Source: Thermofilaceae archaeon
Lineage (GTDB): Archaea > Thermoproteota > Thermoprotei > Thermofilales > Thermofilaceae
NCBI GenBank assembly: GCA_038727095.1
Contig: JAVYWK010000007.1
Coordinates: forward strand, 10,058-74,057
Direction: 5' to 3'
DNA length: 64,000 bases
In this document: piece by piece, positions 1-64,000 of the stretch
Layout of the letters: each line of letters begins with the position of its first letter
How positions within the stretch are numbered: position 1 is the stretch's first letter
Made by a program: the position numbers and the translations under genes
Notes under the pieces: generated by a model
Databases searched by the model: none
Seen by the model: the letters and a program-made list of their open reading frames with translations, nothing else
Told to the model about the DNA's origin: nothing

Positions 1-3
1 GTT

Positions 4-624
4 ATGGAGGAGTACATGCTGGGACCGAACGGTGCGATAGTAGCCTCCGTCGATCTGATGCTGAACATCATCCCTAGTCTCAGGGAAGAGATACACGAGG
101 TGGCAACCGAGGGTTACGTGCTCCTCGATACTCCGGGGCAGATGGAGATCTTCGCTTTCAGGCGAACAGGAACCGAAATCGTTAAGGAGCTCGTAGGCGA
201 TCGCGGAGGCGTACTATTCATCGTTGACGCCGCGCTTGCTACCTCCTCCTCGGCGTTCGCCTCTCAGATTTTCCTGGCCTCATCCGTTTACTACCGGTTC
301 AGAATTCCGCAGTTCAATGTTTTTAACAAGATTGACCTTTTAAGTGAAGCTGAGCTCGAGAAGATGATCAACTGGGTTAGGGAACCAACGAGCCTCCTTG
401 ACGAGCTGGAGAAAGAGGTTAGCGGCGAAGAAAGGCTAGTCGTCAAAGGCCTCCTCGAGGCTGTAAAGGGGTTCCTCGAATCCTTCTCCATTTACTTTGC
501 GTCCGCAAAAACGGCGCAAGGTTTGGATAGCGTCTACGCCGACCTCCAGAAGTTGTACAAGGGTGGAGAAGACTACGAGCTACCAGAGCACCTTCGCGAG
601 CTCAGGGAGCGAGGGCCCACTTAG
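4..624 (+). CDS. GPN-loop GTPase (5' end probably outside window)
   Basis: LGPNGA (GPN loop), LLDTPGQME and NKIDL motifs; P-loop missing, so truncated by the window edge. Confidence 0.9.
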   Translation: MEEYMLGPNGAIVASVDLMLNIIPSLREEIHEVATEGYVLLDTPGQMEIFAFRRTGTEIVKELVGDRGGVLFIVDAALATSSSAFASQIFLASSVYYRFRIPQFNVFNKIDLLSEAELEKMINWVREPTSLLDELEKEVSGEERLVVKGLLEAVKGFLESFSIYFASAKTAQGLDSVYADLQKLYKGGEDYELPEHLRELRERGPT

Positions 625-1340
625 ACCAGGACTTCAAGTGATTTTTGTGTCAACGCGAAGACTAGTCCACCCCCAGTCACGTGAGGCTGTAGGAAGTCGA
701 AGGTCGTAAGCAACTTGAGAATGAAGCGACGCTCTCGTCCGAGCAGATCTAGCAGGGCTCTACCAACGATCGAGCCTCCACTCTCTAAAACTTCAACAAG
801 TACATCCCTCCCTACAGTCGCAGCCTCGCCGAGCGCGCATGAGATTAAGTCTACTGCGGACGGCGCAGACCATACCGGTAAAGCGGGAGTCTCGTCGCAC
901 CTCTGAATCTCTATGGGGATGCCGAAAATCCCAGCGATGCGATCAACGGTAGTTACGAGGCTCTGTGGAGCTTGTCTGGGGACCTTAACCTTAACCACCA
1001 TTCTCGTGCTTCTGCTCCATATGCTAGATAACGCGATCATAACACTCACATGTGGCACAATGACGTTGAGCGCGATTTCGTCAGAGTAGCCGTGATCCTC
1101 GCGACAGAACCCGCGCAACCACCTGAATACGCGGTAAACCTGCGATGGAGCTATGCTTTCTAGAAGCTCTAAGGTCACGTCTTCACGATCGATCATCGCT
1201 GAAGATTGGATCAGGCGCGAGGCGTGGCGGGGCGTGATCAGTCCGTCAAGTACCATCGCCCGAAACAATATGGGTAGGCTGGAGCTGGAAAAGGAGGGGC
1301 GCGGCAGCGGCTTCGACTTGCAGAATGTCAGTTCGATCAT
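621..1340 (-). CDS. hypothetical protein
   Basis: 239-aa ORF with convergent stop overlapping the GPN gene; divergent TTATTTAAA at about 1362; no recognisable motif. Confidence 0.55.
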   Translation of the reverse strand: MIELTFCKSKPLPRPSFSSSSLPILFRAMVLDGLITPRHASRLIQSSAMIDREDVTLELLESIAPSQVYRVFRWLRGFCREDHGYSDEIALNVIVPHVSVMIALSSIWSRSTRMVVKVKVPRQAPQSLVTTVDRIAGIFGIPIEIQRCDETPALPVWSAPSAVDLISCALGEAATVGRDVLVEVLESGGSIVGRALLDLLGRERRFILKLLTTFDFLQPHVTGGGLVFALTQKSLEVLV

Positions 1341-1396
1341 CTACAGTAACCCCAACTAAGGTTATTTAAAGGTCATCATAGTAAGTGAGGGAATGG

Positions 1397-2518
1397 ATGA
1401 GTGGGGAACAAGTGAGGTCAGTGTTAGTGCTATGCGTTGATAGGGACAATGATATCGGCGAAGTCACGGGATTCGAAACTCCGATAGTCGGAAGTGAGCA
1501 ACTCAGCCGGGTGGCTCTCGAATTCGCAACTAAAAGGCCGGAGGATTCAGATGTGAACGCAATCTTTGCTGCGCTTAGGCTCTACCAGGATCTCAAACGG
1601 AGTGGCAAGCTCGAAAACGTTGAAGTGGCCCTCGTAGCCGGACACAAGGACGAGGGGTTGAAAGCAGACTTGCGCATAGCTGAAGAGCTCGACCGCATAC
1701 TTTCGTCTAAGAAGTTTGACGGGGCGGTGCTCGTTTCGGATGGCCCGACGGATGAGCTGGTGCTCCCCCTCATTCAGTCGAGGCTTCCCGTCCTCTCCGT
1801 ACAGCGAGTACTCGTGCAGCAATCGAGGGGGGTAGAGGAGTCCTTCATACTCTTCCTCCGCTACCTGAGGAGGCTGTTCGAGGAGGAGAAGTACAAGAAG
1901 TACGCGTTGGGTGTGCCAGGCGCATTAATCACGATGTACATCTTGCTTTCACTCACGGTTCCGGCCTATGTGTGGCCTCTAATCACGGTTTCCATCGGCT
2001 TGGCAATGCTCGTGAAAGGGTTTTCCCTTGATGCACGCTTCAAGCAGGTATACGCGTCTTCCCCCATACTTTTTACGGCCATTATAGCCTCGATGCTCAT
2101 CGCAGCGTTGGCACTGGCAACTGGAATTAGCAGCGTGACTGCTCTTGGGAGCGTTGATTTTCTCAAGGCGATCGGCTACTTCCTCCTCACCAGCTTAGGC
2201 GAGCAGATGCTAGTGCTAGATCTGCTTTTCCTCGCGATCCTCCTCCCCCTCGTTGCCCTGGCTCTCGAAGCGTTGCTGGGCGATAAACGATTCGGCACAA
2301 GCGAGGTCGGCGCTGTTGCGATCGCAGTTGTACTACGTCAAGTAATCTTCGAGTACGCTCGACTTCTAGTCGGGGCTGGGAGCATTTTCACGTTGCTACT
2401 CTGGGTTGTCATTGCCATCCTAATCCTAACGGTGCTAGCGTCGATCCTACCGTTAAGCCGGCTTAAGCTTCAGCAGAGAATACACGGCGGTAGTGTCAGT
2501 AAGCAGACGATTAAATAA
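1397..2518 (+). CDS. DUF373 family membrane protein
   Basis: LVLCVDRDNDIG, PEDSDVNA, VSDGPTDE and VQQSRGVE motifs; hydrophobic C-terminal half. Confidence 0.85.
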   Translation: MSGEQVRSVLVLCVDRDNDIGEVTGFETPIVGSEQLSRVALEFATKRPEDSDVNAIFAALRLYQDLKRSGKLENVEVALVAGHKDEGLKADLRIAEELDRILSSKKFDGAVLVSDGPTDELVLPLIQSRLPVLSVQRVLVQQSRGVEESFILFLRYLRRLFEEEKYKKYALGVPGALITMYILLSLTVPAYVWPLITVSIGLAMLVKGFSLDARFKQVYASSPILFTAIIASMLIAALALATGISSVTALGSVDFLKAIGYFLLTSLGEQMLVLDLLFLAILLPLVALALEALLGDKRFGTSEVGAVAIAVVLRQVIFEYARLLVGAGSIFTLLLWVVIAILILTVLASILPLSRLKLQQRIHGGSVSKQTIK

Positions 2519-3606
2519 TGGAACTCGCGATTACACCACGCATGTCAGAGTATAGCGGGTTTGCGACGCCCAAAGAGGGCGTAACCCTCTGCCTTCTAGT
2601 CTCGGGCGCACAGCCGCAGTTAGGAGCTAGAGAGGCTGAGGCAATACTTGGGAGAAGTCTAACGCGCTTAAGCAACCGTCTTCACATTGCTCAGGCCCAC
2701 GATACTAACGAACTGGGCGAAATGTTGCAAAGGTTGTACGACTCCGTACTACTGCAAGAAGCTGTTATCGTCAAAGCAATATCTATGAATCCACCGTCCG
2801 GGAGAGATTTTTACAAATCATTAGCTGCCGCATGTAGTTGGAGCGAGTTAAAAAATAGATCCTTTGCCGTTACTGTTAGAAAGTTAGGGGGCTACCCCTC
2901 CATCAGCTCGATGGAGTTAGCCGCGTGCGTGGCTGAAGGTATTATTGAGTCGCTGGAAGGTAGCTTTAGAGTCGATTTAGAGATTCCAGACATGAATATA
3001 CGCCTAATCACCTCGAAAGACGCCGCAGTGCTAGGAATACAGGCTCTCGATTTAAGGGGTGACAGGCATAGGTTGAGATCTAAGAGGTTCAAGGTTTTCA
3101 AGCACCCAGCCTCCCTGACGCCTGAAGATGCGGGGATTCTAGTCAACTTGACTAGCTGGCGCAGCCCCCTCATCGACCCTTTCTGCGGTTCGGGAACCGT
3201 TGTGGTGGAAGCTTGCATAAGGGGTTTAGAGGCAGTTGGCTTAGACATCGATCCTCGCGCGGCTAGAGGCGCGCATCTCAACCTAGCTTTGTTCTCATGC
3301 GGCGCGCGGGGTCATATCGTCGTGGGAGATGCCACACGTCCCCCCTTCAGAGCCGGAGCGTTCAGAGCCATAGCTACGAACCCACCCTACGGTCGAATTC
3401 TGGCCGCGAAGGAATCCTCACTGGGGCTAGCTCGATCAATGCTGAACGAAGGAGTCCGTATAACCGCGCGCGATGCAGTCTACGCGCTGGTCCTACCCTC
3501 CCCTCTCAACCTGAGCGAAGAGGGCTTCCACGTAGAAGCTTATCCCGTGCGCGTTCATGGCAAGCTCACGAGATATTTTACGGTGGTGAGGAGGAGCGAT
3601 GGTTAA
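2518..3606 (+). CDS. THUMP-domain tRNA m2G methyltransferase (Trm11/TrmG10-like)
   Basis: SFAVTVRK/VDLEIPD THUMP region, DPFCGSGT SAM motif, ATNPPYG. Confidence 0.8.
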   Translation: MELAITPRMSEYSGFATPKEGVTLCLLVSGAQPQLGAREAEAILGRSLTRLSNRLHIAQAHDTNELGEMLQRLYDSVLLQEAVIVKAISMNPPSGRDFYKSLAAACSWSELKNRSFAVTVRKLGGYPSISSMELAACVAEGIIESLEGSFRVDLEIPDMNIRLITSKDAAVLGIQALDLRGDRHRLRSKRFKVFKHPASLTPEDAGILVNLTSWRSPLIDPFCGSGTVVVEACIRGLEAVGLDIDPRAARGAHLNLALFSCGARGHIVVGDATRPPFRAGAFRAIATNPPYGRILAAKESSLGLARSMLNEGVRITARDAVYALVLPSPLNLSEEGFHVEAYPVRVHGKLTRYFTVVRRSDG

Positions 3607-4561
3607 GGGATCCGCGCGCGTGACGTTTCTGGGCACTGGTGCTTCATCTCCCACGAAGAACAGGTGGTTACCCGGCATCCTAGTGAGGATTCGCAACGAA
3701 TTTCTCCTGCTCGACTGCGGGGAAGGTGTTCAATACCGAATTCTGACTGCTGGATTGAGAGTTAACAAGCTTTCAGCCATTCTCATAACGCATCTGCACG
3801 GCGACCATGTGTACGGGCTGCCCGGCCTACTAGAATCGCTCAATAATTGGGGTAGAATCAAACCTCTAACAGTCGTCGGCCCGCAAGACCTGCTAGCGTT
3901 TCTCGAATCCCTGCGACTTCGCGGTAAGTTGAACTACGAAATAGTGTTTGTAAGTGCGCGCGATAAGTTGTCTTTCAGGGGGGAGGGATACACAGTAAAG
4001 GCGGTAGCGGTAATGCACGGGCTCGAAGCCTATGGTTACGTGATAGTTGAGGACCCCCTACCCGGGGAATTTAATGCCGCTAAAGCAGAAGCGCTAGGGA
4101 TACCGCCTGGCCCAGAAAGGATGAGGCTAGTTCAAGGTTACCCTGTAACGCTACCTAATGGTAGAGTCGTTCATCCGAGCGAAGTAGTGAGTCCGAGCAG
4201 AAGGGGATTAAAGATTGTATACAGCGGCGATACCACACCCTGCACCACCTTAGTAGAGGCTGCTCGAGATGCCGATTTACTCATCCATGAAGCAACGTTC
4301 GCGTCCGGACACGTGTACGAGGCAGAGAACAGTTTCCACTCGACTAGCGTGGACGCCGCACAAACGGCTCAAAAAGCAAGTGTAAAGTTCCTCTTTTTGA
4401 CCCACTTTAGCAACAGGTATAGTGAAGGTGATTTATCTCAACTTTTAAGTGAGGCACGCAGTATATTCAAGGAAACATTTTTGGCTAGAGATCTACTGCA
4501 GCTCGAACTACGAAGACTTTATATGAATGGATTAACAATATGGTTTAATAATCTCTCGTAA
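3599..4561 (+). CDS. rnz: ribonuclease Z
   Basis: FLGTGAS, DCGEG, THLHGDH, flexible arm GIPPGP, YSGDT, HEATF, THFSNRY. Confidence 0.95.
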   Translation: MVKGSARVTFLGTGASSPTKNRWLPGILVRIRNEFLLLDCGEGVQYRILTAGLRVNKLSAILITHLHGDHVYGLPGLLESLNNWGRIKPLTVVGPQDLLAFLESLRLRGKLNYEIVFVSARDKLSFRGEGYTVKAVAVMHGLEAYGYVIVEDPLPGEFNAAKAEALGIPPGPERMRLVQGYPVTLPNGRVVHPSEVVSPSRRGLKIVYSGDTTPCTTLVEAARDADLLIHEATFASGHVYEAENSFHSTSVDAAQTAQKASVKFLFLTHFSNRYSEGDLSQLLSEARSIFKETFLARDLLQLELRRLYMNGLTIWFNNLS

Positions 4562-4610
4562 GTCCGTCCTGTGCTTCGATCAAAGTTGCTCGCAGTAATC
4601 CCCGCGGAGA

Positions 4611-5045
4611 CTATGGATCTGGAGGGCTTGTAATCTCCTCGACTGGTACCCCTTGCACTGTTCGAGGAGTTAACCAGAGTATTGCTGCCTCCGGATCCTC
4701 GCAGTTCACCTCAACAATTATCGGTCCTAAGGGGCTTTCTTCGAATTCGTATGTACAGAAACTGACTTTGCCGACGTACGCGGCCTGCTTATTGATGTAG
4801 AACGTAAACCCGCTGGCTGTTAAGCCCTTCAACATGAATGTGCGCGCGGCATCGAGGATCCTTTGCTCGAAGAGGAGGCGCCTGAATTTGACTAAGCTGC
4901 TTGCATCACCCTCCCCTACTAGGAAAGTGCCCTCCCCCACTTGCTCTTCAGTGAGTTTTACGTCGAAGAGATTCGTAACGGCCCTAGCGACTTTTTCTTT
5001 GTCCTCGGTCGGCCTGACTTCTACTCTAACGAGAACCCTCATCAC
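4611..5045 (-). CDS. UPF0201/DUF54 RNA-binding protein
   Basis: VRPTEDKEKV, QRILDAAR, NKQAAYVG and ESPLGPI motifs. Confidence 0.85.
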   Translation of the reverse strand: MMRVLVRVEVRPTEDKEKVARAVTNLFDVKLTEEQVGEGTFLVGEGDASSLVKFRRLLFEQRILDAARTFMLKGLTASGFTFYINKQAAYVGKVSFCTYEFEESPLGPIIVEVNCEDPEAAILWLTPRTVQGVPVEEITSPPDP

Positions 5046-5056
5046 TGCGACCCGAG

Positions 5057-5245
5057 TTACACTATTCTGACACGGTTAAGCTTCTTGTTCTGCCACGAGT
5101 ACTCTTTCATCCTGCGGGATCTACCGAAACCGCATGCCGCGCAGTAGCGCTTCCTTACGTTGTAGCTGTGCCGACCGCATCGGCGGCATCTGATGTGGGT
5201 CTTCTTCCTTCCTCTCTTACCGAAAGACGTGGTTCCCTTCACCAC
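5057..5245 (-). CDS. rpl37e: 50S ribosomal protein L37e
   Basis: KGTTSFGKR...[13 protein letters not shown]...CAACGFG zinc finger. Confidence 0.95.
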
Positions 5246-5261
5246 AGTTACCACCCTTATA

Positions 5262-5480
5262 TCATGCTGCGGGGCTTATGAGGATCACATTATCCCCCCT
5301 AACTACGACATGCCCCAGCTTACGTGTACGGCCTTCCTTAACCTCCTCTGCTTCCTCGAGTAGTAAGTTGAGGTGAGAGTCGAAGCTCTTTAGCACCCCT
5401 CTCAGCTCTCTGCCACCCTTAAGTTTCACTAGTACTTGCTTATTCACTGAGATTCTGAGCAAGTTGAGTGTAGAGCTCAT
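5262..5480 (-). CDS. Sm/LSm-like RNA-binding protein
   Basis: Sm1 [24 protein letters not shown] and Sm2 VVRGDNV; upstream of rpl37e as usual in archaea. Confidence 0.93.
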
Positions 5481-5548
5481 TTTTCGTGCACCTTCACCGG
5501 CCTCTGTCGATAACTCTATATAAGCCAATCGCCACGGTGCTGTTGAGG

Positions 5549-5625
5549 GGGCCCGTGGCCTAGCATGGAAAGGCGCCGGCCTTCGGAGCCGGAAAACCCG
5601 GGTTCAAGTCCCGGCGGGCCCGCCA
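5549..5625 (+). tRNA. tRNA-Arg(TCG), intronless
   Basis: GGGCCCG/CGGGCCC acceptor, CCGGC-CTTCGGA-GCCGG anticodon arm, GGTTCAAGTCC, encoded CCA. Confidence 0.95.
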
Positions 5626-5751
5626 CCCGTTCGATCTTTACTGATGGTTGATCAGCTGAGCGCAGCTAGCCCCAGGTAGTTAGTGGGAAAGTTCTAAGGC
5701 GTCCCTTGCGTACCGCCTGACGAGCTCTCCTCGCAGGTACGTCTTAATCGG

Positions 5752-7956
5752 CTACAGTGTGACATAGTCTTCAACCGTGGGTAAGCGTGGCGGGAGCCCT
5801 TTTCGCTTCCGGATCTCCATGATTAAGTCCGTGAGAACCGACTGGGGGACTGGATACCAGTGCGAGAACTCTGTGGCCCAGAAAGCTCTTCCCTGCGTGG
5901 CTTCGCGCATCTCATCAGCTAGATTGAAGGACTCGCTGACTGGTATCTCCCCGAGCACTCTCATCAGCACGCCGCGCTGCTCCAAGTTTAAGATCTTTCC
6001 TCTATGCTTATTCAAAACGTTTAACGCTCCGCTTAGCCACTCCTGCGGGACTCGCACCTCGATTTTTAGAATGGGTTCGAGGAGCGTTGGTGCAGCATCC
6101 ATGAAGCTGGCGAAGATAGCGTTCTTGGTGGCTGGCATTATCTGGGCAGGCCCCCTATGTGCTGGATCTTCGTGGAGCTGAGCATCGACGAGAACCACCT
6201 TGGCCCCCCTTACGGGCTCCTGGGCTAGTGGCCCAGCTTGCATAGCCCAGCGGAAGCCCTGAACTATCGTGTCGGCCACCTCTCGCAGGTACTGGACGCC
6301 GGTCGTCCTATTGACGAATATGTTGAAGTTCTCGTCGATGTCCCAGATCCCTCTAGCCTCGTCAGTATCCCAGCCGGCGTACTCCCTCAGTAGTTTAGCC
6401 CGCTCCCTCCACTCCTGGTCTGCATACACTTTGCCCTCCTGCATGAGTTTCAAGGTTTCCTCGTTCAGAGGCTCAATGTAGATGTAGAGCCTGTTGTGCT
6501 TGTTTGGCGATTTGCCCTCAAACACGTTGCCGCGCTTCCTTACTGTCTCCCTGTACCTAACGATTGGCTGCGACGTGATGATGTCTAGACTAGTCCTTTG
6601 CTTCAGGTCCCAGAGAACGATTTCCAAGTGCAGGGTGCCCATGCCGCTAATTAGGTATTCACCGGTCTCCTCGTTTATGTAGACCTTTAGGGTGGGATCC
6701 TCGATGGCGAGCTTTCTCAGTGAATCGACGAGTTTGGGTAGATCGCTGCTCCTCTTTGGTTCCACAGCGATAGTTACTACCGGCTCGCTGATGTAGCTCA
6801 TCCGCTCAAACGGGACCATCGAATCCTTGTACTTGATGTCGACTACAGTTTCACCCGCCCTTGCCTTCTCCAACCCTAGTAAAGCTACGATGTTTCCAGA
6901 GCTCACTTCATCGATTTTCTCCCTGTAGGGTCCCATGTACAGGCTGACCTGGAGAACCTTACCGCCGTCCCTCGCATTGAGAAGCCATACTTCGTCACCC
7001 GGCCTTACTGTTCCACTGAAGACCCTGCCGGTCGCTACGAAACCAGCGTGGGGATCGGCCACTACCTTACTGATGGCTATCACTAGCGGGCCCTCTGGGT
7101 TGCACTCCAGCATCGCTCTGCCGATCTCCCCATCCAGGTCGCCTCTCCACAGCTTGGGAACCCTGTACATCTGCGCCTCCCTCGGATTGGGTACGTGCTC
7201 GACAATCATGTCGAGTAGGGCAACGTGAAGCGGGAAGTCGTTCGCCAGCTGATCGTGGTACCCCTTTTCGTAGGCGTCGATTATGTAATCGAATTTTACA
7301 CCTTTCTCAACCGCTATGGGTACCGTCAAGCCCCATTTATGGAGGGCACTTCCAAAAGCTACCTGACCCTTCTTAAAATCCACTTTCCATTTGTCCTTGA
7401 ACTCGGGGTCGGCGTACATCTCGACAAGCACGTTGAAGTCGCGCACTATCTCCACGAACCGCTGCTGTATTTCCTGGGGGCTCAGACGGAGCTCCTTAAT
7501 CAGCCTGTCCACCTTGTTTATGAAGAGTAAGGGTCTCACGTACTCGTTCAACCCCTGCCTCACAACGGTCTCTGTCTGCGTCATCACGCCCTCCACAGCG
7601 TCAACCACTACGAGCCCACCGTCCATCAGCCTAAGGCTTCTGGTAACGTGGCCCGTGAAGTCCACGTGGCCGGGCGTATCCACAAGGTTGATCACGTAGG
7701 GCTTACCCCTCCACTCGTGGTAAAGCGAAATGTTAGCCGCCTTTACCGTCATCTGCCTCAGCTGCTCGATTTCCACGTAATCGAGAGCCAGAGCTTTACC
7801 AGCAACCTTAGGGCTGAGAAGGCCCGCTGCCATTAGTAGAGAGTCGGAAGTCGTCGTCTTCCCGTGATCTACGTGCGCTAGAGTCCCTATGTTACGCACT
7901 TGCTCTACGTTCCTCATTATCCTGGCTATCTCTTCGACCTGTTTGAAGCGCACCAT
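5752..7956 (-). CDS. fusA: elongation factor EF-2
   Basis: AHVDHGKTT, DTPGHVDF, NKVD; diphthamide loop LHEDPAHRGPAQ. Confidence 0.98.
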   Translation of the reverse strand: MVRFKQVEEIARIMRNVEQVRNIGTLAHVDHGKTTTSDSLLMAAGLLSPKVAGKALALDYVEIEQLRQMTVKAANISLYHEWRGKPYVINLVDTPGHVDFTGHVTRSLRLMDGGLVVVDAVEGVMTQTETVVRQGLNEYVRPLLFINKVDRLIKELRLSPQEIQQRFVEIVRDFNVLVEMYADPEFKDKWKVDFKKGQVAFGSALHKWGLTVPIAVEKGVKFDYIIDAYEKGYHDQLANDFPLHVALLDMIVEHVPNPREAQMYRVPKLWRGDLDGEIGRAMLECNPEGPLVIAISKVVADPHAGFVATGRVFSGTVRPGDEVWLLNARDGGKVLQVSLYMGPYREKIDEVSSGNIVALLGLEKARAGETVVDIKYKDSMVPFERMSYISEPVVTIAVEPKRSSDLPKLVDSLRKLAIEDPTLKVYINEETGEYLISGMGTLHLEIVLWDLKQRTSLDIITSQPIVRYRETVRKRGNVFEGKSPNKHNRLYIYIEPLNEETLKLMQEGKVYADQEWRERAKLLREYAGWDTDEARGIWDIDENFNIFVNRTTGVQYLREVADTIVQGFRWAMQAGPLAQEPVRGAKVVLVDAQLHEDPAHRGPAQIMPATKNAIFASFMDAAPTLLEPILKIEVRVPQEWLSGALNVLNKHRGKILNLEQRGVLMRVLGEIPVSESFNLADEMREATQGRAFWATEFSHWYPVPQSVLTDLIMEIRKRKGLPPRLPTVEDYVTL

Positions 7957-8166
7957 CCGGACTCGCTTCGAGCTTTAGGCTGATCTTTTATAAGGTTTCT
8001 GCGTTGGTCCAGCCCGCTTTGCACGTATCTCCTTGCGGCAGCACCGAGCTTGAGTAAGGCTACACTTTTGAGAAATGCGCGATTTTTACGAGCTCAGCAT
8101 CTCCAACTCAAGGTTCAAGAACGGCCGCGACCCTGCTGGCAGGTGCATGATCGATTCGTGCTAGCG

Positions 8167-8721
8167 TCAGGCTTTATCGGGGTGCAGCCGCAAGTATTCT
8201 CTCACGAAGGTTTCCAGCACTCTTTTTACCCCCTCCACGTCGAGAGCTGCTGTATTGATCACGATATCTGCTATTGAAAGATCCTCTATATCGACTCCGT
8301 AATACTTGAGAGCCCTAGCTCTGTTGCTCAACTCCCTTGTTCGCACCTCCTTCTCGACCTCAACGATAGGTTTAGCCTCCCTTTTCGCGACTCTTTCGAC
8401 CCTCACCTCTAGGGGGGCCACGAGCACTATCTTCAAGTCCGCGTGTTCGCTTAGGAGCCACACAGCTAAGTGGCCCTCTATGACGACTCCTCCCCGCTCA
8501 GCCTCTCTGAGAGCACGCACGTCAACCTCCCTATCAATACTCTCGTCCAACTCAGCCAGCCTGTGGAGTTCAACCAAATCGATGCCCCTCTCCTGAGCGA
8601 TTCGCCTAAACAGCTCTCCGCTCGAAACGTACCTCAGGTTGAAAACCTGAGCAATGTGCCTGGCATAGGTCGTCTTGCCGGTCCCGGGTTTACCGCTGAC
8701 CGCTACCGTTAAGCGCCTCAT
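8167..8721 (-). CDS. cmk: cytidylate kinase
   Basis: SGKPGTGKTT, SSGELFR, VIEGHL; follows rpl34e. Confidence 0.9.
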   Translation of the reverse strand: MRRLTVAVSGKPGTGKTTYARHIAQVFNLRYVSSGELFRRIAQERGIDLVELHRLAELDESIDREVDVRALREAERGGVVIEGHLAVWLLSEHADLKIVLVAPLEVRVERVAKREAKPIVEVEKEVRTRELSNRARALKYYGVDIEDLSIADIVINTAALDVEGVKRVLETFVREYLRLHPDKA

Positions 8722-8725
8722 GACT

Positions 8726-8992
8726 CTACCTTGATGTGTATAAAACATCGACGGTGGATTTCAGCGCAACCTTCAGGCATGTGGGGCACAGATAGCCGCC
8801 GTAAATCCGGGTGGGAGGCCTATGACCCCTCCGCTCTTCCCTCGACGTCATCTTGGGGAAGCCATGCAGCGGACGCTTGCATAGGGCGCACTTGGGGTAG
8901 TCGTGCCTCTTATCGACTACGCGCAACGCCAACCTGCCACCAGGCGTGCGCACGAGCTTCCACTTGCTTCTCCTTATCGATGGCCTCGGCAT
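8726..8992 (-). CDS. rpl34e: 50S ribosomal protein L34e
   Basis: RTPGGR, CALC...RIYGGYLCPTC. Confidence 0.95.
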   Translation of the reverse strand: MPRPSIRRSKWKLVRTPGGRLALRVVDKRHDYPKCALCKRPLHGFPKMTSREERRGHRPPTRIYGGYLCPTCLKVALKSTVDVLYTSR

Positions 8993-9041
8993 CGCGAGGT
9001 GCCCTACTCCAGCTTTAAAAACTTTGAAGGCTGAGTGATGC

Positions 9042-9530
9042 GTGCAGGTGAGCGAACTCTTCAGTGGGAGTTTTTCCGTGATCGCGGCTACAGCCCTGAT
9101 CTACGCTCTCTTCGCACTGTTGAGGGCTGTAAGCCGCCTGGTCATCAATAGAGCAAAGCTGGAGAAGATAGAGGCTGAAGTCAAGTCGTGGGAGGAGCGA
9201 AGGCGAAGGGCTATTCAGAGCCGCGATATGAAGCTTTACGAACGCGTGCAGAGGGAGCAAGCTAGGATAGATAAGTTGAGGAGGGAGGCCGACCTCGAGA
9301 GGATGAAGGCATCGGCCGTATCTATTGTTGCATGGCCCATCCTCCTCACACTGCTTTGGAGGGTGACCGGCGACCCGGTCGTCGCACTCGCCCCTGCACC
9401 GTGGGGTTACACGCAGATTACATTCTCCGCTTGGTTTATTGCAAACGCCATTTGGGCGAACGCGCTTCTCGATAGAATCGCGTCGCTTCTGCATCAGGCA
9501 TTCACGGCTGGAAAGCAGTCCCACGGGTAG
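9042..9530 (+). CDS. EMC3/TMCO1 (DUF106, Oxa1-superfamily) membrane protein
   Basis: TM - coiled coil - TM - TM architecture; neighbour of rpl34e/cmk. Confidence 0.7.
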   Translation: MQVSELFSGSFSVIAATALIYALFALLRAVSRLVINRAKLEKIEAEVKSWEERRRRAIQSRDMKLYERVQREQARIDKLRREADLERMKASAVSIVAWPILLTLLWRVTGDPVVALAPAPWGYTQITFSAWFIANAIWANALLDRIASLLHQAFTAGKQSHG

Positions 9531-9628
9531 CTACACGCTATAACTGACTTAGAGATCCTTACTCAGTTGCGGTCGAGAGAGAAACTTTATAAACGAATGT
9601 TAAAGGCATTCACTGCAAAGGTGGGAGT

Positions 9629-10942
9629 ATGAGCTCTGCAAGCGCACAGAAGAAGCCTCATCTTAACTTAGTGGTTATCGGGCACATCGACCACGGCAAA
9701 TCAACGCTGATGGGCAGGTTTCTCTACGAACTGGGGACTGTAGACGAGCGAACAATCAGAGAGTATGAGGAGGAGGCGAAAAAGCTAGGTAAAGAGACAT
9801 TCAAGTTTGCTTGGGTTCTCGACAGGTTGAAGGAAGAGAGGGAAAGGGGTATTACAATCGACCTAGGGTTCTACAAGTTCGAAACTAATAAATACTTCTT
9901 CACCCTTATCGACGCGCCGGGGCATAGGGACTTCGTTAAAAACATGGTCACGGGCGCCAGCCAGGCTGATTGCGCGTTGCTGGTCGTCAGCGCTAAGGAG
10001 GGCGAGTACGAGGCTGGCATGAGCCCTGGCGGCCAGACGCGGGAGCACGCGTTCCTGGCCAAGACCATGGGCGTCGACCAGATAATGGTCGCCATCAACA
10101 AGATGGACACGGTCAACTACAGCCAGCAGAGATACGAGGAAGTGAAGAACGGAGTTAGCAGGCTCCTTAGAATGGTCGGTTACAACATAAACAAAGTGCA
10201 TTTCATCCCCGTCTCCGCGTGGGATGGAGTCAACGTAACCAAGCTGAACAAAGACAAAACACCGTGGTACAATGGTCCCACATTGTTGGAGGCCTTCGAC
10301 TCTCTTGAAGAGCCCACGAGGCCCATCGATAAGCCGCTTAGAGTCCCGATTCAGGATGTGTACTCCATAAAGGGAGTGGGCACAGTACCCGTGGGTAGGG
10401 TGGAAACCGGCATCCTCAAGGTCAACGATGTAGTGGTCTTCATGCCACCAAACGTGAAGGGTGAGGTAAAGTCCATAGAAACTCACCACACAAGGATCGA
10501 TCAGGCGATCCCCGGTGACAACATCGGCTTCAACGTGAAGGGTGTTGAACGCGCACAGCTCAAGAGGGGTGATGTTGCTGGACATCCCACGAGCCCGCCA
10601 ACAGTGGCCGAGGAGTTTGTTGGCAGGATATACGTGCTCTTCCACCCAACAGCCATCGCCGCTGGCTACACACCGGTTCTCCACATTCACACAGCAACCG
10701 TACCTATTAGATTCGCAGCCATCGAGAAGAAGCTAGATCCCAGGACTGGCGCCGCCGTGGAAGAGAACCCGGCATTTATCAAGCAAGGCGACGCAGCTAT
10801 AGTGAGATTCAAGCCTTTGAAGCCCGTCGTAGTGGAGAAGTACTCCGATCTACCGCAGCTAGGTCGATTCGCGATAAGAGACTCTGGCAGAACGATCGCC
10901 GCTGGCGTCGTAATCGACGTAGTTCCAGCCAAAGCGCAGTAA
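9629..10942 (+). CDS. tuf: elongation factor EF-1 alpha
   Basis: [37 protein letters not shown]. Confidence 0.98.
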
Positions 10943-10959
10943 AGTCGAGGTTAGAGGCA

Positions 10960-11268
10960 ATGCCTCGCATCGTACGCATCAAACTCTCTAGCACCTCCGT
11001 CGAAGACCTCAACTCGGTCTGCGAGGAGATAAGGAACATCGCTAAGAAAACAGGCGTTAGAATGCGAGGACCAATACCGCTCCCCACGAAGCGGCTATTA
11101 GTCACTGTTCGCAAAGCCCCCAGCGGTCAAGGCTACCACACTTTCGACCATTGGGAAATGAGAATTCACAAGAGAGTAATCGACATGGACGCTGACGAGC
11201 GAGCAATGAGGCAATTAATGAGGATCCGCGTACCAAAGACCGTGAGAGTTGAAATAGAGATCAAGTAG
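10960..11268 (+). CDS. rpsJ: 30S ribosomal protein S10
   Basis: [18 protein letters not shown]. Confidence 0.97.
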
Positions 11269-11396
11269 AAGTAAAACATAATGATTTTTTATTTAACTCA
11301 TATATTATTCTAATCCAGCGTACATCCGATTATGAGACTCGTTCAACGCCACCTACGCTCCGATCAGCTTAAAAAGCATTAACGATCGTAATTTGC

Positions 11397-11503
11397 GCCG
11401 GGGTGGCCGAGTGGACCAAGGCGCCGGCCTTGAGACCCGTTAAAAACGGGAAAGCCGGTGCCCCTTCAGGGGCTCCCGGGTTCGAATCCCGGCCCCGGCG
11501 CCA
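11397..11503 (+). tRNA. tRNA-Ser(TGA) with 18-nt intron at 37/38 (11435-11452)
   Basis: GCCGGGG acceptor, long variable arm, CT-TGA-G|intron|A; CUUG/CGGG helix with AG|A and AA|A bulges; CCA. Confidence 0.9.
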
Positions 11504-11523
11504 CGTTTCGTGCTCCTACCAAC

Positions 11524-11952
11524 TCAGGCACCTAGACCAGGCGTTAATCCCAAGCTTCTCAATATCAGGTGCAATCCCTCCCGCGTGATCTTCCCTGTAG
11601 CTCCTACTACGAGATCCCTCGGTGGGTAGATTAGGTAGCCCTTGTAGTAGCCGCTCGGGTTGCTATAGTAGAAGATATGGAGAACTAGTATTAAGAGGTT
11701 TAATTGCCGTGGCGAGTACCGCTGCTCTAGTTGTACAGCTTCCTCCTCGCTGATGTCAACCCTCTTGAGTAGAGATTCGACTATCCCGCGGGGGTCTTCA
11801 TCCATTGCTGAAAGTAGGTCTGACAGGCTCAATCCAGAATCCCTTAGGAAGTCTCTTAATGCGTCTTTCAGCGTTATTACTCGTTTCACATGCTTCAGTG
11901 TAAGCGTAGGAGTAAAAGGTATTTCCTGGCTGAAGGGCGTTAAGCCTAGCAT
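11524..11952 (-). CDS. hypothetical protein (start possibly GTG 11889)
   Basis: Globular-looking ORF filling the gap between tRNA-Ser and a divergent operon. Confidence 0.7.
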   Translation of the reverse strand: MLGLTPFSQEIPFTPTLTLKHVKRVITLKDALRDFLRDSGLSLSDLLSAMDEDPRGIVESLLKRVDISEEEAVQLEQRYSPRQLNLLILVLHIFYYSNPSGYYKGYLIYPPRDLVVGATGKITREGLHLILRSLGLTPGLGA

Positions 11953-12015
11953 CGAGCAGGGGCTTTCGCAACGTTAAAGCTAAAAAGCAATCGTAGGCTA
12001 ATTTGCTGAGCCGAA

Positions 12016-12804
12016 TTGAGCAGCGTATGTCCGTACTTGTTCAGGGATCGTGAAGGCAGGTTCATGTGTGAAGTGCTAGGGGGTCGAGTAGACCCCGGTT
12101 TAATGCCCTGCCTAGCTAACTATAGGGAATGCCAATTCTACGCCGAACGAGCAACGATTAGAGCAGGGCCAGCAGCCGTTATGCACCCTCCTGTCGAACG
12201 TCCTCTCCCGCCGGAGGAAGTACCAACTCGTGCTGAAACGCAAGCCCTTGAGCGTCCGTTGGCTGAGAAGGGCGCTGAAGAGCTAGAGGAAAAGGTTATC
12301 GAGGAACTGAAGACTGTCGAGGCTCTAGCAGTACAATTGAACGAAAAATGGGCCTCCTATGAAGAGGGAGCCCGCAGGTTGGTCAAGATGTGGGAGGAAG
12401 TAAGCATGACCGGCACTCATGCGGTTCGAGCGTTGAGCGAGGTAGCCAGCATGTACGAGAAGCTGCTCAGCAACCTCAAATTGCTCCTGGACACTGGGAG
12501 AATATCGTCAGCAGCTTACGAGGAGCTTAAAAAAGAGGTTGAATCCAACTTGAACGACTACCGGAAAAGGAGGGAGGATCTCGAGATAGCCCTTAAGAGC
12601 GCTGAGCGCCTTGTCACACCCCACATTCAGCGTGTGAAGGTCTCCGAGGCTAAGCCGGAGATAGGGAAACTCCGTCTAGGCCTGATGAAGCTCGAGCAGT
12701 TATTTAAAGAGGGGAAGGTTAGCCGCGAAGTCTACGAGCGGATGAAGAAGGAGCTCGAGGAGAGGATTAAACGTCTGGAGCAAATGTCCGGTGAAGCGTT
12801 ATGA
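12016..12804 (+). CDS. coiled-coil protein with N-terminal 4-Cys motif and CdvA-like/SHOCT motifs
   Basis: CPY..C..PC..C N-terminus, Pro-rich linker, heptads, two G-x-I/V-S-x3-YE motifs. Confidence 0.7.
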   Translation: MSSVCPYLFRDREGRFMCEVLGGRVDPGLMPCLANYRECQFYAERATIRAGPAAVMHPPVERPLPPEEVPTRAETQALERPLAEKGAEELEEKVIEELKTVEALAVQLNEKWASYEEGARRLVKMWEEVSMTGTHAVRALSEVASMYEKLLSNLKLLLDTGRISSAAYEELKKEVESNLNDYRKRREDLEIALKSAERLVTPHIQRVKVSEAKPEIGKLRLGLMKLEQLFKEGKVSREVYERMKKELEERIKRLEQMSGEAL

Positions 12805-13181
12805 GCGAGGAGGCGCTCTTGCCCTCAGAGTTTGAGGCTCGGCGCGAGCTTGAAAGGGAGCTGGACGAATTGGATAACCTCTGGAGTGATTACTCGAACA
12901 GAGTGAAGCGGGTAATGGATGGGTGGGAGAAGATTAAGGTGAAACTCCTTGAGAGAATCTCCAAAGTGAGTAGTTTATTGAGAGCTGTCAACGAGGATCT
13001 AGAGAAAATAGATGTAGAGATAATACTAGGCATTGCGAGCGAGGAGGAGAAGAGGGGTGAGAAGGAGAAACTCATTGAAATGAAAAATAAACTTGAAAAT
13101 AGGTTGAAGGCCCTCCAAATGTTCCTAGAAGATATAGAGAGTAGGATAGTGGAGCACAGCGAGAAAATAAGAACCAGCTAA
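12801..13181 (+). CDS. coiled-coil protein (CdvA-like motif)
   Basis: ATGA-coupled to the upstream gene; LEKIDVEIILGIASEEE hairpin motif, E/K-rich heptads. Confidence 0.7.
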   Translation: MSEEALLPSEFEARRELERELDELDNLWSDYSNRVKRVMDGWEKIKVKLLERISKVSSLLRAVNEDLEKIDVEIILGIASEEEKRGEKEKLIEMKNKLENRLKALQMFLEDIESRIVEHSEKIRTS

Positions 13182-13840
13182 CAATCGGTAGCGCAACTAG
13201 CTAGAATACTTTGTGCGGCTTGTCCCGGATCCTGAGAGGAATACACGTACCTTCCCACTACCAGTACATCGGCGCCGGCTTCGGCTAGCGCCCTTGCATT
13301 CTCAGGTGTAATGCCACCCGCCACTCCGACCTCCCTAACCCCAATTGTTTTTAGCACCTTTACCATACCAATGGATCCCCCAGCTCCAATCCCCCGCGCT
13401 CTTTGAACGTCTATCGGCACGTGATAGCACACAGCATCGACACCCCTCCTGAGCAACTCGACCGTTCGGGAGATTGGATCCCTCAGCACAGCCATCAAGT
13501 CCACAATCACCTTGCCTCCAAGCCGGTGAGCCGCCTCCACAGCGGAGGCTATCGTTTCGTCGCTGGCCTGCGCCAAGACTGTGACGTACCTAGCCCCACT
13601 CGATATTGCCAGCTCAGCCTCTAGGTCGCCTACATCCGCTATCTTCATATCGGCCACTACCGGTATGTCGCTGAACGCCTCAGCCAGCCGTCGAATGGCC
13701 GCCATCCCGAAGGCTTTAATCAGCGGAGTTCCCGCCTCCAGTAAAATCAGCTCGTGATCGCACACTTCGGCTACTCTCGAAGCCACCGATAAGGCCTTTT
13801 CTAAATCCGTGAGGTCAAGAGCTACCTGTAGTCGCGGCAT
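13178..13840 (-). CDS. 3-hexulose-6-phosphate synthase / OMP decarboxylase (HUMPS) family
   Basis: LQVALD, EAGTPLIK, VADMKIADVG, VAGGI, VVGR. Confidence 0.88.
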   Translation of the reverse strand: MPRLQVALDLTDLEKALSVASRVAEVCDHELILLEAGTPLIKAFGMAAIRRLAEAFSDIPVVADMKIADVGDLEAELAISSGARYVTVLAQASDETIASAVEAAHRLGGKVIVDLMAVLRDPISRTVELLRRGVDAVCYHVPIDVQRARGIGAGGSIGMVKVLKTIGVREVGVAGGITPENARALAEAGADVLVVGRYVYSSQDPGQAAQSILASCATDC

Positions 13841-14765
13841 GTTCAAGCAAGCCGAATTCCATGAGCAACTTAAACTCATCGAGTGTGAGTCTCTCACCTT
13901 GCCTATACCTTTCAAGGATCTTCAAAGCTTGCTCGTACAACTCCATACGCCTGCGGCTTAGTACTTGCGATAGCTCAGCCGCCTTTAGCAGGATGGCCGT
14001 CCTCTCAATGTCCTCCTTAACTTTCTTCATTTCGTTGAATTTCTCGTGTAGTTTATTATGGTATTCGTCCGCTTTCCTTCTTAATGCTTCCTTCTTTTCT
14101 ATCAACTCGCTTAACCTGGATCTCATTTCGTTCGCTTTACTCCTTATCTCTGTGAACTTTGTCTTAACCTCAAGATACTTTTGTGACAACTCTTTGATTC
14201 TTGTATTTAACTCGTTTATGCGCTTCCTCTTCTCCGATACCAACGTCCTTAGGCTGCGAATACGGTTTAAGCATTCGTTATACCTTTCAGCAGCTCTGAG
14301 CAGGGTTTCAGTGCCACGAATCCTTTCGACAAAGCTCTTCTCTTCCTCGGGCTCTAGAGGCCGCGTCTGGTACTCCCATTCAAGCTTCTCCAACCTCTCT
14401 CTAAGCTCGAAAACGTCAGCTCTCCTTCGACCCATGATTTCGCGGAGATTTTTCACCTCATTCATCAGTATGGTTAGTTCGCCGCTTAGCGCAGCTACAT
14501 CCTCTCTTAATTGACTCCGCTCGCTTTTTAGCTTCTGCACTTCGTTGAAGATCTCATCCTTTAAACTCTTGAGCTTCAGGTACTCCTCTTTTAAGCTTCT
14601 ATACTCTACTGTTAATTGCCTTATTGATACGGATATATTTTTCACTTCCTCATTCAGGGAATCTCTATTATTTCTTAATTCTTCTATCTCCTTTTCTAGG
14701 GATTTCAACCTACTCTTTAGGTCCTCGAGCTTCGCCCTCAGAAGCGCTGGATCTTCTCCTAGCAT
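13815..14765 (-). CDS. archaeal long coiled-coil protein (COG1340-like)
   Basis: Continuous heptads; LEWEYQT..LEPEEEK and GERLTLDEFKLL motifs. Confidence 0.8.
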   Translation of the reverse strand: MLGEDPALLRAKLEDLKSRLKSLEKEIEELRNNRDSLNEEVKNISVSIRQLTVEYRSLKEEYLKLKSLKDEIFNEVQKLKSERSQLREDVAALSGELTILMNEVKNLREIMGRRRADVFELRERLEKLEWEYQTRPLEPEEEKSFVERIRGTETLLRAAERYNECLNRIRSLRTLVSEKRKRINELNTRIKELSQKYLEVKTKFTEIRSKANEMRSRLSELIEKKEALRRKADEYHNKLHEKFNEMKKVKEDIERTAILLKAAELSQVLSRRRMELYEQALKILERYRQGERLTLDEFKLLMEFGLLEHAATTGSS

Positions 14766-14965
14766 CCGAACACCGCAGCTGCTAAGCTTTGCGATCCCCT
14801 CACCGGCAATGCGATTATAAGCATTGCGTTACAGCAACCACCTTAGATGATTCATCTTTGCAGCTTTGAAAAGCGGTAGAGCTAGCCTCTAGTTGTTTAA
14901 CGAATCAAGCGTCGAAATGTAGGGGGCGGCGAACGCTTACCCCACGTAAGGTTTTTCATGGGTCA

Positions 14966-15250
14966 ATGCTACGCCGCCTTGTGGGTAGAAGAGGCAAGGG
15001 ATCCTACGAAATTCCACTGGCACCCATCGAGAGGATAATCCACCAAGAAGGAGGGTACAGGGTCAGTGAAGACGCTGCAGTGAGGCTCCGCGAAATCGTT
15101 GAGAAATTTGCAAGAGAAGTTGCACGCGTTTCGGTTGACATGGCGCGCCACGCCAACAGGCACACGGTGAAAGCGGAGGACATAGATGTAGCGCTAAAGG
15201 TTGTGCTTTCCAGAGTGCAGGGTTTTCTGGGAGAGAGACCCTCCTCTTAA
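14966..15250 (+). CDS. archaeal histone (HMf-like) with basic N-terminal extension
   Basis: EIPLAPIERII..GGYRVSEDAA..ARHANRHTVKAEDI histone fold. Confidence 0.92.
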   Translation: MLRRLVGRRGKGSYEIPLAPIERIIHQEGGYRVSEDAAVRLREIVEKFAREVARVSVDMARHANRHTVKAEDIDVALKVVLSRVQGFLGERPSS

Positions 15251-15335
15251 GCGGTTAAACGAAATGCCCACAGTTTTTCGACAAAATATAGCAAAATGTA
15301 TATATAGAAATGATAAACCCACCCGCTGAGGAACT

Positions 15336-16997
15336 ATGGCGGCTCAGACCGCACAGTTGGCACAGATCGGTGGCGTACCAGTACTCGTCTTGAAGGAAGG
15401 GACCTCACGAAGAACCGGGCGCGAAGCAATGATGCTGAACTTCATGGTCGCGAAGGCAATCGCGGAAACAGTCAAGACGACGCTAGGCCCGAGAGGGATG
15501 GATAAGATGCTGATCGATAGCCTGGGCGATATAACGATTACGAACGATGGGGCAACAGTCCTCGACGAGATGGACGTTCAGCACCCCGTCGCGAAACTTC
15601 TGGTCGAAATTGCGAAGGCCCAGGACGATGAAGTAGGCGACGGAACGACGACTACGGTTATAGTTACTGGTGAGCTAATCAAGGAGGCCGAAAAGCTGCT
15701 AGAGAAGAACCTACATCCGACCGTTATCGTGGCTGGCTACAAGAAGGCGCTCGAGAAGGCCAGCGAGGTACTAAGGAGGTTCGCTGTTAAGGTCGACATT
15801 AATGATGACGAAACTCTGAAGAAAGTGGCGATGACTTCGATGAGGGGTAAAGCCATAGCGGCGTTCAGGGATTACCTAGCAGGGGTCGCAGTTAAGGCAG
15901 TGAAGCAGATAGCGGAGAAACGAGACGAGAAGATCGTCGCTGACATCGACCACATACAACTGATTAAGAAAAAGGGTGGATCATTCCTTGATACTCAGCT
16001 TGTCTACGGAGTCATCATAGACAAGGAGGTCGTACACCCTGACATGCCGAAGAAAATTGAGAAAGCTAGGATCGCTTTGATCGACGCTCCACTCGAAGTG
16101 GAGAAGACAGAGATAGACGCCGAGATAAGGATCAACAGCCCAGAGCAAATGAAAATGTTCCTCGATGAGGAGGCCAGGCTTCTAAGAGACATGGTGGAGA
16201 AGATTAAGGCTGCTGGTGCGAATGTGGTGATCTGCCAGAAGGGTATTGACGACTTGGCTCAGTACTACTTGGCGAAGGCTGGCATCCTAGCAGTTAGGAG
16301 AGTGAAGAAGAGCGACATGGAAAAGCTGGCGCGAGCCACCGGAGGCAAGATCGTGACTAAGATCGAGGAGCTCAGCCCCGATGTGCTGGGTTACGCGGAG
16401 CTGGTTGAGGAGAGGAAGGTGGCTGACGAGAAGATGGTTTTCGTCGAAGGCTGCCCCAACCCCAAAGCCGTCAGCATCCTAGTCAGAGGCGGCCTCGAGA
16501 GGGCTGTAGACGAGGCCGAAAGAAACTTGATTGACGCCCTTAGTGTTGTCTCAGACGTGATCGAGGAGCCCTACATCCTGCCGGGAGGAGGAGCCCCTGA
16601 AGCTGAGCTAGCTAAGGAGCTGAGGATCTACGCATCTAAGGTTGGGGGTAGAGAGCAGCTCGCCATTGAGGCTTTCGCGAACGCTCTCGAGTCGATCCCA
16701 AGGACGCTAGCCGAGAACTCGGGCCTGGACCCGATCGACATGCTCGCCGAGCTGCGCGCAGCCCACGAAAAGCCGGAGGGCTGGAAGTACGGCGTCGATG
16801 TCTTCGAGGGCAAGGTAGCTGATATGTGGTCCCTCGGAGTTGTAGAACCGCTATCCGTCAAGCTGCAGGCAATTAAAGCGGCCACCGAAGCAGCCATAAT
16901 GATACTGAGGATCGACGATATCATCGCCGCTTCTAAACTCGAGGGAAAAGAGAAGGAGAAAAAAGAGGAGAAGCGAGAAGAAAGCGAATTTGATTAA
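15336..16997 (+). CDS. ths: thermosome (group II chaperonin) subunit
   Basis: [27 protein letters not shown]. Confidence 0.97.
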
Positions 16998-17101
16998 ACA
17001 TAGCGACCTTCTTATTTGAATTTAAATTCATTTTTCAATTTCTCTTCCCATGTCACTCCGCTACCCCTCCTCCACAAGCCAGGGGCCCGCGAAGAAATAG
17101 C

Positions 17102-17423
17102 GCCCGGCGGCCTCCCCCGAGGAGGCGCGTGCCATCACGCCGCCTCTGCACCTTCCAGCTTACACCGGCACCCCCCGCAACACGGCGACCCCGCCATAGG
17201 GCCGCTCCCTTCCGGGCCTAACCCGGTTCGGCAGTTCGTGGTTCAGCTCCTCCTCCGAGGAGCCTACCACCAGCCACCGTCCGCGGGGACCGGCGCTCAC
17301 AGTTGGTACGGGTGCAGCCAACGGCGTGACGCATGCACCGTTCCTCGGAGTTGACGCCCTCCGCCGTATGCCCCGTTTGCGGCTCAGGGGAGGGGCAGCC
17401 CCCCAGGGCTTTTCCCGCCGGGC
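17102..17423 (-). ncRNA. ffs: signal recognition particle (7S) RNA
   Basis: Minus strand has helix-8 motif CCGGGTTAGGCCCGGAAGGGAGCGGCC; terminal GCCCGGCGG/CCGCCGGGC stem; about 320 nt. Confidence 0.9.
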
Positions 17424-17523
17424 AAAGTACAGGACTACTACGGCTTAAAATGTTTACCCTCAGCTCTACGAGCGGCCAGCCTTAATGGGCTTCTAATACC
17501 GTTAACTCATCCGCCCCACTACC

Positions 17524-17535
17524 GATAAATTTATC
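17524..17535 (+). promoter_or_regulatory. probable TATA region of RNase P RNA (palindrome GATAAATTTATC)
   Basis: TTTATC about 26-30 nt upstream of the predicted RNA 5' end. Confidence 0.5.
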
Positions 17536-17559
17536 ACTCCTTCAAAGAGCTAAAGACTT

Positions 17560-17882
17560 GGTCGTCAGCCGGTGAGCGGGTGTCGGACCCCTAAAGGGGT
17601 CTGAGGAAGCTCCGCCAAGGGTGCAGGACCGCGCCGCTGCAAAGCGGTGGGGGGAATCCCCAGGCAACGGCACAGAAACGATACCCTCCCCACTCTGATG
17701 AAGATGAGGCAGTAAGCCCCCGGCAACGGGGGTTTTCCTGCTGATGAATGTGGGAGGAGGTTGAAACGGCCGACCCGCGGTTTGAGGGCCTAACAGGGTC
17801 TATGAGGCCCTGCACTGAGACCCGGGTGGGCCAAAGATGGATCCCGCTAAAACCGAAGGCGGGCTACGGCCGGCTGACGACC
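17560..17882 (+). ncRNA. rnpB: RNase P RNA
   Basis: P1 GGTCGTCAGCCGG/CCGGCTGACGACC, CR-I GAGGAAGCTCCG, GGCACAGAAAC, TGAAAC, CR-V AAAACCGAAGGCGGGCTAC. Confidence 0.93.
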
Positions 17883-17927
17883 CCGCCATTGATAGAGTTA
17901 ATATAGCTGGGTTTTAGCAGGATAACT

Positions 17928-18188
17928 GTGCCGGTAGCTTACGTTTTGATCAACACTGAAGTCGGTGCCGAAAGAGAGGTGCTAGAGAAGCTAAGGGAAA
18001 TCCCGGAGGTGGTTGAAGCCTACATCGTTTTCGGCATATACGACGTCATCGCCAAGGTCAGCGTTGACCGGCAAGAGCTGCTGGGAGAAGTAGTAACGAA
18101 CAAGTTGAGGCGCCTTGAAAAAGTCCGACACACGTTAACCATAATCGCTGTGGAGGGCTTCGAAAGGTGCCAACCGAACTGCACGTAG
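17928..18188 (+). CDS. Lrp/AsnC ligand-binding domain protein
   Basis: AYVLINTEVG, VFGIYDVIAKV stand-alone RAM domain. Confidence 0.88.
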   Translation: MPVAYVLINTEVGAEREVLEKLREIPEVVEAYIVFGIYDVIAKVSVDRQELLGEVVTNKLRRLEKVRHTLTIIAVEGFERCQPNCT

Positions 18189-19492
18189 GCATCGATGACA
18201 CCGACAGCCCCTGGGGAATGTGTACAACATACCTCGGCGCCCTCCTCGTAGCTGAATTTGTAAGGCGCGGTTACGAGTTCATAGATTTCCCGTACCTTGT
18301 CAGGCTTAACCCAAACGTGCCCTTTAAGACGCGCGGCAACGGCGCTGTCTCTATTCACCTTACCACGTCAGCTGAGGTCGACGGGGTCGCGGAGCTTGTT
18401 GAGGAGTACCTGGAAAGGTACGCGTACAGGCACGGTAAGACGGATCCAACAGCCGTGCTGCTCGCGGGCCCTATTGACACCCTGAAGGAAGTCTACTTGC
18501 GCGCTCTTTCCGAACTCATTCCCCCCAAAATAGTCGTAAAGGTTCTCGAAAAAATGAAGGCGAGAATAATTGGTAACGCTAAGGGTAGAGGCGTCATCGG
18601 TGCGGCCGCAAGCATAGGAGCTTTCAGCATGAGCTACTACAGCTACGAGTTAACCCTCTACAGGCCCCCCACGTCAGGCCAGCGGCGCAAGAGTATAGAG
18701 CAAGACGTTGTAGAGCTCGATAAGCTGCTACGGCCTCTCACCTACTCGAACGTTGACTACTCCTCGGGTAGAGTACTAGCCACTCCCCGGGGCCCTGATC
18801 CCGTGATAGCTGGAGTACGTTCCTTCACCCCACTAATCCTTTCCTCTATCGCCCCTAGGCTGGCGGAGAAGTGGAGCGCTCAACTGGCGCTCATATACAA
18901 GACTAACCAGTCCACCGGGGAACACCTTGCACAGCGCAAATCGATCGCGCGCGTAAGACCCTACGACTCCGCTACAGTCAGGGGCCGCGTCTCAGGGGAG
19001 GCGAAGACCTTACCGGGTGGCCATATCGTATTTGCTCTAAGCGATGATACGGGACGCATCACATGCGTTGTTTACAGGGAAACAGGCTTCCTAACGAAGG
19101 TTGCGCGCCTTCTCACGGATGGTGACATCGTTGAGGTATGCGGTGGGTTTGTGCCTCGCTCAAAGGGTTTAACGTTAAACGTCGAGTGTATCAGGGTCCT
19201 TCAGACGGCTCCCCTTGTTTCAGAGGGGAATCCGAGATGCCCAGTCTGCGGCAAGCACCTGAAATCTGCTGGTCGAAACAAGGGATTCAAGTGCGCATCT
19301 TGTGGCTATCGAGCACGTTCAGCAACGAAAATTGTGAGGATTACCCCTAGAGTCCTGGAACCCGGTTTGTACCTCCAGAGCCCGATAGCTTACCGACATC
19401 TATCACGTACTAGAGATTCCCTCGGAGCACCCCCCGTCCCTGCACCCCCCTTACCTCAATTGTTTCTATGGCCGTATCCACCTACCGCCTAA
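18167..19492 (+). CDS. tiaS: tRNA(Ile2) 2-agmatinylcytidine synthetase
   Basis: GIDDTDS..GMCTTY, LVRLNPNVPFKTRGNGA, OB fold, CPVC..CASC zinc ribbon. Confidence 0.93.
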   Translation: MPTELHVGIDDTDSPWGMCTTYLGALLVAEFVRRGYEFIDFPYLVRLNPNVPFKTRGNGAVSIHLTTSAEVDGVAELVEEYLERYAYRHGKTDPTAVLLAGPIDTLKEVYLRALSELIPPKIVVKVLEKMKARIIGNAKGRGVIGAAASIGAFSMSYYSYELTLYRPPTSGQRRKSIEQDVVELDKLLRPLTYSNVDYSSGRVLATPRGPDPVIAGVRSFTPLILSSIAPRLAEKWSAQLALIYKTNQSTGEHLAQRKSIARVRPYDSATVRGRVSGEAKTLPGGHIVFALSDDTGRITCVVYRETGFLTKVARLLTDGDIVEVCGGFVPRSKGLTLNVECIRVLQTAPLVSEGNPRCPVCGKHLKSAGRNKGFKCASCGYRARSATKIVRITPRVLEPGLYLQSPIAYRHLSRTRDSLGAPPVPAPPLPQLFLWPYPPTA

Positions 19493-19585
19493 GTTCACGA
19501 TGCCTCTAGACCCGCATCGAAAGCTAACCACAACCGCCGTTTCGCAGCACGGGGCTCAGCTTTAAAAAGTGCTTAATAACGTTGC

Positions 19586-20860
19586 GTGAATATGCTAAGG
19601 GTAAGGATACTCGGCGGTGGACGCAGAGTTGGGAAAACCGCCATGCTCCTAGAGGTCGATGGTACCAGAGTCCTACTCGACTACGGCGTGGACATAAGCG
19701 GACCCGAACCGGAGTTCCCCCAGCATGTGCGCCCCGCAGACTTAGACATGGTCGTGATAACGCACGCCCACTTGGACCACAGCGGCGCTGCACCTATCCT
19801 GTACATCTCCGTGCGCCCGAAGCTTTACGCTACCCGTACAACCCTGGATCTATCCGAGATTCTGATCGGCGATTTCATGAAGCTCTCGAAGTACTACGTG
19901 CCCTACGAGACACCACAAGTCGAGACCATGGTTCGCTCAGCCACGCTCGTTGAGCCCGGTGCTGAAGTGGAGGAGAAGGGGGTTTTAATTAGATTTTGGA
20001 ATGCCGGCCACATCCCAGGCAGCTTGATGGTTGAAATCGAGGCGGGGGGTCGCAAGCTGCTCTACACCGGGGACTTCAACACTGTTGACACTTGCCTGCT
20101 GAAGGGCGCGAGCCTGAGGGTATTCGAGGATGCGGACATTGTGGTGATGGAAGGCACGTATGCCGCCTTCGACCATCCAAATCGCGATGCTGTCGAAAAG
20201 GCCTTCGTCCGGGACCTCCTCGAGGTCCTGGATTCTGGAGGCAGCGTACTGATACCCACCTTCGCGGTCGGTAGAGCCCAAGAGATCCTCTGCGTGCTTG
20301 CGAAGCACAAGGTGCGCTACCCAGTCTACATAGACGGCATGGCTAGAAGGGTGAACACAGTGCTTCTCGAAAACCTCGATCAGTTGAGGGACCCCGCGCT
20401 CTTCAAAAGTGCCGTACAAAAGGCCATTCACGTCAATGGCTGGGAGGACAGAAGGAGAGCTCTGGAGAAAACATCGGTAATCATCTCTCCCGCAGCGATG
20501 CTTAAGGGCGGTGCCTCCGTGCACTACGCTAAGGAGATGCTGGAAGATCCGCGCAGTGCGGTGTTCTTCGTCAGTTACATCATGAGGGATACACCCGCGC
20601 GCAAACTGCTCGAAGAAGGGGTTCTTCAGCTAGAGACGTTTCAGAAACGCATCGCGGCGAGAATGGAGTGGTACGATTTCTCCTCCCACTGCGGGAAGCG
20701 GGAGCTTTTAAGCGCGGTTGAGCGCATGAAGCCGGACGCGTCCCTAGTTCTCGTTCATAGCGAGGAGAAGATTGGACTCAAGTTCATCGATTACGTCACA
20801 CGGCAACTCGGCGTACAGACCTACTTCCCAAATGAAGGCGAAACGCTGGAGTTCAAGTAG
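19586..20860 (+). CDS. beta-CASP metallo-beta-lactamase ribonuclease (aCPSF2-like)
   Basis: THAHLDHSG, AGHIPGS, YTGDF, MEGTY, FAVGRAQE, FSSHC, VHSE. Confidence 0.88.
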   Translation: MNMLRVRILGGGRRVGKTAMLLEVDGTRVLLDYGVDISGPEPEFPQHVRPADLDMVVITHAHLDHSGAAPILYISVRPKLYATRTTLDLSEILIGDFMKLSKYYVPYETPQVETMVRSATLVEPGAEVEEKGVLIRFWNAGHIPGSLMVEIEAGGRKLLYTGDFNTVDTCLLKGASLRVFEDADIVVMEGTYAAFDHPNRDAVEKAFVRDLLEVLDSGGSVLIPTFAVGRAQEILCVLAKHKVRYPVYIDGMARRVNTVLLENLDQLRDPALFKSAVQKAIHVNGWEDRRRALEKTSVIISPAAMLKGGASVHYAKEMLEDPRSAVFFVSYIMRDTPARKLLEEGVLQLETFQKRIAARMEWYDFSSHCGKRELLSAVERMKPDASLVLVHSEEKIGLKFIDYVTRQLGVQTYFPNEGETLEFK

Positions 20861-20898
20861 GAGCGTAACACTTAAACCTCGGTATCATGACTCACTGA

Positions 20899-21010
20899 GG
20901 GGCCGTAGTCCAGCATGGTAGGATGCGCGGCTTGGGAGCTCACGTTCCAGGAGCCCGCGTAGGCAAATCGCCGCGGAGGGACCCGGGTTCAAATCCCGGC
21001 GGCCCCACCA
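20899..21010 (+). tRNA. tRNA-Pro(TGG) with introns at 37/38 (20937-20953) and 44/45 (20961-20978)
   Basis: Removing both BHB-bounded inserts restores a standard cloverleaf ending in CCA. Confidence 0.9.
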
Positions 21011-21146
21011 TTTATCACACCATCCGTAAGCGTAGGGCTTCTTCTACTCATCCTACAGAAAGGTGAATCGAAGAGCAATCATATTAACGAATGTAATAAT
21101 GCGCACTTGATTGAATTTTTATATAAGCATAAATCATAGCGTATAT

Positions 21147-21719
21147 GTGGAGCTGATTACGCCTGAAGAGCTCAAGACTTTGAGGAGGCGCATCGGTTTG
21201 ACTCAAGCCGAGCTGGCCAGGAAAGCTGGAGTAAGCCAATCGCTTATTGCCAGACTAGAAGCCGGTACGGTAAATCCGCGTCTATCAACGTTAATGAAGA
21301 TCTACAACGCATTGAAGGAGTACCTCGAGGAGGAGGTAACAGTCGACAGGGTGATGCACTCACCGGTCATCTACGTGTACATCGACGAGAAGCTGGATCG
21401 GATCGTCGAGCTCATGTGGGTCAACGGTATCTCACAGATCCCTGTGCTTGATAGAGCCGGAAGCGTCGTAGGGACGGTCCACGAGCGCGATGTCGTCGAA
21501 GCGTTTCTTAAGCATCGCGAGAAGGCTCTCACGCTGAAAGCAATGGATGTGATGTCCGAACCACTACCAATTGTGCCGAAAAACGCAAAGCTGAGCAGCG
21601 TGATTAAAATTCTACGCGGCGAATTCCCGGCAGTCCTCGTCGCTGAGAGAGGGAACATCGCTGGCATCGTGACCAGGAGCGACGTAATGCGCTTCTTCGC
21701 TGGACTGCCACGCACCTAA
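21147..21719 (+). CDS. XRE-HTH + CBS-pair transcriptional regulator
   Basis: GLTQAELARKAGVSQSLIARLE..NPRLST, ISQIPV, GIVTRSD. Confidence 0.9.
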   Translation: MELITPEELKTLRRRIGLTQAELARKAGVSQSLIARLEAGTVNPRLSTLMKIYNALKEYLEEEVTVDRVMHSPVIYVYIDEKLDRIVELMWVNGISQIPVLDRAGSVVGTVHERDVVEAFLKHREKALTLKAMDVMSEPLPIVPKNAKLSSVIKILRGEFPAVLVAERGNIAGIVTRSDVMRFFAGLPRT

Positions 21720-22114
21720 CCTTTAGCCTTCACCGCGGCCATTCTAACCCTGTACAGAGTTGACGGCTTCTGACCCTTCTTCATCAGTCGCCCCTCCGAA
21801 ACAAATTTTGCCAAATAGGACGCCAAGGTCGTAACCTTCATTTCAGGCTCCTCATCGGTTAGAATGCCGTACAATTCCCTCAGCGTGAACCAGGCACCAT
21901 CCCCAAACCTTTCTAGTATAATTCTCCAAACTTTTTCTTTTATACTTGTGCTCTCTTCATCCACTGCCTCATCGCTAACTCCTCCACCACTCATTATGCT
22001 GAGCATCTCCATTATCTGCAAGACTCGAGTCTTAGATACCTCCCTACCTTCAAGCGTAATCGTGATTCTTTCGCCAGAGGGTAGCGTTTCCTCGATCTTA
22101 ACCTTTGGCGCCAT
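21716..22114 (-). CDS. uncharacterised winged-helix protein adjacent to putative origin
   Basis: C-terminal WFTLRELY..TTLASYLAKFVSEGRLMKKG..YRV wHTH pattern. Confidence 0.75.
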   Translation of the reverse strand: MAPKVKIEETLPSGERITITLEGREVSKTRVLQIMEMLSIMSGGGVSDEAVDEESTSIKEKVWRIILERFGDGAWFTLRELYGILTDEEPEMKVTTLASYLAKFVSEGRLMKKGQKPSTLYRVRMAAVKAKG

Positions 22115-22299
22115 TTACGAGAAACCCCCGTTAGCGCGCATAAAAGAGAGGCGGTTATTTTACACCGTTCAATCTCCGCAGCATAAACACTATTTCTACT
22201 CTTTTTATTCATTTATCTTGAATCTCCAAGAGTTTATTGGGAAAGGGTAGAATAAATCAGAATAATACGAAATGCGGGAAAATATCTTCTCTTTTTCTA

Positions 22300-22515
22300 G
22301 TTCCACTGGAAGTTAAGGGGTTAGATTGAGCCTTATTCTAGCCGGTTTCTGCCGTTATTCTCGCAGAAAGTAGAAGCGTTCAGCATAACAGTGCTCACCC
22401 CTCTCCTTCCAGTGGAGCATTTGCAATCAACTTCTGTAGTTCAATTCAATCTACTCTAACTGGCTTTTAGAATTATAGGATGCAGTGGAGGCGCTCCATT
22501 GGAAGTTAAGGGGGA
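22300..22515. other. oriC: putative replication origin with three ORB elements
   Basis: GTTCCACTGGAAGTTAAGGGG (22300+), GCTCCACTGGAAGGAGAGGGG (22418-22398, minus), GCTCCATTGGAAGTTAAGGGGG (22493+) in a 420-bp AT-rich intergenic region. Confidence 0.8.
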
Positions 22516-22534
22516 CCATAGTTAGAAGATTCTT

Positions 22535-24157
22535 CTAGTAAATTACGAATGGGATAAGAAAGGTAGCAAAACAAGAGGCAAAAATTACGAGTGCTTTAGT
22601 GAGCATTTCTTCCACTATCCTGCTCATTTTTTGCAGCTTATCGAGATCCAAGTATTTCGACGTGAATTCCAAGGCGCGCAATCTGTAGCGGAAGAGTTTT
22701 CGCGGCGTACGAGCAGTAGTGAGTTCGTTAATGATGCGGATGTACGTTCCAATATCTTGCTTGGCTCCTAGTGGCTCATACGTGGATCCAGGTCTTATGC
22801 CCGTGAGTTCATGGGTATCTGTTGTTGTGGCTATTACGATAGTATTCGATTCGCGCAGTTTATCGTAAAGGGCATCTCTCACTGAGCGCACCATGTTGTT
22901 CGCATCGAAGGATACGATGAATAGGTTGGGTCTACTTGCGTGTGATAGGTGAAGCACGGCTATGCCGGCTCCCCCCAGCTCGGAGCCAATGCGTCCCAGC
23001 TTTTGCGCCGCAGCGATGAACCAGCCATCTGTCACGCTCTCTCGGGCGGAAGAGACTGCGGATGCTGCGCATTGCAGTAGCGAAGTCCCTAACGGATTCT
23101 CAAGCGTGGGGCTCGGACGCAACCACTCGTAGCTGTTGTGTGCGTCTACTAGTATCACCTTGGGTCCAATGGCATTCATCAGGCTTAGCGGGACGTCTTC
23201 CATCCCTCCGTCAACCTTCTCGACTATTACCAGCGACCAGCCCTCATCGAGAGCCAGCGCCACTGCGCGGTAGATGCCGTTACTCCGCTCAGCGACCCCC
23301 AGGGAGGATCCCGTGCTAAGCGTTTCGCCGGAACCCGCGAGAACCTGTTTCACCAGTGTCGCGGCATCTTCTGCTCTCGCTAGGTCCTCAGAGTGCGTAG
23401 ATGCGCCGTGAAGCACCATGCAAAAGATACCAGCCCGCTGAGCCTCTTCAATGAGCATCCGTGGCAAAAGGCTGCTTCCGAAGTTTCGGAAGGGGCCTGG
23501 GTGCACGTGTGGCACGACTATGATGCCCCACGTGCCGTTATCATCCAAAAGATCGAGCGCGTACACTGGAACGCGTTTCTCGACGGAAACCCTGGTTAGG
23601 AGGCCTTCAAGCTGCTCCTTCGATCCTCCTAACGCGTAGTTAAGGTATGCCATTAAAACTTCGAGGCCTCCGAAATCTCGAAGCTCCCGCTCTAGCTCGC
23701 GGACGAATACTTCGATTGATAACAAGACTACTATTGAGAGCGCCACATGTGTGGCCACAGCTATTGTGCCGCCCCCCTCCAGAAGAATTGCTGACAAAGC
23801 GAGGGCGAGAATCATTAGAGGCCAGCTACGCTTGTTAGATACGAAGCGTGTAACCGTTGAAAGCAGCAGTGAAGGGGGTGTGAGTAGCAGGGGACTATAG
23901 CCGCGCAGGAGCGTGACCAGAATGCACCATGCGATGAAGAAGGGTGTTAACCCAAGCGCGCGCTTCGCAGTTATCAAGCTTGGCGCCGATAGCTTCAGCA
24001 GCAGCGGGAGAAGCACGGTTACATGAATCAAGTAAACAATGCTGCAGCGAACGTAAAGGGCTACGGCAAGTAATGCGGCTATCACAGGTACAAGTACTTG
24101 AATTTTAGGGAAGGAGAAGAGCATCCGTGCCCCGCGCTCGAAACCCTCAAGACCCAT
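22535..24157 (-). CDS. DUF2070 family membrane protein
   Basis: N-terminal TM helices; VHPGPFRNFGSS, HGASTH, DAHNS, DANN, TTDTH. Confidence 0.85.
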   Translation of the reverse strand: MGLEGFERGARMLFSFPKIQVLVPVIAALLAVALYVRCSIVYLIHVTVLLPLLLKLSAPSLITAKRALGLTPFFIAWCILVTLLRGYSPLLLTPPSLLLSTVTRFVSNKRSWPLMILALALSAILLEGGGTIAVATHVALSIVVLLSIEVFVRELERELRDFGGLEVLMAYLNYALGGSKEQLEGLLTRVSVEKRVPVYALDLLDDNGTWGIIVVPHVHPGPFRNFGSSLLPRMLIEEAQRAGIFCMVLHGASTHSEDLARAEDAATLVKQVLAGSGETLSTGSSLGVAERSNGIYRAVALALDEGWSLVIVEKVDGGMEDVPLSLMNAIGPKVILVDAHNSYEWLRPSPTLENPLGTSLLQCAASAVSSARESVTDGWFIAAAQKLGRIGSELGGAGIAVLHLSHASRPNLFIVSFDANNMVRSVRDALYDKLRESNTIVIATTTDTHELTGIRPGSTYEPLGAKQDIGTYIRIINELTTARTPRKLFRYRLRALEFTSKYLDLDKLQKMSRIVEEMLTKALVIFASCFATFLIPFVIY

Positions 24158-24341
24158 AGGGCCCTGGTAGTGTATTTTTCAAAAACCTTATCACCTACTT
24201 AGATCTGCGGCACATGCTTAGTGAAAAGATGAGAACCAGAGTCGCTGCATTAGACGAAGAGCTAGCCGATGTTAGCAAAGCGTTGAAATGCGTAAAGGAA
24301 GTGCGTCAGATGTTGTGACTATTCTAAACCATCACCCGTTT

Positions 24342-24454
24342 TGGGGCCCCGGCCGGGACTCGAACCCGGGTTATCCGAGCGGTCAGCCGCCGCTCTCCGG
24401 CTGTCTGCCGAAAAGCCCACAGGCCGGCATGTTAACCCCTACACCACCGGGGCC
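24342..24454 (-). tRNA. tRNA-His(GTG) with encoded G-1; introns at 37/38 (24403-24416) and 45/46 (24373-24394)
   Basis: Cloverleaf restored after removing two BHB/BHL inserts; C discriminator, CCA. Confidence 0.9.
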
Positions 24455-24562
24455 TGTATCCTCTTCGACGAAACCCTTTATAAACTGTTTGCAATCCTCA
24501 GCAGGATTGTAGATTAAGGCGTATTTTACCCAGTTTAACGCGTGCTCTAACATCGTGAGGAA

Positions 24563-24650
<88 letters not shown>

Positions 24651-24675
24651 TACGATTTCGGAGGGGGAAGCTGGC

Positions 24676-25278
24676 TTAAAATTTATCTCCATGCTTTTCC
24701 CACAATTCCATTCTTTTCCTCTTTAATTCCCTTCCAGCAGCTCTAAGATACCCGTAGACTGTCCCATGGCTGCGGCCTTGCACGAGCATCATGAGGGCTT
24801 TCCTGGCAACTTCAACGTTGTCGCACTCGCCCACTATGCCGACCGTTTTTTCGCTTACAACGATTTTAACGCGAGCCATCTGCTCAATGTTCCTCCGTGC
24901 TTTTCCCTCTTCACCGATGATCCTAGCCTTTATCCTCCTTAGGTCGTCTGCGTTTCGCGCCATCTCGTTCAAGTCGAGAACTTCGAAGCACCAGTTTTCA
25001 TCGCTGAGCTGGAGTGCGTCCTCGAGGCTGAAGCCCAGCGAGATTGCCTCTATCGCTTGCTTAGCGCGCATGACTTCCAGGGGGGTCATCCCCTGTATGG
25101 GTGAGATGTAGACGGTTGATGTTTTTGAATCCACGTTCAGAATCACGTTAAACGCCTTCTCCAAAGCGGACTTGTTTGCGCCGTCTCTCCCTACTATTAC
25201 ACCCAGCCGCTCTGGTTTAACCGGAACAGGGATTCCTGCATAAGCGCACATCTCTTTCGAAAAGTTGGCAATGACCAC
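24676..25278 (-). CDS. KH-domain rRNA processing protein (Dim2/Pno1-like); start uncertain
   Basis: LGVIVGRDG, RIIGEEGKAR, GRSHGTVY. Confidence 0.9.
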   Translation of the reverse strand: MVIANFSKEMCAYAGIPVPVKPERLGVIVGRDGANKSALEKAFNVILNVDSKTSTVYISPIQGMTPLEVMRAKQAIEAISLGFSLEDALQLSDENWCFEVLDLNEMARNADDLRRIKARIIGEEGKARRNIEQMARVKIVVSEKTVGIVGECDNVEVARKALMMLVQGRSHGTVYGYLRAAGRELKRKRMELWEKHGDKF

Positions 25279-25394
25279 ATGTTAAGAGTTTTTCTTGCAC
25301 CTTGAAGGAGGTGGGAGCAGAGTGCAAGTCGTGACGTTGAGCTATCGTGCCGAAGAAACAGAGGGGCGTGTTCCCGTAGCAACACAACTTGCTC

Positions 25395-26435
25395 CTAGCG
25401 GGCCACGTCAAAGTATAGGAGCGCCGCGAGGCCCCCACTATTTCTAAGCATCTCTACTCCTTCCAGATTGGGCGGTACAACAACAATGTTTTTAGCAGTG
25501 GCGGCTGCACTTTCCAATACAGTTAAGACGCGCGCCCTATCCTCGCCCAGCAGAGCTTCGTCCAGGATTAGGAGTGCCTCGATTGCGCGCGCTTCTGCAG
25601 CTCGGCGAACCTCCTCCAGTCCCATCGCAACCCTGCCGGGGCCTCGGCTTAACCTTTCGATTAGCTCGTTCATAAGGCGCCTCGGTGTTGAATAAACTTC
25701 CTCTGCGACGAGCTCCTTCAAAGCATTTCTGCGTAACATCTCATACAGACCCGCTAGCCCACCATCTGAAACTTCTATGAAGCGTGACGCACTGACCCCA
25801 ACTTCAGATAAGACTTCGAGCACCAGTTTTGGAGCGGCTACGACAACGGCTCTAGCCCCCCTAGACTTGAGCGATGCTAGTAGTTGTGGAAGAACGTTGC
25901 GTATGGTGGTTTTCAGCTGCTCCTTTAAGCTACCCTCCTTACCCGGCTTTGGTAGGTTGATCACAGCGATTACTTCAAGGCCCTGGGGGCGCAGCAGAGC
26001 CGCGGCTGCCTCATCTACGTCGAAGCTTAGGATACCGATCAGTTGTGTCGCTGTAAGCGCCAGGTGCAAGAGTCTTTCGTGGTGCTTCAATAACGAAGTT
26101 TTTACTATCTCGACTTCATCACCGGGCTTCAAACCGATCGTATGGTGGGATCCTTTTACGCTCAACCATTCGGGCGCTTCGACGACAACTCCTAGTATCC
26201 TGAGCGAGTCGCTGAAGCGTTGGAATTCAACTTTCTTAACCTGCACCGTAAGCTTCACGCGTACTCTCTCCCCCCTTTCGCTCTCAGCAACTCTCTCGAT
26301 TCTGACTTGGCGCGTCGTCCAGGCGGTGACAAGGTCCCCCTCATCGATTATGAGTGAGGTGTAGTAGAGATCCTCGGGGCTCTCTATTTGCAACTTAAGC
26401 CTGTTTGTGCGCTTGTCCTCCTCGATTATCCTCAC
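25395..26435 (-). CDS. pelA: pelota (Dom34) ribosome rescue factor
   Basis: EDLYY..GDLV..TTR, LRILG, GSHHT, GLAGLYE, GGLAALL. Confidence 0.9.
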   Translation of the reverse strand: MRIIEEDKRTNRLKLQIESPEDLYYTSLIIDEGDLVTAWTTRQVRIERVAESERGERVRVKLTVQVKKVEFQRFSDSLRILGVVVEAPEWLSVKGSHHTIGLKPGDEVEIVKTSLLKHHERLLHLALTATQLIGILSFDVDEAAAALLRPQGLEVIAVINLPKPGKEGSLKEQLKTTIRNVLPQLLASLKSRGARAVVVAAPKLVLEVLSEVGVSASRFIEVSDGGLAGLYEMLRRNALKELVAEEVYSTPRRLMNELIERLSRGPGRVAMGLEEVRRAAEARAIEALLILDEALLGEDRARVLTVLESAAATAKNIVVVPPNLEGVEMLRNSGGLAALLYFDVAR

Positions 26436-27151
26436 TGTGTTTCAGCGCCGGCCTCCTCGGTTTTCCGCTCAAGTATTGTGGAGACCAGTTTTACCGCTTT
26501 AATATCGCTTACGTAGTTTTCAACGCTCCTCGCGAACGCGTTGAGTGCCTCGAGGTTTTCTGGTGAAAAGAGGGTGTTAAAGGGGACCGTGACTACTGCG
26601 GTTCCATTCTCGAATTTTAGTGCTACCCCATCGATTGTCACGTACTTCTTGAAAAGAGCCTCGGCTTTTTCCTCGGCGCCTTTGAGGACTTTAACCACTT
26701 TGACCTTGAATACCAGTTCCCGCCCAGCGAGCGGATGGTTGAAATCCACGATGACCCTACCGCTACCCACGCTGATCACGGTGCCCCTCTCACCCCGCAC
26801 TTCTACCTCCATTCCAGCCCGGGGTATGATGCCTCTTGCGGAAAACTCTCTGGCAGGGATCACCCTAACTTTCTCCGGATCCCTTCTACCGAACGCCTTC
26901 TCAGGTGGCAGCTCGATTTCGCGCTCCTCCCCTTCACCGACGTCGACAAGTAGCTCCTCCAAACCGGATGGTAATTCGCCTGAACCCAGAACTACTAAGC
27001 GGGGACCATACTTAGTTTCTTCGCTGAAGAGGCCCGACTCCCTTGCGATTTGTTCGGTGGTTGTTTCGAGTACTCTCGCAGTCGCTTTATCAATTATAGT
27101 GTACTCCAGCAGCACGACATCTCCTTTTACAGGCTTAACGACCCCACTCAT
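26432..27151 (-). CDS. FKBP-type peptidyl-prolyl isomerase (long SlyD-like)
   Basis: LPPEKAFG, VDFNHPLAG. Confidence 0.9.
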   Translation of the reverse strand: MSGVVKPVKGDVVLLEYTIIDKATARVLETTTEQIARESGLFSEETKYGPRLVVLGSGELPSGLEELLVDVGEGEEREIELPPEKAFGRRDPEKVRVIPAREFSARGIIPRAGMEVEVRGERGTVISVGSGRVIVDFNHPLAGRELVFKVKVVKVLKGAEEKAEALFKKYVTIDGVALKFENGTAVVTVPFNTLFSPENLEALNAFARSVENYVSDIKAVKLVSTILERKTEEAGAETQ

Positions 27152-27253
27152 CGCTCACCACGATTTGGCATCTATTTTAAAGACTACTGTGCACGACGTC
27201 TGGCGTACATAGATGGAGATAAATAATATTTATGCTCACGTTACGGGGGCGGC

Positions 27254-28600
27254 GTGTCGGAAAGGTACGAGGTCGTCGTCGTCGGTGGAGGGGTTGCCGG
27301 ACTTTTCGCGGCGTACAATCTAGCTAAAGCTGGGCTCTCAACAGCAATTATCGAATCGAAGGGCGAGGACAGCATCGGAGAGAAGGTTTGCGGTGACGCG
27401 ATAGGGGAGCACCACTTCAGGGAGGTTGGATTGGAGCCACCCCGCGTAGGGGAGGACGCGCTAAGCGCCATAGAGGGTGTACGCGTATACTCTCCAAGCA
27501 AGCGGCATTACGTCACGGCGTGGGGGAGAGGCTACGCTTTGGATAGGAGGGCTTTTGGGAGAAGACTCTTACGGATGGCGGTAAACTCTGGAGCCTCGCT
27601 GCTTGCCGGGCACTCGGCAGTAAAACCGCTAGTCGAGGGCGGCTGGGTTAAGGGGGTCAAGGTCCTAGCTGGGGGAGGATCGCGGGAGATACGGGGGAGC
27701 GTTATCGTTGATGCGACGGGCGCAGCTGCAGCGGTTAGGACGAAGCTGCCCAGCGAATGGTGGGCCTCCTACAGGGCACCCCCCGAGGATTTTAACGCGG
27801 CCTTCAGAGTTATAGCTGAGGTTGAAGTGGAGCAGGACCCCCGCTACGCCGACATATACCTAGACACGAACATAGCGCCTGGGGGCTATTGGTGGTGGTT
27901 CCCCAAGGGGAGGTACGAGGTTAACGTTGGGCTAGGCGTGAAAATGGGTCCTAACGCTCCGAACCCGAGGGAGATGTTCGAGAAGCACATTAAGCCCCTC
28001 GTCGAAAGAGCTGGCGGGAAGATCCTGCACGCGGGTGGAGGGATCGTTCCAACGCGTCGCCCCGCTCCCTGCCCCGTTTGGAATGGACTGGTGGCAGTGG
28101 GGGATGCAGCGTACACCGCTAACCCGCTTCATGGTGGAGGGATTGGACCGGCACTTGTCAGTGCTCTTCATGCGGCAAGACAGATTGTGAAAGCCCTCGA
28201 GGAGGGAGAGCCCTCAATGGAGAAGCTGTGGCCGTACAAGAAGGCGTATCTGCAAGCGTACGGTATAAAGCAGGCGTCTCTCGACGTCGCGCGCATTTAC
28301 CTGCAGGGGCTTTCGAACGACGATATTGAACTGATAATTAGCAGCAAGATAGTGTCGGATGAAGAACTGTCGGCGATAGGCTATCGCGGCGAGCTGTTGA
28401 CTACGGTGCTCTCAAAAGCCCTTTCAATAGTGAGGGTGCTTAAACGGCCATCACTGCTACCCGAGCTTGCACGCCTAAAGTCGCTCATGGACGAATCCGC
28501 ATCAATCTACAGAGGCTACCCTGAATTGCCGTCGGCGTTTGAGCAATGGTTTGCGAAGGTTGAGAGCTTCTTCGCGCAGGTAAAGGACAAATTCTGGTGA
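27254..28600 (+). CDS. digeranylgeranylglycerophospholipid reductase (GGR family)
   Basis: GGGVAG, KVCGDA, PGGYWWWFP, VGDAA..NPLHGGGI. Confidence 0.9.
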   Translation: MSERYEVVVVGGGVAGLFAAYNLAKAGLSTAIIESKGEDSIGEKVCGDAIGEHHFREVGLEPPRVGEDALSAIEGVRVYSPSKRHYVTAWGRGYALDRRAFGRRLLRMAVNSGASLLAGHSAVKPLVEGGWVKGVKVLAGGGSREIRGSVIVDATGAAAAVRTKLPSEWWASYRAPPEDFNAAFRVIAEVEVEQDPRYADIYLDTNIAPGGYWWWFPKGRYEVNVGLGVKMGPNAPNPREMFEKHIKPLVERAGGKILHAGGGIVPTRRPAPCPVWNGLVAVGDAAYTANPLHGGGIGPALVSALHAARQIVKALEEGEPSMEKLWPYKKAYLQAYGIKQASLDVARIYLQGLSNDDIELIISSKIVSDEELSAIGYRGELLTTVLSKALSIVRVLKRPSLLPELARLKSLMDESASIYRGYPELPSAFEQWFAKVESFFAQVKDKFW

Positions 28601-30402
28601 CATGGCTGGAAACTGTGCCGGATGATTTAAGCGAGCTAGCCGAGCTTTTCAAAAGTATAAGTAATGAGCATAGATTGAAAATATTGTTCACATTAGCTCT
28701 AAAAGGTCCTACTTCTTTTTCAGATCTTTCAGATGAGTTGAATATTAGTGGGGGAAAATTAAACTTTCACTTGAGAAAGCTGCGGGACCTGGGGCTGGTA
28801 GCAGCTACCGAGAGCGGCGCGTATGAGCTAACCGAGATGGGGAGATGGATTGTTACGCGAGTGTCCGAATTCGCGAGTAAGACCGTGGAAACTGCCCCAC
28901 TAGTCGATTTCCGTGGTCTTCCCTACCCCTCAGCGAGTGTGAGTGAGATTGCACGCAAGCTTAATTGTGGGAAAGAACTCAGCGACGTCGAGTCGTTCCT
29001 GGAGCGACTTTTTGTGAAGTTTTCGAGCATACAGCGTGAAGGAGTAAGAGGGGAAATGCTGGTTCTGCTGGCCGAAGCAATGTTCTGCGACAGAGAACCT
29101 AGCGTGATTGTTATTCCCCGCACCTTAAGCGTGCTGGCGTTTAAATCGCTGGCCGATGAAGGGTGCTCGCACTTGAAGGAAAGCATCCTTCAGGATCTAG
29201 CCCTCAGTTACGCAGTTGAAAAAATCTCGCCTGTGTTTAAGAGCTATCAGTCTAGGGGTTTGATATACGTGAGGGATCCGGCGCGGTCAATTAGGGGTGC
29301 TCAAGTTGTTGCACTGGCCGTGCCGCGCGGTGTTGAGCTCGGGCGAATCCTGAGCAGACTTATTGATGTAGTTTCTGAACTTGTTTTAGTGCTTGAGGAA
29401 CCTCGTACTGAGGAACTCGAAATGCTGTATGGTCTAATCCCTCCCGGAAAGGTTACCCTAGTTGTTCGTGAGCTCCATGAACACGAGATTCCAGCGCGCG
29501 GCCTAGGGTTTGTGTACCAGGTTAGAGAGGATTTAGACTTGCCCACGAGCGTAGTGAATTTCGCGAACAGCGCAGTACCCTTTATCCTGAATAGGTGCGA
29601 AAGTGTGCCGAGTCTTACCCTGGCGGAAGTACCGCTCCCTGAGCCCGGGGGAGCATACGTATTGCCGCTTCACGTGGCCCTTTCGCTCCCCTCTCTCTAT
29701 GCGGAAATGAAGAGCAAGGGGTTGAATGGCTACCACTTTATCACTCTAGTTGCCGAGGAAACCGAAAGAGTCGCCAGTAACCTTCGTGTGCCAGCTGTTA
29801 AAAGAGCTTTGAAAGGGCTTGTCGACAATGCCGTTGAGTTGGAACCGCAGTTAGCGCTCGTTGGCTTTGAGGCTTCTATGCTGCTGCACCATCGGCAACT
29901 TCACACGCACCGTTTACTCGAGCTAGCAAAAAGGTTCTGGAGTACGGTGATTAGAGGTCTACCGGTAAAGATCACAGCGGCGTTAGCCGATGAGCGCGTT
30001 TACCTGCTTTCTCGGGCGCCAGGTTTCAATGCGCTTTCCCCATTCTCCCTCTCCTCCCAGCGTACGCTGGACGAACTAGCGATGCTGGAAGGCACGGTCC
30101 AGCAACTGCTACGTGGCGGCTCTGTTCTCGCTATCAAGGTTAAAGGCTACTTGACGTCGCCGCTGCTTGACAGAGTGGCTAATATTGTTAGGGGTAGTGG
30201 GGTCCTACGAGTCAGCTTCCACCTGGAGTTCACGAGATGCTCGTTGTGCTCCGCGATGTCCGTGGGAAGAAGCAGTATTTGTAGCACGTGCCTCTCCAGC
30301 GAAGTGACACAGCTAATAAGACCGCTTGGGCTCTATGTACCGCCTCAAACTGTGCCACCTGAGGTTCTCGCCGAATACGAGTCAAGGTTAACCTTGAGTT
30401 AA
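28597..30402 (+). CDS. ArsR-type HTH fused to degenerate class III ribonucleotide reductase (NrdD)-like domain
   Basis: N-terminal FKSISNEHRLKIL..LNFHLRKL..YELT; C-terminal CxxC-x10-CxxC then IRPLGLY..AEYESR. Confidence 0.7.
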   Translation: MTWLETVPDDLSELAELFKSISNEHRLKILFTLALKGPTSFSDLSDELNISGGKLNFHLRKLRDLGLVAATESGAYELTEMGRWIVTRVSEFASKTVETAPLVDFRGLPYPSASVSEIARKLNCGKELSDVESFLERLFVKFSSIQREGVRGEMLVLLAEAMFCDREPSVIVIPRTLSVLAFKSLADEGCSHLKESILQDLALSYAVEKISPVFKSYQSRGLIYVRDPARSIRGAQVVALAVPRGVELGRILSRLIDVVSELVLVLEEPRTEELEMLYGLIPPGKVTLVVRELHEHEIPARGLGFVYQVREDLDLPTSVVNFANSAVPFILNRCESVPSLTLAEVPLPEPGGAYVLPLHVALSLPSLYAEMKSKGLNGYHFITLVAEETERVASNLRVPAVKRALKGLVDNAVELEPQLALVGFEASMLLHHRQLHTHRLLELAKRFWSTVIRGLPVKITAALADERVYLLSRAPGFNALSPFSLSSQRTLDELAMLEGTVQQLLRGGSVLAIKVKGYLTSPLLDRVANIVRGSGVLRVSFHLEFTRCSLCSAMSVGRSSICSTCLSSEVTQLIRPLGLYVPPQTVPPEVLAEYESRLTLS

Positions 30403-31073
30403 AAGAGGGACGCCTGTATCCGCATCATCTCGATACCAGTCGTGTCGAATCCCACGAGGGCCCCCCTACTGTTAGCCACTACACCGCTCTTCACGAAAAC
30501 GTTACCTCGGTTTACCGTCCCTATTCCACCCTTTGGCACCTTCATCAAACTGATGAGAGTGTTCACTTCGTCATCACTGAGTATGGGGCTCAATAGTACT
30601 CCACGGTTGGTTGCCACCCCGAGAGCACCTACGAAATTTGATCCTCCGAGCTTCATCTGCACAACTTCTACATCGAGAGTGTCAGCTATCTTAGTTCTAG
30701 CAGGGGGAGGTATAAGTGGACTTACTATGGCTGTCGAGTCGTTTGTGAGTATCATGTTCCCAAGAGCGTTCTCTCTGATCTCGTCAAGCACGTCAACCAC
30801 CAACGCGTCGCCGACAGCCTTTCTAATCCGGTCAACTTCCTCCTCCTTCACAAGGTTTCCGAGTAGCAGGCCCTTGCTGTTTATTACGCATAGGATGCCG
30901 AGGAGAGGGGATTCACCGATTGTGGCCCGGACAACTTCTGCTCCCAAGCTGCGCCGTATGGCGAGCTCAACCTTGTCTGGAGCACTTTCCGGTATCAGAG
31001 CCCATTTCTCGCTCGCCGTTACAAAGACTCCGACGTATGGATTACCGAAGGCATACAGTACTTCAATGCTCAA
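30399..31073 (-). CDS. eif6: translation initiation factor aIF-6
   Basis: GNPYVGVF, NALGNMILTND, GTVNRG..VANSRG. Confidence 0.95.
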   Translation of the reverse strand: MSIEVLYAFGNPYVGVFVTASEKWALIPESAPDKVELAIRRSLGAEVVRATIGESPLLGILCVINSKGLLLGNLVKEEEVDRIRKAVGDALVVDVLDEIRENALGNMILTNDSTAIVSPLIPPPARTKIADTLDVEVVQMKLGGSNFVGALGVATNRGVLLSPILSDDEVNTLISLMKVPKGGIGTVNRGNVFVKSGVVANSRGALVGFDTTGIEMMRIQASLF

Positions 31074-31354
31074 GCGCTGCTCTCCCTCCCCTCCTCCTTA
31101 GGCAGCCTCACCTCCGCAATTCTAGCACCCTCCTCCTCTCGTACCTCTACCGCTACCTTAACCCGCCTGGGGGGTCTCTTTATCCCCCTGGACCAGATCG
31201 CCTCGTTTACTTCGGGAGATATACTCACGATCTTCGACTTCGTGTGGCGCATGATGAACTCTCTAAGCACCCTTATCGCTACTTTCGCCCGCTTACTGAG
31301 CGGTGCTCTGAAAGCGTCTCTCAACGGTACGACATATATTGTTTCGTCGGCCAT
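31070..31354 (-). CDS. rpl31e: 50S ribosomal protein L31e
   Basis: YVVPLR, RAKVAI, VNEAIWSRGIKRPP. Confidence 0.95.
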   Translation of the reverse strand: MADETIYVVPLRDAFRAPLSKRAKVAIRVLREFIMRHTKSKIVSISPEVNEAIWSRGIKRPPRRVKVAVEVREEEGARIAEVRLPKEEGRESSA

Positions 31355-31365
31355 CTTCGACACCC

Positions 31366-31518
31366 CTACAACTGCATTCTACTCCTCCGCCAGTTCCTCC
31401 GAATCTTCCTTACAACCCTTCTTCTCGTTTTAGCGATAACCCAAACAGGGATTTGATAGTTGGATTTCAGCGCGCTAGCGAGTCTCAGCTTTTTCGCTAA
31501 CGGCTTATTGCGCGCCAT
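31366..31518 (-). CDS. rpl39e: 50S ribosomal protein L39e (absent from ORF track, 50 aa)
   Basis: Manual translation [50 protein letters not shown]. Confidence 0.95.
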
Positions 31519-31877
31519 CACAGTTCACCGACGCTGCCTCTCGTATACTTTATCCTTATTTCTTTCTTCTGTTCAGTGATTCGGGCTAGGAGCTCCTTCA
31601 GCAGATCATCAGTTACGGGTAGTGGAATTCTACCCGTTTGAGCCAGCTGAATGAGCTGAATCTCCAACTGTTCAACAAGCTCTGGTCTCACCATCCTTAG
31701 GTTGGTCAACCTTTCACGCGCTTTAGGCGTTAGGATCCTTCTGAGGTACTCCTGCCTCCTTTCCTCTTCTAGGCGGCGCTGCTCCTCTGCCTGCGCAGCT
31801 TCTAAAGCGCGTTGGTACTCCTGAAGCTTCCTACGCTTGATCTCCTCGAGTTCCTCATCGTACTCGTAACTCTCCAT
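31518..31877 (-). CDS. PDCD5-like DNA-binding protein
   Basis: [34 protein letters not shown]. Confidence 0.92.
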
Positions 31878-31903
31878 TATAATTCACCTCAGCATCGGTG
31901 GTA

Positions 31904-32368
31904 TTAAGATAAGTATTTCGCTAGCTCAGGGCGCTCCGCAACCATCTGCTTAAAGATGTGGTGAGCTAGAGAATCCATTAAAGCTCTCCCCTTTGGAGTG
32001 AGAGTTCTGCCCTTTCGCTCGATCTTTGTAACGAGGCCCGCAGCTTCCAGCTGCTGCAACGCCTTCCTTACAGATGATCCACCAGCTTTTCTGAAATGCT
32101 CTCGGCGGTGGCCGAGGTTCTTACGCCCCCCGTAGGCGACTCTCAACCTTTCGATTCCCGTAGAACCGTGAATGTAGAGTTTCCTCAGAAGGGAGGCGCA
32201 CCTCTTGTACCACCAGTCGGGGTCATCAGGTACGCGCTCCTTGTAGCTACCCGTTTTCGCGTACAAAGCCCACTCCGGCGGCTTTATCGTATCCCCGAAG
32301 TTCTCCTTCAGATGCCTGGCTAGCTCTTCAACGAATATGCGCGGTGGTATGTACCTTACATCAGTCAC
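31904..32368 (-). CDS. rps19e: 30S ribosomal protein S19e
   Basis: PPEWA..KTG..ERVP..DWWY.R.ASLLRK; GTG start at 32368 preferred over the overlapping longer ORF. Confidence 0.95.
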   Translation of the reverse strand: MTDVRYIPPRIFVEELARHLKENFGDTIKPPEWALYAKTGSYKERVPDDPDWWYKRCASLLRKLYIHGSTGIERLRVAYGGRKNLGHRREHFRKAGGSSVRKALQQLEAAGLVTKIERKGRTLTPKGRALMDSLAHHIFKQMVAERPELAKYLS

Positions 32369-32439
32369 GTGTCTAAGGGGCGCACTTAGTCGCAATATAA
32401 GCCTTTGTTCGCTTGCAAGCCTTCTGCTCTTACTTGGAT

Positions 32440-33483
32440 TTAATCCCACTTCCTGAAGAGGAAAATGAAGCTTGTCAACCCCCCCAAATCGATCTTCCTC
32501 ACGGACGAGGGCCTCCACCTCTGCTCGCGAGCAGCCCGTTCTACGATCCGTTTGAGGGGGCTGAGGATCACTAGTCTACCCCCCTCCTCAAGCACTGTGT
32601 ACCCCTCCTCGATTAACGAAAAGTAGAGTCTTTTTAAACCGCCCACGGCTTTTTCACGAATACCGTACGGTGGGTTGGTGGCGATAACGTTGACCTCATG
32701 CCCTAACAGACTGCTTAAGTGCCTAGCGTCAGCCACCCAGAAATCGGCCACTACACCGGCTGAAGCTGCGTTCAGCATAGCGCCTCTCACGTGAGCCGGA
32801 TTAACGTCAAACCCTACCCCGCGTGATAGAGGAGATTCTAGCAACCCTTCGATAACGATCGTCCCTCCGCCGCACAAGGGATCAACCAAGGTTTCACCAT
32901 CCCTCAGGTTGGCGAGCCGACACATGGCTCGTGCTACAATCGGGTTGAGAGATGAAGGATGGACGTAGACCCTGTAGCCTCTATCCCTCAGGCTAGTAAA
33001 GGGCGTTAGATCGATTGCGAGCCTGAACTCTCTACCCATAAGCTCAGCGTAAAAAAGTAGGTCGGGATCGTCTAATGAAACCCTGAGTCGCGGGTATTTT
33101 TCTTGAATAGCTGAACCAACAACTCTTGAGATATCGAGCGACGTGAAGGGGTGGACCCCTTCTCTCGCGGCTTCGACCGCGAAGGATAGCGGATAATTTG
33201 CCATCCCGCTGACAAGATCCACCGGCGTGGAGAGGAGCCGCTTAATCTCCTCCAGGCTTAAGGCGTAGCCCTCCGTTAAAACCGCATAGACTTTCTCTGC
33301 CAAGGTGAGCCGCGAGATAAAGCGTCCCAGCTCACCGCCCTTCATCGGCTTAGCCAGCGTGTAAATGACCTTTCCTCGCTTGATCATTCCGCTACCGGGA
33401 AGAGGTTTAAGCTCGGCTAGGAGCAGATCCTCAAGACCGGGTACTGTCGTGATAAGCAGCTTTGAGACGCCCTCTTCGAGCAT
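32440..33483 (-). CDS. THUMP tRNA m2G6 methyltransferase (Trm14-like)
   Basis: TTVPGLE, HPFTSLD, RGYRVYVHPSSL, DPLCGGGTI, TNPPYG. Confidence 0.85.
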   Translation of the reverse strand: MLEEGVSKLLITTVPGLEDLLLAELKPLPGSGMIKRGKVIYTLAKPMKGGELGRFISRLTLAEKVYAVLTEGYALSLEEIKRLLSTPVDLVSGMANYPLSFAVEAAREGVHPFTSLDISRVVGSAIQEKYPRLRVSLDDPDLLFYAELMGREFRLAIDLTPFTSLRDRGYRVYVHPSSLNPIVARAMCRLANLRDGETLVDPLCGGGTIVIEGLLESPLSRGVGFDVNPAHVRGAMLNAASAGVVADFWVADARHLSSLLGHEVNVIATNPPYGIREKAVGGLKRLYFSLIEEGYTVLEEGGRLVILSPLKRIVERAAREQRWRPSSVRKIDLGGLTSFIFLFRKWD

Positions 33484-33493
33484 CGCCTAACCT

Positions 33494-34648
33494 TCACTTC
33501 AATACTTTCGGTTTTACGCCCAGCTTTGACGCGAGAGCGGTAAGGGCTACCCGAAGAGCTTCGTTCGTGGGGCAAGGTCCCTTGTAGTTGCCGGCCGCAT
33601 CGTGCCCCCCACCTTCACCCCCGAGTTCCCTGGCGACAGCTGATGCTAAGTCTCTGCTCGCGGAAATCCCTGTTTTCTCGAGGAAGCTCCTAGAAGCTCT
33701 AATGCTCAATCGACATTCGCCATTCCTCGCTGAAGCTACGAGAGCCACATCGGCACCGAGGGATATCAACGCTCTTGCAACTGAAGCCTCGTAGGAACCT
33801 ATCTCGCTCACCGCTACGAGGAAGCCCCCTACGTTTAGCACGTGGCTTCTCAACGCCCCCTTCAGCTTGGCTACTCTCTCGGCGTAGGGGGACTCCTCCT
33901 CCAGCAGGGAAAGGGCGAGATTGTAGTTGCCGCCAAGCTCGAGTAGACGGGCGACCATGCGCAGCGTTTCCGGCGTAACTCTGATGAACCGCCTGCTGTC
34001 GAAGAGAATACCGGTTAAGGCTAAAGTCGAAAGCTCCCTTGTTAGTGGGACCGACAAACCTTCCACTGCCTGGTAGACTAGAACGGTAGTTGCAGGTTCC
34101 TCACGGACCAGTGGGAAGCTGGCCCTCGTAGCCAGTTCGCCGGGCGGAGCATGATGATCAATCACCAATAGGAGAGCGGCTCGCTCAACTGGTGAGCGGA
34201 AGACCGATAGCTGAACACCGTTGGTTGCATCCACAACAGCAGCTGCGGAATACGCCTTGCGCCCAGGTTTACGCAAGTACTCCAACCGGATGTTGAGAGC
34301 ATCCATAATCTTGCGTGAGAGCCTGCTAGGGCCTTCGGGGAAGGCTAGATCTACGTCACTGAAGCCCATCTCCTTCAAAAGGTGGCTCAGCAGGATGGAT
34401 GAGGCGAGAGCATCCGGATCCGCGTTCACGTGCGTTACTACAAGCACCGGTTCCTCGGCTCTGCTGGTGAAGCGTTTAACGGCCTCTACTGCCTCAGCCT
34501 GAAGGCTGGAGACCTTCGAGAGACGCCCTGTCAATAAACTCCGCAAAAGCTTGATCAAGGATTTTCCCCAGCTCACGCTCCAGCTCCCTTCGAGGGTAGC
34601 GGGTTTTAACCGAGATAAGAGCTTCGACCGTGTACGGCCACTCTTCAC
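33494..34648 (-). CDS. DHH/DHHA1 phosphoesterase (true start probably about 34500-34540)
   Basis: THVNADPDA, IDHH, GGGHDAAG. Confidence 0.85.
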   Translation of the reverse strand: MKSGRTRSKLLSRLKPATLEGSWSVSWGKSLIKLLRSLLTGRLSKVSSLQAEAVEAVKRFTSRAEEPVLVVTHVNADPDALASSILLSHLLKEMGFSDVDLAFPEGPSRLSRKIMDALNIRLEYLRKPGRKAYSAAAVVDATNGVQLSVFRSPVERAALLLVIDHHAPPGELATRASFPLVREEPATTVLVYQAVEGLSVPLTRELSTLALTGILFDSRRFIRVTPETLRMVARLLELGGNYNLALSLLEEESPYAERVAKLKGALRSHVLNVGGFLVAVSEIGSYEASVARALISLGADVALVASARNGECRLSIRASRSFLEKTGISASRDLASAVARELGGEGGGHDAAGNYKGPCPTNEALRVALTALASKLGVKPKVLK

Positions 34649-34799
34649 TAACGCTCACGAGTACGCTCACCGCCTCTGCGAGGGATCCCAGCTTTTCTCT
34701 CGCTATCATATCAATTCTTTCAGCCAACCAAGCTGCTAATTCTTCTAATCTCTCTCTATTTAGGCTTTTAACCTGCTCCAGCCTGCGCTTCTCCGCCAA
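34494..34799 (-). CDS. DUF3194-like small protein
   Basis: Position between prefoldin beta and DHH gene; alpha/beta pattern. Confidence 0.55.
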   Translation of the reverse strand: MAEKRRLEQVKSLNRERLEELAAWLAERIDMIAREKLGSLAEAVSVLVSVSEEWPYTVEALISVKTRYPRRELERELGKILDQAFAEFIDRASLEGLQPSG

Positions 34800-35148
34800 G
34801 CTTCCTCGCCAGCTTCTTTTCCAATTCTTCTAATTGCTTCTTCAATAAATCTTCCTGTTTTTCTAGAGTTTTAATACGTATTTCTATAGTTTCTTTCAAA
34901 TTGTTTAATTCATTAACAACACTACTCTTACTTTTAAGCACGATTATTGTCCCAACGATTTTGTATACAGGGTGGCTGTCGTCAACGGTACTCAGCTCTT
35001 TTAGAGCCTCATCAACCTCGGTGAGCTGGGCCTGTAGCTGCTGCCTGTTAATCGCTATCAACCTGAGTCTCTCAACTAGATCCTGGTAGCGTTTCACCTC
35101 GGCACGTAGCGCCTCAGAAACGCCTGCCACGTGGTCTACCCGCTCCAA
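34768..35148 (-). CDS. pfdB: prefoldin beta subunit
   Basis: ALKEL..VYKIVGTIIV..IKTLEKQE. Confidence 0.92.
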   Translation of the reverse strand: MERVDHVAGVSEALRAEVKRYQDLVERLRLIAINRQQLQAQLTEVDEALKELSTVDDSHPVYKIVGTIIVLKSKSSVVNELNNLKETIEIRIKTLEKQEDLLKKQLEELEKKLARKLGGEAQAGAG

Positions 35149-35164
35149 CTCAAGATAAGTTTTG

Positions 35165-35431
35165 CTATTGTTTCTCAGCGCTATAGCCTAGCTCTTGAGC
35201 CGCTCGCTCTAAGGCGGTAAGCAATCGGAGAAAACTGTTAAGGGCGGCTCTGAGAGAGGATCTCCTCTCAGAGGTGAATCGTAGGAGGAGATGTGCGCCT
35301 TGCAGGTCTATTTGGACCCTGACTCTAGGTGAGGGTTGGCTTGAGGTTTCGACGGATAGTGCCTTGAATAGGGCCTTTGCCTCCACCTCGTCAACGGCGT
35401 TAATCGCGATCACCGCCTCATATGCTGCCAC
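35165..35431 (-). CDS. pcc1: KEOPS complex subunit Pcc1
   Basis: LRAALNSFLRL motif; conserved context. Confidence 0.88.
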   Translation of the reverse strand: MAAYEAVIAINAVDEVEAKALFKALSVETSSQPSPRVRVQIDLQGAHLLLRFTSERRSSLRAALNSFLRLLTALERAAQELGYSAEKQ

Positions 35432-35990
35432 GTTTGATCACCGCGTACTTCTCGACCAGCAATCGGGGGCCGCGCGGCTGTCTAGACTCGGGTTTCACAA
35501 ACTTCAGCGCGAATAGCGTGCGTGGGTGCTTGACGTACGCTATTAGAAGGAGCGAATCGTAAACGTTGGCAAGCTCTTCCGGTTTCGCGTCTTCCACGAG
35601 CGGTAGATTCATTGCGGCAGCCAGCTCGTGTCCGAACTCTAGAGCTTCCTGCTCCCGCTGAACTAGAACCGCTAGGCTTCTAGGGGGTTGCGGTTTTGCA
35701 GCCAGCTCACGCGCCAGTTTTACGCCGCTCAGCTTTAACAGCAGGGAGGTGTACGGGGGATCTAGCGTCTTGAAAACTTCAATCCGACCCGGGTTACCCA
35801 TTAGTCCCCTTCCGACGATCAGGACCCTGAGGGCGCCGAGAGTTTTAGCCTGAAGGAGCACATCGAGCAGCCTACTCTTACCCCTATTAACCTTGAGTGC
35901 GTTCGGAAGGGATAGAGCGAGCTCTTTCGCGAGGGACCTCACTCGAGGATTGGATCTGTGGGTTGTTGTGACAAGGTAGTGGCAGGTCAA
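35418..35990 (-). CDS. Brix-domain ribosome biogenesis protein (Imp4-like)
   Basis: TTTHRSNPRVRSLAKEL, NRGK, GNPG, GPRL. Confidence 0.85.
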   Translation of the reverse strand: MTCHYLVTTTHRSNPRVRSLAKELALSLPNALKVNRGKSRLLDVLLQAKTLGALRVLIVGRGLMGNPGRIEVFKTLDPPYTSLLLKLSGVKLARELAAKPQPPRSLAVLVQREQEALEFGHELAAAMNLPLVEDAKPEELANVYDSLLLIAYVKHPRTLFALKFVKPESRQPRGPRLLVEKYAVIKRGSI

Positions 35991-36268
35991 CGCCGTACCA
36001 TTCGCTTAATGCTTTGAAGCTCTTCACTCGTGAAAGTCTTACCGAGCTCTGTGCGTGGTACGTAAGCTCCACCGGCGAACGTATAGCCGCACTTCCTGCA
36101 CCTCCATATACCGACACTCACCCTGCGTAGTCGGCCGCGGGTGAAGCAACGGGGGCACCTGTGAGGACCCCTCATCTTAGCCTCAATAGCCGCTACCTTA
36201 TGCCTGAGTGTGGCACCATACCTTGCTTCAAAGCGTCCAGCGGTGCCGGCAACCTTTGTTCGTCCCAT
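35987..36268 (-). CDS. rpl37ae: 50S ribosomal protein L37ae
   Basis: GRFEARYGATLR, CPRC..GIWRCRKCG..AGGAY. Confidence 0.96.
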   Translation of the reverse strand: MGRTKVAGTAGRFEARYGATLRHKVAAIEAKMRGPHRCPRCFTRGRLRRVSVGIWRCRKCGYTFAGGAYVPRTELGKTFTSEELQSIKRMVRR

Positions 36269-36398
36269 GGAAAATCGTGGAGCCGTGCGGAGAGGCTATT
36301 TAAATTTGTCACGTGCTGAACTGCGGCGTAGCGCTTATCGCCATAAGACGAAAGTATTACGGCTGGTGTCGCTCGGCGTTCGTAAATAGGTTGTACAC

Positions 36399-37919
36399 GT
36401 GCAGCTAGCAGTGCAGGTAAAAAGGGCGTTAACTGAGAGAGCTATAGTATCGCTCGTACTCCTGGCGCTAGGATACTTGACGTTTAGAGGCGATCTCTCC
36501 GGTGAACATGGCATGCTTCTGCTGGTGGGGCTCTTACTTTCGCTGGTGCTACCGGGTCTGGGGGTAGCCGCGTTCGCGTTTCCAATGCTCATGTATGCGG
36601 GTAACGGCCACCCTCTTACGCTACTCCTCGCGGCTCCTGTAGTTGTGCTCGCGTTCCGCTTCTGGCCTCAAGCCTGCGCGTGGCTCGCATCCGTTGTGCT
36701 CGAGGATCCGCTCGCCAGCTACTTGGCGACCACCGCATTGCTGTTCTCTCTGAAGTTTGCATCCCCAAACGCTGCAGCTTTTATGATGTTCTTCTACGTC
36801 CTCTCAGCGGGCTTTAAGCTGGCTCGCTCAGTGCCGCCCGGCTCTGCGGGCTGCCAGCGATTGGTCGTGGCTCGAGGTTTGGCAAACCTGCCTGAGAGCG
36901 ATTGGGTGGAGCTTGCCGGCGAGTGGTTTTTCACGAACCTCATAGGCCCACCCCGCCTCCTGCTTCTCGCGCTAACTTACGCTGCAGCTGGGGCGGCAGC
37001 CTCTAAGCTCCAGAGGCTTGAAGCTACTAGGCTGGCCGGTGTACTGCCTTCACTGGTAATCGTGCTCGCGTTAAACGTCGTGGCAAGCACAATAGGGGTC
37101 AAGCCAGGCGTTGAACCCCTTATTGTTCTAGCCGGGACCCTCGTGATGACGTTGTTAGCTGAGCTAAGGCGTGTGAAGCTACCTAGTAGGAGGCTAGCTG
37201 TCAGACGCGCTATGCGAGCTCCTCGCACGGTTCTACCGCACATGGAGGGCGCTTGGACGGCTCTCTGCAAAATGCTCGCAGGTGGCGAGAGGCTCCTCCT
37301 GGTGTTTGGGCCTTCAGGTTGCGGCAAAACACTCTTGGTACGGGAGACTCTCAAAGCTTGCAGGCTGAGAGTAGCAGATCGTTCGAGATTTAAAGGCAAA
37401 GTCGTCCACCTTGAGAACGCAGAGAGCGAGTGGAATCTCGATGAAACAATCAGAAAGCTCCTGATATCCGGAGCAAAGTGTGTGGTGCTCGAGACTAGCC
37501 GCCCGTTGACACTACTGGGCAGACTGAAAACTGTGCTTCCGCGAAAGGCAGTCTACGTTATGCCCCCCGACGAGAACACTCGAAGTAGGCTGATCTCGCA
37601 GGAGCTTACTGGTTTAGCGGACGAAAACACTGTCGCTTGGTTAGCAGAGGCAACGCAAAGGTACAGTTTGAGAGGCCTCATGAAACTTTTGGAGAGCATT
37701 AAGGCGCACGTACAAAACGGTAGCGAGCTCGGGCAGGCTATAGCCGTTGCGCTACAGGCTGTTCCCCCCGATCTTTCGTACGAGGAATTAGCGGAGTGTG
37801 AGCGTTTCATCACAACGTTCAAGGGGATGGTTGCTGGCTTCTCTCGCGGCCAAACCAACGATGGGGTAGTCGTGCAGGCTGTCAATCCCGATGCGTTAGG
37901 GGCATTGATGGGTGAGTAG
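36399..37919 (+). CDS. polytopic membrane protein with C-terminal degenerate AAA ATPase
   Basis: About 260 hydrophobic residues then GPSGCGKT, ETSRP, YVMPPDENTR. Confidence 0.7.
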   Translation: MQLAVQVKRALTERAIVSLVLLALGYLTFRGDLSGEHGMLLLVGLLLSLVLPGLGVAAFAFPMLMYAGNGHPLTLLLAAPVVVLAFRFWPQACAWLASVVLEDPLASYLATTALLFSLKFASPNAAAFMMFFYVLSAGFKLARSVPPGSAGCQRLVVARGLANLPESDWVELAGEWFFTNLIGPPRLLLLALTYAAAGAAASKLQRLEATRLAGVLPSLVIVLALNVVASTIGVKPGVEPLIVLAGTLVMTLLAELRRVKLPSRRLAVRRAMRAPRTVLPHMEGAWTALCKMLAGGERLLLVFGPSGCGKTLLVRETLKACRLRVADRSRFKGKVVHLENAESEWNLDETIRKLLISGAKCVVLETSRPLTLLGRLKTVLPRKAVYVMPPDENTRSRLISQELTGLADENTVAWLAEATQRYSLRGLMKLLESIKAHVQNGSELGQAIAVALQAVPPDLSYEELAECERFITTFKGMVAGFSRGQTNDGVVVQAVNPDALGALMGE

Positions 37920-38016
37920 CCCCTAACTCTAAAACCGCAGTGACTGAGGGCGCGCGGTAAAAACATATAAGCCGGTCGAGTACAATGCTTACCCGGAGGT
38001 GGGTGAGGAAACAGTA

Positions 38017-38131
38017 GGGGCCGTGGCCTAGCAAGGTATGGCGGCGGTCGCTTAGGTGGCCGAGGCTCCAGGCGCATTGGAATCCGAGGGTAACCCGCAG
38101 GTCCCGGGTTCGAGTCCCGGCGGCCCCACCA
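38017..38131 (+). tRNA. tRNA-Trp(CCA) with introns at 30/31 (38048-38064) and 37/38 (38072-38092)
   Basis: CGGC/GCCG BHB for intron 1; mature GCGGG-CTCCAGA-CCCGC; second helix imperfect. Confidence 0.85.
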
Positions 38132-38379
38132 TCCGCCTCCAATTCTCTACCTTGTTCTTACATAAACCTTCTAACTAGTTCTTTGTTAAATGGAACAACC
38201 CTCTATATTGTATCCGCACTGTTCCAAAATAATTATGCTGATGTGGAGCGATGATAATCAATGTTGCTAAGGGCGGTAAAGTGGAAAAACCGTGGAGAAG
38301 TTAAATGTAGAAAAATAGATATCGCTCATCCAGCGCGGAGTAGAGTATTTTTAAGGAGGTTTGTGCACCCCTCCGTTCG

Positions 38380-38625
38380 ATGGGGAAGGTAAGACCCCTC
38401 TATGTAAAGCGCACAGCGAGGAGGTTACTCGAAAAGTACCCAGATAAATTCACAGAAGACTTTGAACATAATAAGCGTGTGGTAGGCCAGCTTATAAGCG
38501 CCAGCAAAAGGGTAAGGAACAGAATCGCGGGTTACATCACACGGCTGATTAAGCAGCAAGCTAGGCTAAAAGCGATAGAGGTGGCAGAGGCTGAAAGCGT
38601 ACCTGTTGAGGAGGAAGGCATCTGA
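38380..38625 (+). CDS. rps17e: 30S ribosomal protein S17e
   Basis: MGKVRP..FTEDFEHNK..SKRVRNRIAGYIT. Confidence 0.96.
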   Translation: MGKVRPLYVKRTARRLLEKYPDKFTEDFEHNKRVVGQLISASKRVRNRIAGYITRLIKQQARLKAIEVAEAESVPVEEEGI

Positions 38626-38694
38626 TTAGTGCTTATTGGCCGATGGCTGAAACGAAAGCCATTAAAAGCGTTAGAGAGTTACCTCTCCTAGAGC

Positions 38695-38811
38695 GCCCCG
38701 GTCGTATAGCCCGGTCAAGTATGCCGGCCTTTCGAAGCTGAGGCCTGAGGATAGCCGGAGTGCGGTCTAGCCGCACGGATAACCCGGGTTCAAATCCCGG
38801 CCGGGGCACCA
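38695..38811 (+). tRNA. tRNA-Glu(TTC) with introns at 37/38 (38735-38752) and 45/46 (38761-38780)
   Basis: Cloverleaf restored after removing two inserts with BHB-like ends; CCA. Confidence 0.9.
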
Positions 38812-38877
38812 ATGGATACTCGCTCTCGATCGCTGCTATCTAGGTTTGGGAAAGGCAGGTTATGCACCCTTACTGGA

Positions 38878-39756
38878 TCAGGCAAAGTGGCGTTCAAGCG
38901 TCCCTTCTCGCGCTGGTACTAGATCTAGCAGCCTTCTCATCAACTTGAGTTTGAGCTTCTCCCCCAGGTTTACCTTGATAAGCTTGAGGCTTACAGGCGA
39001 TTTAGCCACCATAATTTCGCAATTGCTAAAGTTGCTAGTCAGCGCCCCATCTATCACCACACTACAACCACCCTCGATCACCACCGTCAGTTTACGGGTG
39101 GCGGAAGCCACGAAGGGCTTCAACAGAGCTGAAAACGGCGCTAGAGGAGTTACTATGAATGCCTCAAGCAGAGGGTCCAGAATGGCTCCACCCGCTGACA
39201 GTGCGTAAGCAGTGGAGCCCGTAGGTGTTGCGACGATAAGGCCGTCAAGCCGACCTTCCATTACTAACTCATCGTCCAGGAGTACCCTCGCTCTAAGGAG
39301 GACGCCGCAGCGTGATGTGAGTATCGCCGCCTCATTGGCGAAGATGGAGCGCCAACCACTAATAACCGCCTCACCAACAAGCCGGTTTTCGATCGTGTAC
39401 TTGCCCTGCGCGACGAGCTGGAGCGCTGGAATAGCATTGTCTAACGTCACCTCCATGAGGAAGCCTAGACTATCGCCGCTGTTCACGCCCAGCAGGGGGA
39501 TTACCCCCCGTGTTTCATGAAACACTTTAAGCAGTGTCCCGTCACCACCCACCACTAAGGCAAAATCTGCCCACTTAACTGCCTGCTCAGGGCTTAATCT
39601 CGGAGAGTTACTGGGGAAGGGGCAGGCTGAGTGGATGGCAACCTGGAAACCGTGTTTCTCCAAGAAGTTCTCCAGCATTACGAGTTTCTCCTCGCTTACT
39701 GTCGGTTTTACGTAAACCCATACGCGCGTAAAGCCTCGCACGTGAACCCTATACAC
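38878..39756 (-). CDS. nadK: NAD kinase
   Basis: GGDGTLL, LGFL, ANE, DGLIVATPTGSTAYALSAGG. Confidence 0.95.
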   Translation of the reverse strand: MYRVHVRGFTRVWVYVKPTVSEEKLVMLENFLEKHGFQVAIHSACPFPSNSPRLSPEQAVKWADFALVVGGDGTLLKVFHETRGVIPLLGVNSGDSLGFLMEVTLDNAIPALQLVAQGKYTIENRLVGEAVISGWRSIFANEAAILTSRCGVLLRARVLLDDELVMEGRLDGLIVATPTGSTAYALSAGGAILDPLLEAFIVTPLAPFSALLKPFVASATRKLTVVIEGGCSVVIDGALTSNFSNCEIMVAKSPVSLKLIKVNLGEKLKLKLMRRLLDLVPAREGTLERHFA

Positions 39757-39842
39757 CCGGATATAGATTTTATAAGGTATTCACGGTTTCACGATTAGGC
39801 AAGGTTTTAATAGTGGGTAGAGCCGCATCCGTGTGAGGGACG

Positions 39843-40247
39843 ATGTCGACGAAGCCTGTGGATGCTGGGTCATTAAAGGAGGGCTCTTTTGTGATAGTAG
39901 ATAGCGAACCCTGCAGGGTTACGGAAGTCGAAAGATCAAAGACGGGGAAGCATGGGTCAGCTAAGGTCCGCATAGTCGCTATAGGGATATTTGACGGTGT
40001 GAAAAGAACCTTAGTCGTCCCTGCAGATTCCAAAGTCGAAACTCCGATCGTAAGGAAATTCCCAGGGCAGGTTCTCGCGTCTCTCGGCGGTGACATAGTT
40101 CAGGTGATGAGCCTGGAGGACTACTCCACTTTCGAGGCTCCGTTACCCGATGATCCTGACGTTAGATCAAAAATAGAGCCGGGAGTAGAAGTGGAAGTTT
40201 GGAGCATAATGGGACGCTACAAGATAATGCGTACGCTCAAACGCTAA
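39843..40247 (+). CDS. eif5a: translation factor aIF-5A
   Basis: SKTGKHGSAK hypusine motif. Confidence 0.97.
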   Translation: MSTKPVDAGSLKEGSFVIVDSEPCRVTEVERSKTGKHGSAKVRIVAIGIFDGVKRTLVVPADSKVETPIVRKFPGQVLASLGGDIVQVMSLEDYSTFEAPLPDDPDVRSKIEPGVEVEVWSIMGRYKIMRTLKR

Positions 40248-40297
40248 AGCTGCAAGACCCAAACGCATATTACTGAGAGTTTGCACGGTTGGGCAGA

Positions 40298-40345
40298 GTG
40301 ATGAACCAGGCTTGACGGATGCATGACGAGGATCTTGAGTGCTGA
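40298..40345 (+). ncRNA. C/D-box sRNA, predicted guide for Cm34 of tRNA-Leu(CAA)
   Basis: C GTGATGA, D' CGGA, C' ATGACGA, D CTGA; D guide GGATCTTGAGT is the 11-nt reverse complement of the tRNA-Leu anticodon arm. Confidence 0.8.
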
Positions 40346-40509
40346 TACCTTATCCTTGGGCTAAAAAATCAATCCAAGATGTAAATAAATTGAAAAATAA
40401 AGCGAATAAATAGATAGAACATGTGCCTTTTATGCTATATATGATAGCCGAATATTGCTACCTAGTCTTTATACCTTTCATTTAAAAGGTCAGAAGACGC
40501 GGCATCTCG

Positions 40510-41022
40510 ATGAATGAGCAGGGGGGAAGTTCCACGACGCCCCAATACGAAATGTTCAAGGGGCTGCATAGGGCACCCTACAGCCTACTGGAAGCCCTGA
40601 GGAGGGTTCAGGCGGTTTACGGTTACCTACCTCTCGAGGGGATAAAGATGGCAGCCGATTATGTGGGCGTGCCTCTCGCTCAGGCGTACAGTGTCGCGAC
40701 CTTTTACCACCAGTACAGCCTCGAACCAATCGGGAAGTACAGAATACTGGTGTGCATGGGAACTGCCTGCCACTTAAGAGGGAATGGGCTCAATCTCGAG
40801 TTTCTAAGGACCATGCTGAACTTAAAGCCGGGTCAAAAGACTACGCAGGATAGGGCTTTTTCAGTGGAAGAGGCGAGATGCTTTGGCTGCTGCGGTTTAG
40901 CTCCGGTCGTCATGATACTGAAGCCTGACGGGAGCAACGAAATTGTTGGGAGAGCTACGCCCCGCAGCCTTCGAGCGGCCGTGGAGCGTTACCGCAAGCT
41001 TGCGCGGGGTGGTGAAGGTTGA
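40510..41022 (+). CDS. NuoE/HydC-like [2Fe-2S] subunit
   Basis: VATFY, CMGTAC, CFGCCGLAPV. Confidence 0.92.
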   Translation: MNEQGGSSTTPQYEMFKGLHRAPYSLLEALRRVQAVYGYLPLEGIKMAADYVGVPLAQAYSVATFYHQYSLEPIGKYRILVCMGTACHLRGNGLNLEFLRTMLNLKPGQKTTQDRAFSVEEARCFGCCGLAPVVMILKPDGSNEIVGRATPRSLRAAVERYRKLARGGEG

Positions 41023-42992
41023 CGTGGACGTTGCTCGATAGGTGCTGCGAAAAGTGCAGCCACAGTCCGGAGAAGCCGTGCCGCGACTACATCGAGTGCC
41101 GGCTTAACGGGCCGCTCTGCCACAGTGACGAGGAGTGCAGAGAGCGCAGGCGCAGGAGGCTTAAGGAGCTGAAGTACGGGGAGAAGGGTGCGAAGGTAAA
41201 GGTCCCGATGGCTAGCTGCACGCTAGCGACAGGGGCCGAAGGCATCTACAGCGTAGTGCGGAGTACTATTGAAAAACTCGGTTTGGAGGCTACAGTAACA
41301 ATAGCCGGGTGTCACGGGCTGGACTTCATCGATCCTTGGCTGGAGTTCTCAGCTGTAGGAATGCCGACGGCCATCTACGCAAACGTTAGGCCGGGCGACG
41401 TTCCTAAACTCGTTGAAAAGTACTTCGTAAGGCAGGAGGTCGACGGGGCGTTCGCGCTGTGGGAGAGGACAGGGACGGCTAAGGGGGAGGAGAAAGTACC
41501 GCTGCTCAACGAACTGGATTTCTGGAGGAAGCAGGTCAAGTGGGTCTCCCGCAACTGCGGTGTCGTAAACCCGGAGTCGCTTGAAGAGTATGTAGCTGGC
41601 GGAGGATACAGGGGGCTGAGCAGAGCTCTGAAGATAGGGCCTGACGCGGTTATAGACGAGATCCAGAAGAGTGGTCTACGCGGTAGAGGTGGCGCAGGCT
41701 TCCCGACGGGGCTCAAGTGGAGGCTTACAAGGCAGCAGCCGGCGAAGCCCAAGTACGTTATCGCAAACGCTGACGAAGGAGATCCGGGCGCTTTCATGAA
41801 CAGGCTCCTAGCGGAGTCCGACCCCTTCAGGATCGTTGAGGGGCTGACCATCGCAGGCTACGCTATCGGCGCTGAAAGGGGTTTCATCTTCGTGAGAGCA
41901 GAGAAGCCCCTAATGGCGAAGAGGCTTCAAAGGGCTGTTGAGGAAGCGAGGAAGTGCGGTTTGCTGGGTGAAAACATACTCGGTTCAGGCTTCAGCTTCG
42001 ACATAGAAGTCATTCTGAGCGCGGGAGCTTTCGTCTGTGGCGAGGAAACTGCGATGATAGCTGCCATAGAGGGGAAGAGGGCTTGGCCGCGGCAGAGACC
42101 GCCCTACCCCGCCGAGAAGGGGCTCTGGGGGCAACCGACGGCCGTGAATAACGTAGAAACGTTGGCCCACGTTGCGACGATAATGGCGGAAGGGGTGGAA
42201 AAGTTCACCGCGTTGGGTACTGAAAAGAGCAAAGGCACGAAGATGTTCTGCGTAACTGGTTCGGTCAAGAGGGTTGGAGCATACGAAGTTCCGATAGGGG
42301 CTAGCCTCAGGTACCTTGTGGAAGATCTCGCGGGAGGGCCTCCGGATGGAGTGAGAATCAAGGCTGTTCAGATAGGAGGCCCCTCAGGAGGCTGTGTACC
42401 GGCTCAGCTGCTCGATCTGCCGGTTGACTACGAGACGCTGCAATCGGCTGGTGCCATTATGGGAAGCGGTGGTATGGTGGTGATCGGGGATGACAGCTGC
42501 ATGGTAGACGTTGCAAAGTTCTTCCTCACCTTTACTTCCGCTGAATCCTGCGGCAAGTGTATGCCATGCAGAGTGGGGTTGAGGGTCATGTGGAGCATTC
42601 TCGATAAGATCACCCGGGGCGAGGGGGCCGAAGATGACATCACTACACTGCGGCAAGTAGCAGAGACAGTGAAATCGATGAGCCTGTGCGCGCTGGGTGG
42701 TACAGCTCCCAACCCCGTCCTTACAACGCTCCGATACTTCATGGACGAGTACACGGCGCACATTAAGGATAGAGTGTGCCCCGCTAAAGCCTGTTTAGCC
42801 CTAACCAAGTTCATCATCGATGAGGTGAAATGTATAGCCTGCGGGCAGTGCGCCGCGAACTGTCCGGCTAACGCGATTTCGAAGACTGACGGCGGCAAGT
42901 ACCGGATAGACCAGGAGAAGTGTATAAGATGTGGCGTTTGTTTCACAGTCTGCCCCGTTAAAGCAATATCTAAAGCCTCTGGATCGAGGTGA
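41019..42992 (+). CDS. NuoF/HydB-like FMN/NAD(P)-binding subunit with C-terminal 2[4Fe-4S]
   Basis: GRGGAGFPTG, NADEGDPGAFM, CGEETA, ESCGKCMPCR, two CxxCxxCxxxCP. Confidence 0.93.
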   Translation: MTWTLLDRCCEKCSHSPEKPCRDYIECRLNGPLCHSDEECRERRRRRLKELKYGEKGAKVKVPMASCTLATGAEGIYSVVRSTIEKLGLEATVTIAGCHGLDFIDPWLEFSAVGMPTAIYANVRPGDVPKLVEKYFVRQEVDGAFALWERTGTAKGEEKVPLLNELDFWRKQVKWVSRNCGVVNPESLEEYVAGGGYRGLSRALKIGPDAVIDEIQKSGLRGRGGAGFPTGLKWRLTRQQPAKPKYVIANADEGDPGAFMNRLLAESDPFRIVEGLTIAGYAIGAERGFIFVRAEKPLMAKRLQRAVEEARKCGLLGENILGSGFSFDIEVILSAGAFVCGEETAMIAAIEGKRAWPRQRPPYPAEKGLWGQPTAVNNVETLAHVATIMAEGVEKFTALGTEKSKGTKMFCVTGSVKRVGAYEVPIGASLRYLVEDLAGGPPDGVRIKAVQIGGPSGGCVPAQLLDLPVDYETLQSAGAIMGSGGMVVIGDDSCMVDVAKFFLTFTSAESCGKCMPCRVGLRVMWSILDKITRGEGAEDDITTLRQVAETVKSMSLCALGGTAPNPVLTTLRYFMDEYTAHIKDRVCPAKACLALTKFIIDEVKCIACGQCAANCPANAISKTDGGKYRIDQEKCIRCGVCFTVCPVKAISKASGSR

Positions 42993-42998
42993 TGAGCC

Positions 42999-43655
42999 TT
43001 GGTGAAGGTAAAGATTGATGGTAGAATCGTGGAGGTCGAACCGGGCACAACAATACTAGAGGCCGCCGAGAAGGCGGGGATCAGCATACCCAAGCTCTGC
43101 GTAGTACCCGGCTTGTACGAATCATCGAGCTGCCGTCTCTGCGTTGTTAAAACCCCCGCGGGCCGTCTCTTCCCTGCCTGCAACTACCGGGTTTACAGGG
43201 ACGAGGAGTTCATCGCCTCATCACACGATCTCTGGGAAATGAGAAGAGTGAACTTCGAGCTGGTCTTGAAGTTCCACAGGATCGAGTGCTGGCAGTGCGA
43301 GAGGAAGAGCGCTTGCTCACTGGTGGAATTATCCAAGGAGCTCATGGTGGAGGGCATACCCGTGTGCTCTGAGTGCCCGCTGCCGAGAGATGAGTGCTTA
43401 CTTCGTAAAGGCGTGTTGTGCTTAGGGATGATTACCCAATCGGGTTGCAACGCAGAATGTATAGTCGGCGGCGGCGAATGTTGGGGTTGCAGGGGGCCAA
43501 TAGCGAGAGCCGACGTCCTGGAGCGAGCTTTCGAGAGGTACGCTGAGCTGGGCTTCAATTCACGGTTGGTTCTAAGTAAAGCGGAGATCTTCTGGAACTC
43601 GCTGGAAGAGTTCGCGATCGTTAAAAGAGTTGCTAACGAAGGTGGGGTGAAATGA
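42999..43655 (+). CDS. FeS subunit: NuoG/HydA N-terminal [2Fe-2S] and His-ligated cluster fused to C-terminal module of [NiFe] small subunit
   Basis: IPKLC..CRLCVV..PAC; HRIECWQC..C; VCSEC..CLL..CLGMIT..GC..C..CWGCRG. Confidence 0.8.
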   Translation: MVKVKIDGRIVEVEPGTTILEAAEKAGISIPKLCVVPGLYESSSCRLCVVKTPAGRLFPACNYRVYRDEEFIASSHDLWEMRRVNFELVLKFHRIECWQCERKSACSLVELSKELMVEGIPVCSECPLPRDECLLRKGVLCLGMITQSGCNAECIVGGGECWGCRGPIARADVLERAFERYAELGFNSRLVLSKAEIFWNSLEEFAIVKRVANEGGVK

Positions 43656-44938
43656 GCGGTAAGTTGGCTCTATTCATCGAGGAGGTTCCGGCCGTCGCGG
43701 GAAAGGTCAATGTTAAGATCGAGGGGGAGCAAACAAAAGTGAGAGTCGAGTTCGGCGTGGCCCAGGAGCCAAGGTTCTTCGAAAGGTTCCTTAAAGGCAG
43801 ACCAGTAACTCTAGCACCCTGGGTCATGTCGAGGATTTGCGGTGTCTGCAGCCAAGTCCACCTCACGTGCTCGATAGAAGCCGCTGAGAAAGCGCTAGGC
43901 CTGAAACCAAAACCGGAGGTATTCTCGCTTAGAGAGGTGGCGAAGGGCCTCGAAATAGTCCAGAATAACGTCGTTCACGTGCTCATGTCCATACCCGACT
44001 TTACGGGCCACGGTAACGTTGTGGAGTTCTCTAAGGCCCATCCAAGCCTTTTCGGCACGCTCATGGCTGTGAACTCGTCGCTACTCGAGGTTAGTAAGAG
44101 GGTGGCTGGAAGGTTTGTCCACCTGCCTAGCCTGGGGGTGGCTACGCACGGCAAACCGGTAAGCGTGCACGAATTGATTTCAGCCAGCAAAATGCTGAAG
44201 GGCGTCGCAAGCAGCTTGATGGAAACGGCGGAGGAGCTGAGCAAGGTGTGGGGGCCACTTTGCGAGGGCTTTAAGGACCCAGCGCCCACGTACTGCGTGC
44301 TTAACGCGTCGCAGCGGAGGTATCCCTTCTTCTCCGGCGAGTTGCTCTTCTCCGATGGAAGGGTCGTGAGGGCTGGGGAGTACGCGTACGCGCTGGAGGA
44401 GCTCACAAGCCCCTACTCGAATGCCCACTACGTCCTCTACAAGGGGGAACCCTTCTACGTAGGATCAAGAGCCAGGCTTATGGCCTACCGGAGCTTTCTA
44501 CCCAAAGAGATAATCGACCTTGAGAAGACACTTGCCGTGGATTTCTCCAACCCCTTTGATAACGTTAAAGCGCAGTATATCGAAGCGGCGTACGTGGCGG
44601 GCCTATTGGCGGAAACCTTAGACGAGCTAGCGTCGAAGGGTGAGGGAGTGCACCCCCACGTCCTAACGGAGTGCCCCGAGGTTGACGGTGAAGGCGTGGG
44701 ACTGGCCACAGCGCCGCGAGGCGTCCTGATACACCACTACAGGGTTGCTAAGGGGAGGTTGGAGTACGCCAACATCATCACTCCAACCGTTATGAACGCG
44801 AGGCACATAGAGGTCACGGGCGAAGCCCTCGTAAAGTGGGCCGTCGAGAACGGCATAGAGGACGAGGGGCGCATCAAGCGTTTGGTAGCAGCACTCGTGA
44901 GAGCTTATGATCCATGCCTCCCCTGCTCCGTGCACTAG
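43652..44938 (+). CDS. [NiFe]-hydrogenase large subunit (group 3-like)
   Basis: L1 SRICGVCSQVH, APRGVLIHHY, L2 YDPCLPCSVH. Confidence 0.92.
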   Translation: MSGKLALFIEEVPAVAGKVNVKIEGEQTKVRVEFGVAQEPRFFERFLKGRPVTLAPWVMSRICGVCSQVHLTCSIEAAEKALGLKPKPEVFSLREVAKGLEIVQNNVVHVLMSIPDFTGHGNVVEFSKAHPSLFGTLMAVNSSLLEVSKRVAGRFVHLPSLGVATHGKPVSVHELISASKMLKGVASSLMETAEELSKVWGPLCEGFKDPAPTYCVLNASQRRYPFFSGELLFSDGRVVRAGEYAYALEELTSPYSNAHYVLYKGEPFYVGSRARLMAYRSFLPKEIIDLEKTLAVDFSNPFDNVKAQYIEAAYVAGLLAETLDELASKGEGVHPHVLTECPEVDGEGVGLATAPRGVLIHHYRVAKGRLEYANIITPTVMNARHIEVTGEALVKWAVENGIEDEGRIKRLVAALVRAYDPCLPCSVH

Positions 44939-46228
44939 GTGGTTGGAATGAAGGTGGCCTTCTTCTCCTTCGGTGCTTGCGAAGGCTGCAGGTACAGAAT
45001 AGTCGGTGAACTGCACAAGCTGACGGCGCTCCCCAACATCGAAATAGTCAGGGAACCACTGCTGGGGCTCACCGAAGACACCGAGTACGACATCGCCGTT
45101 GTGGAAGGGGCGGTCACAACGCCGGATGTTGAGAAGCTCAAGCGGATCAGGAGTAAGGCGAAGTACTTGATCGCACTGGGCAGCTGCGCGAGACTGGGTG
45201 GGATTACGACGCTGGGGTACAGGTTAGGCCTAAAACTGGAGGAGTACGAGGCTAAAGGGTACGCTGACGCTCTTCCGCTCCACCGATTCGTCAAAATCGA
45301 CAGCCACGTGAGGGGCTGTCCAGCCAGTGTGGACGAGTTGGTCACTGTTCTCAACGCGTTTTCCCTGGGGTTCAACCCCTCGAAGTATGAAAGACGCTTC
45401 GAGTACGAGCGCTTAACCCAGGATCTCGTAATCAGCGATGACTTCCTGAAGCTGGATCCTGGGAAGTGCATAGTGTGTGGAAGGTGCGTTGAGTTCTGCG
45501 GTCTTGTGGAAGCTCACGCGCTAACCCAAGCGTTTAGAGGGTTCCGAGTTATAGTGAGTACACCGGCACAACTGCCCTTCCTCGAGGCGGGCTGCATCAG
45601 ATGCGGGCTTTGCGCTGCATACTGTCCCGTCGCAGCCGTGACGTACAGGAGCGACGTAGAGGAGGCGATCAAGCTGATGCGCGAGGGGGGCACTGCTGTC
45701 GTAGAGACGTACGCACTGGAAAGCGCAGCCACCGCGCTCGGTGTTAAGCCCGGCCAAGTACTCTCACTGCTAACAGAGCTCGGCTTCAGCAGCGCAACAG
45801 TCGTTAACCCCCTCGAGGGAACGCTGAAGTACGACGGCATTGTACCCTTCAGCTCGGCCGAGGAAAGATGGTTAAAGAAGCGTTTCCCGAACGCGCCCGT
45901 AAAGGGGCGCGTCAAGCTTGAAGGTGAGAGAGGCACGGTTATCATAACGGCTTGCGCTGCAAGGAAGGAGGATCACAAGCCGGCTATAACGGCGCACGAG
46001 CTTGTTGAGCTTGCAAAAAACTCTAGGATCACTGTGACCGACCTACCCGAGCAGCCGGTGAACACGAGCAACATCGAGGGTATTAAAGTCGCCGTAGGGC
46101 CAACAGCTTGCGCTAAAGCCGTCGAGGAGTACCTTAAAGGTTCCGTAAGCCGAGTAGTCCTGCAGATCTGCCCAGGAGGATGCTCGCGAGGATCAGGAAG
46201 CCCCTACAAGGTACTGGTTACTAGATAA
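44939..46228 (+). CDS. [NiFe] small-subunit domain + 2[4Fe-4S] + degenerate [FeFe]-hydrogenase H-domain fusion
   Basis: CEGC, VEGAV, LGSCA, RGCP; CIVCGRC and CIRCGLC ferredoxin; ITACAARKED, AITAHEL, QICPGGCSRGSG. Confidence 0.8.
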   Translation: MVGMKVAFFSFGACEGCRYRIVGELHKLTALPNIEIVREPLLGLTEDTEYDIAVVEGAVTTPDVEKLKRIRSKAKYLIALGSCARLGGITTLGYRLGLKLEEYEAKGYADALPLHRFVKIDSHVRGCPASVDELVTVLNAFSLGFNPSKYERRFEYERLTQDLVISDDFLKLDPGKCIVCGRCVEFCGLVEAHALTQAFRGFRVIVSTPAQLPFLEAGCIRCGLCAAYCPVAAVTYRSDVEEAIKLMREGGTAVVETYALESAATALGVKPGQVLSLLTELGFSSATVVNPLEGTLKYDGIVPFSSAEERWLKKRFPNAPVKGRVKLEGERGTVIITACAARKEDHKPAITAHELVELAKNSRITVTDLPEQPVNTSNIEGIKVAVGPTACAKAVEEYLKGSVSRVVLQICPGGCSRGSGSPYKVLVTR

Positions 46229-46370
46229 TCAAAGCGAAAGAATAGTTCTACTCTATTTTAATTCACTTCCTTCTTCGACACACTACCCTAGTGCCTAGCA
46301 GTTACGCTTGGTGTAAAAAAAAACAGGAGAAAAACAATAAATGGCATGTCCTAGACGGCGGCACCTCAGC

Positions 46371-47759
46371 ATGTCCTCAACGCTCAGAGATCTGAGGAGC
46401 TCGTCGCGTGGCTACAAGGTGAGTGTCGTTGAAGGTGCGCTCACAGTGTTCGGCTCAGCGCTGATAAGCCCCATGACAACACCCCTACTGCTGCGCTTGG
46501 GGGCTGACGCGACCACGCTCGCCCTCTACACAGCCGCTGTTCAGGTCTCCACACCCCCTCTTCAGCTAACCGCTGCGGTTCTCCTCGACAGGTTCAGAGA
46601 GAAGCGGCTGATGATCATGACCCTGTTCGCGGCGGTCAGCAGGGCTACCTGGCTTGGCGTACTACTGGCGATTATCGGAGTAGCTGGAGGCGCGCGGGAA
46701 GTCATGCTGCTGCTATGGTTGTCTAACGCTCTAGGCATCTTCGCGGGCCTAGCGTGGACCGACCTGATGGCTGACCTTGTCGAGCCAGAGCGTCGGGGCA
46801 GACTGTTTGCGCTGCGAAACACTATTCACGGCGTCATCAACATCATTGGGCTTGTTCTTGCGAAGTTCATATACGATACGTACGGTTACCCTCAAGGGTA
46901 CGCAGCGGCATTTGGAGTGGGTACGCTCTTCCTACTAGCCGCAGTCCCACTACTGTACATGTACGGTGACCCCGTCAAACCGAGGGGCTCCAACCTCCGT
47001 TTGACGAAGGTTTTCTCGACGCTGAAGAATAGCGAAGTGATAAAGGACTCTGGCGCGCTAGCAACGTGGTCCTTCTCCGTCAACATCGTCGCTGCGATAT
47101 GGAACTACCACTTGTACACAGCGTTCAAGGCTGACGAAAGCTGGTTCACAGCGATCAACCTCGCGGGCGGCATTATCGGCACTCTGGCGAATCCCCCGTG
47201 GGGCAGCTTCTACGACAGGTTCGGGCCCCGAGCAACGTTCCTGATCTCGGGGCTGGGTATAGTCTTTGTTCCAGCGTTCTTCCCTCACCTACCAAGCCTT
47301 CCTGGCCAAATCGCGCTGCAGGTTTACTCCTCGTTCCTCTGGACGGGCTTCAACCTAGCTTCGTTCAACTACGCCATCGCCTACGGGGCTGAGTACAGGC
47401 ACGTCTACATAGCCGTCTACAACACGATACCATCGATACTCGCGGCGGTGGGCACTAGCTTAGGGGCTTGGCTGTACGGCTACGCGGGTCCAGTTGCGTT
47501 CTACGCGTCCTCAATCCTCCGTTTGCTCAGCCTGATCGTCCTATACAGAGTAGCAGCTGCCAGAGGAGCAACGTACGAGGAGCTGAGGCTCGCCAGCCAC
47601 CTTTACCCTCTTTACGTGGCGGGCAGGCAGGCCTTCCACGCCACATACATTGAGTTCATCTACGCCGTACGGCTACTGTACGCCACGCTGACAGTCGCAA
47701 CGCTGCTTGTCTTACTCCTAGCGCTCTACGCAACGGTGCTAAAGCTTCTCGGCTTATGA
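46371..47759 (+). CDS. MFS transporter
   Basis: About 12 TM segments, WTDLMADLVEPERRGR, YDRFGPR motif A. Confidence 0.88.
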   Translation: MSSTLRDLRSSSRGYKVSVVEGALTVFGSALISPMTTPLLLRLGADATTLALYTAAVQVSTPPLQLTAAVLLDRFREKRLMIMTLFAAVSRATWLGVLLAIIGVAGGAREVMLLLWLSNALGIFAGLAWTDLMADLVEPERRGRLFALRNTIHGVINIIGLVLAKFIYDTYGYPQGYAAAFGVGTLFLLAAVPLLYMYGDPVKPRGSNLRLTKVFSTLKNSEVIKDSGALATWSFSVNIVAAIWNYHLYTAFKADESWFTAINLAGGIIGTLANPPWGSFYDRFGPRATFLISGLGIVFVPAFFPHLPSLPGQIALQVYSSFLWTGFNLASFNYAIAYGAEYRHVYIAVYNTIPSILAAVGTSLGAWLYGYAGPVAFYASSILRLLSLIVLYRVAAARGATYEELRLASHLYPLYVAGRQAFHATYIEFIYAVRLLYATLTVATLLVLLLALYATVLKLLGL

Positions 47760-47840
47760 CGAAAATACAGCCGCTATCGTAAGTCTTAGGAGCATCCACC
47801 CGTACGCAGCGTTTTTAAACCGTCGTACAATCGTCACGCT

Positions 47841-48560
47841 GTGCCGGATCTCATACAAACCATCTTAGATAACCTAAGGTTCCTACTCGACGAGTACACT
47901 GCCGCCCTGGCGTATATCTTACCTAGAACATTAGCGATGATTCTCACGTTGATCCTAGGATGGGTTCTAGGCCGCCTACTGGGCAAGCTTGCCGCTGCTA
48001 TCGTCAAGCTCGGGAAGGCTGATGAAGCGTTGATGGCCACACCGTTGGGAGCACACTTGAGCAGAGCAGGCTACACGCTGTCCACGTTCGTAGATCTCGC
48101 CACGCGAGTCACAGTGTACGTTCTCAGCGTCGCCCTGGCGATAAGAGTACTGAGAGTGCCTGAAGCAGAAGTTGTTGCCCAAAATCTGTTCGTTGTGGTG
48201 GGCCGAATAGTCGCTGGAGTACTTGTTTTAATCGTGGGCTTACTTATCGTCGAGAAGATCTTTGAGTTCGTAGGTAGGATCTTCAAGGAGACGAGCGTTG
48301 GGGTTTCAGCTACGATAAACGTCGTGCACGGCATAGCGATCCTACTCATAATAACAGCGGCGTTGTCCTCGGCCGGAGTCGATCTGACGCCAGTAACGCA
48401 CGTAATCGTCGCGTTCGCGCAGGGGGCGGGGATCGGGCTCGGCATCGCAGCCGTTCTGATCGCGATCGCGCTCTATCGTGACGAGCTTCTGAAACTCCTG
48501 GCCTCAATTCGCGGCAAAGTATCAGTGCAGGCGGGGAAGGGAAAAAGCATCGAGGACTAA
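47841..48560 (+). CDS. membrane protein, TM-helix/CmpX (MscS-associated) type
   Basis: LPRTLAMILTLILGWVLGR repeat-like TM pattern. Confidence 0.65.
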   Translation: MPDLIQTILDNLRFLLDEYTAALAYILPRTLAMILTLILGWVLGRLLGKLAAAIVKLGKADEALMATPLGAHLSRAGYTLSTFVDLATRVTVYVLSVALAIRVLRVPEAEVVAQNLFVVVGRIVAGVLVLIVGLLIVEKIFEFVGRIFKETSVGVSATINVVHGIAILLIITAALSSAGVDLTPVTHVIVAFAQGAGIGLGIAAVLIAIALYRDELLKLLASIRGKVSVQAGKGKSIED

Positions 48561-48583
48561 GCTTTAATTCCACCCAGGGCCTA

Positions 48584-50959
48584 TTGACTGAGATGCTGAG
48601 AGAGTTCTGGCTGCTAGACGCTAGCTACGACGTAGTGGGAGGTATTCCCGAGGTTAGGCTCTGGGGTATCGACAGGAGTGGCGAGCGGGTTGTCGTGCTG
48701 GATAGGAGCTTTCGACCTTACATCTACGTTCTCCCGGAGGAAGGTTCAGAGGAGCGTGTCGCAAAGAGGATTGCGGGGATCGGTGGTAAGTTCGGTGTGA
48801 TAGGCGTCGAAATCGTTGATAAGAAGTACTTCGGGAAACCGGTTAAAGCCGTTAAGGTAACTTTAATGTCGCCTCGCGTTGTGCCTCAGCTCCGCGAAGC
48901 TGTAGCCAAGCTCGAGGGTGTGCGCGAGGTTCTAGAGGCCGACATCCGGTTCTACATGCGCTACATGATCGATAAGGGCGTGCGCCCCTGCGGCTGGCAC
49001 TCGGTTGAAGTCGAGGAAGTCCCCAACGAGCACGGCTGGAGAGTTGGGAAAGTCTACCTGGCTAAGTCTGCGCCGCAGCACCTGGGCCCCGAAGACCCTC
49101 CCGACTTGAGGATCTACGCCATCGATATCGAGTGCTACAACCCCTTTGGGGAGCCGAACGCGGATCGCGACCCGATCATCGTGGTATCGGTGAAGCGGGG
49201 CGGCGAAGTCAAAGTGTTCACGGCTGAGGGGAAGGATGATAAGCCGGCGATAGCGGCGTTCATCGAGGATCTGCAGACATTTGACCCCGACGTGATCGTT
49301 GGTTACAACAGCAACCGTTTCGACTGGCCCTACCTGCTGGAGCGCGCTAAGCGCCACGGATTGAAGCTCGATGTATCGAGGGGAGGAGGGGAGCCTACTC
49401 CCAGCGTGTACGGCCACTACTCGATAGTGGGGAGGGCCAACGTAGACCTGTACGACTTCGCTGAAGAGGTCTACGAGGTTAAAGTCAAGACGTTGGATAA
49501 CATAGCGGATTATCTTGGCGTAAAGAAGAGAAGCGAGAGAGTACTGATCGAGGGGCACAGAATCCACGAGTACTGGGACGACCCGAGCAAGAGGCCGCTG
49601 CTAATCAGGTACTCCATTGATGACGTTGAGAGCACGTACGGTCTCGCTGAGAAGTTCCTTCCCTTCGCCATCCAGCTGTCAAACATCGTCGGTCTTCCGC
49701 TAGACCAGGTTGGCGCAGCTTCCGTCGGGAACCGGGTCGATTGGTACTTGATGAGGGCTGCATTCGAGTACGGCGAGTTGATACCGAACAGGGTTGAACG
49801 ACCGTACGAGCCGTACCGCGGAGCGATCGTGCTCAAGCCCTCTCCGGGTGTCCACAAGAACGTAGCTGTGCTGGATTTTACTTCGATGTACCCCAGCCTG
49901 ATGATCAAGTACAACGTATCTCCAGACACCTACGTTCCGCCCGATGAGGTGGTCGATGATTCCCTGATCCATGTCGCACCAGAGGTGGGGCACCGCTTCA
50001 GGAGGGATCCTCCGGGCTTCTACAAGAAAGTGCTGGAGAGCTTGCTCGAGGCTAGGCGAGGGATCCGTGCGAAGATGAAGGGCTTGAATCCGGATTCACC
50101 TGAGTACAGGCTGCTCGATGAGAGGCAGAGAGCGTTGAAGGTTGTAGCGAACGCGAGCTACGGCTACTGCGGTTGGGTGGGGGCTAGGTGGTACAAGCGT
50201 GAGGTAGCTGAAGCCACGACGGCGTGGGGGCGGAAGACGATTACTGAGACCATAGCTCTCGCGAGAAAGCTGGGCTTGAGGGTGATCTACGGCGATACAG
50301 ATAGCGTATTCGTGGTGTACGAGCCTGAAAAAGTGGAGACGCTGGTGAAGGCGATTAACGAGCAGCTGAACCTGGACATCAAAGTCGATAAAGTCTACGT
50401 TAAGATCTTCTTCACGGAGGCGAAGAAGAGGTACTGCGGTCTCCTCGAGGACGGCCGCGTCGATGTGGTGGGGCTTGAGGCCGTGAGGGGTGACTGGGCG
50501 GAGATAGCCAAGGAAGTTCAGGAGAGGGTTATCGAACTTATACTGAAGGAGGGTGATGTGGGAGAAGCTGTTAACTATGTGAGGAGAGTGATCGAGGACC
50601 TAAGGAACGGGCGCATACCCTTCGAGAAGCTGATCATCTGGAAGTCCCTGGGGAAAGGCCTAGACGAGTACGAGGTTGAAGCTGCCCACGTCGCGGCTGC
50701 CAGGAGGCTTATAGAGAGCGGGTACAGGGTAGCGAAGGGCGGAAAGATAGGCTTCGTAATCGTCAGCGGCTCGGGTAGGCTCGCCGACAAGGCTGTTCCG
50801 TACATCATGCTGAAAAGTATGAGTGAGGTGGATCTCGATTACTACGTGAGGAAACAGGTGATCCCCGCCGCGATGAGGGTTCTCGAGTACTTCGGCGTGA
50901 AGGAGAACCAACTGCTCGAAACCGGTCAACGAACGCTGCTCGATTTCTTCGGCGGCTAA
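48584..50959 (+). CDS. polB: family B DNA polymerase (PolB3-like), intein-free
   Basis: DIEC, YNSNRFD, DFTSMYPS, KVVANASYGY, YGDTDS, KKRY. Confidence 0.96.
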   Translation: MTEMLREFWLLDASYDVVGGIPEVRLWGIDRSGERVVVLDRSFRPYIYVLPEEGSEERVAKRIAGIGGKFGVIGVEIVDKKYFGKPVKAVKVTLMSPRVVPQLREAVAKLEGVREVLEADIRFYMRYMIDKGVRPCGWHSVEVEEVPNEHGWRVGKVYLAKSAPQHLGPEDPPDLRIYAIDIECYNPFGEPNADRDPIIVVSVKRGGEVKVFTAEGKDDKPAIAAFIEDLQTFDPDVIVGYNSNRFDWPYLLERAKRHGLKLDVSRGGGEPTPSVYGHYSIVGRANVDLYDFAEEVYEVKVKTLDNIADYLGVKKRSERVLIEGHRIHEYWDDPSKRPLLIRYSIDDVESTYGLAEKFLPFAIQLSNIVGLPLDQVGAASVGNRVDWYLMRAAFEYGELIPNRVERPYEPYRGAIVLKPSPGVHKNVAVLDFTSMYPSLMIKYNVSPDTYVPPDEVVDDSLIHVAPEVGHRFRRDPPGFYKKVLESLLEARRGIRAKMKGLNPDSPEYRLLDERQRALKVVANASYGYCGWVGARWYKREVAEATTAWGRKTITETIALARKLGLRVIYGDTDSVFVVYEPEKVETLVKAINEQLNLDIKVDKVYVKIFFTEAKKRYCGLLEDGRVDVVGLEAVRGDWAEIAKEVQERVIELILKEGDVGEAVNYVRRVIEDLRNGRIPFEKLIIWKSLGKGLDEYEVEAAHVAAARRLIESGYRVAKGGKIGFVIVSGSGRLADKAVPYIMLKSMSEVDLDYYVRKQVIPAAMRVLEYFGVKENQLLETGQRTLLDFFGG

Positions 50960-50972
50960 CCTAGGGAGTAAC

Positions 50973-51641
50973 TTACGCGCTTGTGGAGTAGATGGTGATG
51001 AGGTAAAGGTCGTCAGCGGCCGAGTTTAGTAGGTCAGCGGTATCCTCGATCATCTCGGCTATGTTGAGAAGCAGGAACATGATGGGAGCAGCCAGTTTTG
51101 ATTCTAGAGTTGAAAAAATCGCCTCTCTGTACAGCGTATCCATCTCTTTCTCGGAGCTCGATATCTTACCTCTGGCTTCGAGAGCGCGATCCCTGTTTGT
51201 GAGAGCCGAGTTCATCATGGCTAGGTAGCTGTCCATTATTGATAGTAGAAGTGTCGTCATTTTCGCCAGTAGGTCCCTTAGAGGCAAGGGGGATTCCCAG
51301 GGCTTGGTGAGCAGAAACTCTATCCTATGGGCTAACCCTCCCAACTTATCCACAATACCCCCTATCTTGGAGAAGATCCCTAACCATTCCTCCCGGGTGT
51401 ATAGCGACGGCGCAATTCGGGAGAAGTAACTGAGGAACTCCTGCTGAACCCTTTCCGCTTGCTTCTTCTGCTCACTTATCTCCACTGAAGCCGCTGGAGG
51501 CTCCGCCCCTACTCCACTCGTGAGTAGGCTTGACAGGCTCTTAGCCATTTCCCTAGCTGCGAGGAGCTCGTTGCGCAGTAGACTCATCAACTTCTCGTCA
51601 GCAGTCGCTGCAGGGCCCCCTGCCGCGATTGTAACACTCAA
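50973..51641 (-). CDS. DUF47/PhoU-like protein
   Basis: Helical repeat, SEKEMDTLYR..EMIEDTAD. Confidence 0.75.
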   Translation of the reverse strand: MSVTIAAGGPAATADEKLMSLLRNELLAAREMAKSLSSLLTSGVGAEPPAASVEISEQKKQAERVQQEFLSYFSRIAPSLYTREEWLGIFSKIGGIVDKLGGLAHRIEFLLTKPWESPLPLRDLLAKMTTLLLSIMDSYLAMMNSALTNRDRALEARGKISSSEKEMDTLYREAIFSTLESKLAAPIMFLLLNIAEMIEDTADLLNSAADDLYLITIYSTSA

Positions 51642-51946
51642 GGTCTCTCACCCGCTGGACTCAGAGCCCGTGTAGCAGCTATGGTGTTATCGGCGATACC
51701 CAGCTCCTTCATTTCATCGGAGTTACACCAGATCTCGTTCTCCGGAACCTTATCTAGGGGTAGCGCGGTAAAAACGTACTTCTTCTTACCACCGATCACT
51801 ATCTCAACCTTATCCTTAATACCGAGGTACTCCATAGCTTTGGGGTTCATCCTAGCCTGGCCCCTTGGAACCTCGTCGCGCCTCCTCACTCGCAATCGCC
51901 GCTCTCTAACGCCCAAGATCACACCCGCGATCTGCTCGTACCTCAC
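51638..51946 (-). CDS. small double-psi beta-barrel protein (Cdc48 N-domain-like); start uncertain
   Basis: Internal repeat GQARMNPKAMEYLGI / NEIWCNSDEMKELGI. Confidence 0.65.
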   Translation of the reverse strand: MRYEQIAGVILGVRERRLRVRRRDEVPRGQARMNPKAMEYLGIKDKVEIVIGGKKKYVFTALPLDKVPENEIWCNSDEMKELGIADNTIAATRALSPAGERP

Positions 51947-51969
51947 GGATATAAGTGTTGCTCGAACCG

Positions 51970-52929
51970 TTACCCAAATTTTCTAACACGAATCAGCTTG
52001 ACGATCCCTCTCTCGACAACGATGGCATCACCCCTTCTCAATATCACAGGGTCAAGGCCCAGCGATTCGAACTCCCGCGCAAGCATCGCGTGAATCAGTA
52101 GAAGCTCAGCGTTGTTGATGATGCTCCACGCTATCTCAGTCGGGTTTTGAGCGACCGCTATCATGCACTCACCGTACTTGCGGAGCTCCGCAAACATCCG
52201 CTCACCTATCGTCGGTTCAGAGTCTAAACGACGGTAAGGTATCATGTTCCAAGCTTCCTCTACTAGCGTTGCGTGAACAATACCCTCTGCTATCCCTCGC
52301 TTGATCGCCGCGTTGTAGAGCTCCTTTAGCAATAGGAGCGAAAACAGCTTTTTTGCGTAAATACTTTTGAAGACACTTAGATCGACAGTGAAGCATTTAT
52401 TGAAAAAACTTTCCGCGACTACGTAACCGTTGAGCGCACGAGCTATCCTACCCTCAGTTAGCGGGCTGATCCTTCTGACCAAGGCCGCTTTGGTCTCATG
52501 ATCGTAGTACGACCTTATCGGAACCTCCTCCAGCGCCTCGAGGATGCCGTTTATCCCCCTGAAGCCCTTCGACATTGCGTGCTTCACGGCAGTTCTCAGC
52601 ATAAACAGCTGCGGGGGGGTTAGGTGAAAGACCGCATCGAATAGATCGACGATTACGTCGACTGTCTCGGGGTCGTAAGATTGATACGGATCCATAACGC
52701 ATAGGGAGAGATCCTCCCCCGGCGTAAGTCTCGTGAACCCGGGGATCTCGTACTCGCCGGCCCAATCAAGAACGAGAACGGGTATGCCTCTTTTTGAGAT
52801 CTCGGATACTAAAACTTTCGCGGTATTACTCTTTCCCGATCCGGATCGACCTAGGATGACGGCGTGGCCCTGCCGTAGCTCGATGCGACCCTTGAATCTG
52901 CCAAGTTTAATTTTCAAAGCTCTAACCAC
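51970..52929 (-). CDS. HerA/VirB4-like ATPase (DUF87)
   Basis: HAVILGRSGSGKS, LDWAGEY, VEEAW, ELRKYG..Q. Confidence 0.85.
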   Translation of the reverse strand: MVRALKIKLGRFKGRIELRQGHAVILGRSGSGKSNTAKVLVSEISKRGIPVLVLDWAGEYEIPGFTRLTPGEDLSLCVMDPYQSYDPETVDVIVDLFDAVFHLTPPQLFMLRTAVKHAMSKGFRGINGILEALEEVPIRSYYDHETKAALVRRISPLTEGRIARALNGYVVAESFFNKCFTVDLSVFKSIYAKKLFSLLLLKELYNAAIKRGIAEGIVHATLVEEAWNMIPYRRLDSEPTIGERMFAELRKYGECMIAVAQNPTEIAWSIINNAELLLIHAMLAREFESLGLDPVILRRGDAIVVERGIVKLIRVRKFG

Positions 52930-52970
52930 GTGTAAAGTATCTGGTAGTGTAAAGCGGAAAGAAAGGTTAA

Positions 52971-53540
52971 ATGTACTTACGATCTAGCGAGGTCGTGGCT
53001 ACTCGAGCGGTTCTTCTGGGCAGGAGGGTTGTGCTGTTCGATAGGGTTAGGGCGAGGGAGCTCTACTTTAACGAGGGTTTCTACGGCAAGTTCTTCAACG
53101 TTAGTAAACCGAAGGTTCCTAACGTTGAGCGGGAGTTGGAACTATCGTTGCTCGAGGCGGTCTACCTCTCTGAGAAGGGCCTTCTTGAGGTCGTCGATGA
53201 GGAGGGTAAGGCGGTCAGTGTAGAGACCCTAAGGGAGGTGAGTCGAAAGGTCTTCGAGAACTTCGATGAAGTGTACGCTGTTTACAAGGATTTGAGGGAT
53301 AGGGGGCTTGTCATCAAATCGGGGATGAAGTTCGGAGCAACTTTCCTCGTGTATAGGTTGGGTCCCGGTTTAGAGCACGCACCGTTTCTAGTACACGTGC
53401 TGCCTTACGACAGCAAGCTGGACCCTATCGAGATTGTTAGAGCCGGGCGGCTTTCCCACTCTGTGAGGAAACGTTTCATAATAGCGTTTGTGGACGAAAC
53501 AGGGAGAGTAGGGTACCTACAGTTCAAATGGTTAATGTAG
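52971..53540 (+). CDS. endA: tRNA-splicing endonuclease, catalytic subunit
   Basis: LSLLEAVYL, VYKDLRDRG..SGMKFG..VY..H..RK (Y-H-K triad). Confidence 0.93.
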   Translation: MYLRSSEVVATRAVLLGRRVVLFDRVRARELYFNEGFYGKFFNVSKPKVPNVERELELSLLEAVYLSEKGLLEVVDEEGKAVSVETLREVSRKVFENFDEVYAVYKDLRDRGLVIKSGMKFGATFLVYRLGPGLEHAPFLVHVLPYDSKLDPIEIVRAGRLSHSVRKRFIIAFVDETGRVGYLQFKWLM

Positions 53541-53572
53541 ATAAAAAGAGGATTAACGGGTAACCGAGCCTG

Positions 53573-54676
53573 CTACTCTTCAGCTGGCTTGAACCTGTTT
53601 CTCAGCTTTTCGAGCACTGCCGGCAGTGTTGTGTACTCCATCTCCTCTGGGCCTAGCCTGTGAGGCATGAAGGGACCGTGCCTCCTCAAGTAATCAGCGA
53701 TTTGCTGGGCCACCGTCCTGGTGTAGTCGAAGCCGGGGTCGTCGAACATGTCGTTGGGGCCCTCCAGGTAGCCGTCATGCAGCTGGAAGCCTAGTGCAAT
53801 GACCCTCGGCGGGCCATCAAACCTAGTGCACTTTGCGTGCCTCAGGGCTACCGGCATGAGAGGCCCGTGGTGGCTACCCCTCATCCATCCCGCTACTATG
53901 TGGGGGAAGGCGAAGGCTTCAAGGACTTCACCAACAGCTGGGAAACCGTGCTGAGTCCTAACGAGTAGGACTGGGTCATCCTTGCCCACGTACCTGCCTG
54001 CAATTAAGCTCAGCCTAGTAACGCTAGCAGAAGCTGCAATCTCGTTATCGGATTTCCTGAACACTCGCTTTACCACATATCTACCAGGAGTGCCGATTAG
54101 TGCCAGAAGGTCGTAAAGCTCCTCGGGCGTGTTCATGATAACACTCTTGTGCTCAATAACGTCGTACACTTCGAAGCGGAAACCGTCGTGCATGCTCGGA
54201 TCGATCACTAGGCCCGCCGTGTTAAACGGGTCTGCAAACATCTTGTATAGCGGCATATTCCAAGCGCCAGGTTCGGTCTTGTCAGCCGCGAACGCGATGA
54301 TCGGCTCGCTGCGGCGTTCTTCAAAGGTCATCTCGGCAACACCCGGCCCCATACCCTTTACGTTACCGCTGAAGGTGTCCTTCAGCAGATCCTGGCCAGC
54401 GCCGTAGAGCTTCAACGGCCTACTTATCTTCTCTGTTGCTTCAACGAATGTATCCCATGCCAATTTGTGAATCTCCGGGTTATTCTCACCTCTTGTATGA
54501 GTCATAAGGAGCTGCAGATCGTCGCCTACGTTGAAGACGTAGTAATCGATGATAAGTCCGGTCTCCTTCGCAGTCTGAAGCTTCTTCTGCGCGTATTCGA
54601 TTAACTTGGGGTGGACAGTGCTGTGGCCAACCCAGCCTCCAATGTCAGCTTTGATCAGGCTTACGGTGACTTTCAT
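53573..54676 (-). CDS. fbp: fructose-1,6-bisphosphate aldolase/phosphatase
   Basis: IKADIGG..GH, LYGAGQDLL, DKTEPGA, YVGKDDP, GWMRGSH. Confidence 0.97.
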   Translation of the reverse strand: MKVTVSLIKADIGGWVGHSTVHPKLIEYAQKKLQTAKETGLIIDYYVFNVGDDLQLLMTHTRGENNPEIHKLAWDTFVEATEKISRPLKLYGAGQDLLKDTFSGNVKGMGPGVAEMTFEERRSEPIIAFAADKTEPGAWNMPLYKMFADPFNTAGLVIDPSMHDGFRFEVYDVIEHKSVIMNTPEELYDLLALIGTPGRYVVKRVFRKSDNEIAASASVTRLSLIAGRYVGKDDPVLLVRTQHGFPAVGEVLEAFAFPHIVAGWMRGSHHGPLMPVALRHAKCTRFDGPPRVIALGFQLHDGYLEGPNDMFDDPGFDYTRTVAQQIADYLRRHGPFMPHRLGPEEMEYTTLPAVLEKLRNRFKPAEE

Positions 54677-54857
54677 CGTTGCAAGGTGCCAATACAGCCC
54701 TTAAATGCTTTGTTCTATTACATGTAAAAAGGTACACTCAGTTATAGTAAGAAAATCCATTCAAACTATACAAAATATAAACAACTTCATATAACTAACG
54801 AAGAAATTCATCTGTAATTTTACGTAAGGTTAAAGGCAGCACAATAAAGCAGCTGAA

Positions 54858-54967
54858 TGGTGCCGGGGCCGGGATTTGAACCCGGGACCTTCCGGTTTCT
54901 TCCGGTTTCCCGTCTTCAGCCGGACGCTCTATAGCGCGGGGGTACCGACCCGCTGAGCTACCCCGGC
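54858..54967 (-). tRNA. tRNA-Phe(GAA) with introns at 20/21 (54931-54948) and 37/38 (54897-54913)
   Basis: AGCG/CGCT BHB in D-loop; anticodon intron with CGG-GAAA-CCG hairpin; CCA. Confidence 0.88.
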
Positions 54968-55014
54968 TGTATGAGTATTGATTGGAGGGGCCTTAAGGCT
55001 TTCGCAACTGTTGT

Positions 55015-56553
55015 TCATGTGCTGGAGGAGTCGGATCGAGCGCGCTGCGATACTGTATCCCATTTGGCAAGGATGCTTTCTATTGTGTGAGTAAGTTGAT
55101 TGATTGGTATTCTAATCTGTTCCTTAGTATCTCTAAATCTTATTGTAACAGTATCATCCTCTAATGTTTGCCCATCGATTGTTACGGCCAGAGGGATGCC
55201 CATCTCGTCAGCTTCGTAGTACCTCCTACCGATCGTACCCTTCTCCTCGTAGTACGCGGTATATCGCTCCTTCAGCAACTTGTATACTTCTCTAGCTTTC
55301 GCTGTGAAATCGGGTTTGCTGACTATCGGGAATACGGCCACCTTAATGGGGGCTACTCTCGCGTGGAGGGATAGGACTGGTCTCCCTGCTACAACTCTAT
55401 ACGCGTCGGTTATGAGGGCTAACAGGATCCGCTCGAGGCCGAAGGAAGGTTCTATCACGTAGGGTATTACGGTCTCACCATCATCCTCCAGGGTCATGCT
55501 TTTCCCGCTGAACTCCTGGTGTCTGCGCAGGTCGTAATCGCTTCTGTTGGAGATACCCTCAATCTCCTTCCAGCCCATGAAGGGGAAGTAGTACTCCACA
55601 TCGAATGTTTGCAGAGCGTAGTGCGCGAGCTCCGTCTTCACGTGCTCCCGTACCCGCAGCCGTTCAGGGTTCAACCCGATCCTGGTCAACCACGCGATCG
55701 ATTCTCCAATCCAGTACGCGTGCCATTTGCACCCAATGTATCCCTCTTCGTACGCCTCGCGAAGGGTGATCCTCAAGGGAGTATCGCTACCCCTCTCTTG
55801 CTGCTCAGCTGTAAGAAGCTGGATAGTAACTTCGGCAACTTCGTCGAACATCGGGCAATCATCGAGCCTCTTGGGATTCACGAAGTACTCGATTTCCATC
55901 TGAGTGAACTCCCTCAATCTGAATAGGAAACCTCTGGGTGATATTTCGTTTCTAAAAACTTCTCCAATTTGGGCTATTCCAAAAGGTAATTTCATTCCTG
56001 CAGTATAATAAACATCCTTTAAATTTATGAATATCAACTGAGCGGTTTCCGGCCTAAGGTACACCTCATCAGCCTTTTCCCTTTTTGGTCCAACGTACGT
56101 CGTAAACATCAGGTTAAACGGCTGTGGATTGCTCAGTTCTCCACCACACTCAGGACACTTGATACCCCTCTCCTTTATGACGGAGGAGAGTGTCTCAAGG
56201 GTCACCGATGTGAGCTGGATGCCCAGATCCTCCAGTAGGTGGTCAGCCCTATAGTCCTTCCCGCACTTCAGGCAGGTCACTAGAAAGTCGAAGAATGCCT
56301 CTACGTGTCCGCTTGCCTCCCATGTTCTCGGGTGCGTTATGATGGAGCCGTGAATCCCCACAATGTCGGATCTACGCCTGACGAAGAAGTACCACCAGTC
56401 ATCCAAGACCTCCTTCCTCAACTCGACCCCCAGTGGGCCGTAATCGTAGAAGCCCCTTAGACCTCCGTAGATTCGTCCGCTTGGGAAAAAGAAACCCCTC
56501 TTAATGCAGAAGCTTGTTAGTTCGTCAAGAGTTAGGACTTTCGCAGTCTGCAT
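55015..56553 (-). CDS. glyS: glycyl-tRNA synthetase (alpha2 type)
   Basis: DYGPLG, FNLMF, LRPETAQ, FRNEISPR..REFTQME, IEPSFG. Confidence 0.96.
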   Translation of the reverse strand: MQTAKVLTLDELTSFCIKRGFFFPSGRIYGGLRGFYDYGPLGVELRKEVLDDWWYFFVRRRSDIVGIHGSIITHPRTWEASGHVEAFFDFLVTCLKCGKDYRADHLLEDLGIQLTSVTLETLSSVIKERGIKCPECGGELSNPQPFNLMFTTYVGPKREKADEVYLRPETAQLIFINLKDVYYTAGMKLPFGIAQIGEVFRNEISPRGFLFRLREFTQMEIEYFVNPKRLDDCPMFDEVAEVTIQLLTAEQQERGSDTPLRITLREAYEEGYIGCKWHAYWIGESIAWLTRIGLNPERLRVREHVKTELAHYALQTFDVEYYFPFMGWKEIEGISNRSDYDLRRHQEFSGKSMTLEDDGETVIPYVIEPSFGLERILLALITDAYRVVAGRPVLSLHARVAPIKVAVFPIVSKPDFTAKAREVYKLLKERYTAYYEEKGTIGRRYYEADEMGIPLAVTIDGQTLEDDTVTIRFRDTKEQIRIPINQLTHTIESILAKWDTVSQRARSDSSST

Positions 56554-56585
56554 CGCATCTACACCCTGCTCTGCGACATTTTAAA

Positions 56586-57884
56586 TTATGTACCGAGCTT
56601 CCACGATCTTAAGTACTCCTTCTGCTCGTCAGTGAGCTTCTCCAGTTTAACGTTAAGGGATTTCAGCTTCAGTAGAGCTATCCTTCGATCAATCTTGCTG
56701 GGCAGCTTGTAAACGCCGGGGGCGAGCTCACCCTTACGTCTAACCAGGTAAACGACTGCTAATGCTTGGTTGCTAAAGCTCATATCCATGACTTCGGAGG
56801 GGTGCCCCTCCGCTGCCGCTAGGTTGACCAAGCGGCCCTCGCTGAGTAGGTAGAGGCGTCGCCCGTCGGCTAACCGGTACTCGTCCAAGCCGGGCCTGAT
56901 CCGTCTCTTAGATACTGCCAGCTTCTCTAGATCGGGTATGCAGATCTCGACGTTGAAGTGGCCGGCGTTAGCCAGGATCGCACCATCCTTCATTCTGGCC
57001 ATATGCTCGCCCCTGATCACGTTGATGTTACCGGTGGCTGTGATGAACACGTCGCCCAGCTCTGAGGCCTGCAGCATGTCGGTCACAATGAAACCATCGT
57101 AGTAGGCTTCGAGGGCTTTCACCGGATCGACTTCGACTACCACCACCTTGGCCCCCAGACCCCTGGCGCGCATCGCTATCCCCCTACCCACCCATCCGTA
57201 GCCGGCCACGACCACGGTTTTCCCCGCTACTAGGAGGTTCGTTGCCCTCATGATACCGTCGAATGTGCTCTGCCCAGTCCCATACCTGTTATCGAAGAGG
57301 TACTTCGTTCGAGATTCGTTAACAGCTATGATCGGGTAGAGGAGTCGCCCCTCCCTTGCGAGCGAGCGCAGCCTTACGACCCCCGTTGTTGTCTCCTCGG
57401 TGCCGCCTATAACGCTGGGCTTCGCTCCCCCCGCTACCTCCCTTACGATGCTGACATCCTCCCCAACCTCATTGTAGTGGAGCTTATGGATGATCGCCGT
57501 TAGATCGCCACCATCATCCATAGTTATGTCAGGCTCGGCGGCAATAACACGGCCCAGCGCCTCGTAGTAGTCGCGCGTACTCATCCCACGCCACGCGAAA
57601 ACGTGCACCCCCTCTTCCGCCAGCGCTGCAGCTACCGCATCCTGAGTGGAAAGGGGGTTGCTAGCGGCTAAGTAAACTTCCGCACCCGCCGCTACCAGGG
57701 TCCTAGCTAGAACTGCGGTCTCCTTTGTCACGTGCAGGCAGGCACCCACCCTTAAGCCCTCAAGGGGGCGAGTGCGGGAGAGTCGACGCCTGATTTCGAG
57801 GAGGACGGGCATCTGTGCTTCAGCCCACTCAATCTGTAGCCTCCCCTCAGGGGCGAGGCTGAGGTCCTTAACCCTGTAGTCCAT
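56586..57884 (-). CDS. ahcY: adenosylhomocysteinase
   Basis: [41 protein letters not shown]. Confidence 0.97.
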
Positions 57885-57957
57885 CGGCGCGCTGACGAGT
57901 AGAGCTTTAAAGACTTTGCCGAGCTAAAACAAAAACATTTATTTTAGACAAAAATTT

Positions 57958-58761
57958 TTACATTAAAGCTTCGGTCAAGTACCTCTCGCAGCCACACTTC
58001 CTCTCCTTCGGAATCGCAGGGACTAACTCGTATAAGAGCTTCTTCACCTTCTCGATGTTCTCCGCCATAACTCGAGCAACCTCATGGGCGGTCACGGGGC
58101 GCTCAGCCCACACATCATAGTCAGTCACCATCGCGATATTCACGAAGCACATTCCGGCCTCCCGGGCTAAGTTCACTTCGGGAACGAGGGTCATTCCGAT
58201 GATATCCGCTCCAAACTGCCTCCACAACCTCGACTCGGCACGCGTGGAGAAGCGAGGTCCCTCGATGCAGACGTAGGTGCCACGCTCGTGCATCGAGATG
58301 CCCAACCTTCTAGCGGTGGTGATGCACACCTCGCGGAGCTCGGGGCAGAAGGGGTCAGCCATGCTAACGTGTGCCACAACCGGGCCGTCGAAGAACGTGT
58401 AAACCCTGTTCTTAGTCATATCGATGAACTGGTCGGGGCACACGAAGTCTCCCGGTTTGTAATCCTCCCTTAGGCTACCGACAGCGCTAACAGCTACGAC
58501 CCTTTGAACGCCCAGCTCCTTCAGAGCCCATATGTTAGCCCTGTAGTTTATCCCGTGCGGGGGCACCTTGTGTCTGCGCCCGTGCCGCGGCAGGAACGCG
58601 ATGCGCCTACCCTTCAAAGTACCCAGCGTTATGAAGTCGGAGGGTTCACCATAGGGGGTATAAACCTTGATCTCTTTAACATCTTCCAGAATAGCCGGGT
58701 CGTAGAGCCCCGAGCCACCAATGATGCCAATCTCAGCTGTTTCACCGGTTTTTATCATCAC
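57958..58761 (-). CDS. mtnP: S-methyl-5'-thioadenosine phosphorylase
   Basis: [28 protein letters not shown]. Confidence 0.93.
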
Positions 58762-58818
58762 TATGAAAAGGGATCGGGGGTTAAAATACTCTACGCATCA
58801 AGCCCGCGATAACTCCCG

Positions 58819-59754
58819 CTATATCGGAGAAGCGGCGACCCCGATTTCACGCGACAAAATGCTCGAGAAGCTCCTCGCGTGCGCAGAGAACGCGTAAACC
58901 GTTTGCGCCCCACTAGCCGTCACGTAGCGTATTAAGTCGCTGAAGCCGGCGTGGCTTGACAGCGGAATCCCGTACCCCACCGCCCAGCCTGTGCACTGAA
59001 CAGCGGCACTGCTAGCGCGATGCTTTGAAAGCGAAATCACCGCTACCGAACGCTCGGGCGGCATCGAGGGACATATAATGTAGTTGCCCAGATGCTCGCC
59101 GTACTTCTCGTACAACCTGTTGTGATCCCCGATGCTCTTCTCAACGAAGGGCTCAAGTTTTGCCGCTAGTGATAAAAGCGCGGTAAGCTCTTGCCCGGTT
59201 CCAAGAGGACGAGAGGCGAGATGCAGACCACCCCTCTTTTCCGTTGCCTCCTTGGCCAGCCTCAGAACCTGTCTGTAGATCTCGCTGCGCGGCGGAAATA
59301 CGTACTTTGGATGACCGTAGGTTGCGTCGATAACCAAGATGTCGGCCTTTAATATAGGTGCAGGTCGAAGAATGATCCTCTGCTCAATATTGAAATCTCC
59401 AGTGTAGACTACGCGCTCCTTCGCGTCGATCATCAGCTGCAAGCTCCCCAACACGTGCCCTGCGTCAAAGACCTCAAGCCTCGTGCCAGCGACTTCCACC
59501 GTGGAGCCTGGTTCAACTGGTATGACATTGTTAAGCCTACCACGAGGGTCAATCAGCTCCATCGTTGCCCTGCTCATCACCTTCGGAACTCTGCTCAAAA
59601 CTCGAAGAGGTCTTAGCCTGTAGTGATCACTATGGGCGTGCGATACGAAGATAACGTCGGGCTTCTCACGGGGTAAAGAAGTTGGGTCTACTAAGATCCT
59701 ACGAGCGTTAAACTCTATTACGATGCCGCCGTCCCTGTAGACGCTGACGCTCAT
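58819..59754 (-). CDS. metallo-beta-lactamase fold nuclease
   Basis: SHAHSDH, AGHVLGS, YTGDF, DATYG, LSSHAGF. Confidence 0.85.
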   Translation of the reverse strand: MSVSVYRDGGIVIEFNARRILVDPTSLPREKPDVIFVSHAHSDHYRLRPLRVLSRVPKVMSRATMELIDPRGRLNNVIPVEPGSTVEVAGTRLEVFDAGHVLGSLQLMIDAKERVVYTGDFNIEQRIILRPAPILKADILVIDATYGHPKYVFPPRSEIYRQVLRLAKEATEKRGGLHLASRPLGTGQELTALLSLAAKLEPFVEKSIGDHNRLYEKYGEHLGNYIICPSMPPERSVAVISLSKHRASSAAVQCTGWAVGYGIPLSSHAGFSDLIRYVTASGAQTVYAFSAHARSFSSILSREIGVAASPI

Positions 59755-60429
59755 TCAAGGCCTGCAGACGTATGTTCCAGCCCGCTCTTCAAGTTTTCCA
59801 GCCCGTATTAGCCGGCTGATGGCTAACCTGTAGTACGCTTCGCCCACGTCAATGCCGTACCACTCATTGAACTCCTTGACTAGCTCGTCGTACGTCCATG
59901 TGACCTTTCCCTCCTTCGCCCTCTCCGTCAGTATTTTCTCGAAGAAGTTCGTCGTATCCTCGGCCCTCGTCCAGGGGTATTGGTACCAGATCCACTCCCT
60001 GACGTCCTCCACGTAGAAATCGGGCTTGATCTTAGCCACGGGGGAGATCCACTGCATAGCCGCTACCTTCAGCTCTAGAGGCTTCCACCGGGATTGTATG
60101 AACTCCTGCGCCACGATAACGGAGTCTCCTGTATCGACTATGTCATCCACGAGCAGCACGCGCTTACCAGTTAGATCGATATCGTAGGGGTACTTGACGT
60201 GCGCAACAGCCGTGATCTCCGCAGCCTTCCCCCAATGAAGCACTTGTATGCTCACCAGGTCGTGAACGTCAAGAAAGTCGCAGAGGAGCCTCGCGGGGAC
60301 GTAGCCCCCCCTAGCGATGGACACCACCAAGTCAGGCTTGAAGCCAGAGCTCTCGACGATCTCGGCCAGACGCCTGCACCACTCAATAACCTCTTCCCAT
60401 TTTACCAACTTTGTGTTAACTTTAACCAT
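59755..60429 (-). CDS. purine phosphoribosyltransferase
   Basis: IARGG..PA, VLLVDDIVDTGDS, WYQYPW. Confidence 0.9.
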   Translation of the reverse strand: MVKVNTKLVKWEEVIEWCRRLAEIVESSGFKPDLVVSIARGGYVPARLLCDFLDVHDLVSIQVLHWGKAAEITAVAHVKYPYDIDLTGKRVLLVDDIVDTGDSVIVAQEFIQSRWKPLELKVAAMQWISPVAKIKPDFYVEDVREWIWYQYPWTRAEDTTNFFEKILTERAKEGKVTWTYDELVKEFNEWYGIDVGEAYYRLAISRLIRAGKLEERAGTYVCRP

Positions 60430-60472
60430 GTTCCCCCGGTATACTGGTTCAGGATGCATTAAAAAGGTTAAC

Positions 60473-60979
60473 ATGGTTATCTTCGAGGTGTCTTTGAGCG
60501 AGAAGGATGTTGAAGGCATTTACGTTAGGCTGCAACCGAGCGAGATGGCCAACCTCACAGTTGATGAGGAAGGCGCGTATCCAGAGTTCAAGTTGGAGGC
60601 CGGCACCACAATCCTGAAGCTGCGTAGGGTTCGCGTAGCGGGAAAGGTCGAAGTCGTTGAGGATAGAGGAAGGCTAGTAGAAGTCACCGTAAGCGATGGT
60701 AAAGGGTTTGCGAAGGTAAGAGCTTGGAACGAAGAAGCGAGAAAGCTCCTCGACCTAAAGCCCGGTGATTTAATTGAGGTTCTTGGAGTCTTGCGCGTAT
60801 TCCGAGGCGAGGTTTATATAGTTTTAAAACTTTTCAGAAAAATTGATGAAAAGCATCTATCTGAGTACTTAATTTTACTCAAACGAGATAGGCAGGTACT
60901 GACTTCGCAGGAAAAGCGCGCCAGTGCTAAAGAGTGTGAGTACCGTAGCGAAATGTTTGAAGGAGCACAAAAGCAATAG
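60473..60979 (+). CDS. OB-fold nucleic-acid-binding protein (RPA32-like); start may be 60488/60494
   Basis: RRVRVAGKV, VSDGKG..VRAW, GDLIEVLG.LR.FRGE. Confidence 0.75.
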   Translation: MVIFEVSLSEKDVEGIYVRLQPSEMANLTVDEEGAYPEFKLEAGTTILKLRRVRVAGKVEVVEDRGRLVEVTVSDGKGFAKVRAWNEEARKLLDLKPGDLIEVLGVLRVFRGEVYIVLKLFRKIDEKHLSEYLILLKRDRQVLTSQEKRASAKECEYRSEMFEGAQKQ

Positions 60980-61016
60980 CTAGATTCATATAGACCTTCA
61001 CGGCTGTTCTCCACCG

Positions 61017-61349
61017 ATGAGAGCGGAGCGCAGCAAAGCAGCGCAGGGCGGCGTGGATCTTACGGCCTTCTTCACACCGTCCTCTAGCGATGATCGGCAG
61101 AAGGCGAAAGCAGCACATCAAATCGAGGGAGTGAAGACCAGCGAGGATCTTGAGGCTGCCCTCAGAGGGTTCCTCAAAGAAAGAGGGGGGAGAGCAACGA
61201 AAACAGAACTGTATGAGTGGGCGAAGAGGAAAAACATCCCTCCAGCCCCCCTCTACAGCACGATCTCGAGGATGATCGCTGAAGGCAGGATGATCAAGCG
61301 GTTTGACGATGGCTCCAAAGAACTGGTTTACGAATTAAGCAGCAAGTAA
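61017..61349 (+). CDS. small winged-helix-like protein
   Basis: KTELYEWA..LYSTISRMIAEGRM..LVYEL. Confidence 0.6.
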   Translation: MRAERSKAAQGGVDLTAFFTPSSSDDRQKAKAAHQIEGVKTSEDLEAALRGFLKERGGRATKTELYEWAKRKNIPPAPLYSTISRMIAEGRMIKRFDDGSKELVYELSSK

Positions 61350-61388
61350 AGATAAGGATTTAATACAGGCAAGCGACGAGTTCTCGGA

Positions 61389-61436
61389 ATGAGGACTACC
61401 CCTTAGCTGACTTGTGAAGAGAAGGAGGTGAACTGA
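61389..61436 (+). ncRNA. candidate C/D-box sRNA
   Basis: C ATGAGGA, 11-nt guide, D' CTGA, C' GTGAAGA, 12-nt guide, D CTGA; CGG/CCG terminal stem; TTTAATA about 25 nt upstream. Confidence 0.7.
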
Positions 61437-61441
61437 CCCGG

Positions 61442-61741
61442 GTGAAGCATGTGGGAAGGAAACGAGGCAGGCCCGTTAAGAAGCCCTATCCGACTAACGG
61501 AGATATAATTGAAGCTCTTATGGCTGTTGCGTACGCGAAGCCTTACCTACACCCCGACGATTTCGTCGAAGAGGTCAAGAGAGAGCTCGAGAGTAGGGGC
61601 TTCTTCGCCGGGCTAGTAAGCGCACGAAGGGTGTGGGAGTGCTACGAAAGGATGGTCAAGAGTGGTAGAATGCCCGATCTCCTGAACGTAGTTTCAGCCG
61701 CTGATGAGGCTGTCGATGGTCCTGAAGAGCTCTCTAGCTAG
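61442..61741 (+). CDS. hypothetical protein
   Basis: 99-aa ORF with basic N-terminus and plausible helical fold. Confidence 0.65.
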   Translation: MKHVGRKRGRPVKKPYPTNGDIIEALMAVAYAKPYLHPDDFVEEVKRELESRGFFAGLVSARRVWECYERMVKSGRMPDLLNVVSAADEAVDGPEELSS

Positions 61742-62104
61742 GCCGGGGTAGTATCCCACCAGCCTTTTGACCTCCCTACCGTTGTTGAAGATTATCAGTG
61801 TGGGTATGCTCAGTACGCCGTGCTCAGCGGCTAGGTCGCTGTTCTCATCTACGTTCACTTTCGCTACGGCTATTCGGGACGCGTACTTCCTGGCAACCTC
61901 CTCCACGATGGGTTCAACCATTCTGCAAGGGCCGCACCACTCCGCCCAGAAATCGGCGAGCACCACCTTACACTTGCTGAGGAGCTCGGTGAAGTACTCT
62001 CTATTGCACTCTATAACCCCGTTGGGGCATACGCTTTCCTCCCTCCGCTGAGACTTTCTGACCATTTCCCGCAGCATCTTTTCGATTATTACGTCCTCAT
62101 CCAC
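61694..62104 (-). CDS. trxA: thioredoxin
   Basis: DFWAEWCGPC, SIPTL. Confidence 0.93.
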   Translation of the reverse strand: MDEDVIIEKMLREMVRKSQRREESVCPNGVIECNREYFTELLSKCKVVLADFWAEWCGPCRMVEPIVEEVARKYASRIAVAKVNVDENSDLAAEHGVLSIPTLIIFNNGREVKRLVGYYPGLARELFRTIDSLISG

Positions 62105-62188
62105 GGCTGCCCCAGCTGATGTAAGGTTAAAAACTTTCCATTGTCATTGCAGCGATGGACTGAAATTGGACCGGTGCATCATTATCAC

Positions 62189-62953
62189 GTGATTAAGGTA
62201 GGTACGTGTGGATGGTCGGTGAAGGGGGGGCGTGAAGCGTACTTCGCGCACTTCAGTGTAATCGAGCTGCAGGAGACCTTCTACAAGCTTCCGCTGGAGG
62301 CGACCGCGGAGAAGTGGAGGAGTAGAGCTCCACCGGGCTTCGAGTTCGTCGTAAAGGCCTGGCAGGCGATCACGCACCCGCCGTCCTCACCGACCTGGAA
62401 GCGGAGTGGTCTGAAAATCCCGAAAGAGCGAGTGGACAGGTATGGCTTCTTCCGCGTAACCGAGGAAACGCTCGATGCGTGGGCGAGGACTCTCCGGATC
62501 TGCAGGATTCTAGGCTGCAAAGTCTGCATCTTCCAGACGCCGCCCAGCTTCGGCTACTCTAGCGAGAATGCGGGGAACGTTGAAGCTTTCTTCACGACGA
62601 TAGATAGAGAGGGCCTACTGCTGGGCTGGGAACCAAGGGGGACGTGGAACGAGCACCCGGATGCTTTGAAGGCGCTTCTGGCCAGGCTGGACGTAACGCA
62701 CGTTGTAGACCCGTTGAAGCGGGATCCGGTGCACCTGGCCGGTTTCGCATACTTCAGATTGCACGGGCTCGGGAGTGGCGAGGTTAACTACCGCTACAAG
62801 TACAAGGACGAGGATCTGAGCAGGCTGGTCAGTATCGTTGAGCGCTACCCCGAGAGCTTGACTACCTATGTCCTCTTCAACAACGTCTTCATGTTCGATG
62901 ATGCAACGCGCTTCAGGGAGCTCGCTAGGGATCGCGGGCTCGCAGTCGTTTGA
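62189..62953 (+). CDS. DUF72 family protein
   Basis: VGTCGW, ELQETFY, FQTPPSF, WEPRG, YFRLHG, FNN. Confidence 0.9.
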   Translation: MIKVGTCGWSVKGGREAYFAHFSVIELQETFYKLPLEATAEKWRSRAPPGFEFVVKAWQAITHPPSSPTWKRSGLKIPKERVDRYGFFRVTEETLDAWARTLRICRILGCKVCIFQTPPSFGYSSENAGNVEAFFTTIDREGLLLGWEPRGTWNEHPDALKALLARLDVTHVVDPLKRDPVHLAGFAYFRLHGLGSGEVNYRYKYKDEDLSRLVSIVERYPESLTTYVLFNNVFMFDDATRFRELARDRGLAVV

Positions 62954-62959
62954 CAACCG

Positions 62960-63979
62960 CTACAGGTCGAGGCTGCTCCTGATGCTAATGCGGGAGTCCA
63001 GGTACTTTTTGAGCTGCGAGATCGTTTCCACGGGGGTTGGATCGACACCTCTTTTCAGAGCTAAGAGCACAGAAGCTAGATCCAGAGTGAAGAAGAGTGA
63101 GAGGAGTTTCTCGAGCCTGCTACCCCCTAAGGGCTTAACCTCCCTATAGGGTATGCCCCGCTTGCTCCATAGGTCGAGCAGGAACTCCATTCTATGGAGC
63201 ATGTGGGGCGGCTCTTCAGCTCTGATGACTACGGTGAAAAGGTTCGACGGGGACTCCCACCCCATGATCTCGTTGTGGTTTGACTCCGGTATCTCGGAGA
63301 AGAACGCGTGCAGCTTAGCATTCTCGTTGATTTGAGTCTTAAACCTGTAACCCGCGCTCAAGTAGGGTCTGTAGGCGTAGATTATCGGCAGTCGATTAGC
63401 GCCGTAGTTGTTGAGCATCCAGTCGGCCAGCTCCAACGCGTGGCGCTGCATGTCGCTGCCGCATTGAGCTAGGTTGAGGGAGGATCTCTTGATGCTATCC
63501 ACCAAGCGAAGTGAGGGATCCAGAGCGTCCAAGATAGCGGCTAACGCGGTCACCATATAGGGGAATGCGGCTCTCGGAGCTAGGCCTGATGGTAATCGAA
63601 CGAGCTGGTACGACAGTTTCTCCGCGAGCTCCGCCATCAACCCGCCGGATGTTACGGCGACTACCGGGATACCCCTCCGGCGGGCTTCTACGAGGACGCG
63701 TATCGTCTCCTCCGTGTTGCCGGAGTAGCTGACCGCCACCAGCAGGTGGCGCTTATCTGCGAACGCCGGGAGGGTGATCTCCCTCAGCGCTAGGATTGGG
63801 GTCCGCCAGGAATCGTAGAGCAGGTCTTGGAGGAAGAGCGCGCCGATGAACGAACCCCCCATTCCAGTAACGATTACCCCGTGGAGAGGGTCGGGGATTT
63901 CGCGCTCCAGCCTAGTGTCCTTGTACCTCTGCGCGGCATCCTCCAAGTCGGCGAAGTACGTGAGTACCCTCTTGAGCAT
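62960..63979 (-). CDS. bifunctional phosphoglucose/phosphomannose isomerase
   Basis: GMGGS, SYSGNTEET, TSGG, PRAA, RFKTQINENAK, PESNHNE. Confidence 0.93.
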   Translation of the reverse strand: MLKRVLTYFADLEDAAQRYKDTRLEREIPDPLHGVIVTGMGGSFIGALFLQDLLYDSWRTPILALREITLPAFADKRHLLVAVSYSGNTEETIRVLVEARRRGIPVVAVTSGGLMAELAEKLSYQLVRLPSGLAPRAAFPYMVTALAAILDALDPSLRLVDSIKRSSLNLAQCGSDMQRHALELADWMLNNYGANRLPIIYAYRPYLSAGYRFKTQINENAKLHAFFSEIPESNHNEIMGWESPSNLFTVVIRAEEPPHMLHRMEFLLDLWSKRGIPYREVKPLGGSRLEKLLSLFFTLDLASVLLALKRGVDPTPVETISQLKKYLDSRISIRSSLDL

Positions 63980-64000
63980 GCCGCCTCTATCCAGGTTGCT

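Follow-up and report, generated by a model that had tools for sequence, protein, structure and literature searches.

Group F [FeFe]/group 3f [NiFe] hybrid hydrogenases were first described by Greening et al. (2024, Cell; PMC11216029), who count a 445-aa short form among the group F [FeFe] hydrogenases and report that the condensed H-domains of group E are active, while the biochemical assays presented in that account concern the long forms alone. In the NiFe-HydA of Acetomicrobium mobile (A. mobile) the H-cluster motif is described as absent, with an FeS cluster, A5, in its place, and the enzyme bifurcates (Feng 2022, PMC8880783). As described, HydB homologues that do not bifurcate lack the N-terminal and the C-terminal 2x[4Fe-4S] domains (Schut 2022; Feng 2022, PMC8880783).

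The window analysed here is a stretch of 64,000 nucleotides from a Thermofilaceae archaeon (contig JAVYWK010000007.1), whose ORF listing has five consecutive + strand frames at 40510-46228. The genes and their domains are as follows.

40510-41022, +, hydC: NuoE/HoxE-like thioredoxin-fold [2Fe-2S] subunit, 170 aa
41019-42992, +, hydB: Bfu-type NuoF-like flavoprotein, 657 aa, with FMN, SLBB, NuoF 4Fe-4S and C-terminal 2x[4Fe-4S] domains
41028-41174, +, N-terminal CCxxC "NuoF prefix" domain of HydB, residues 4-52, seven Cys
42813-42971, +, C-terminal 2x[4Fe-4S] ferredoxin domain of HydB, Fer4 families, residues 599-651
42999-43655, +, hydD: predicted four-cluster conduit subunit, 218 aa
43652-44938, +, hyhL: group 3 [NiFe] large subunit, 428 aa
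44939-46228, +, hyhS-hydA fusion: start probably ATG 44948 (426 aa), otherwise GTG 44939 (429 aa)
44948-45382, +, [NiFe] small-subunit N-half of the fusion: proximal-cluster domain, residues 4-148
45446-45646, +, HydA-type 2x[4Fe-4S] F-domain, residues 170-236 (TIGR02512, A6 model)
45647-46225, +, reduced H-domain-like module, about 195 aa, with a HydA fold match

The first two genes overlap by 4 nt, as do the third and fourth; 6 nt separate the second from the third, and the fourth directly abuts the fifth. This abutment becomes a 9-nt gap with ATG 44948 as the start of the last gene, the position at which the fusion homologues of 426 aa begin. The operon is a further member of the published hybrid class and no new kind of enzyme, since Table S2 of Greening 2024 gives the same gene order and a 445-aa short form from Thermofilaceae. 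The original prediction had likewise taken the class (group F) as already reported, which Table S2 (PMC11216029) confirms, and the short form itself is already part of that data set; the genus of the window was not found among the 21 group F rows of the table. Our analysis adds the placement of the operon in a well-supported short-form clade without an L1 Cys and without three segments of the pocket. The short forms occupy one side of a branch with support 99/96, separate from the long forms (98/97), and the nearest named relative of the fusion (P0019) shares 57% identity with it. We consider it probable that the operon encodes a Bfu-type hydrogenase with [NiFe] catalysis, coupled to NAD and ferredoxin, in which the H-like domain would carry at most one FeS cluster.

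Diaphorase, conduit and [NiFe] subunits

HydC matches PF01257 (E 4.9e-38) and, among NCBIfam models, HoxE (119 bits) and nuoE_fam (112 bits), both under their equivalog cut-offs. HydB displays PF01512 (E 4.5e-45), PF10589 (E 2.9e-31), PF10531/SLBB and C-terminal Fer4 domains, and carries all four domains by which BfuB was defined (Schut 2022). In a PDB sequence search it scored 694 bits against NfnB (9n5u_B) and 679 bits against the bifurcating NiFe-HydB of A. mobile (7t2r_B), in both cases over nearly the whole chain (for 7t2r_B, residues 66-652), whereas two homologues that do not bifurcate, Nqo1 (387 bits) and HoxF (260 bits), were matched over the core only. At the B2 site, A. mobile C438, C476, H525, C531 and C536 correspond to C494, T532, H581, C587 and C592 of HydB; the ligands are thus kept, with Thr at the semi-conserved position, which is described as Cys or Thr (Feng 2022, PMC8880783). 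Residues 599-651 align to the C-terminal domain of 7t2r_B and are the B3/B4 equivalent; by analogy with the role described in Feng 2022 (PMC8880783), we propose that this domain may serve as the ferredoxin site. Besides, the "NuoF prefix" domain scores 79.8 bits with model NF040902 (cut-off 45), is not part of the stretch aligned to the solved Bfu B subunits and is kept in four of five aligned HydB sequences (the window's, L009, L012 and L014), while at the N-terminal B5-type site one Cys is replaced by Asp in the window's HydB and in L009.

HydD, the FeS subunit of the original prediction, matches PF13510 (E 2.7e-12), and PF10588 reaches 22.5 bits, under its cut-off of 27. Its residues 1-123 resemble A. 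woodii HydA1 5-126 (E 4e-20) and residues 120-198 resemble P. furiosus SHI delta 160-241 (E 5e-10), with the NCBIfam A6 model matching at positions 1-121 and ShyD at 154-237. Judged by these matches, HydD is a chimera of a HydA N-terminus and the C-half of a [NiFe] small subunit. Its putative ligands (four Cys, then His and three Cys, then eight Cys) are invariant in 6/6 aligned sequences.

HyhL matches PF00374 (E 2.8e-25) and has both CxxC pairs intact, in RICGVC (C63, C66) and in the terminal DPCLPCSVH (C422, C425). Nothing follows the His of DPCxxCxxH, and the same is true in six of the eight relatives' loci that have an upstream hyhL. A hyaD/hycI protease was not found in the genome, and none would be needed since HyhL already ends at the mature C-terminus. 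By sequence its closest matches, over the full length, are ordinary group 3b enzymes (5yxy_A, 159 bits; P. furiosus SHI alpha, 156 bits), with only 79 bits to A. mobile HydL.

This affinity of HyhL, the partial hits of HoxE and HoxU models and the Asp at the B5-type site would suit a non-bifurcating, NAD(P)-linked soluble hydrogenase of group 3b/3d type, in which HydBC would be a simple diaphorase and the additional FeS domains would be inert. We regard such an enzyme as unlikely: the match of HydB to bifurcating B subunits far exceeds that to HoxF, the B2 ligands are conserved, and HydB has both the N-terminal and the C-terminal 2x[4Fe-4S] domains that its non-bifurcating homologues are described as lacking. 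The group 3b affinity of the large subunit is a correction to the original prediction. The tightly coupled order of the five genes, the NuoE- and NuoF-like diaphorase, the intact CxxC pairs of the [NiFe] subunit and the fusion of a small subunit to a ferredoxin and a reduced H-domain were all read correctly.

The fusion protein and its reduced H-like domain

The last gene of the operon matches PF01058 (E 2.4e-19), Fer4 domains and NCBIfam [FeFe] hydrogenase models. The small-subunit N-half, with C14, C17, C83 and C127 invariant, resembles SHI delta 4-157 (E 3e-16), and structure comparison relates it to 9e1j_A (Z 19.5, rmsd 2.7). All eight Cys of the F-domain (C177/180/183/187 and C219/222/225/229) are invariant in 47/47 sequences. 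Fusion residues 153-276 match 123-249 of T. kivui HydA1 (8a6t_A), with a weak second match of 383-423 to 466-508. An AF2 model of the monomer without cofactors has a pLDDT of 86.4 (10-residue blocks between 211 and 420 average 87-98, the last block, 421-429, 81). As the original prediction had anticipated for the C-terminal domain, this model resembles HydA chains with Z of 21-23: residues 166-429 against D. desulfuricans HydA 24-394 (Z 21.1, rmsd 3.2, 251 residues) and 93-429 against T. maritima HydA (Z 23.4), while Foldseek gives E 2e-14 against 8a6t_A.

The H-like module retains the L2 Cys (C339) and the L3 Cys pair C411 and C415 (CPGGC). The L1 region of the short forms is of the P-x-S-x-A-E type: position 305, equivalent to CpI Cys300 (the L1 ligand), is Ser in 47/47 short-form sequences, and position 304, equivalent to Cys299, is Cys in a single one (P0007). 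Three segments are largely missing from the fusion and nine aligned short-form representatives, namely that holding the equivalents of CpI E279/E282/R286, i.e. the proton-path helix (4-8 of 22 residues left), the SPQQ loop with the S319/P324/Q325 equivalents (6-8 of 23) and the GGVMEAALR segment (0-9 of 55). PF02906 (Fe_hyd_lg_C) has no match in the fusion protein or the genome, with two control genomes positive. S305, E308, C339, T351, E354, C411, C415 and G420 are invariant in 47/47 sequences, at identities down to 33%. The site is therefore under selection, and its role may extend beyond that of an electron relay.

A true dual-site hybrid, in which catalysis takes place both at [NiFe] and at an H-cluster-like di-iron site of the C-terminal domain, was proposed for group F in Greening 2024; here the cofactor would have to come from a novel archaeal pathway. 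The two features used there for assignment, an HMM hit and a CxxxC motif (here CPGGC), are present, and a 445-aa Thermofilaceae protein of the same type is entered as group F with a bit score of 24. The H-domain fold and the invariance of C415, equivalent to the bridging Cys, together with C411 and C339, also speak for it. A Ser at the Cys300 position alone does not exclude an H-cluster, since the solved A. woodii HydA1 (7q4v, TSCSPGW) has one as well. However, 46 of the 47 sequences have no Cys at either L1 position, the three segments are deleted and PF02906 finds no match. The assayed Th1 and Th2 come from Thermoplasmata SG8-5 and are not short forms, and the three SG8-5 group F entries of Table S2 have 571-591 aa and an L1 Cys. 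With about 195 aa the domain is also smaller than the 33-kDa "ultraminimal" group E enzyme, for which the mass gives roughly 300 aa. We therefore find two catalytic sites improbable, slightly more so than a plain NAD(P)-linked enzyme.

With both CxxC pairs in place, the maturation genes allow assembly of the [NiFe] site. A HypD-HypC-HypE cluster lies on contig C20 of the genome, and HypD is above cut-off in 39/41 related genomes, including all 13 that have the full-length fusion. HydG and HydE have no match in the genome (92% complete), HydF gives weak GTPase hits, all under cut-off, and HydG is above cut-off in 0/41 related genomes. The genome search suggested by the original prediction thus returned hypC, hypD and hypE and not hydE or hydG. 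Absence of HydEFG is weak evidence, since active archaeal [FeFe] enzymes occur without a full maturase set: most archaea with such enzymes are reported to lack it, and all three maturases are found in only 5/130 archaeal genomes with [FeFe] hydrogenases, genomes of active enzymes included (PMC11216029).

Finally, a relic operon that has lost expression or assembly, to which the reduced H-like domain and the missing protease lend no direct support, is very improbable, given five open frames, intact metal ligands, a C-terminus of HyhL that makes the protease unnecessary, retention of the full-length fusion in 13/41 related genomes and, as a weak hint of expression because DNA carry-over is possible, contigs 90-99% identical to the operon in one metatranscriptome library, with all 30 bins covered.

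Proposed function and comparison with known systems

The original prediction of [NiFe] as the catalyst and the [FeFe] part as a relay or scaffold is supported by sequence and by analogy; its "hyperthermophilic, strongly reduced variant" stands as to reduction, while hyperthermophily derives only from hot-spring metagenome labels and the names of relatives. We infer a cytoplasmic five-subunit enzyme in which the HyhL [NiFe] site would make or split H2. Electrons would pass to the proximal [4Fe-4S] cluster of the small-subunit N-half, then to medial and distal clusters separately encoded in the C-terminal half of HydD, and through the N-half of HydD, with its His-ligated [4Fe-4S] and its [2Fe-2S] cluster, to the flavin core of HydB/HydC. 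With FMN, B1 cluster, B2 site, C-terminal 2x[4Fe-4S] and the HydC [2Fe-2S], HydB/HydC would form a complete Bfu-type module. To judge from the subunits encoded, the enzyme most likely bifurcates electrons, coupling H2 jointly to NAD(H) and ferredoxin by bifurcation on uptake and confurcation on H2 evolution, the mode demonstrated for A. mobile NiFe-HydABCSL. The F-domain and the H-like domain would be the vestige of an [FeFe] hydrogenase; the latter probably binds one [4Fe-4S] through C339, C411, C415 and either S305 or E308, and has probably lost the di-iron subsite and the proton path. Its role may be that of a structural scaffold or of an FeS cluster on a side branch rather than that of a second catalyst.

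The closest described system is the short-form group F/3f operon of Thermofilaceae B17-G15 sp003649495 (445 aa), with the same order hydC-hydB-nuoG-like-hyhL-hydA, the same length class and the same P-x-S-x-A-E L1 type; P0109, whose L1 stretch is that of the published Thermofilaceae sequence, sits in the clade of the window's fusion. Other short-form entries of Table S2 come from Sulfolobales NBVN01, Caldarchaeales and Odinarchaeota (PMC11216029). Greening 2024 appears to treat all group F members as true H-cluster enzymes, whereas the short forms studied here lack the L1 Cys and the three segments. The long forms of Thermoplasmata SG8-5 UBA147 (571-591 aa; Th1 and Th2 assayed with [2Fe]adt) also have the N-terminal half of HyhS fused to F-domain and H-domain, with hydB, hydC, hydD and hyhL as partners, but their clusters begin with hydA, PF02906 finds a match, L1 is SWCPSA with the ligand Cys, and the three segments are near full length. 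The UBA147 HydB is described with a GltA domain, for which Pfam finds no match in the window's HydB.

A. mobile NiFe-HydABCSL (7T2R/7T30) likewise has five subunits with Bfu-type HydB and HydC, and its [NiFe] site is described as the sole catalyst, the HydA part having an FeS cluster instead of the lost H-cluster motif. This enzyme is bacterial, however, its HydA is one 692-aa chain and HydS a separate 179-aa one-cluster subunit, whereas the HydA and HyhS sequences of the window are split and recombined into two reciprocal chimeras, with ligands for three clusters retained in the small subunit. The group 3b sulfhydrogenases (P. furiosus SHI and the cytosolic [NiFe] hydrogenase of T. kodakarensis; 9nez, 9e1j, 5yxy) give the best matches in sequence and fold to HyhL and to both small-subunit halves, but SHI has the sulfite-reductase-like partners beta and gamma, no NuoEF/Bfu module and delta as a single chain. 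The bifurcating FeFe-HydABC enzymes (T. maritima 7P5H, T. kivui 8A6T, A. woodii 7Q4V) and the archaeal Nfn-Bfu (9N5U) share the HydB/HydC core at 605-694 bits; the N-terminal clusters of their HydA are recognisable in HydD and its F-domain in the fusion, whereas their catalytic H-domain is complete (about 300 aa plus tail) and stands with no [NiFe] module.

Organisation of the hydrogenase locus

The five plus-strand ORFs within 40510-46228 encode proteins of 170, 657, 218, 428 and 429 aa (window ORF listing) and are joined by 4-nt overlaps or gaps of at most 6 nt; they represent a real, intact five-gene hydrogenase locus. Pfam and NCBIfam assignments of all five ORFs bear out the architecture described in the original prediction, namely NuoE-like and NuoF-like proteins, an FeS subunit, a [NiFe] large subunit and a small subunit fused to a ferredoxin and a relic of an [FeFe] H-domain.

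Genes of the hydrogenase locus (40510-46228), in order
ORF 1 (hydC), plus strand: NuoE/HoxE-type [2Fe-2S] protein (PF01257)
ORF 2 (hydB), plus strand: NuoF-type flavoprotein with FMN, SLBB, NuoF-4Fe4S, C-terminal 2x[4Fe-4S] and N-terminal CCxxC prefix domains (Pfam, NCBIfam)
ORF 3 (hydD), plus strand: [2Fe-2S] domain and His-ligated [4Fe-4S] domain (Pfam, NCBIfam)
ORF 4 (hyhL), plus strand: [NiFe] large subunit (PF00374; RICGVC; exact end at DPCLPCSVH)
ORF 5 (fusion, hyhS-hydA), plus strand: small-subunit domain PF01058 (residues 14-140), followed by ferredoxin-type domains

The neighbouring genes encode ribosomal protein S17e, an NAD kinase (minus strand), aIF5A, an MFS transporter and a family B DNA polymerase, and because these are unrelated housekeeping genes the five genes form a self-contained cluster. 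The fusion ORF is listed from a GTG at 44939, while its homologues (426 aa, MKVAFF...) begin at the ATG at 44948, which is probably the true start and would give a 9-nt spacer after hyhL. A scan for sigma-70 promoters and terminators, with models ill-suited to archaea, did no better than chance (5 found against 3.0 expected, and 2 against 5.9).

Hybrid hydrogenases of this kind had already been reported, as the original prediction stated. In the available text of Greening 2024 (PMC11216029), group F [FeFe] hydrogenases, also named group 3f, are HyhS-HydA fusions adjoining hyhL, hydB, hydC and a four-cluster hydD, and they are reported in 21 archaeal genomes including Thermoproteia. Both features are present in the window: a single chain with the N terminus of a group 3 [NiFe] small subunit and a HydA-derived C terminus, and contiguous hyhL, hydB, hydC and four-cluster nuoG-like hydD genes. 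Table S2 of the same study gives the order hydC-hydB-nuoG-like-hyhL-hydA for Sulfolobales NBVN01, Caldarchaeales, Brockarchaeia DTQO01 and an Odinarchaeote; the gene order of its group F Thermoproteia rows is the same as that of the window, and a fragmentary Thermofilaceae B17-G15 contig contributes hyhL-hydA only. The locus is a further member of this published class, within the clade of its short forms. The NAD kinase gene (38878-39756, minus strand) lies about 750 nt upstream of the cluster on the opposite strand; in Table S2, two genomes of Sulfolobales NBVN01 likewise have nadk close to their group F cluster (Greening 2024, PMC11216029), a shared proximity that may be coincidental.

HydD residues 1-123 match HydA1 5-126 and its residues 120-198 match residues 160-241 of the delta subunit of SHI, the soluble group 3b hydrogenase of Pyrococcus furiosus; in the fusion, residues 4-148 correspond to SHI delta 4-157 and the stretch from 153 on to HydA from residue 123. 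Each of the two proteins, HydA and the [NiFe] small subunit, has thus been divided at a single point and the parts exchanged, and hyhL lies between the two resulting chimeric genes. The proximal, medial and distal cluster ligands of the small subunit are all present, split between the proximal Cys in the fusion and 8 Cys in HydD. The HydD ligands (4 Cys, then His and 3 Cys, then 8 Cys) are invariant in 6/6 aligned sequences, as are the 4 proximal Cys and 8 F-domain Cys of the fusion in 47/47 sequences, and the modelled N-terminal domain of the fusion (residues 2-153) superimposes on SHI delta with a Z of 19.5.

HyhL matches group 3b structures over its full length, has a PF00374 match and carries the motifs RICGVC (C63/C66) and DPCLPCSVH (C422/C425). 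Its terminus (44912-44938, plus strand) stops exactly at the His of DPCxxCxxH, without a cleavable C-terminal extension, and the same is true of HyhL in 6 of 8 loci of relatives where hyhL lies upstream (L012 and L013, the other two, have tails of 10 and 5 aa). A search of the window's genome (92% complete) for a HycI/HyaD-type endopeptidase (PF01750) was negative, which fits a HyhL already ending at the mature His.

The hyp and hyd maturases, for which the original prediction had proposed a genome search, gave a divided outcome. In the window's assembly (1.86 Mb, 92% complete), contig C20 carries a cluster of HypD (395 bits), HypC and a HypE-like gene of AIR-synthase fold, and HypD is above cut-off in 39 of 41 related genomes; HydE and HydG gave no match in the genome and HydF only GTPase matches below cut-off, with HydG above cut-off in 0/41 related genomes. 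Since most archaeal [FeFe] carriers also lack HydEFG according to the available text of Greening 2024 (PMC11216029), the missing maturases are only weak evidence. A second [NiFe] large subunit, of NuoD/group 4 type (contig C6, locus L008 667-1848, minus strand, 393 aa), matches PF00346 and PF00374, has both CxxC pairs (RICGIC and DPCICC) and sits among nuoA, nuoB, nuoC and nuoH homologues. It probably belongs to a membrane-bound group 4 hydrogenase, and the organism would therefore possess two [NiFe] enzymes; the idea that the hyp genes are dedicated to the hybrid hydrogenase alone was rejected in view of this subunit.

The diaphorase module and proposed electron bifurcation

HydB aligns over nearly its whole length with bifurcating B subunits, scoring 694 bits against NfnB (9n5u_B), 679 bits against A. 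mobile NiFe-HydB (7t2r_B) and 605-623 bits against HydB of FeFe-HydABC complexes, whereas the matches to Nqo1 (387 bits) and HoxF (260 bits) cover the core only. The FMN, SLBB, NuoF-4Fe4S and ferredoxin-type 4Fe-4S domains by which Schut et al. 2022, in its available part, defines BfuB are all found in the window HydB (PF01512, PF10531, PF10589 and Fer4 at residues 599-651). Besides, the B2 ligands listed in the accessible text of Feng et al. 2022 (PMC8880783), i.e. C438, C476 (Cys or Thr), C531, C536 and H525, are conserved as C494, T532, C587, C592 and H581, and the B3/B4 motifs are present. At the N-terminal B5-type site (residues ~98-102) the last Cys of GCxGxC is Asp in the window (GCHGLD) and in the related locus L009 (GCFGLD), while the motif is kept in A. 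mobile HydB, NfnB and the relatives' loci L012, L013 and L014; the sub-lineage of the window and L009 may have an altered B5 cluster or none. Further upstream, residues 4-52 (41028-41174, plus strand) form a CCxxC "NuoF prefix" domain containing seven Cys plus a conserved His (NF040902, 79.8 bits, the sole NCBIfam model above its cut-off), which is kept in 4/5 aligned HydB sequences (window, L009, L012 and L014) and falls outside the part alignable to any solved Bfu B subunit.

The reading that we consider probable is a [NiFe]-catalysed, Bfu-type hydrogenase coupled to NAD(H) and ferredoxin: H2 chemistry would take place at the [NiFe] site, electrons would be coupled to NAD(H) and ferredoxin through the Bfu-type module, the small subunit would be reassembled from the products of two genes, and the H-like domain would keep at most one FeS cluster. 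That the subunits bind one another would be expected from how closely they resemble those of solved complexes. The best-surviving alternative, an NAD(P)-linked enzyme that does not bifurcate, would find an argument in the altered B5-type site; the non-bifurcating homologues described in the available part of Schut et al. 2022 lack clusters B2-B5, and with the B2 ligands and B3/B4 motifs in place we regard this alternative as unlikely. The locus offers a thermostable candidate for a bifurcating [NiFe] enzyme.

The H-like domain of the fusion protein

PF02906 (Fe_hyd_lg_C) has no match in the fusion protein nor anywhere in the genome. To read this silence as a missing H-domain fold was rejected, as the fold search does detect the HydA fold. 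NCBIfam [FeFe] hydrogenase models match fusion residues 158-287, and phmmer aligns residues 153-276 with T. kivui HydA1 123-249 and, weakly, the CPGGC region (383-423) with HydA1 466-508. An AlphaFold2 model of the fusion built from 47 homologues has a mean pLDDT of 86.4, with blocks across residues 211-420 averaging 87-98, and its best Foldseek matches are HydA chains (8a6t_A, E 2.2e-14; CpI, E ~1e-12). VIA-align superimposes residues 93-429 on T. maritima HydA (Z 23.4, rmsd 4.1, 278 residues) and residues 166-429 on D. desulfuricans HydA 24-394 (Z 21.1, rmsd 3.2, 251 residues). Judged from alignment and predicted fold, the C-terminal 280 residues of the fusion are HydA-derived despite the silence of PF02906, and the structural likeness to HydA on which the original prediction depended is upheld at Z 21-23.

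For conservation, we used alignment A2, which holds the window and 46 homologues, with P0001 (99% identical) and P0019 (whose C terminus stops before L3) excluded; residue equivalences come from two independent MAFFT alignments with group A HydA, and numbering from the phmmer alignment with CpI, the reference HydA. S305, E308, C339, T351, E354, C411, C415 and G420 are invariant in the C-terminal domain (47/47). In CpI, C300, C355, C499 and C503 are the four Cys ligands of the H-cluster, a numbering that agrees with the CpI alignment; C299 is the proton-transfer Cys, E279, E282, R286 and S319 also serve in proton transfer, and P324/Q325 and the F417 region form the pocket. PDB titles among the structure matches name CpI variants at C299, E279, E282, S319 and R286. 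C339 corresponds to C355 (motif L2) and the Cys pair of the C411-PGG-C415 motif, a CxxxC, to C499 and C503 (motif L3), so that three of the four positions are kept in the window. The position of C300 (motif L1) is occupied by S305, with Ser in 47/47 short forms, and that of C299 by F304, with Cys in 1/47 short forms (P0007). Long forms carry a Cys at the L1 ligand position. Neither the accessible passages nor the literature searches mention the missing L1 Cys in short forms, a point that the Figure S4 logos or full supplements of Greening 2024 may cover. As a side observation, three trimeric-type group A HydA (P0084, P0058, P0050) and A. woodii HydA1 (7q4v_A) have TSCSPGW as L1, so that Cys aligns with CpI-299 and Ser with CpI-300; the same Cys-Ser pair occurs in P0113 and P0007, and a literature text search for TSCSP gave nothing relevant among the matches listed.

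Three canonical H-domain segments are also missing, in the window and in 9 aligned short-form representatives: the helix equivalent to E279/E282/R286 (4-8 of 22 residues left in short forms, against 16-18 in long forms), the loop equivalent to S319/P324/Q325 (6-8 of 23 against 16-19) and the GGVMEAALR region (0-9 of 55 against 51-53). Of what characterises a catalytic [FeFe] hydrogenase, the locus lacks the full set of four Cys ligands and the proton-transfer residues and pocket segments, and the genome gave no match above cut-off for HydEFG; what characterises a group 3 [NiFe] enzyme, i.e. the large-subunit motifs and the ligands of three clusters in the locus and the Hyp genes (HypD, HypC, HypE-like) in the genome, is all there. 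A true dual-site enzyme, to which the retained fold and the three retained Cys positions would lend themselves, is in the face of these losses a rather poor prospect, somewhat poorer than the non-bifurcating one. The bolder version, in which the H-like domain of ~195 residues carries a di-iron site, either catalytic or H2-sensing, on a Ser/3-Cys [4Fe-4S] cluster built without HydEFG, appears improbable; if true, all other known H-domains would be far larger, and the complex would possess a second active site. That the locus is simply decaying, as the missing segments might imply, is scarcely credible for five intact ORFs with invariant FeS ligands.

Family structure and comparison with known hydrogenases

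A word-index search returned 48 full-length homologues of the fusion (413-473 aa, 34-99% identity), named after Thermofilaceae, Thermoprotei, Desulfurococcaceae, Ignisphaera, Odinarchaeota and Asgardarchaeia. When 1.84 billion representative proteins were searched exhaustively with a profile, 87 reached E <=1e-30; only 24 of the 87 are fusion-type clusters, one of them truncated, and the short-form clade makes up 10 of the 23 full-length representative clusters. Full-length fusions are found in 13 of 41 related genomes (the window's own counted), including 5/5 of its genus, and in 0/8 genomes, mostly closed, of another genus; a contig scan revealed at least 7 archaeal full-length loci (L009-L015) among at least 600 stretches listed, mostly bacterial HydA. 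At least half of the sampled words were recovered in eleven runs from five studies, all eleven labelled hot springs metagenome, one of which may be the source sample. In the metatranscriptome library X12, contigs 90-99% identical to the window cover all 30 operon bins, one of them, of 1882 nt, taking in the end of hydB together with hydD and hyhL; with DNA carry-over possible, they are no more than a hint of operon expression in a close relative.

The maximum-likelihood tree held the window together with 23 representatives and 3 group A sequences, fragments such as P0125 being excluded. In it, a branch with 99/96 support sets apart the 11 short rows without the L1 Cys, to which P0113 (L1 PCSEA) and P0114 (PCCYS) are sisters (99/98 for the joint clade), and the 11 long and intermediate forms make up a separate group (98/97). 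P0113 (501 aa) and P0114 (487 aa) lack the SPQQ and GGVMEAALR segments yet have Cys at L1, and they look like intermediates between long and short forms. The tree is unrooted; with group A as outgroup, parsimony would place the loss of the L1 Cys as derived within the short clade. A bold and improbable reading, related to that of a second active site, sees in the short forms a stage of the domain from before the H-cluster, with which the [FeFe] hydrogenase tree could be rooted. Living sequences display L1 in graded states (CC in P0114, CS in P0113 and P0007, xS in the window), natural intermediates that could help to trace the loss or gain of an H-cluster site.

Hybrid [NiFe]/[FeFe] hydrogenases, which unite two apparently redundant catalysts in a single complex, came unexpectedly in 2024, and our data suggest that the published "group F" mixes two things. 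The screen described in the available text of Greening 2024 (PMC11216029) asked for a positive HydA HMM score and the CxxxC of the catalytic centre, and a 445-aa Thermofilaceae B17-G15 fusion in Table S2 passed it on an HMM score of just 24. The three entries from Thermoplasmata SG8-5 are of 571-591 aa, with a Fe_hyd_lg_C match and FTSWCPSA or FASWCPSA at L1, and two SG8-5 clusters with full flanks have hydA first, followed by hydC, hydB, nuoG-like and hyhL (PMC11216029). Th1 and Th2, which were expressed and matured with [2Fe]adt, are from SG8-5, and in the accessible text such long forms, for which an H-cluster is plausible, are the sole forms tested (Greening 2024, PMC11216029). In the short-form clade, the sequences point to an [FeFe] site reduced by decay to an FeS remnant. 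If so, Thermofilaceae-like, Desulfurococcales, Asgard and other archaea would carry an archaeal counterpart of the bacterial bifurcating NiFe-HydABCSL.

The nearest precedent for the scaffold or relay role that the original prediction assigned to the H-like domain is direct: in the available text of Feng et al. 2022 (PMC8880783), A. mobile NiFe-HydA is without an H-cluster motif and has an FeS cluster (A5) instead. A. mobile NiFe-HydABCSL differs in organisation, with a single HydA chain and a separate one-cluster HydS, whereas in the window HydA and HyhS are each split over hydD and the fusion. By analogy, the window enzyme may work like HydABCSL without belonging to that subunit organisation.

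What the first reader, a model, noticed from the sequence alone, without database searches (positions are those of the whole stretch)
45650..46228. Miniaturised, degenerate H-cluster domain
Seen: about 190 aa retaining ordered HydA landmarks. GQVLSLLTELGF corresponds to GKMVAALRRLGF; VPFSSAEERW sits at P1 (TSCCPxW, both Cys lost); ITACAARKED at P2 (MPCxxKxxE); AITAHEL matches VLTTREL; LQICPGGCSRGSGSP is P3 (ExMACxxGCxxGGGQP). Only three canonical cluster Cys remain, plus one Cys in GPTAC. Inference: binds a [4Fe-4S] or [3Fe-4S] cluster without the di-iron subsite, paralleling Nar1-like loss of catalysis.
Basis: partly seen in the sequence, partly recalled or inferred. Interest (0 to 1): 0.75.

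Follow-up and report, generated by a model that had tools for sequence, protein, structure and literature searches.

The report
Shrunken H-cluster domain in hybrid hydrogenase
The flagged stretch is a real but half-sized relative of the catalytic domain of iron-only hydrogenases, fused to a nickel-iron hydrogenase subunit in a hot-spring archaeon; it belongs to a published family of hybrid hydrogenases and has probably kept only an iron-sulfur cluster, not a second hydrogen-making site.

Summary

The protein is a fusion of a NiFe small-subunit N-half, a 2x[4Fe-4S] F-domain and the mini H-domain. It is the last gene of hydC-hydB-hydD-hyhL-hyhS::hydA. That is the published "group F [FeFe] / group 3f [NiFe] hybrid hydrogenase" (Greening 2024), whose Table S2 lists a family member (my L016).

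New here: this clade (37 of 37 sequences) has Ser at the CpI Cys300 ligand position and no conserved relay Cys. It also lacks three H-domain segments that a long form resembling the published Thermoplasmata rows keeps. On an outgroup-rooted tree it is nested as CC, then CS, then xS.

Most likely the domain holds a 3Cys+Ser [4Fe-4S] cluster at the end of the F-cluster branch, and H2 chemistry runs at the intact NiFe site. An active mini [FeFe] site is not excluded, because Ser ligation is tolerated in A. woodii HydA and tested group F relatives also have odd second spheres. A known family; moderate interest.

The parts
40510..41022 (+). hydC: NuoE/HoxE-like thioredoxin-like [2Fe-2S] subunit (170 aa)
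   Evidence: PF01257 E 4.9e-38. NCBIfam HoxE/NuoE-family matches, all below the curated cut-offs.
41019..42992 (+). hydB: NuoF-like FMN/NAD(H) subunit with a CCxxC prefix and a C-terminal 2x[4Fe-4S] (657 aa), Bfu-type
   Evidence: Complex1_51K 4.5e-45, NADH_4Fe-4S 2.9e-31 and Fer4 families. NuoF_pre_CCxxC above its cut-off. Best PDB hits are NfnB 9n5u_B (1.6e-207) and A. mobile NiFe-HydB 7t2r_B (8.6e-203, residues 66-652 to 15-596).
42999..43655 (+). hydD: HydA/NuoG N-terminal piece ([2Fe-2S] + His-[4Fe-4S], aa 1-120) fused to the C-terminal half of a group 3 NiFe small subunit (aa 120-198)
   Evidence: Fer2_4 and NADH-G_4Fe-4S_3. FeFe_hydrog_A6 2-121 to 1-121, and sulfhyd_ShyD 116-198 to 154-237 of 240. 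PDB: 8a6t_A 3-122; 9nez_A 161-241.
43652..44938 (+). hyhL: group 3 [NiFe]-hydrogenase large subunit (428 aa) with both Ni-binding motifs intact
   Evidence: PF00374 2.8e-25. Sulfhydrogenase alpha models 1.2e-49 and 6.4e-46. RICGVCS near the N-terminus and DPCLPCSVH at the very C-terminus, read.
44948..45382 (+). HyhS part of the fusion: N-terminal half of the NiFe small subunit (proximal-cluster Cys), aa 4-148
   Evidence: Oxidored_q6 2.4e-19. Sulfhydrogenase delta 4-148 to 4-157. A. mobile HydS 7t2r_E 3-92.
45410..45643 (+). F-domain: 2x[4Fe-4S] ferredoxin-like domain, contiguous with the H-domain as in HydA
   Evidence: Fer4 families. FeFe_hydrog_A6 158-259 to 128-230. 8a6t_A 153-276 to 123-249 in one stretch that runs across the F/H junction.
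45644..46225 (+). Mini H-domain (aa 236-429, 194 aa): the finding
   Evidence: Invariant in 37 of 37: E256 G282 S305 E308 C339 T351 C411 G414 C415 G418 G420.
45839..45871 (+). P1 remnant IVPFSSAEERW: F304 at the relay-Cys position, invariant S305 at the ligand-Cys position, invariant E308
   Evidence: hhalign; HMMER alignment to 7q4v_A; column counts.
45944..45973 (+). P2 remnant ITACAARKED: C339 = second cubane ligand; T337 replaces Met, R342 replaces Lys
46160..46204 (+). P3 LQICPGGCSRGSGSP: C411 and C415 = third ligand and the Cys that bridges to the di-iron site in true enzymes

Best explanation
The domain is a derived, stripped-down H-domain. It most likely still binds one [4Fe-4S] cubane through Cys339, Cys411, Cys415 and the invariant Ser305, but no longer builds a di-iron subsite.

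It sits at the end of the F-cluster branch of a five-subunit Bfu-type complex (HydC, HydB, HydD, HyhL, HyhS-HydA). In that complex H2 is made or split at the intact [NiFe] site of HyhL. Electrons would run through the proximal cluster and the HydA-type clusters to the FMN of HydB, where they are bifurcated to NAD+ and ferredoxin, or confurcated in reverse.

The mini H-domain is then the counterpart of the A5 cluster domain of A. mobile NiFe-HydA: a retained cluster-bearing end piece with a structural or redox-buffer role.

Shown: homology, fold, the residue pattern, operon context and phylogenetic nesting. Inferred: cluster type, the Ser ligand, absence of the 2Fe site, and the electron path.
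For: Homology and fold.

Three cubane Cys are invariant in 37 of 37, and the fourth ligand position is Ser in 37 of 37. The neighbouring relay position holds 10 different residues. 11 of 37 members have only three Cys in the whole domain.

Ser at this position ligates the cubane in A. woodii HydA (PMC10021017).

Against a 2Fe site:
- hhalign shows three H-domain segments missing: consensus ADLTIMEE.., S.KSPQQM.., and SGAG.IFGATGGVMEAALR plus the following hairpin.
- The long group F-like representative P0088 keeps counterparts of all three.
- The Met/Lys/Met positions of the MPCxxK and ExMxC motifs are T(36)/S(1), R(24)/W(10)/K(3), and never Met.
- The own genome (92.4% complete) has no HydE or HydG, only sub-threshold GTPase hits to HydF, and does have HypD.
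- The mini-H domain is the least conserved part of the fusion: mean pairwise identity 0.36 against 0.43 and 0.53.

Tree with a bacterial outgroup: (CC form,(CS form,(38 S forms))), SH-aLRT 99/91/99.

Context: the NiFe motifs are intact, HydB is Bfu-type, and the five genes lie in the same order in 28 of 40 loci.

Precedent: in A. mobile NiFe-HydABCSL the H-cluster is replaced by a cluster on a branch that the authors call a non-functional evolutionary remnant for electron transfer (PMC8880783, passages).
Against: No metal, spectroscopic or activity data exist for any S-type member.

The bridging Cys (C415), the GGCxxGGGQP loop (most members) and two acidic residues at the site (E256, E308) are invariant. 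That is more constraint than a mere relic needs.

Table S2 rows from Thermoplasmata SG8-5, the lineage from which the paper's Th1 and Th2 came, also lack the relay Cys (P1 reads SWCP; P2 reads PCIVHK in the two rows where that part was visible). I did not establish which rows are Th1 and Th2. Th1 made H2 after [2Fe]adt loading (PMC11216029 section 10). A deviant second sphere is therefore not disqualifying.

Ser ligation leaves A. woodii HydA active.

Most archaea with [FeFe] hydrogenases lack HydEFG (PMC11216029 section 12), so the absence of maturases is weak evidence.

I could not inspect model coordinates. Ser305-cluster geometry and the absence of a cavity are therefore untested. The tree is a quick search with single CC and CS representatives, and its root is assumed.
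Confidence: 0.62

Rival explanations
1. It is what the literature calls it: a true group F [FeFe] hydrogenase. The 194-aa domain still carries a di-iron (or related) subsite on Cys415 and turns over H2, which would make it the smallest catalytic H-domain known.
For: A member of the same clade (L016 = QMRZ01000231.1_2) is listed as group F HydA in Table S2.

The paper reports Th1, from Thermoplasmata SG8-5, as active after [2Fe]adt loading.

Invariant in the family: C415, the P3 loop, E256 and E308.

The Ser ligand is compatible with an active H-cluster.

Ultraminimal group E enzymes (mean 286 aa) are reported active (PMC11216029 section 8).
Against: The tested enzymes come from a lineage whose Table S2 rows are long forms (571-591 aa) that keep the ligand Cys. 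A stored look-alike, P0088, keeps the three segments missing here.

The paper's inclusion filter was only an HMM bit score >= 15.9 plus CxxxC (section 26). S-type rows scored 23-35 bits, against 75-89 for the long forms.

No HydE/F/G in the genome.

P1 decays stepwise on the tree.
Confidence: 0.13
2. The cubane is kept because it is used. With the lid segments gone it is exposed and serves as an electron entry or exit port (docking of ferredoxin or another carrier), or as a site for a non-H2 reaction on a cubane with one non-Cys ligand.
For: Invariant Ser and two invariant Glu lie around the site. The domain is conserved across Thermoproteota, Bathyarchaeia, Nitrososphaerota and Archaeoglobales MAGs.

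Greening et al. themselves raise the idea that one module might act on another substrate (section 11).

It is present in 10 of 23 species genomes of the window's family, so it is retained long-term.
Against: HydB already carries the C-terminal 2x[4Fe-4S] domain that is the ferredoxin site in the solved Bfu and HydABC enzymes (PMC8880783 abstract; PMC10021017 figure 2 legend).

There is no partner gene conserved next to the operon beyond an MFS transporter in 5 close loci.

Nothing here tests exposure or docking.
Confidence: 0.17
3. The domain binds no metal at all and is only a structural spacer left from a HydA ancestor.
For: It is the least conserved of the three domains. One canonical ligand is lost. 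The single sequence falls below the Pfam threshold.
Against: Three Cys, Ser305 and the Gly of the P3 loop are invariant in 37 of 37 across very distant archaea. That pattern is hard to explain without a cluster.
Confidence: 0.08

Closest known systems
Group F [FeFe] hydrogenase / group 3f [NiFe] hybrid hydrogenase complexes of archaea (Greening et al. 2024, Cell, PMC11216029)
   Same: Same fusion (N-terminal HyhS, C-terminal HydA domain) and the same gene cluster hydC, hydB, hydD (nuoG-like), hyhL, fusion (section 10).

A Thermofilaceae member of the window's clade is in their Table S2 as group F. Of the 17 group F rows I saw (the paper gives 21), 10 have the same Cys-less P1 wording PxSxAE or a near form.
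   Different: The text I read describes group F as a true H-cluster domain with conserved Cys ligands. Activity was tested only on two Thermoplasmata SG8-5 proteins.

The window's clade has Ser at the ligand position. Its H-domain is about 190-220 aa. It lacks three segments that the long-form look-alike P0088 retains.

The figures (the logos of Fig. S4B) were not visible to me, so the authors may show this variation there.
A. mobile electron-bifurcating NiFe-HydABCSL (NiFe-Bfu; Feng et al. 2022, PMC8880783; PDB 7t2r)
   Same: A HydABC-type bifurcating core plus a NiFe module. The HydA H-cluster is replaced by an Fe-S cluster (A5) on a dead-end branch.

HydB is a very close match by sequence score (E 8.6e-203). 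HydS and HydA N-terminal parts are also hit.
   Different: There HydA is one 692-aa chain and HydS a separate 179-aa chain with one cluster. Here HydA and the small subunit are each split and fused crosswise.

The A2 profile of the mini H-domain did not reach 7t2r_A at E <= 10, so the two remnants are not close in sequence.
A. woodii HydA1 of HydABC (Katsyv et al. 2023, PMC10021017; PDB 7q4v)
   Same: Ser replaces the same Cys ligand of the H-cluster cubane (Ser301Aw). HMMER prints ITSCSPGW for 7q4v_A aligned to the family's P1.
   Different: A. woodii keeps the neighbouring Cys, the full-length H-domain and a normal H-cluster, and it is active.
Ultraminimal group E [FeFe] hydrogenases of DPANN archaea (PMC11216029)
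   Same: An H-domain shortened by condensed loops (section 8).
   Different: Group E proteins average 286 aa, keep all ligand Cys by the authors' account, stand alone, and bind the H-cluster. This domain is 194 aa, fused, and has Ser for one ligand.
Nar1/NARFL (eukaryotic CIA factor; recalled, no call)
   Same: An H-domain relative without hydrogenase activity that binds Fe-S clusters (from memory).
   Different: From memory, Nar1 keeps four Cys at the H-site and has an N-terminal cluster. It is eukaryotic, not fused to a NiFe subunit and not part of a Bfu operon. No Nar1 structure appeared in the rows shown.

Membership tests
[FeFe]-hydrogenase catalytic H-domain (Pfam PF02906 Fe_hyd_lg_C) | Sequence passes Pfam's gathering score | tested here: not met
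   11.8 bits against the 22.1 cut-off, E 0.18. The whole-genome PF02906 search found no match. Transitional relatives P0028 and P0029 pass, with 47.3 and 57.5 bits.
[FeFe]-hydrogenase catalytic H-domain (Pfam PF02906 Fe_hyd_lg_C) | Homology by profile methods and the H-domain fold | tested here: met
[FeFe]-hydrogenase catalytic H-domain (Pfam PF02906 Fe_hyd_lg_C) | Four Cys ligands of the H-cluster cubane (CpI C300, C355, C499, C503; numbering recalled) | tested here: not met
   Three of four are present. The C300 position is Ser in 37 of 37. Caveat: the same Ser occurs in the active A. woodii HydA.
[FeFe]-hydrogenase catalytic H-domain (Pfam PF02906 Fe_hyd_lg_C) | Relay Cys of P1 and the Met/Lys/Met of MPCxxK and ExMxC | tested here: not met
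   Relay position: 10 different residues, with Cys in 1 of 37. Met353 position: T 36, S 1. Lys358 position: R 24, W 10, K 3. Met497 position: never Met. The long-form group F rows of Table S2 also deviate here.
[FeFe]-hydrogenase catalytic H-domain (Pfam PF02906 Fe_hyd_lg_C) | HydE, HydF and HydG maturases in the genome | tested here: not met
   HydG none. HydE none. HydF: only 4 sub-threshold GTPase-region hits. The genome is 92.4% complete. This is weak evidence, because most archaeal carriers lack them.
[FeFe]-hydrogenase catalytic H-domain (Pfam PF02906 Fe_hyd_lg_C) | Binds the 2Fe subcluster and turns over H2 | not testable with these tools
   Needs protein chemistry.
Group F [FeFe] / hybrid hydrogenase (Greening 2024) | N-terminal group 3 NiFe small-subunit domain fused to a C-terminal HydA domain | tested here: met
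   Oxidored_q6 at 14-140, Fer4 families, then the mini H-domain.
Group F [FeFe] / hybrid hydrogenase (Greening 2024) | Contiguous hydC, hydB, hydD (nuoG-like) and hyhL | tested here: met
   Window 40510-46228. Same order in 28 of 40 related loci; 4 Bathyarchaeia loci lack hyhL between hydD and the fusion; 8 loci are cut by contig ends.
Group F [FeFe] / hybrid hydrogenase (Greening 2024) | The paper's filter: HMM bit score >= 15.9 and a CxxxC motif | tested here: inconclusive
   CxxxC is present (C411-C415). Their HMM is not at hand. L016 of the same clade is their row QMRZ01000231.1_2, bit score 24.
Group F [FeFe] / hybrid hydrogenase (Greening 2024) | True H-cluster domain with all ligand Cys conserved (as worded in section 10) | tested here: not met
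   Ser305 at the ligand position.
NiFe-Bfu (NiFe-HydABCSL type) | BfuB/BfuC core with FMN/NAD site and a C-terminal ferredoxin domain, plus a NiFe large subunit | tested here: met
   NiFe motifs read.
NiFe-Bfu (NiFe-HydABCSL type) | Single-chain HydA with A1-A5 clusters and a separate one-cluster HydS | tested here: not met
   HydA is split between hydD and the fusion. The small subunit is split between the fusion and hydD.
Nar1/NARFL | Four Cys kept at the H-site, an N-terminal Cys4 cluster, a eukaryotic CIA role (recalled) | not tested
   The definition is from memory. The window has three Cys at the site, and the organism is an archaeon.

The most novel reading that the evidence does not exclude
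The 194-residue domain still assembles a catalytic subsite on Cys415 next to a Ser-ligated cubane, either a di-iron centre made by an unknown archaeal route or a different cofactor. That would make it by far the smallest H2-active (or otherwise catalytic) H-domain. The complex would then be a genuine two-site hydrogenase in about ten archaeal lineages that lack HydEFG.
Probability: 0.1. Interest if true: 0.85.

Novelty: new member of a known kind. Interest (0 to 1): 0.4.

Why it matters
Greening et al. call it 'peculiar' that one complex holds two seemingly redundant hydrogenase modules (section 11). If the reading here is right, the redundancy is not real for a large part of group F: 10 of the 17 Table S2 rows I saw, and all 38 S-type rows in my tree. 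The [FeFe] module there has been cut down to a cluster holder. The complex is then functionally a NiFe-Bfu enzyme, reached independently of the bacterial A. mobile case.

This matters in three ways.
- It affects how archaeal '[FeFe] hydrogenases' are counted in genome and metagenome surveys.
- It gives a natural series (CC, CS, xS at P1; long to short domain) for asking what is minimally needed to hold the H-cluster.
- It offers a very small natural scaffold for a Ser-ligated cubane.

Tried and rejected
- Pfam on the single sequence gave only a sub-threshold Fe_hyd_lg_C hit. The profile and the fold were needed.
- C391 as fourth ligand: rejected, present in 4 of 37.
- 'Ancestral proto-H-domain' reading: not favoured, because the S-type is nested inside the CC and CS forms when rooted on bacterial group A. 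The root is assumed, so this is not excluded.
- A. mobile HydA (7t2r_A) was hit only through the F-domain. The mini-H profile did not reach it at E <= 10, and it is not in the 50 rows shown, so no statement on fold likeness to its CTD is possible.
- Model coordinates are not exposed to scripts, so no distances to Ser305 and no cavity check.
- RNA: one metatranscriptome library (X17) has contigs of a relative (roughly 94-96% identity by my count of other letters in table 8) over all five genes, including 45401-46035. Contigs in an RNA library do not prove transcription, so this is only a hint.
- The search of earlier findings returned nothing.
- Literature searches for later work on group F or S-type forms found only the Cell paper and unrelated papers, within the library searched.
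- The TSCSP search gave one passage on Melainabacteria.
Full report
**What is at the coordinates**

The finding lies in the C-terminal 192 residues of a 429-aa ORF, 44939..46228 on the + strand. The probable start is ATG 44948, which gives the 426-aa protein P0001 found at 100% identity.

The ORF is the last of five tightly packed, co-directional genes:
- 40510-41022: NuoE/HoxE-like HydC.
- 41019-42992: NuoF-like HydB, with a CCxxC prefix and a C-terminal 2x[4Fe-4S].
- 42999-43655: a 218-aa Fe-S protein (HydD).
- 43652-44938: a group 3 [NiFe] large subunit, with RICGVCS and a terminal DPCLPCSVH.
- 44939-46228: the ORF in question.

Downstream are an MFS transporter and a large ORF at 48584-50959 that I did not scan. 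By eye it looks like a family B DNA polymerase. Related loci are from archaeal MAGs, the closest labelled Thermofilum or Thermofilaceae.

**Is the H-domain likeness real?**

On its own the 192-aa piece gives only a sub-threshold Pfam hit to Fe_hyd_lg_C (E 0.18, 11.8 bits, cut-off 22.1). phmmer of the whole ORF against PDB already shows two collinear stretches to T. kivui HydA1 (8a6t_A). Residues 153-276 match 123-249, running from the F-clusters into the H-domain. Residues 383-423 match 466-508, the P3 motif.

I collected relatives in two steps:
- 13 near-full-length proteins.
- 36 complete ORFs from one-genome-per-species contigs, taken from the 40 loci L001-L040. L008, L023 and L036 run off their contigs and L040 is a fragment; these four were dropped.

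A profile of the C-terminal domain of these 37 sequences (alignment A2) was searched against all PDB sequences. It finds 43 distinct [FeFe]-hydrogenase sequences at E from 7.5e-17 to 7.1e-6. The 7 other rows have E >= 0.035.

hhalign against nine bacterial H-domains taken from loci of the same scan (A3) gives probability 99.45% and E 4.5e-22 over 208 columns.

An AlphaFold2 model built from A2 has mean pLDDT 93.3 and pTM 0.89. Its structural matches are:
- Foldseek against PDB: 73 matches at E <= 0.001. All 50 rows shown are [FeFe]-hydrogenases (best E 6.6e-7, prob 1.00, TMq 0.57-0.73).

This is an H-domain homologue of about half the usual length (194 aa against about 374 aa in A3).

**Anatomy of the site**

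CpI numbering below is recalled. From hhalign and from HMMER's alignment to 7q4v_A:
- F304 is at the relay Cys299 position.
- S305 is at the ligand Cys300 position.
- C339 = Cys355.
- R342 is at the Lys358 position.
- T337 is at the Met353 position.
- Q409 is at the Met497 position.
- C411 = Cys499.
- C415 = Cys503, the Cys that bridges to the di-iron site.
- E256 lies at the Ala of the APS motif.

Column counts across the 37 sequences:

| Position | Residues found |
|---|---|
| C339, C411, C415, S305, E256, E308, G282, T351, G414, G418, G420 | invariant |
| Relay position | 10 different residues; Cys once, in L002 |
| Lys358 position | R 24, W 10, K 3 |
| Met353 position | T 36, S 1 |
| Met497 position | never Met |

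Three stretches of the bacterial consensus have no counterpart here:
- the ADLTIMEE..EL helix;
- the S.KSPQQM segment between P1 and P2;
- the SGAG.IFGATGGVMEAALR segment with the following hairpin, between the TTREL helix and P3.

In the window's clade the helices after P3 are also missing. From memory, these three stretches carry much of the proton path and of the lining of the di-iron pocket. That assignment is recalled, not tested.

**What the literature already says**

Feng et al. 2022 (PMC8880783; passages) solved the A. mobile NiFe-HydABCSL. Its HydA lacks the H-cluster motif and has an Fe-S cluster (A5) in its place. The A2-A4-A5 branch is called a non-functional evolutionary remnant for electron transfer.

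Schut et al. 2022 (PMC9304861; passages) place this enzyme in the Bfu family.

Greening et al. 2024 is the closest prior work (PMC11216029). What I saw of it:
- abstract and outline;
- sections 10, 8 (part 1 of 2), 12, 26 and 11;
- passages;
- supplement mmc2.xlsx, by search;
- the figures were not visible.

That paper defines group F [FeFe] hydrogenases by exactly this architecture: an N-terminal HyhS domain fused to a C-terminal HydA domain, next to hydC, hydB, hydD (nuoG-like) and hyhL. It reports this for 21 genomes and names the NiFe part group 3f. Its Table S2 lists QMRZ01000231.1_2 (Thermofilaceae B17-G15, 445 aa, bit score 24) as group F. That contig is my locus L016, which lies in the window's clade. 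The gene family and the operon are therefore known.

**What the paper does not say, as far as I could read**

Section 10 describes group F as a true H-cluster domain with conserved Cys ligands. It reports activity for two fusion proteins from Thermoplasmata SG8-5: Th1 at 5% of CrHydA1 and Th2 low. The inclusion filter was an HMM bit score >= 15.9 plus a CxxxC motif.

I saw 17 of the 21 group F rows in Table S2.
- 10 rows have no Cys in P1 (wordings such as IVPMSYAEH, IIPSSEAEA, LARSPVE). Complete proteins are 413-477 aa and one row is partial; bit scores seen are 23-35.
- 7 rows keep a Cys there: SWCP or SWC(K/M) in SG8-5 and some Bathyarchaeia, and PCCY in one Brockarchaeia row. Lengths are 488-591 aa; bit scores are 20-89, with 75-89 for SG8-5.

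A stored representative with the SG8-5 P1 wording (P0088, 563 aa) aligns to the bacterial H-domain over 289 columns. It keeps counterparts of all three segments missing in the window's clade. If Th1 and Th2 resemble the SG8-5 rows, the tested enzymes and the window's protein differ both in the ligand residue and in about 70-100 residues of H-domain.

Other searches of the library found no later paper on this point.

**Direction of change**

A profile search of 1.84 billion cluster representatives found 783 proteins at E <= 1e-3, 38 at E <= 1e-10 and 14 at E <= 1e-30.
- Ten of the 14 representatives at E <= 1e-30 have both the HyhS N-terminus and the Ser form. Three more (184-196 aa) match over nearly their whole length and also show the Ser form. 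The fourteenth is P0017, an unrelated multi-domain protein.
- P0026 (242 aa, E 2.0e-37) matches over most of its length and also shows the Ser form. P0030 (112 aa, E 4.9e-22) matches over nearly all of its length but does not reach P1.
- Two further HyhS fusions are transitional: P0028 reads PCSEA and P0029 reads PCCYSA. Both pass Pfam's Fe_hyd_lg_C threshold.

I built a quick IQ-TREE of the F+H region. It has 59 rows: the window, 36 loci, 13 representatives chosen, and 9 bacterial group A enzymes as outgroup. The topology is (P0029 CC,(P0028 CS,(38 S-type))) with SH-aLRT 99, 91 and 99. On that rooting the ligand Cys first became Ser, as in A. woodii, and the relay Cys was then lost. The root is assumed, the search was quick, and CC and CS each rest on one sequence.

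**How it most likely works**

HydB is a full-length Bfu-type subunit. Its best PDB hits are NfnB (1.6e-207) and A. mobile NiFe-HydB (8.6e-203). HyhL has both Ni-binding motifs, and the genome has HypD. I therefore read the complex as an electron-bifurcating or confurcating NiFe hydrogenase.

The mini H-domain follows the 2x[4Fe-4S] F-domain in one continuous alignment stretch to HydA1 (8a6t_A 123-249). Its cluster should therefore sit next to the last F-cluster, as the H-cluster cubane does in HydA. This is inferred, because the full-length fold failed.

The invariant Ser305 is the best candidate for the fourth ligand. Katsyv et al. 2023 (PMC10021017; passages) report that in A. woodii HydA the equivalent Cys is replaced by Ser301, with no effect on the H-cluster's FTIR signature.

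My arguments against a di-iron site are:
- the three deleted segments;
- the variable second sphere;
- no HydE or HydG, and no HydF above cut-off, in a 92.4% complete genome;
- the lower conservation of this domain, 0.36 mean pairwise identity against 0.43 and 0.53 for the other two;
- the stepwise decay of P1 on the tree.

**Evidence against my reading**

- The bridging Cys, the P3 loop and two acidic residues at the site are invariant.
- The SG8-5 rows of Table S2, the lineage of the tested enzymes, also lack the relay Cys. The two rows visible at P2 also lack the canonical Lys, yet Th1 was active.
- Ser ligation is tolerated.
- Most archaeal carriers lack HydEFG.
- No member of the S-type has been tested, and I could not examine coordinates.

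I put 0.62 on the cluster-only remnant, 0.17 on a used redox port or other chemistry, 0.13 on an active [FeFe] site and 0.08 on no metal.

**Distribution and expression**

The five genes lie in the same order in 28 of 40 related loci. Four Bathyarchaeia loci lack hyhL between hydD and the fusion, and 8 loci are cut by contig ends. The mini H-domain is found in 10 of 23 species genomes of the window's family and in 5 of 9 genera. It is found in none of the 8 genomes of genus g9, four of which are single contigs.

Hot-spring metagenome runs hold close relatives. One metatranscriptome library has contigs of a relative, roughly 94-96% identical by my count, over all five genes. That is only a hint of expression.

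**Verdict**

The object belongs to a family published in 2024. The added value is the recognition that this widespread Ser-type short form differs in defining features from the long-form group F sequences of the lineage that was tested, and probably lacks a second hydrogenase site.

Noticed in passing
window 42999-46228: HydA and the NiFe small subunit each appear split at one point and fused crosswise around hyhL.
- HydD aa 1-120 = T. kivui HydA1 3-122.
- HydD aa 120-198 = sulfhydrogenase delta 161-241 (C-terminal half of the small subunit).
- Fusion aa 4-148 = delta 4-157 (N-terminal half).
- Fusion aa 153-276 = HydA1 123-249, then on to P3.
The layout is HydA(N)-S(C) | L | S(N)-HydA(C). An FrhG-type reading of fusion aa 4-234 is also possible (TIGR03294).
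   Followed up: partly
window 43652-44938: The NiFe large subunit ends exactly at DPCLPCSVH, with no C-terminal extension. If so, it would need no endopeptidase cleavage, although Table S2 shows a hyaD gene near the L016 locus.
   Followed up: no
L002 (fusion ORF 5965-7284): One Thermofilaceae member reads VPCSIAEERW. It has a Cys at the relay position next to the invariant Ser, the only one of the 37 to do so.
   Followed up: no
L033, L035, L036, L039: In four Bathyarchaeia loci the fusion gene directly follows hydD, with no hyhL between them. The paper's arrangement sheet shows hoxD-hoxY-hoxH downstream for one such genome.
   Followed up: no
window 46341-47759; L001-L004, L006: An MFS transporter follows the operon in the window and in 5 close loci, at 58-70% identity. 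Its link to the hydrogenase is unknown.
   Followed up: no
P0017 (protein library): A 4122-aa predicted protein with 7 Fe_hyd_lg_C and 7 Fe_hyd_SSU stretches, plus flavodoxin and FAD-binding domains. It may be a tandem multi-hydrogenase fusion or an assembly or gene-call artefact. It is unrelated to the window.
   Followed up: partly
L049, L063; PDB 7q4v_A: Bacterial group A enzymes with TSCSP instead of TSCCP turned up among the loci. This matches the Ser-ligated A. woodii HydA.
   Followed up: partly
window 38878-40247: NAD kinase lies on the - strand (38878-39756) and aIF5A on the + strand (39843-40247), just upstream of the hydrogenase operon.
   Followed up: no
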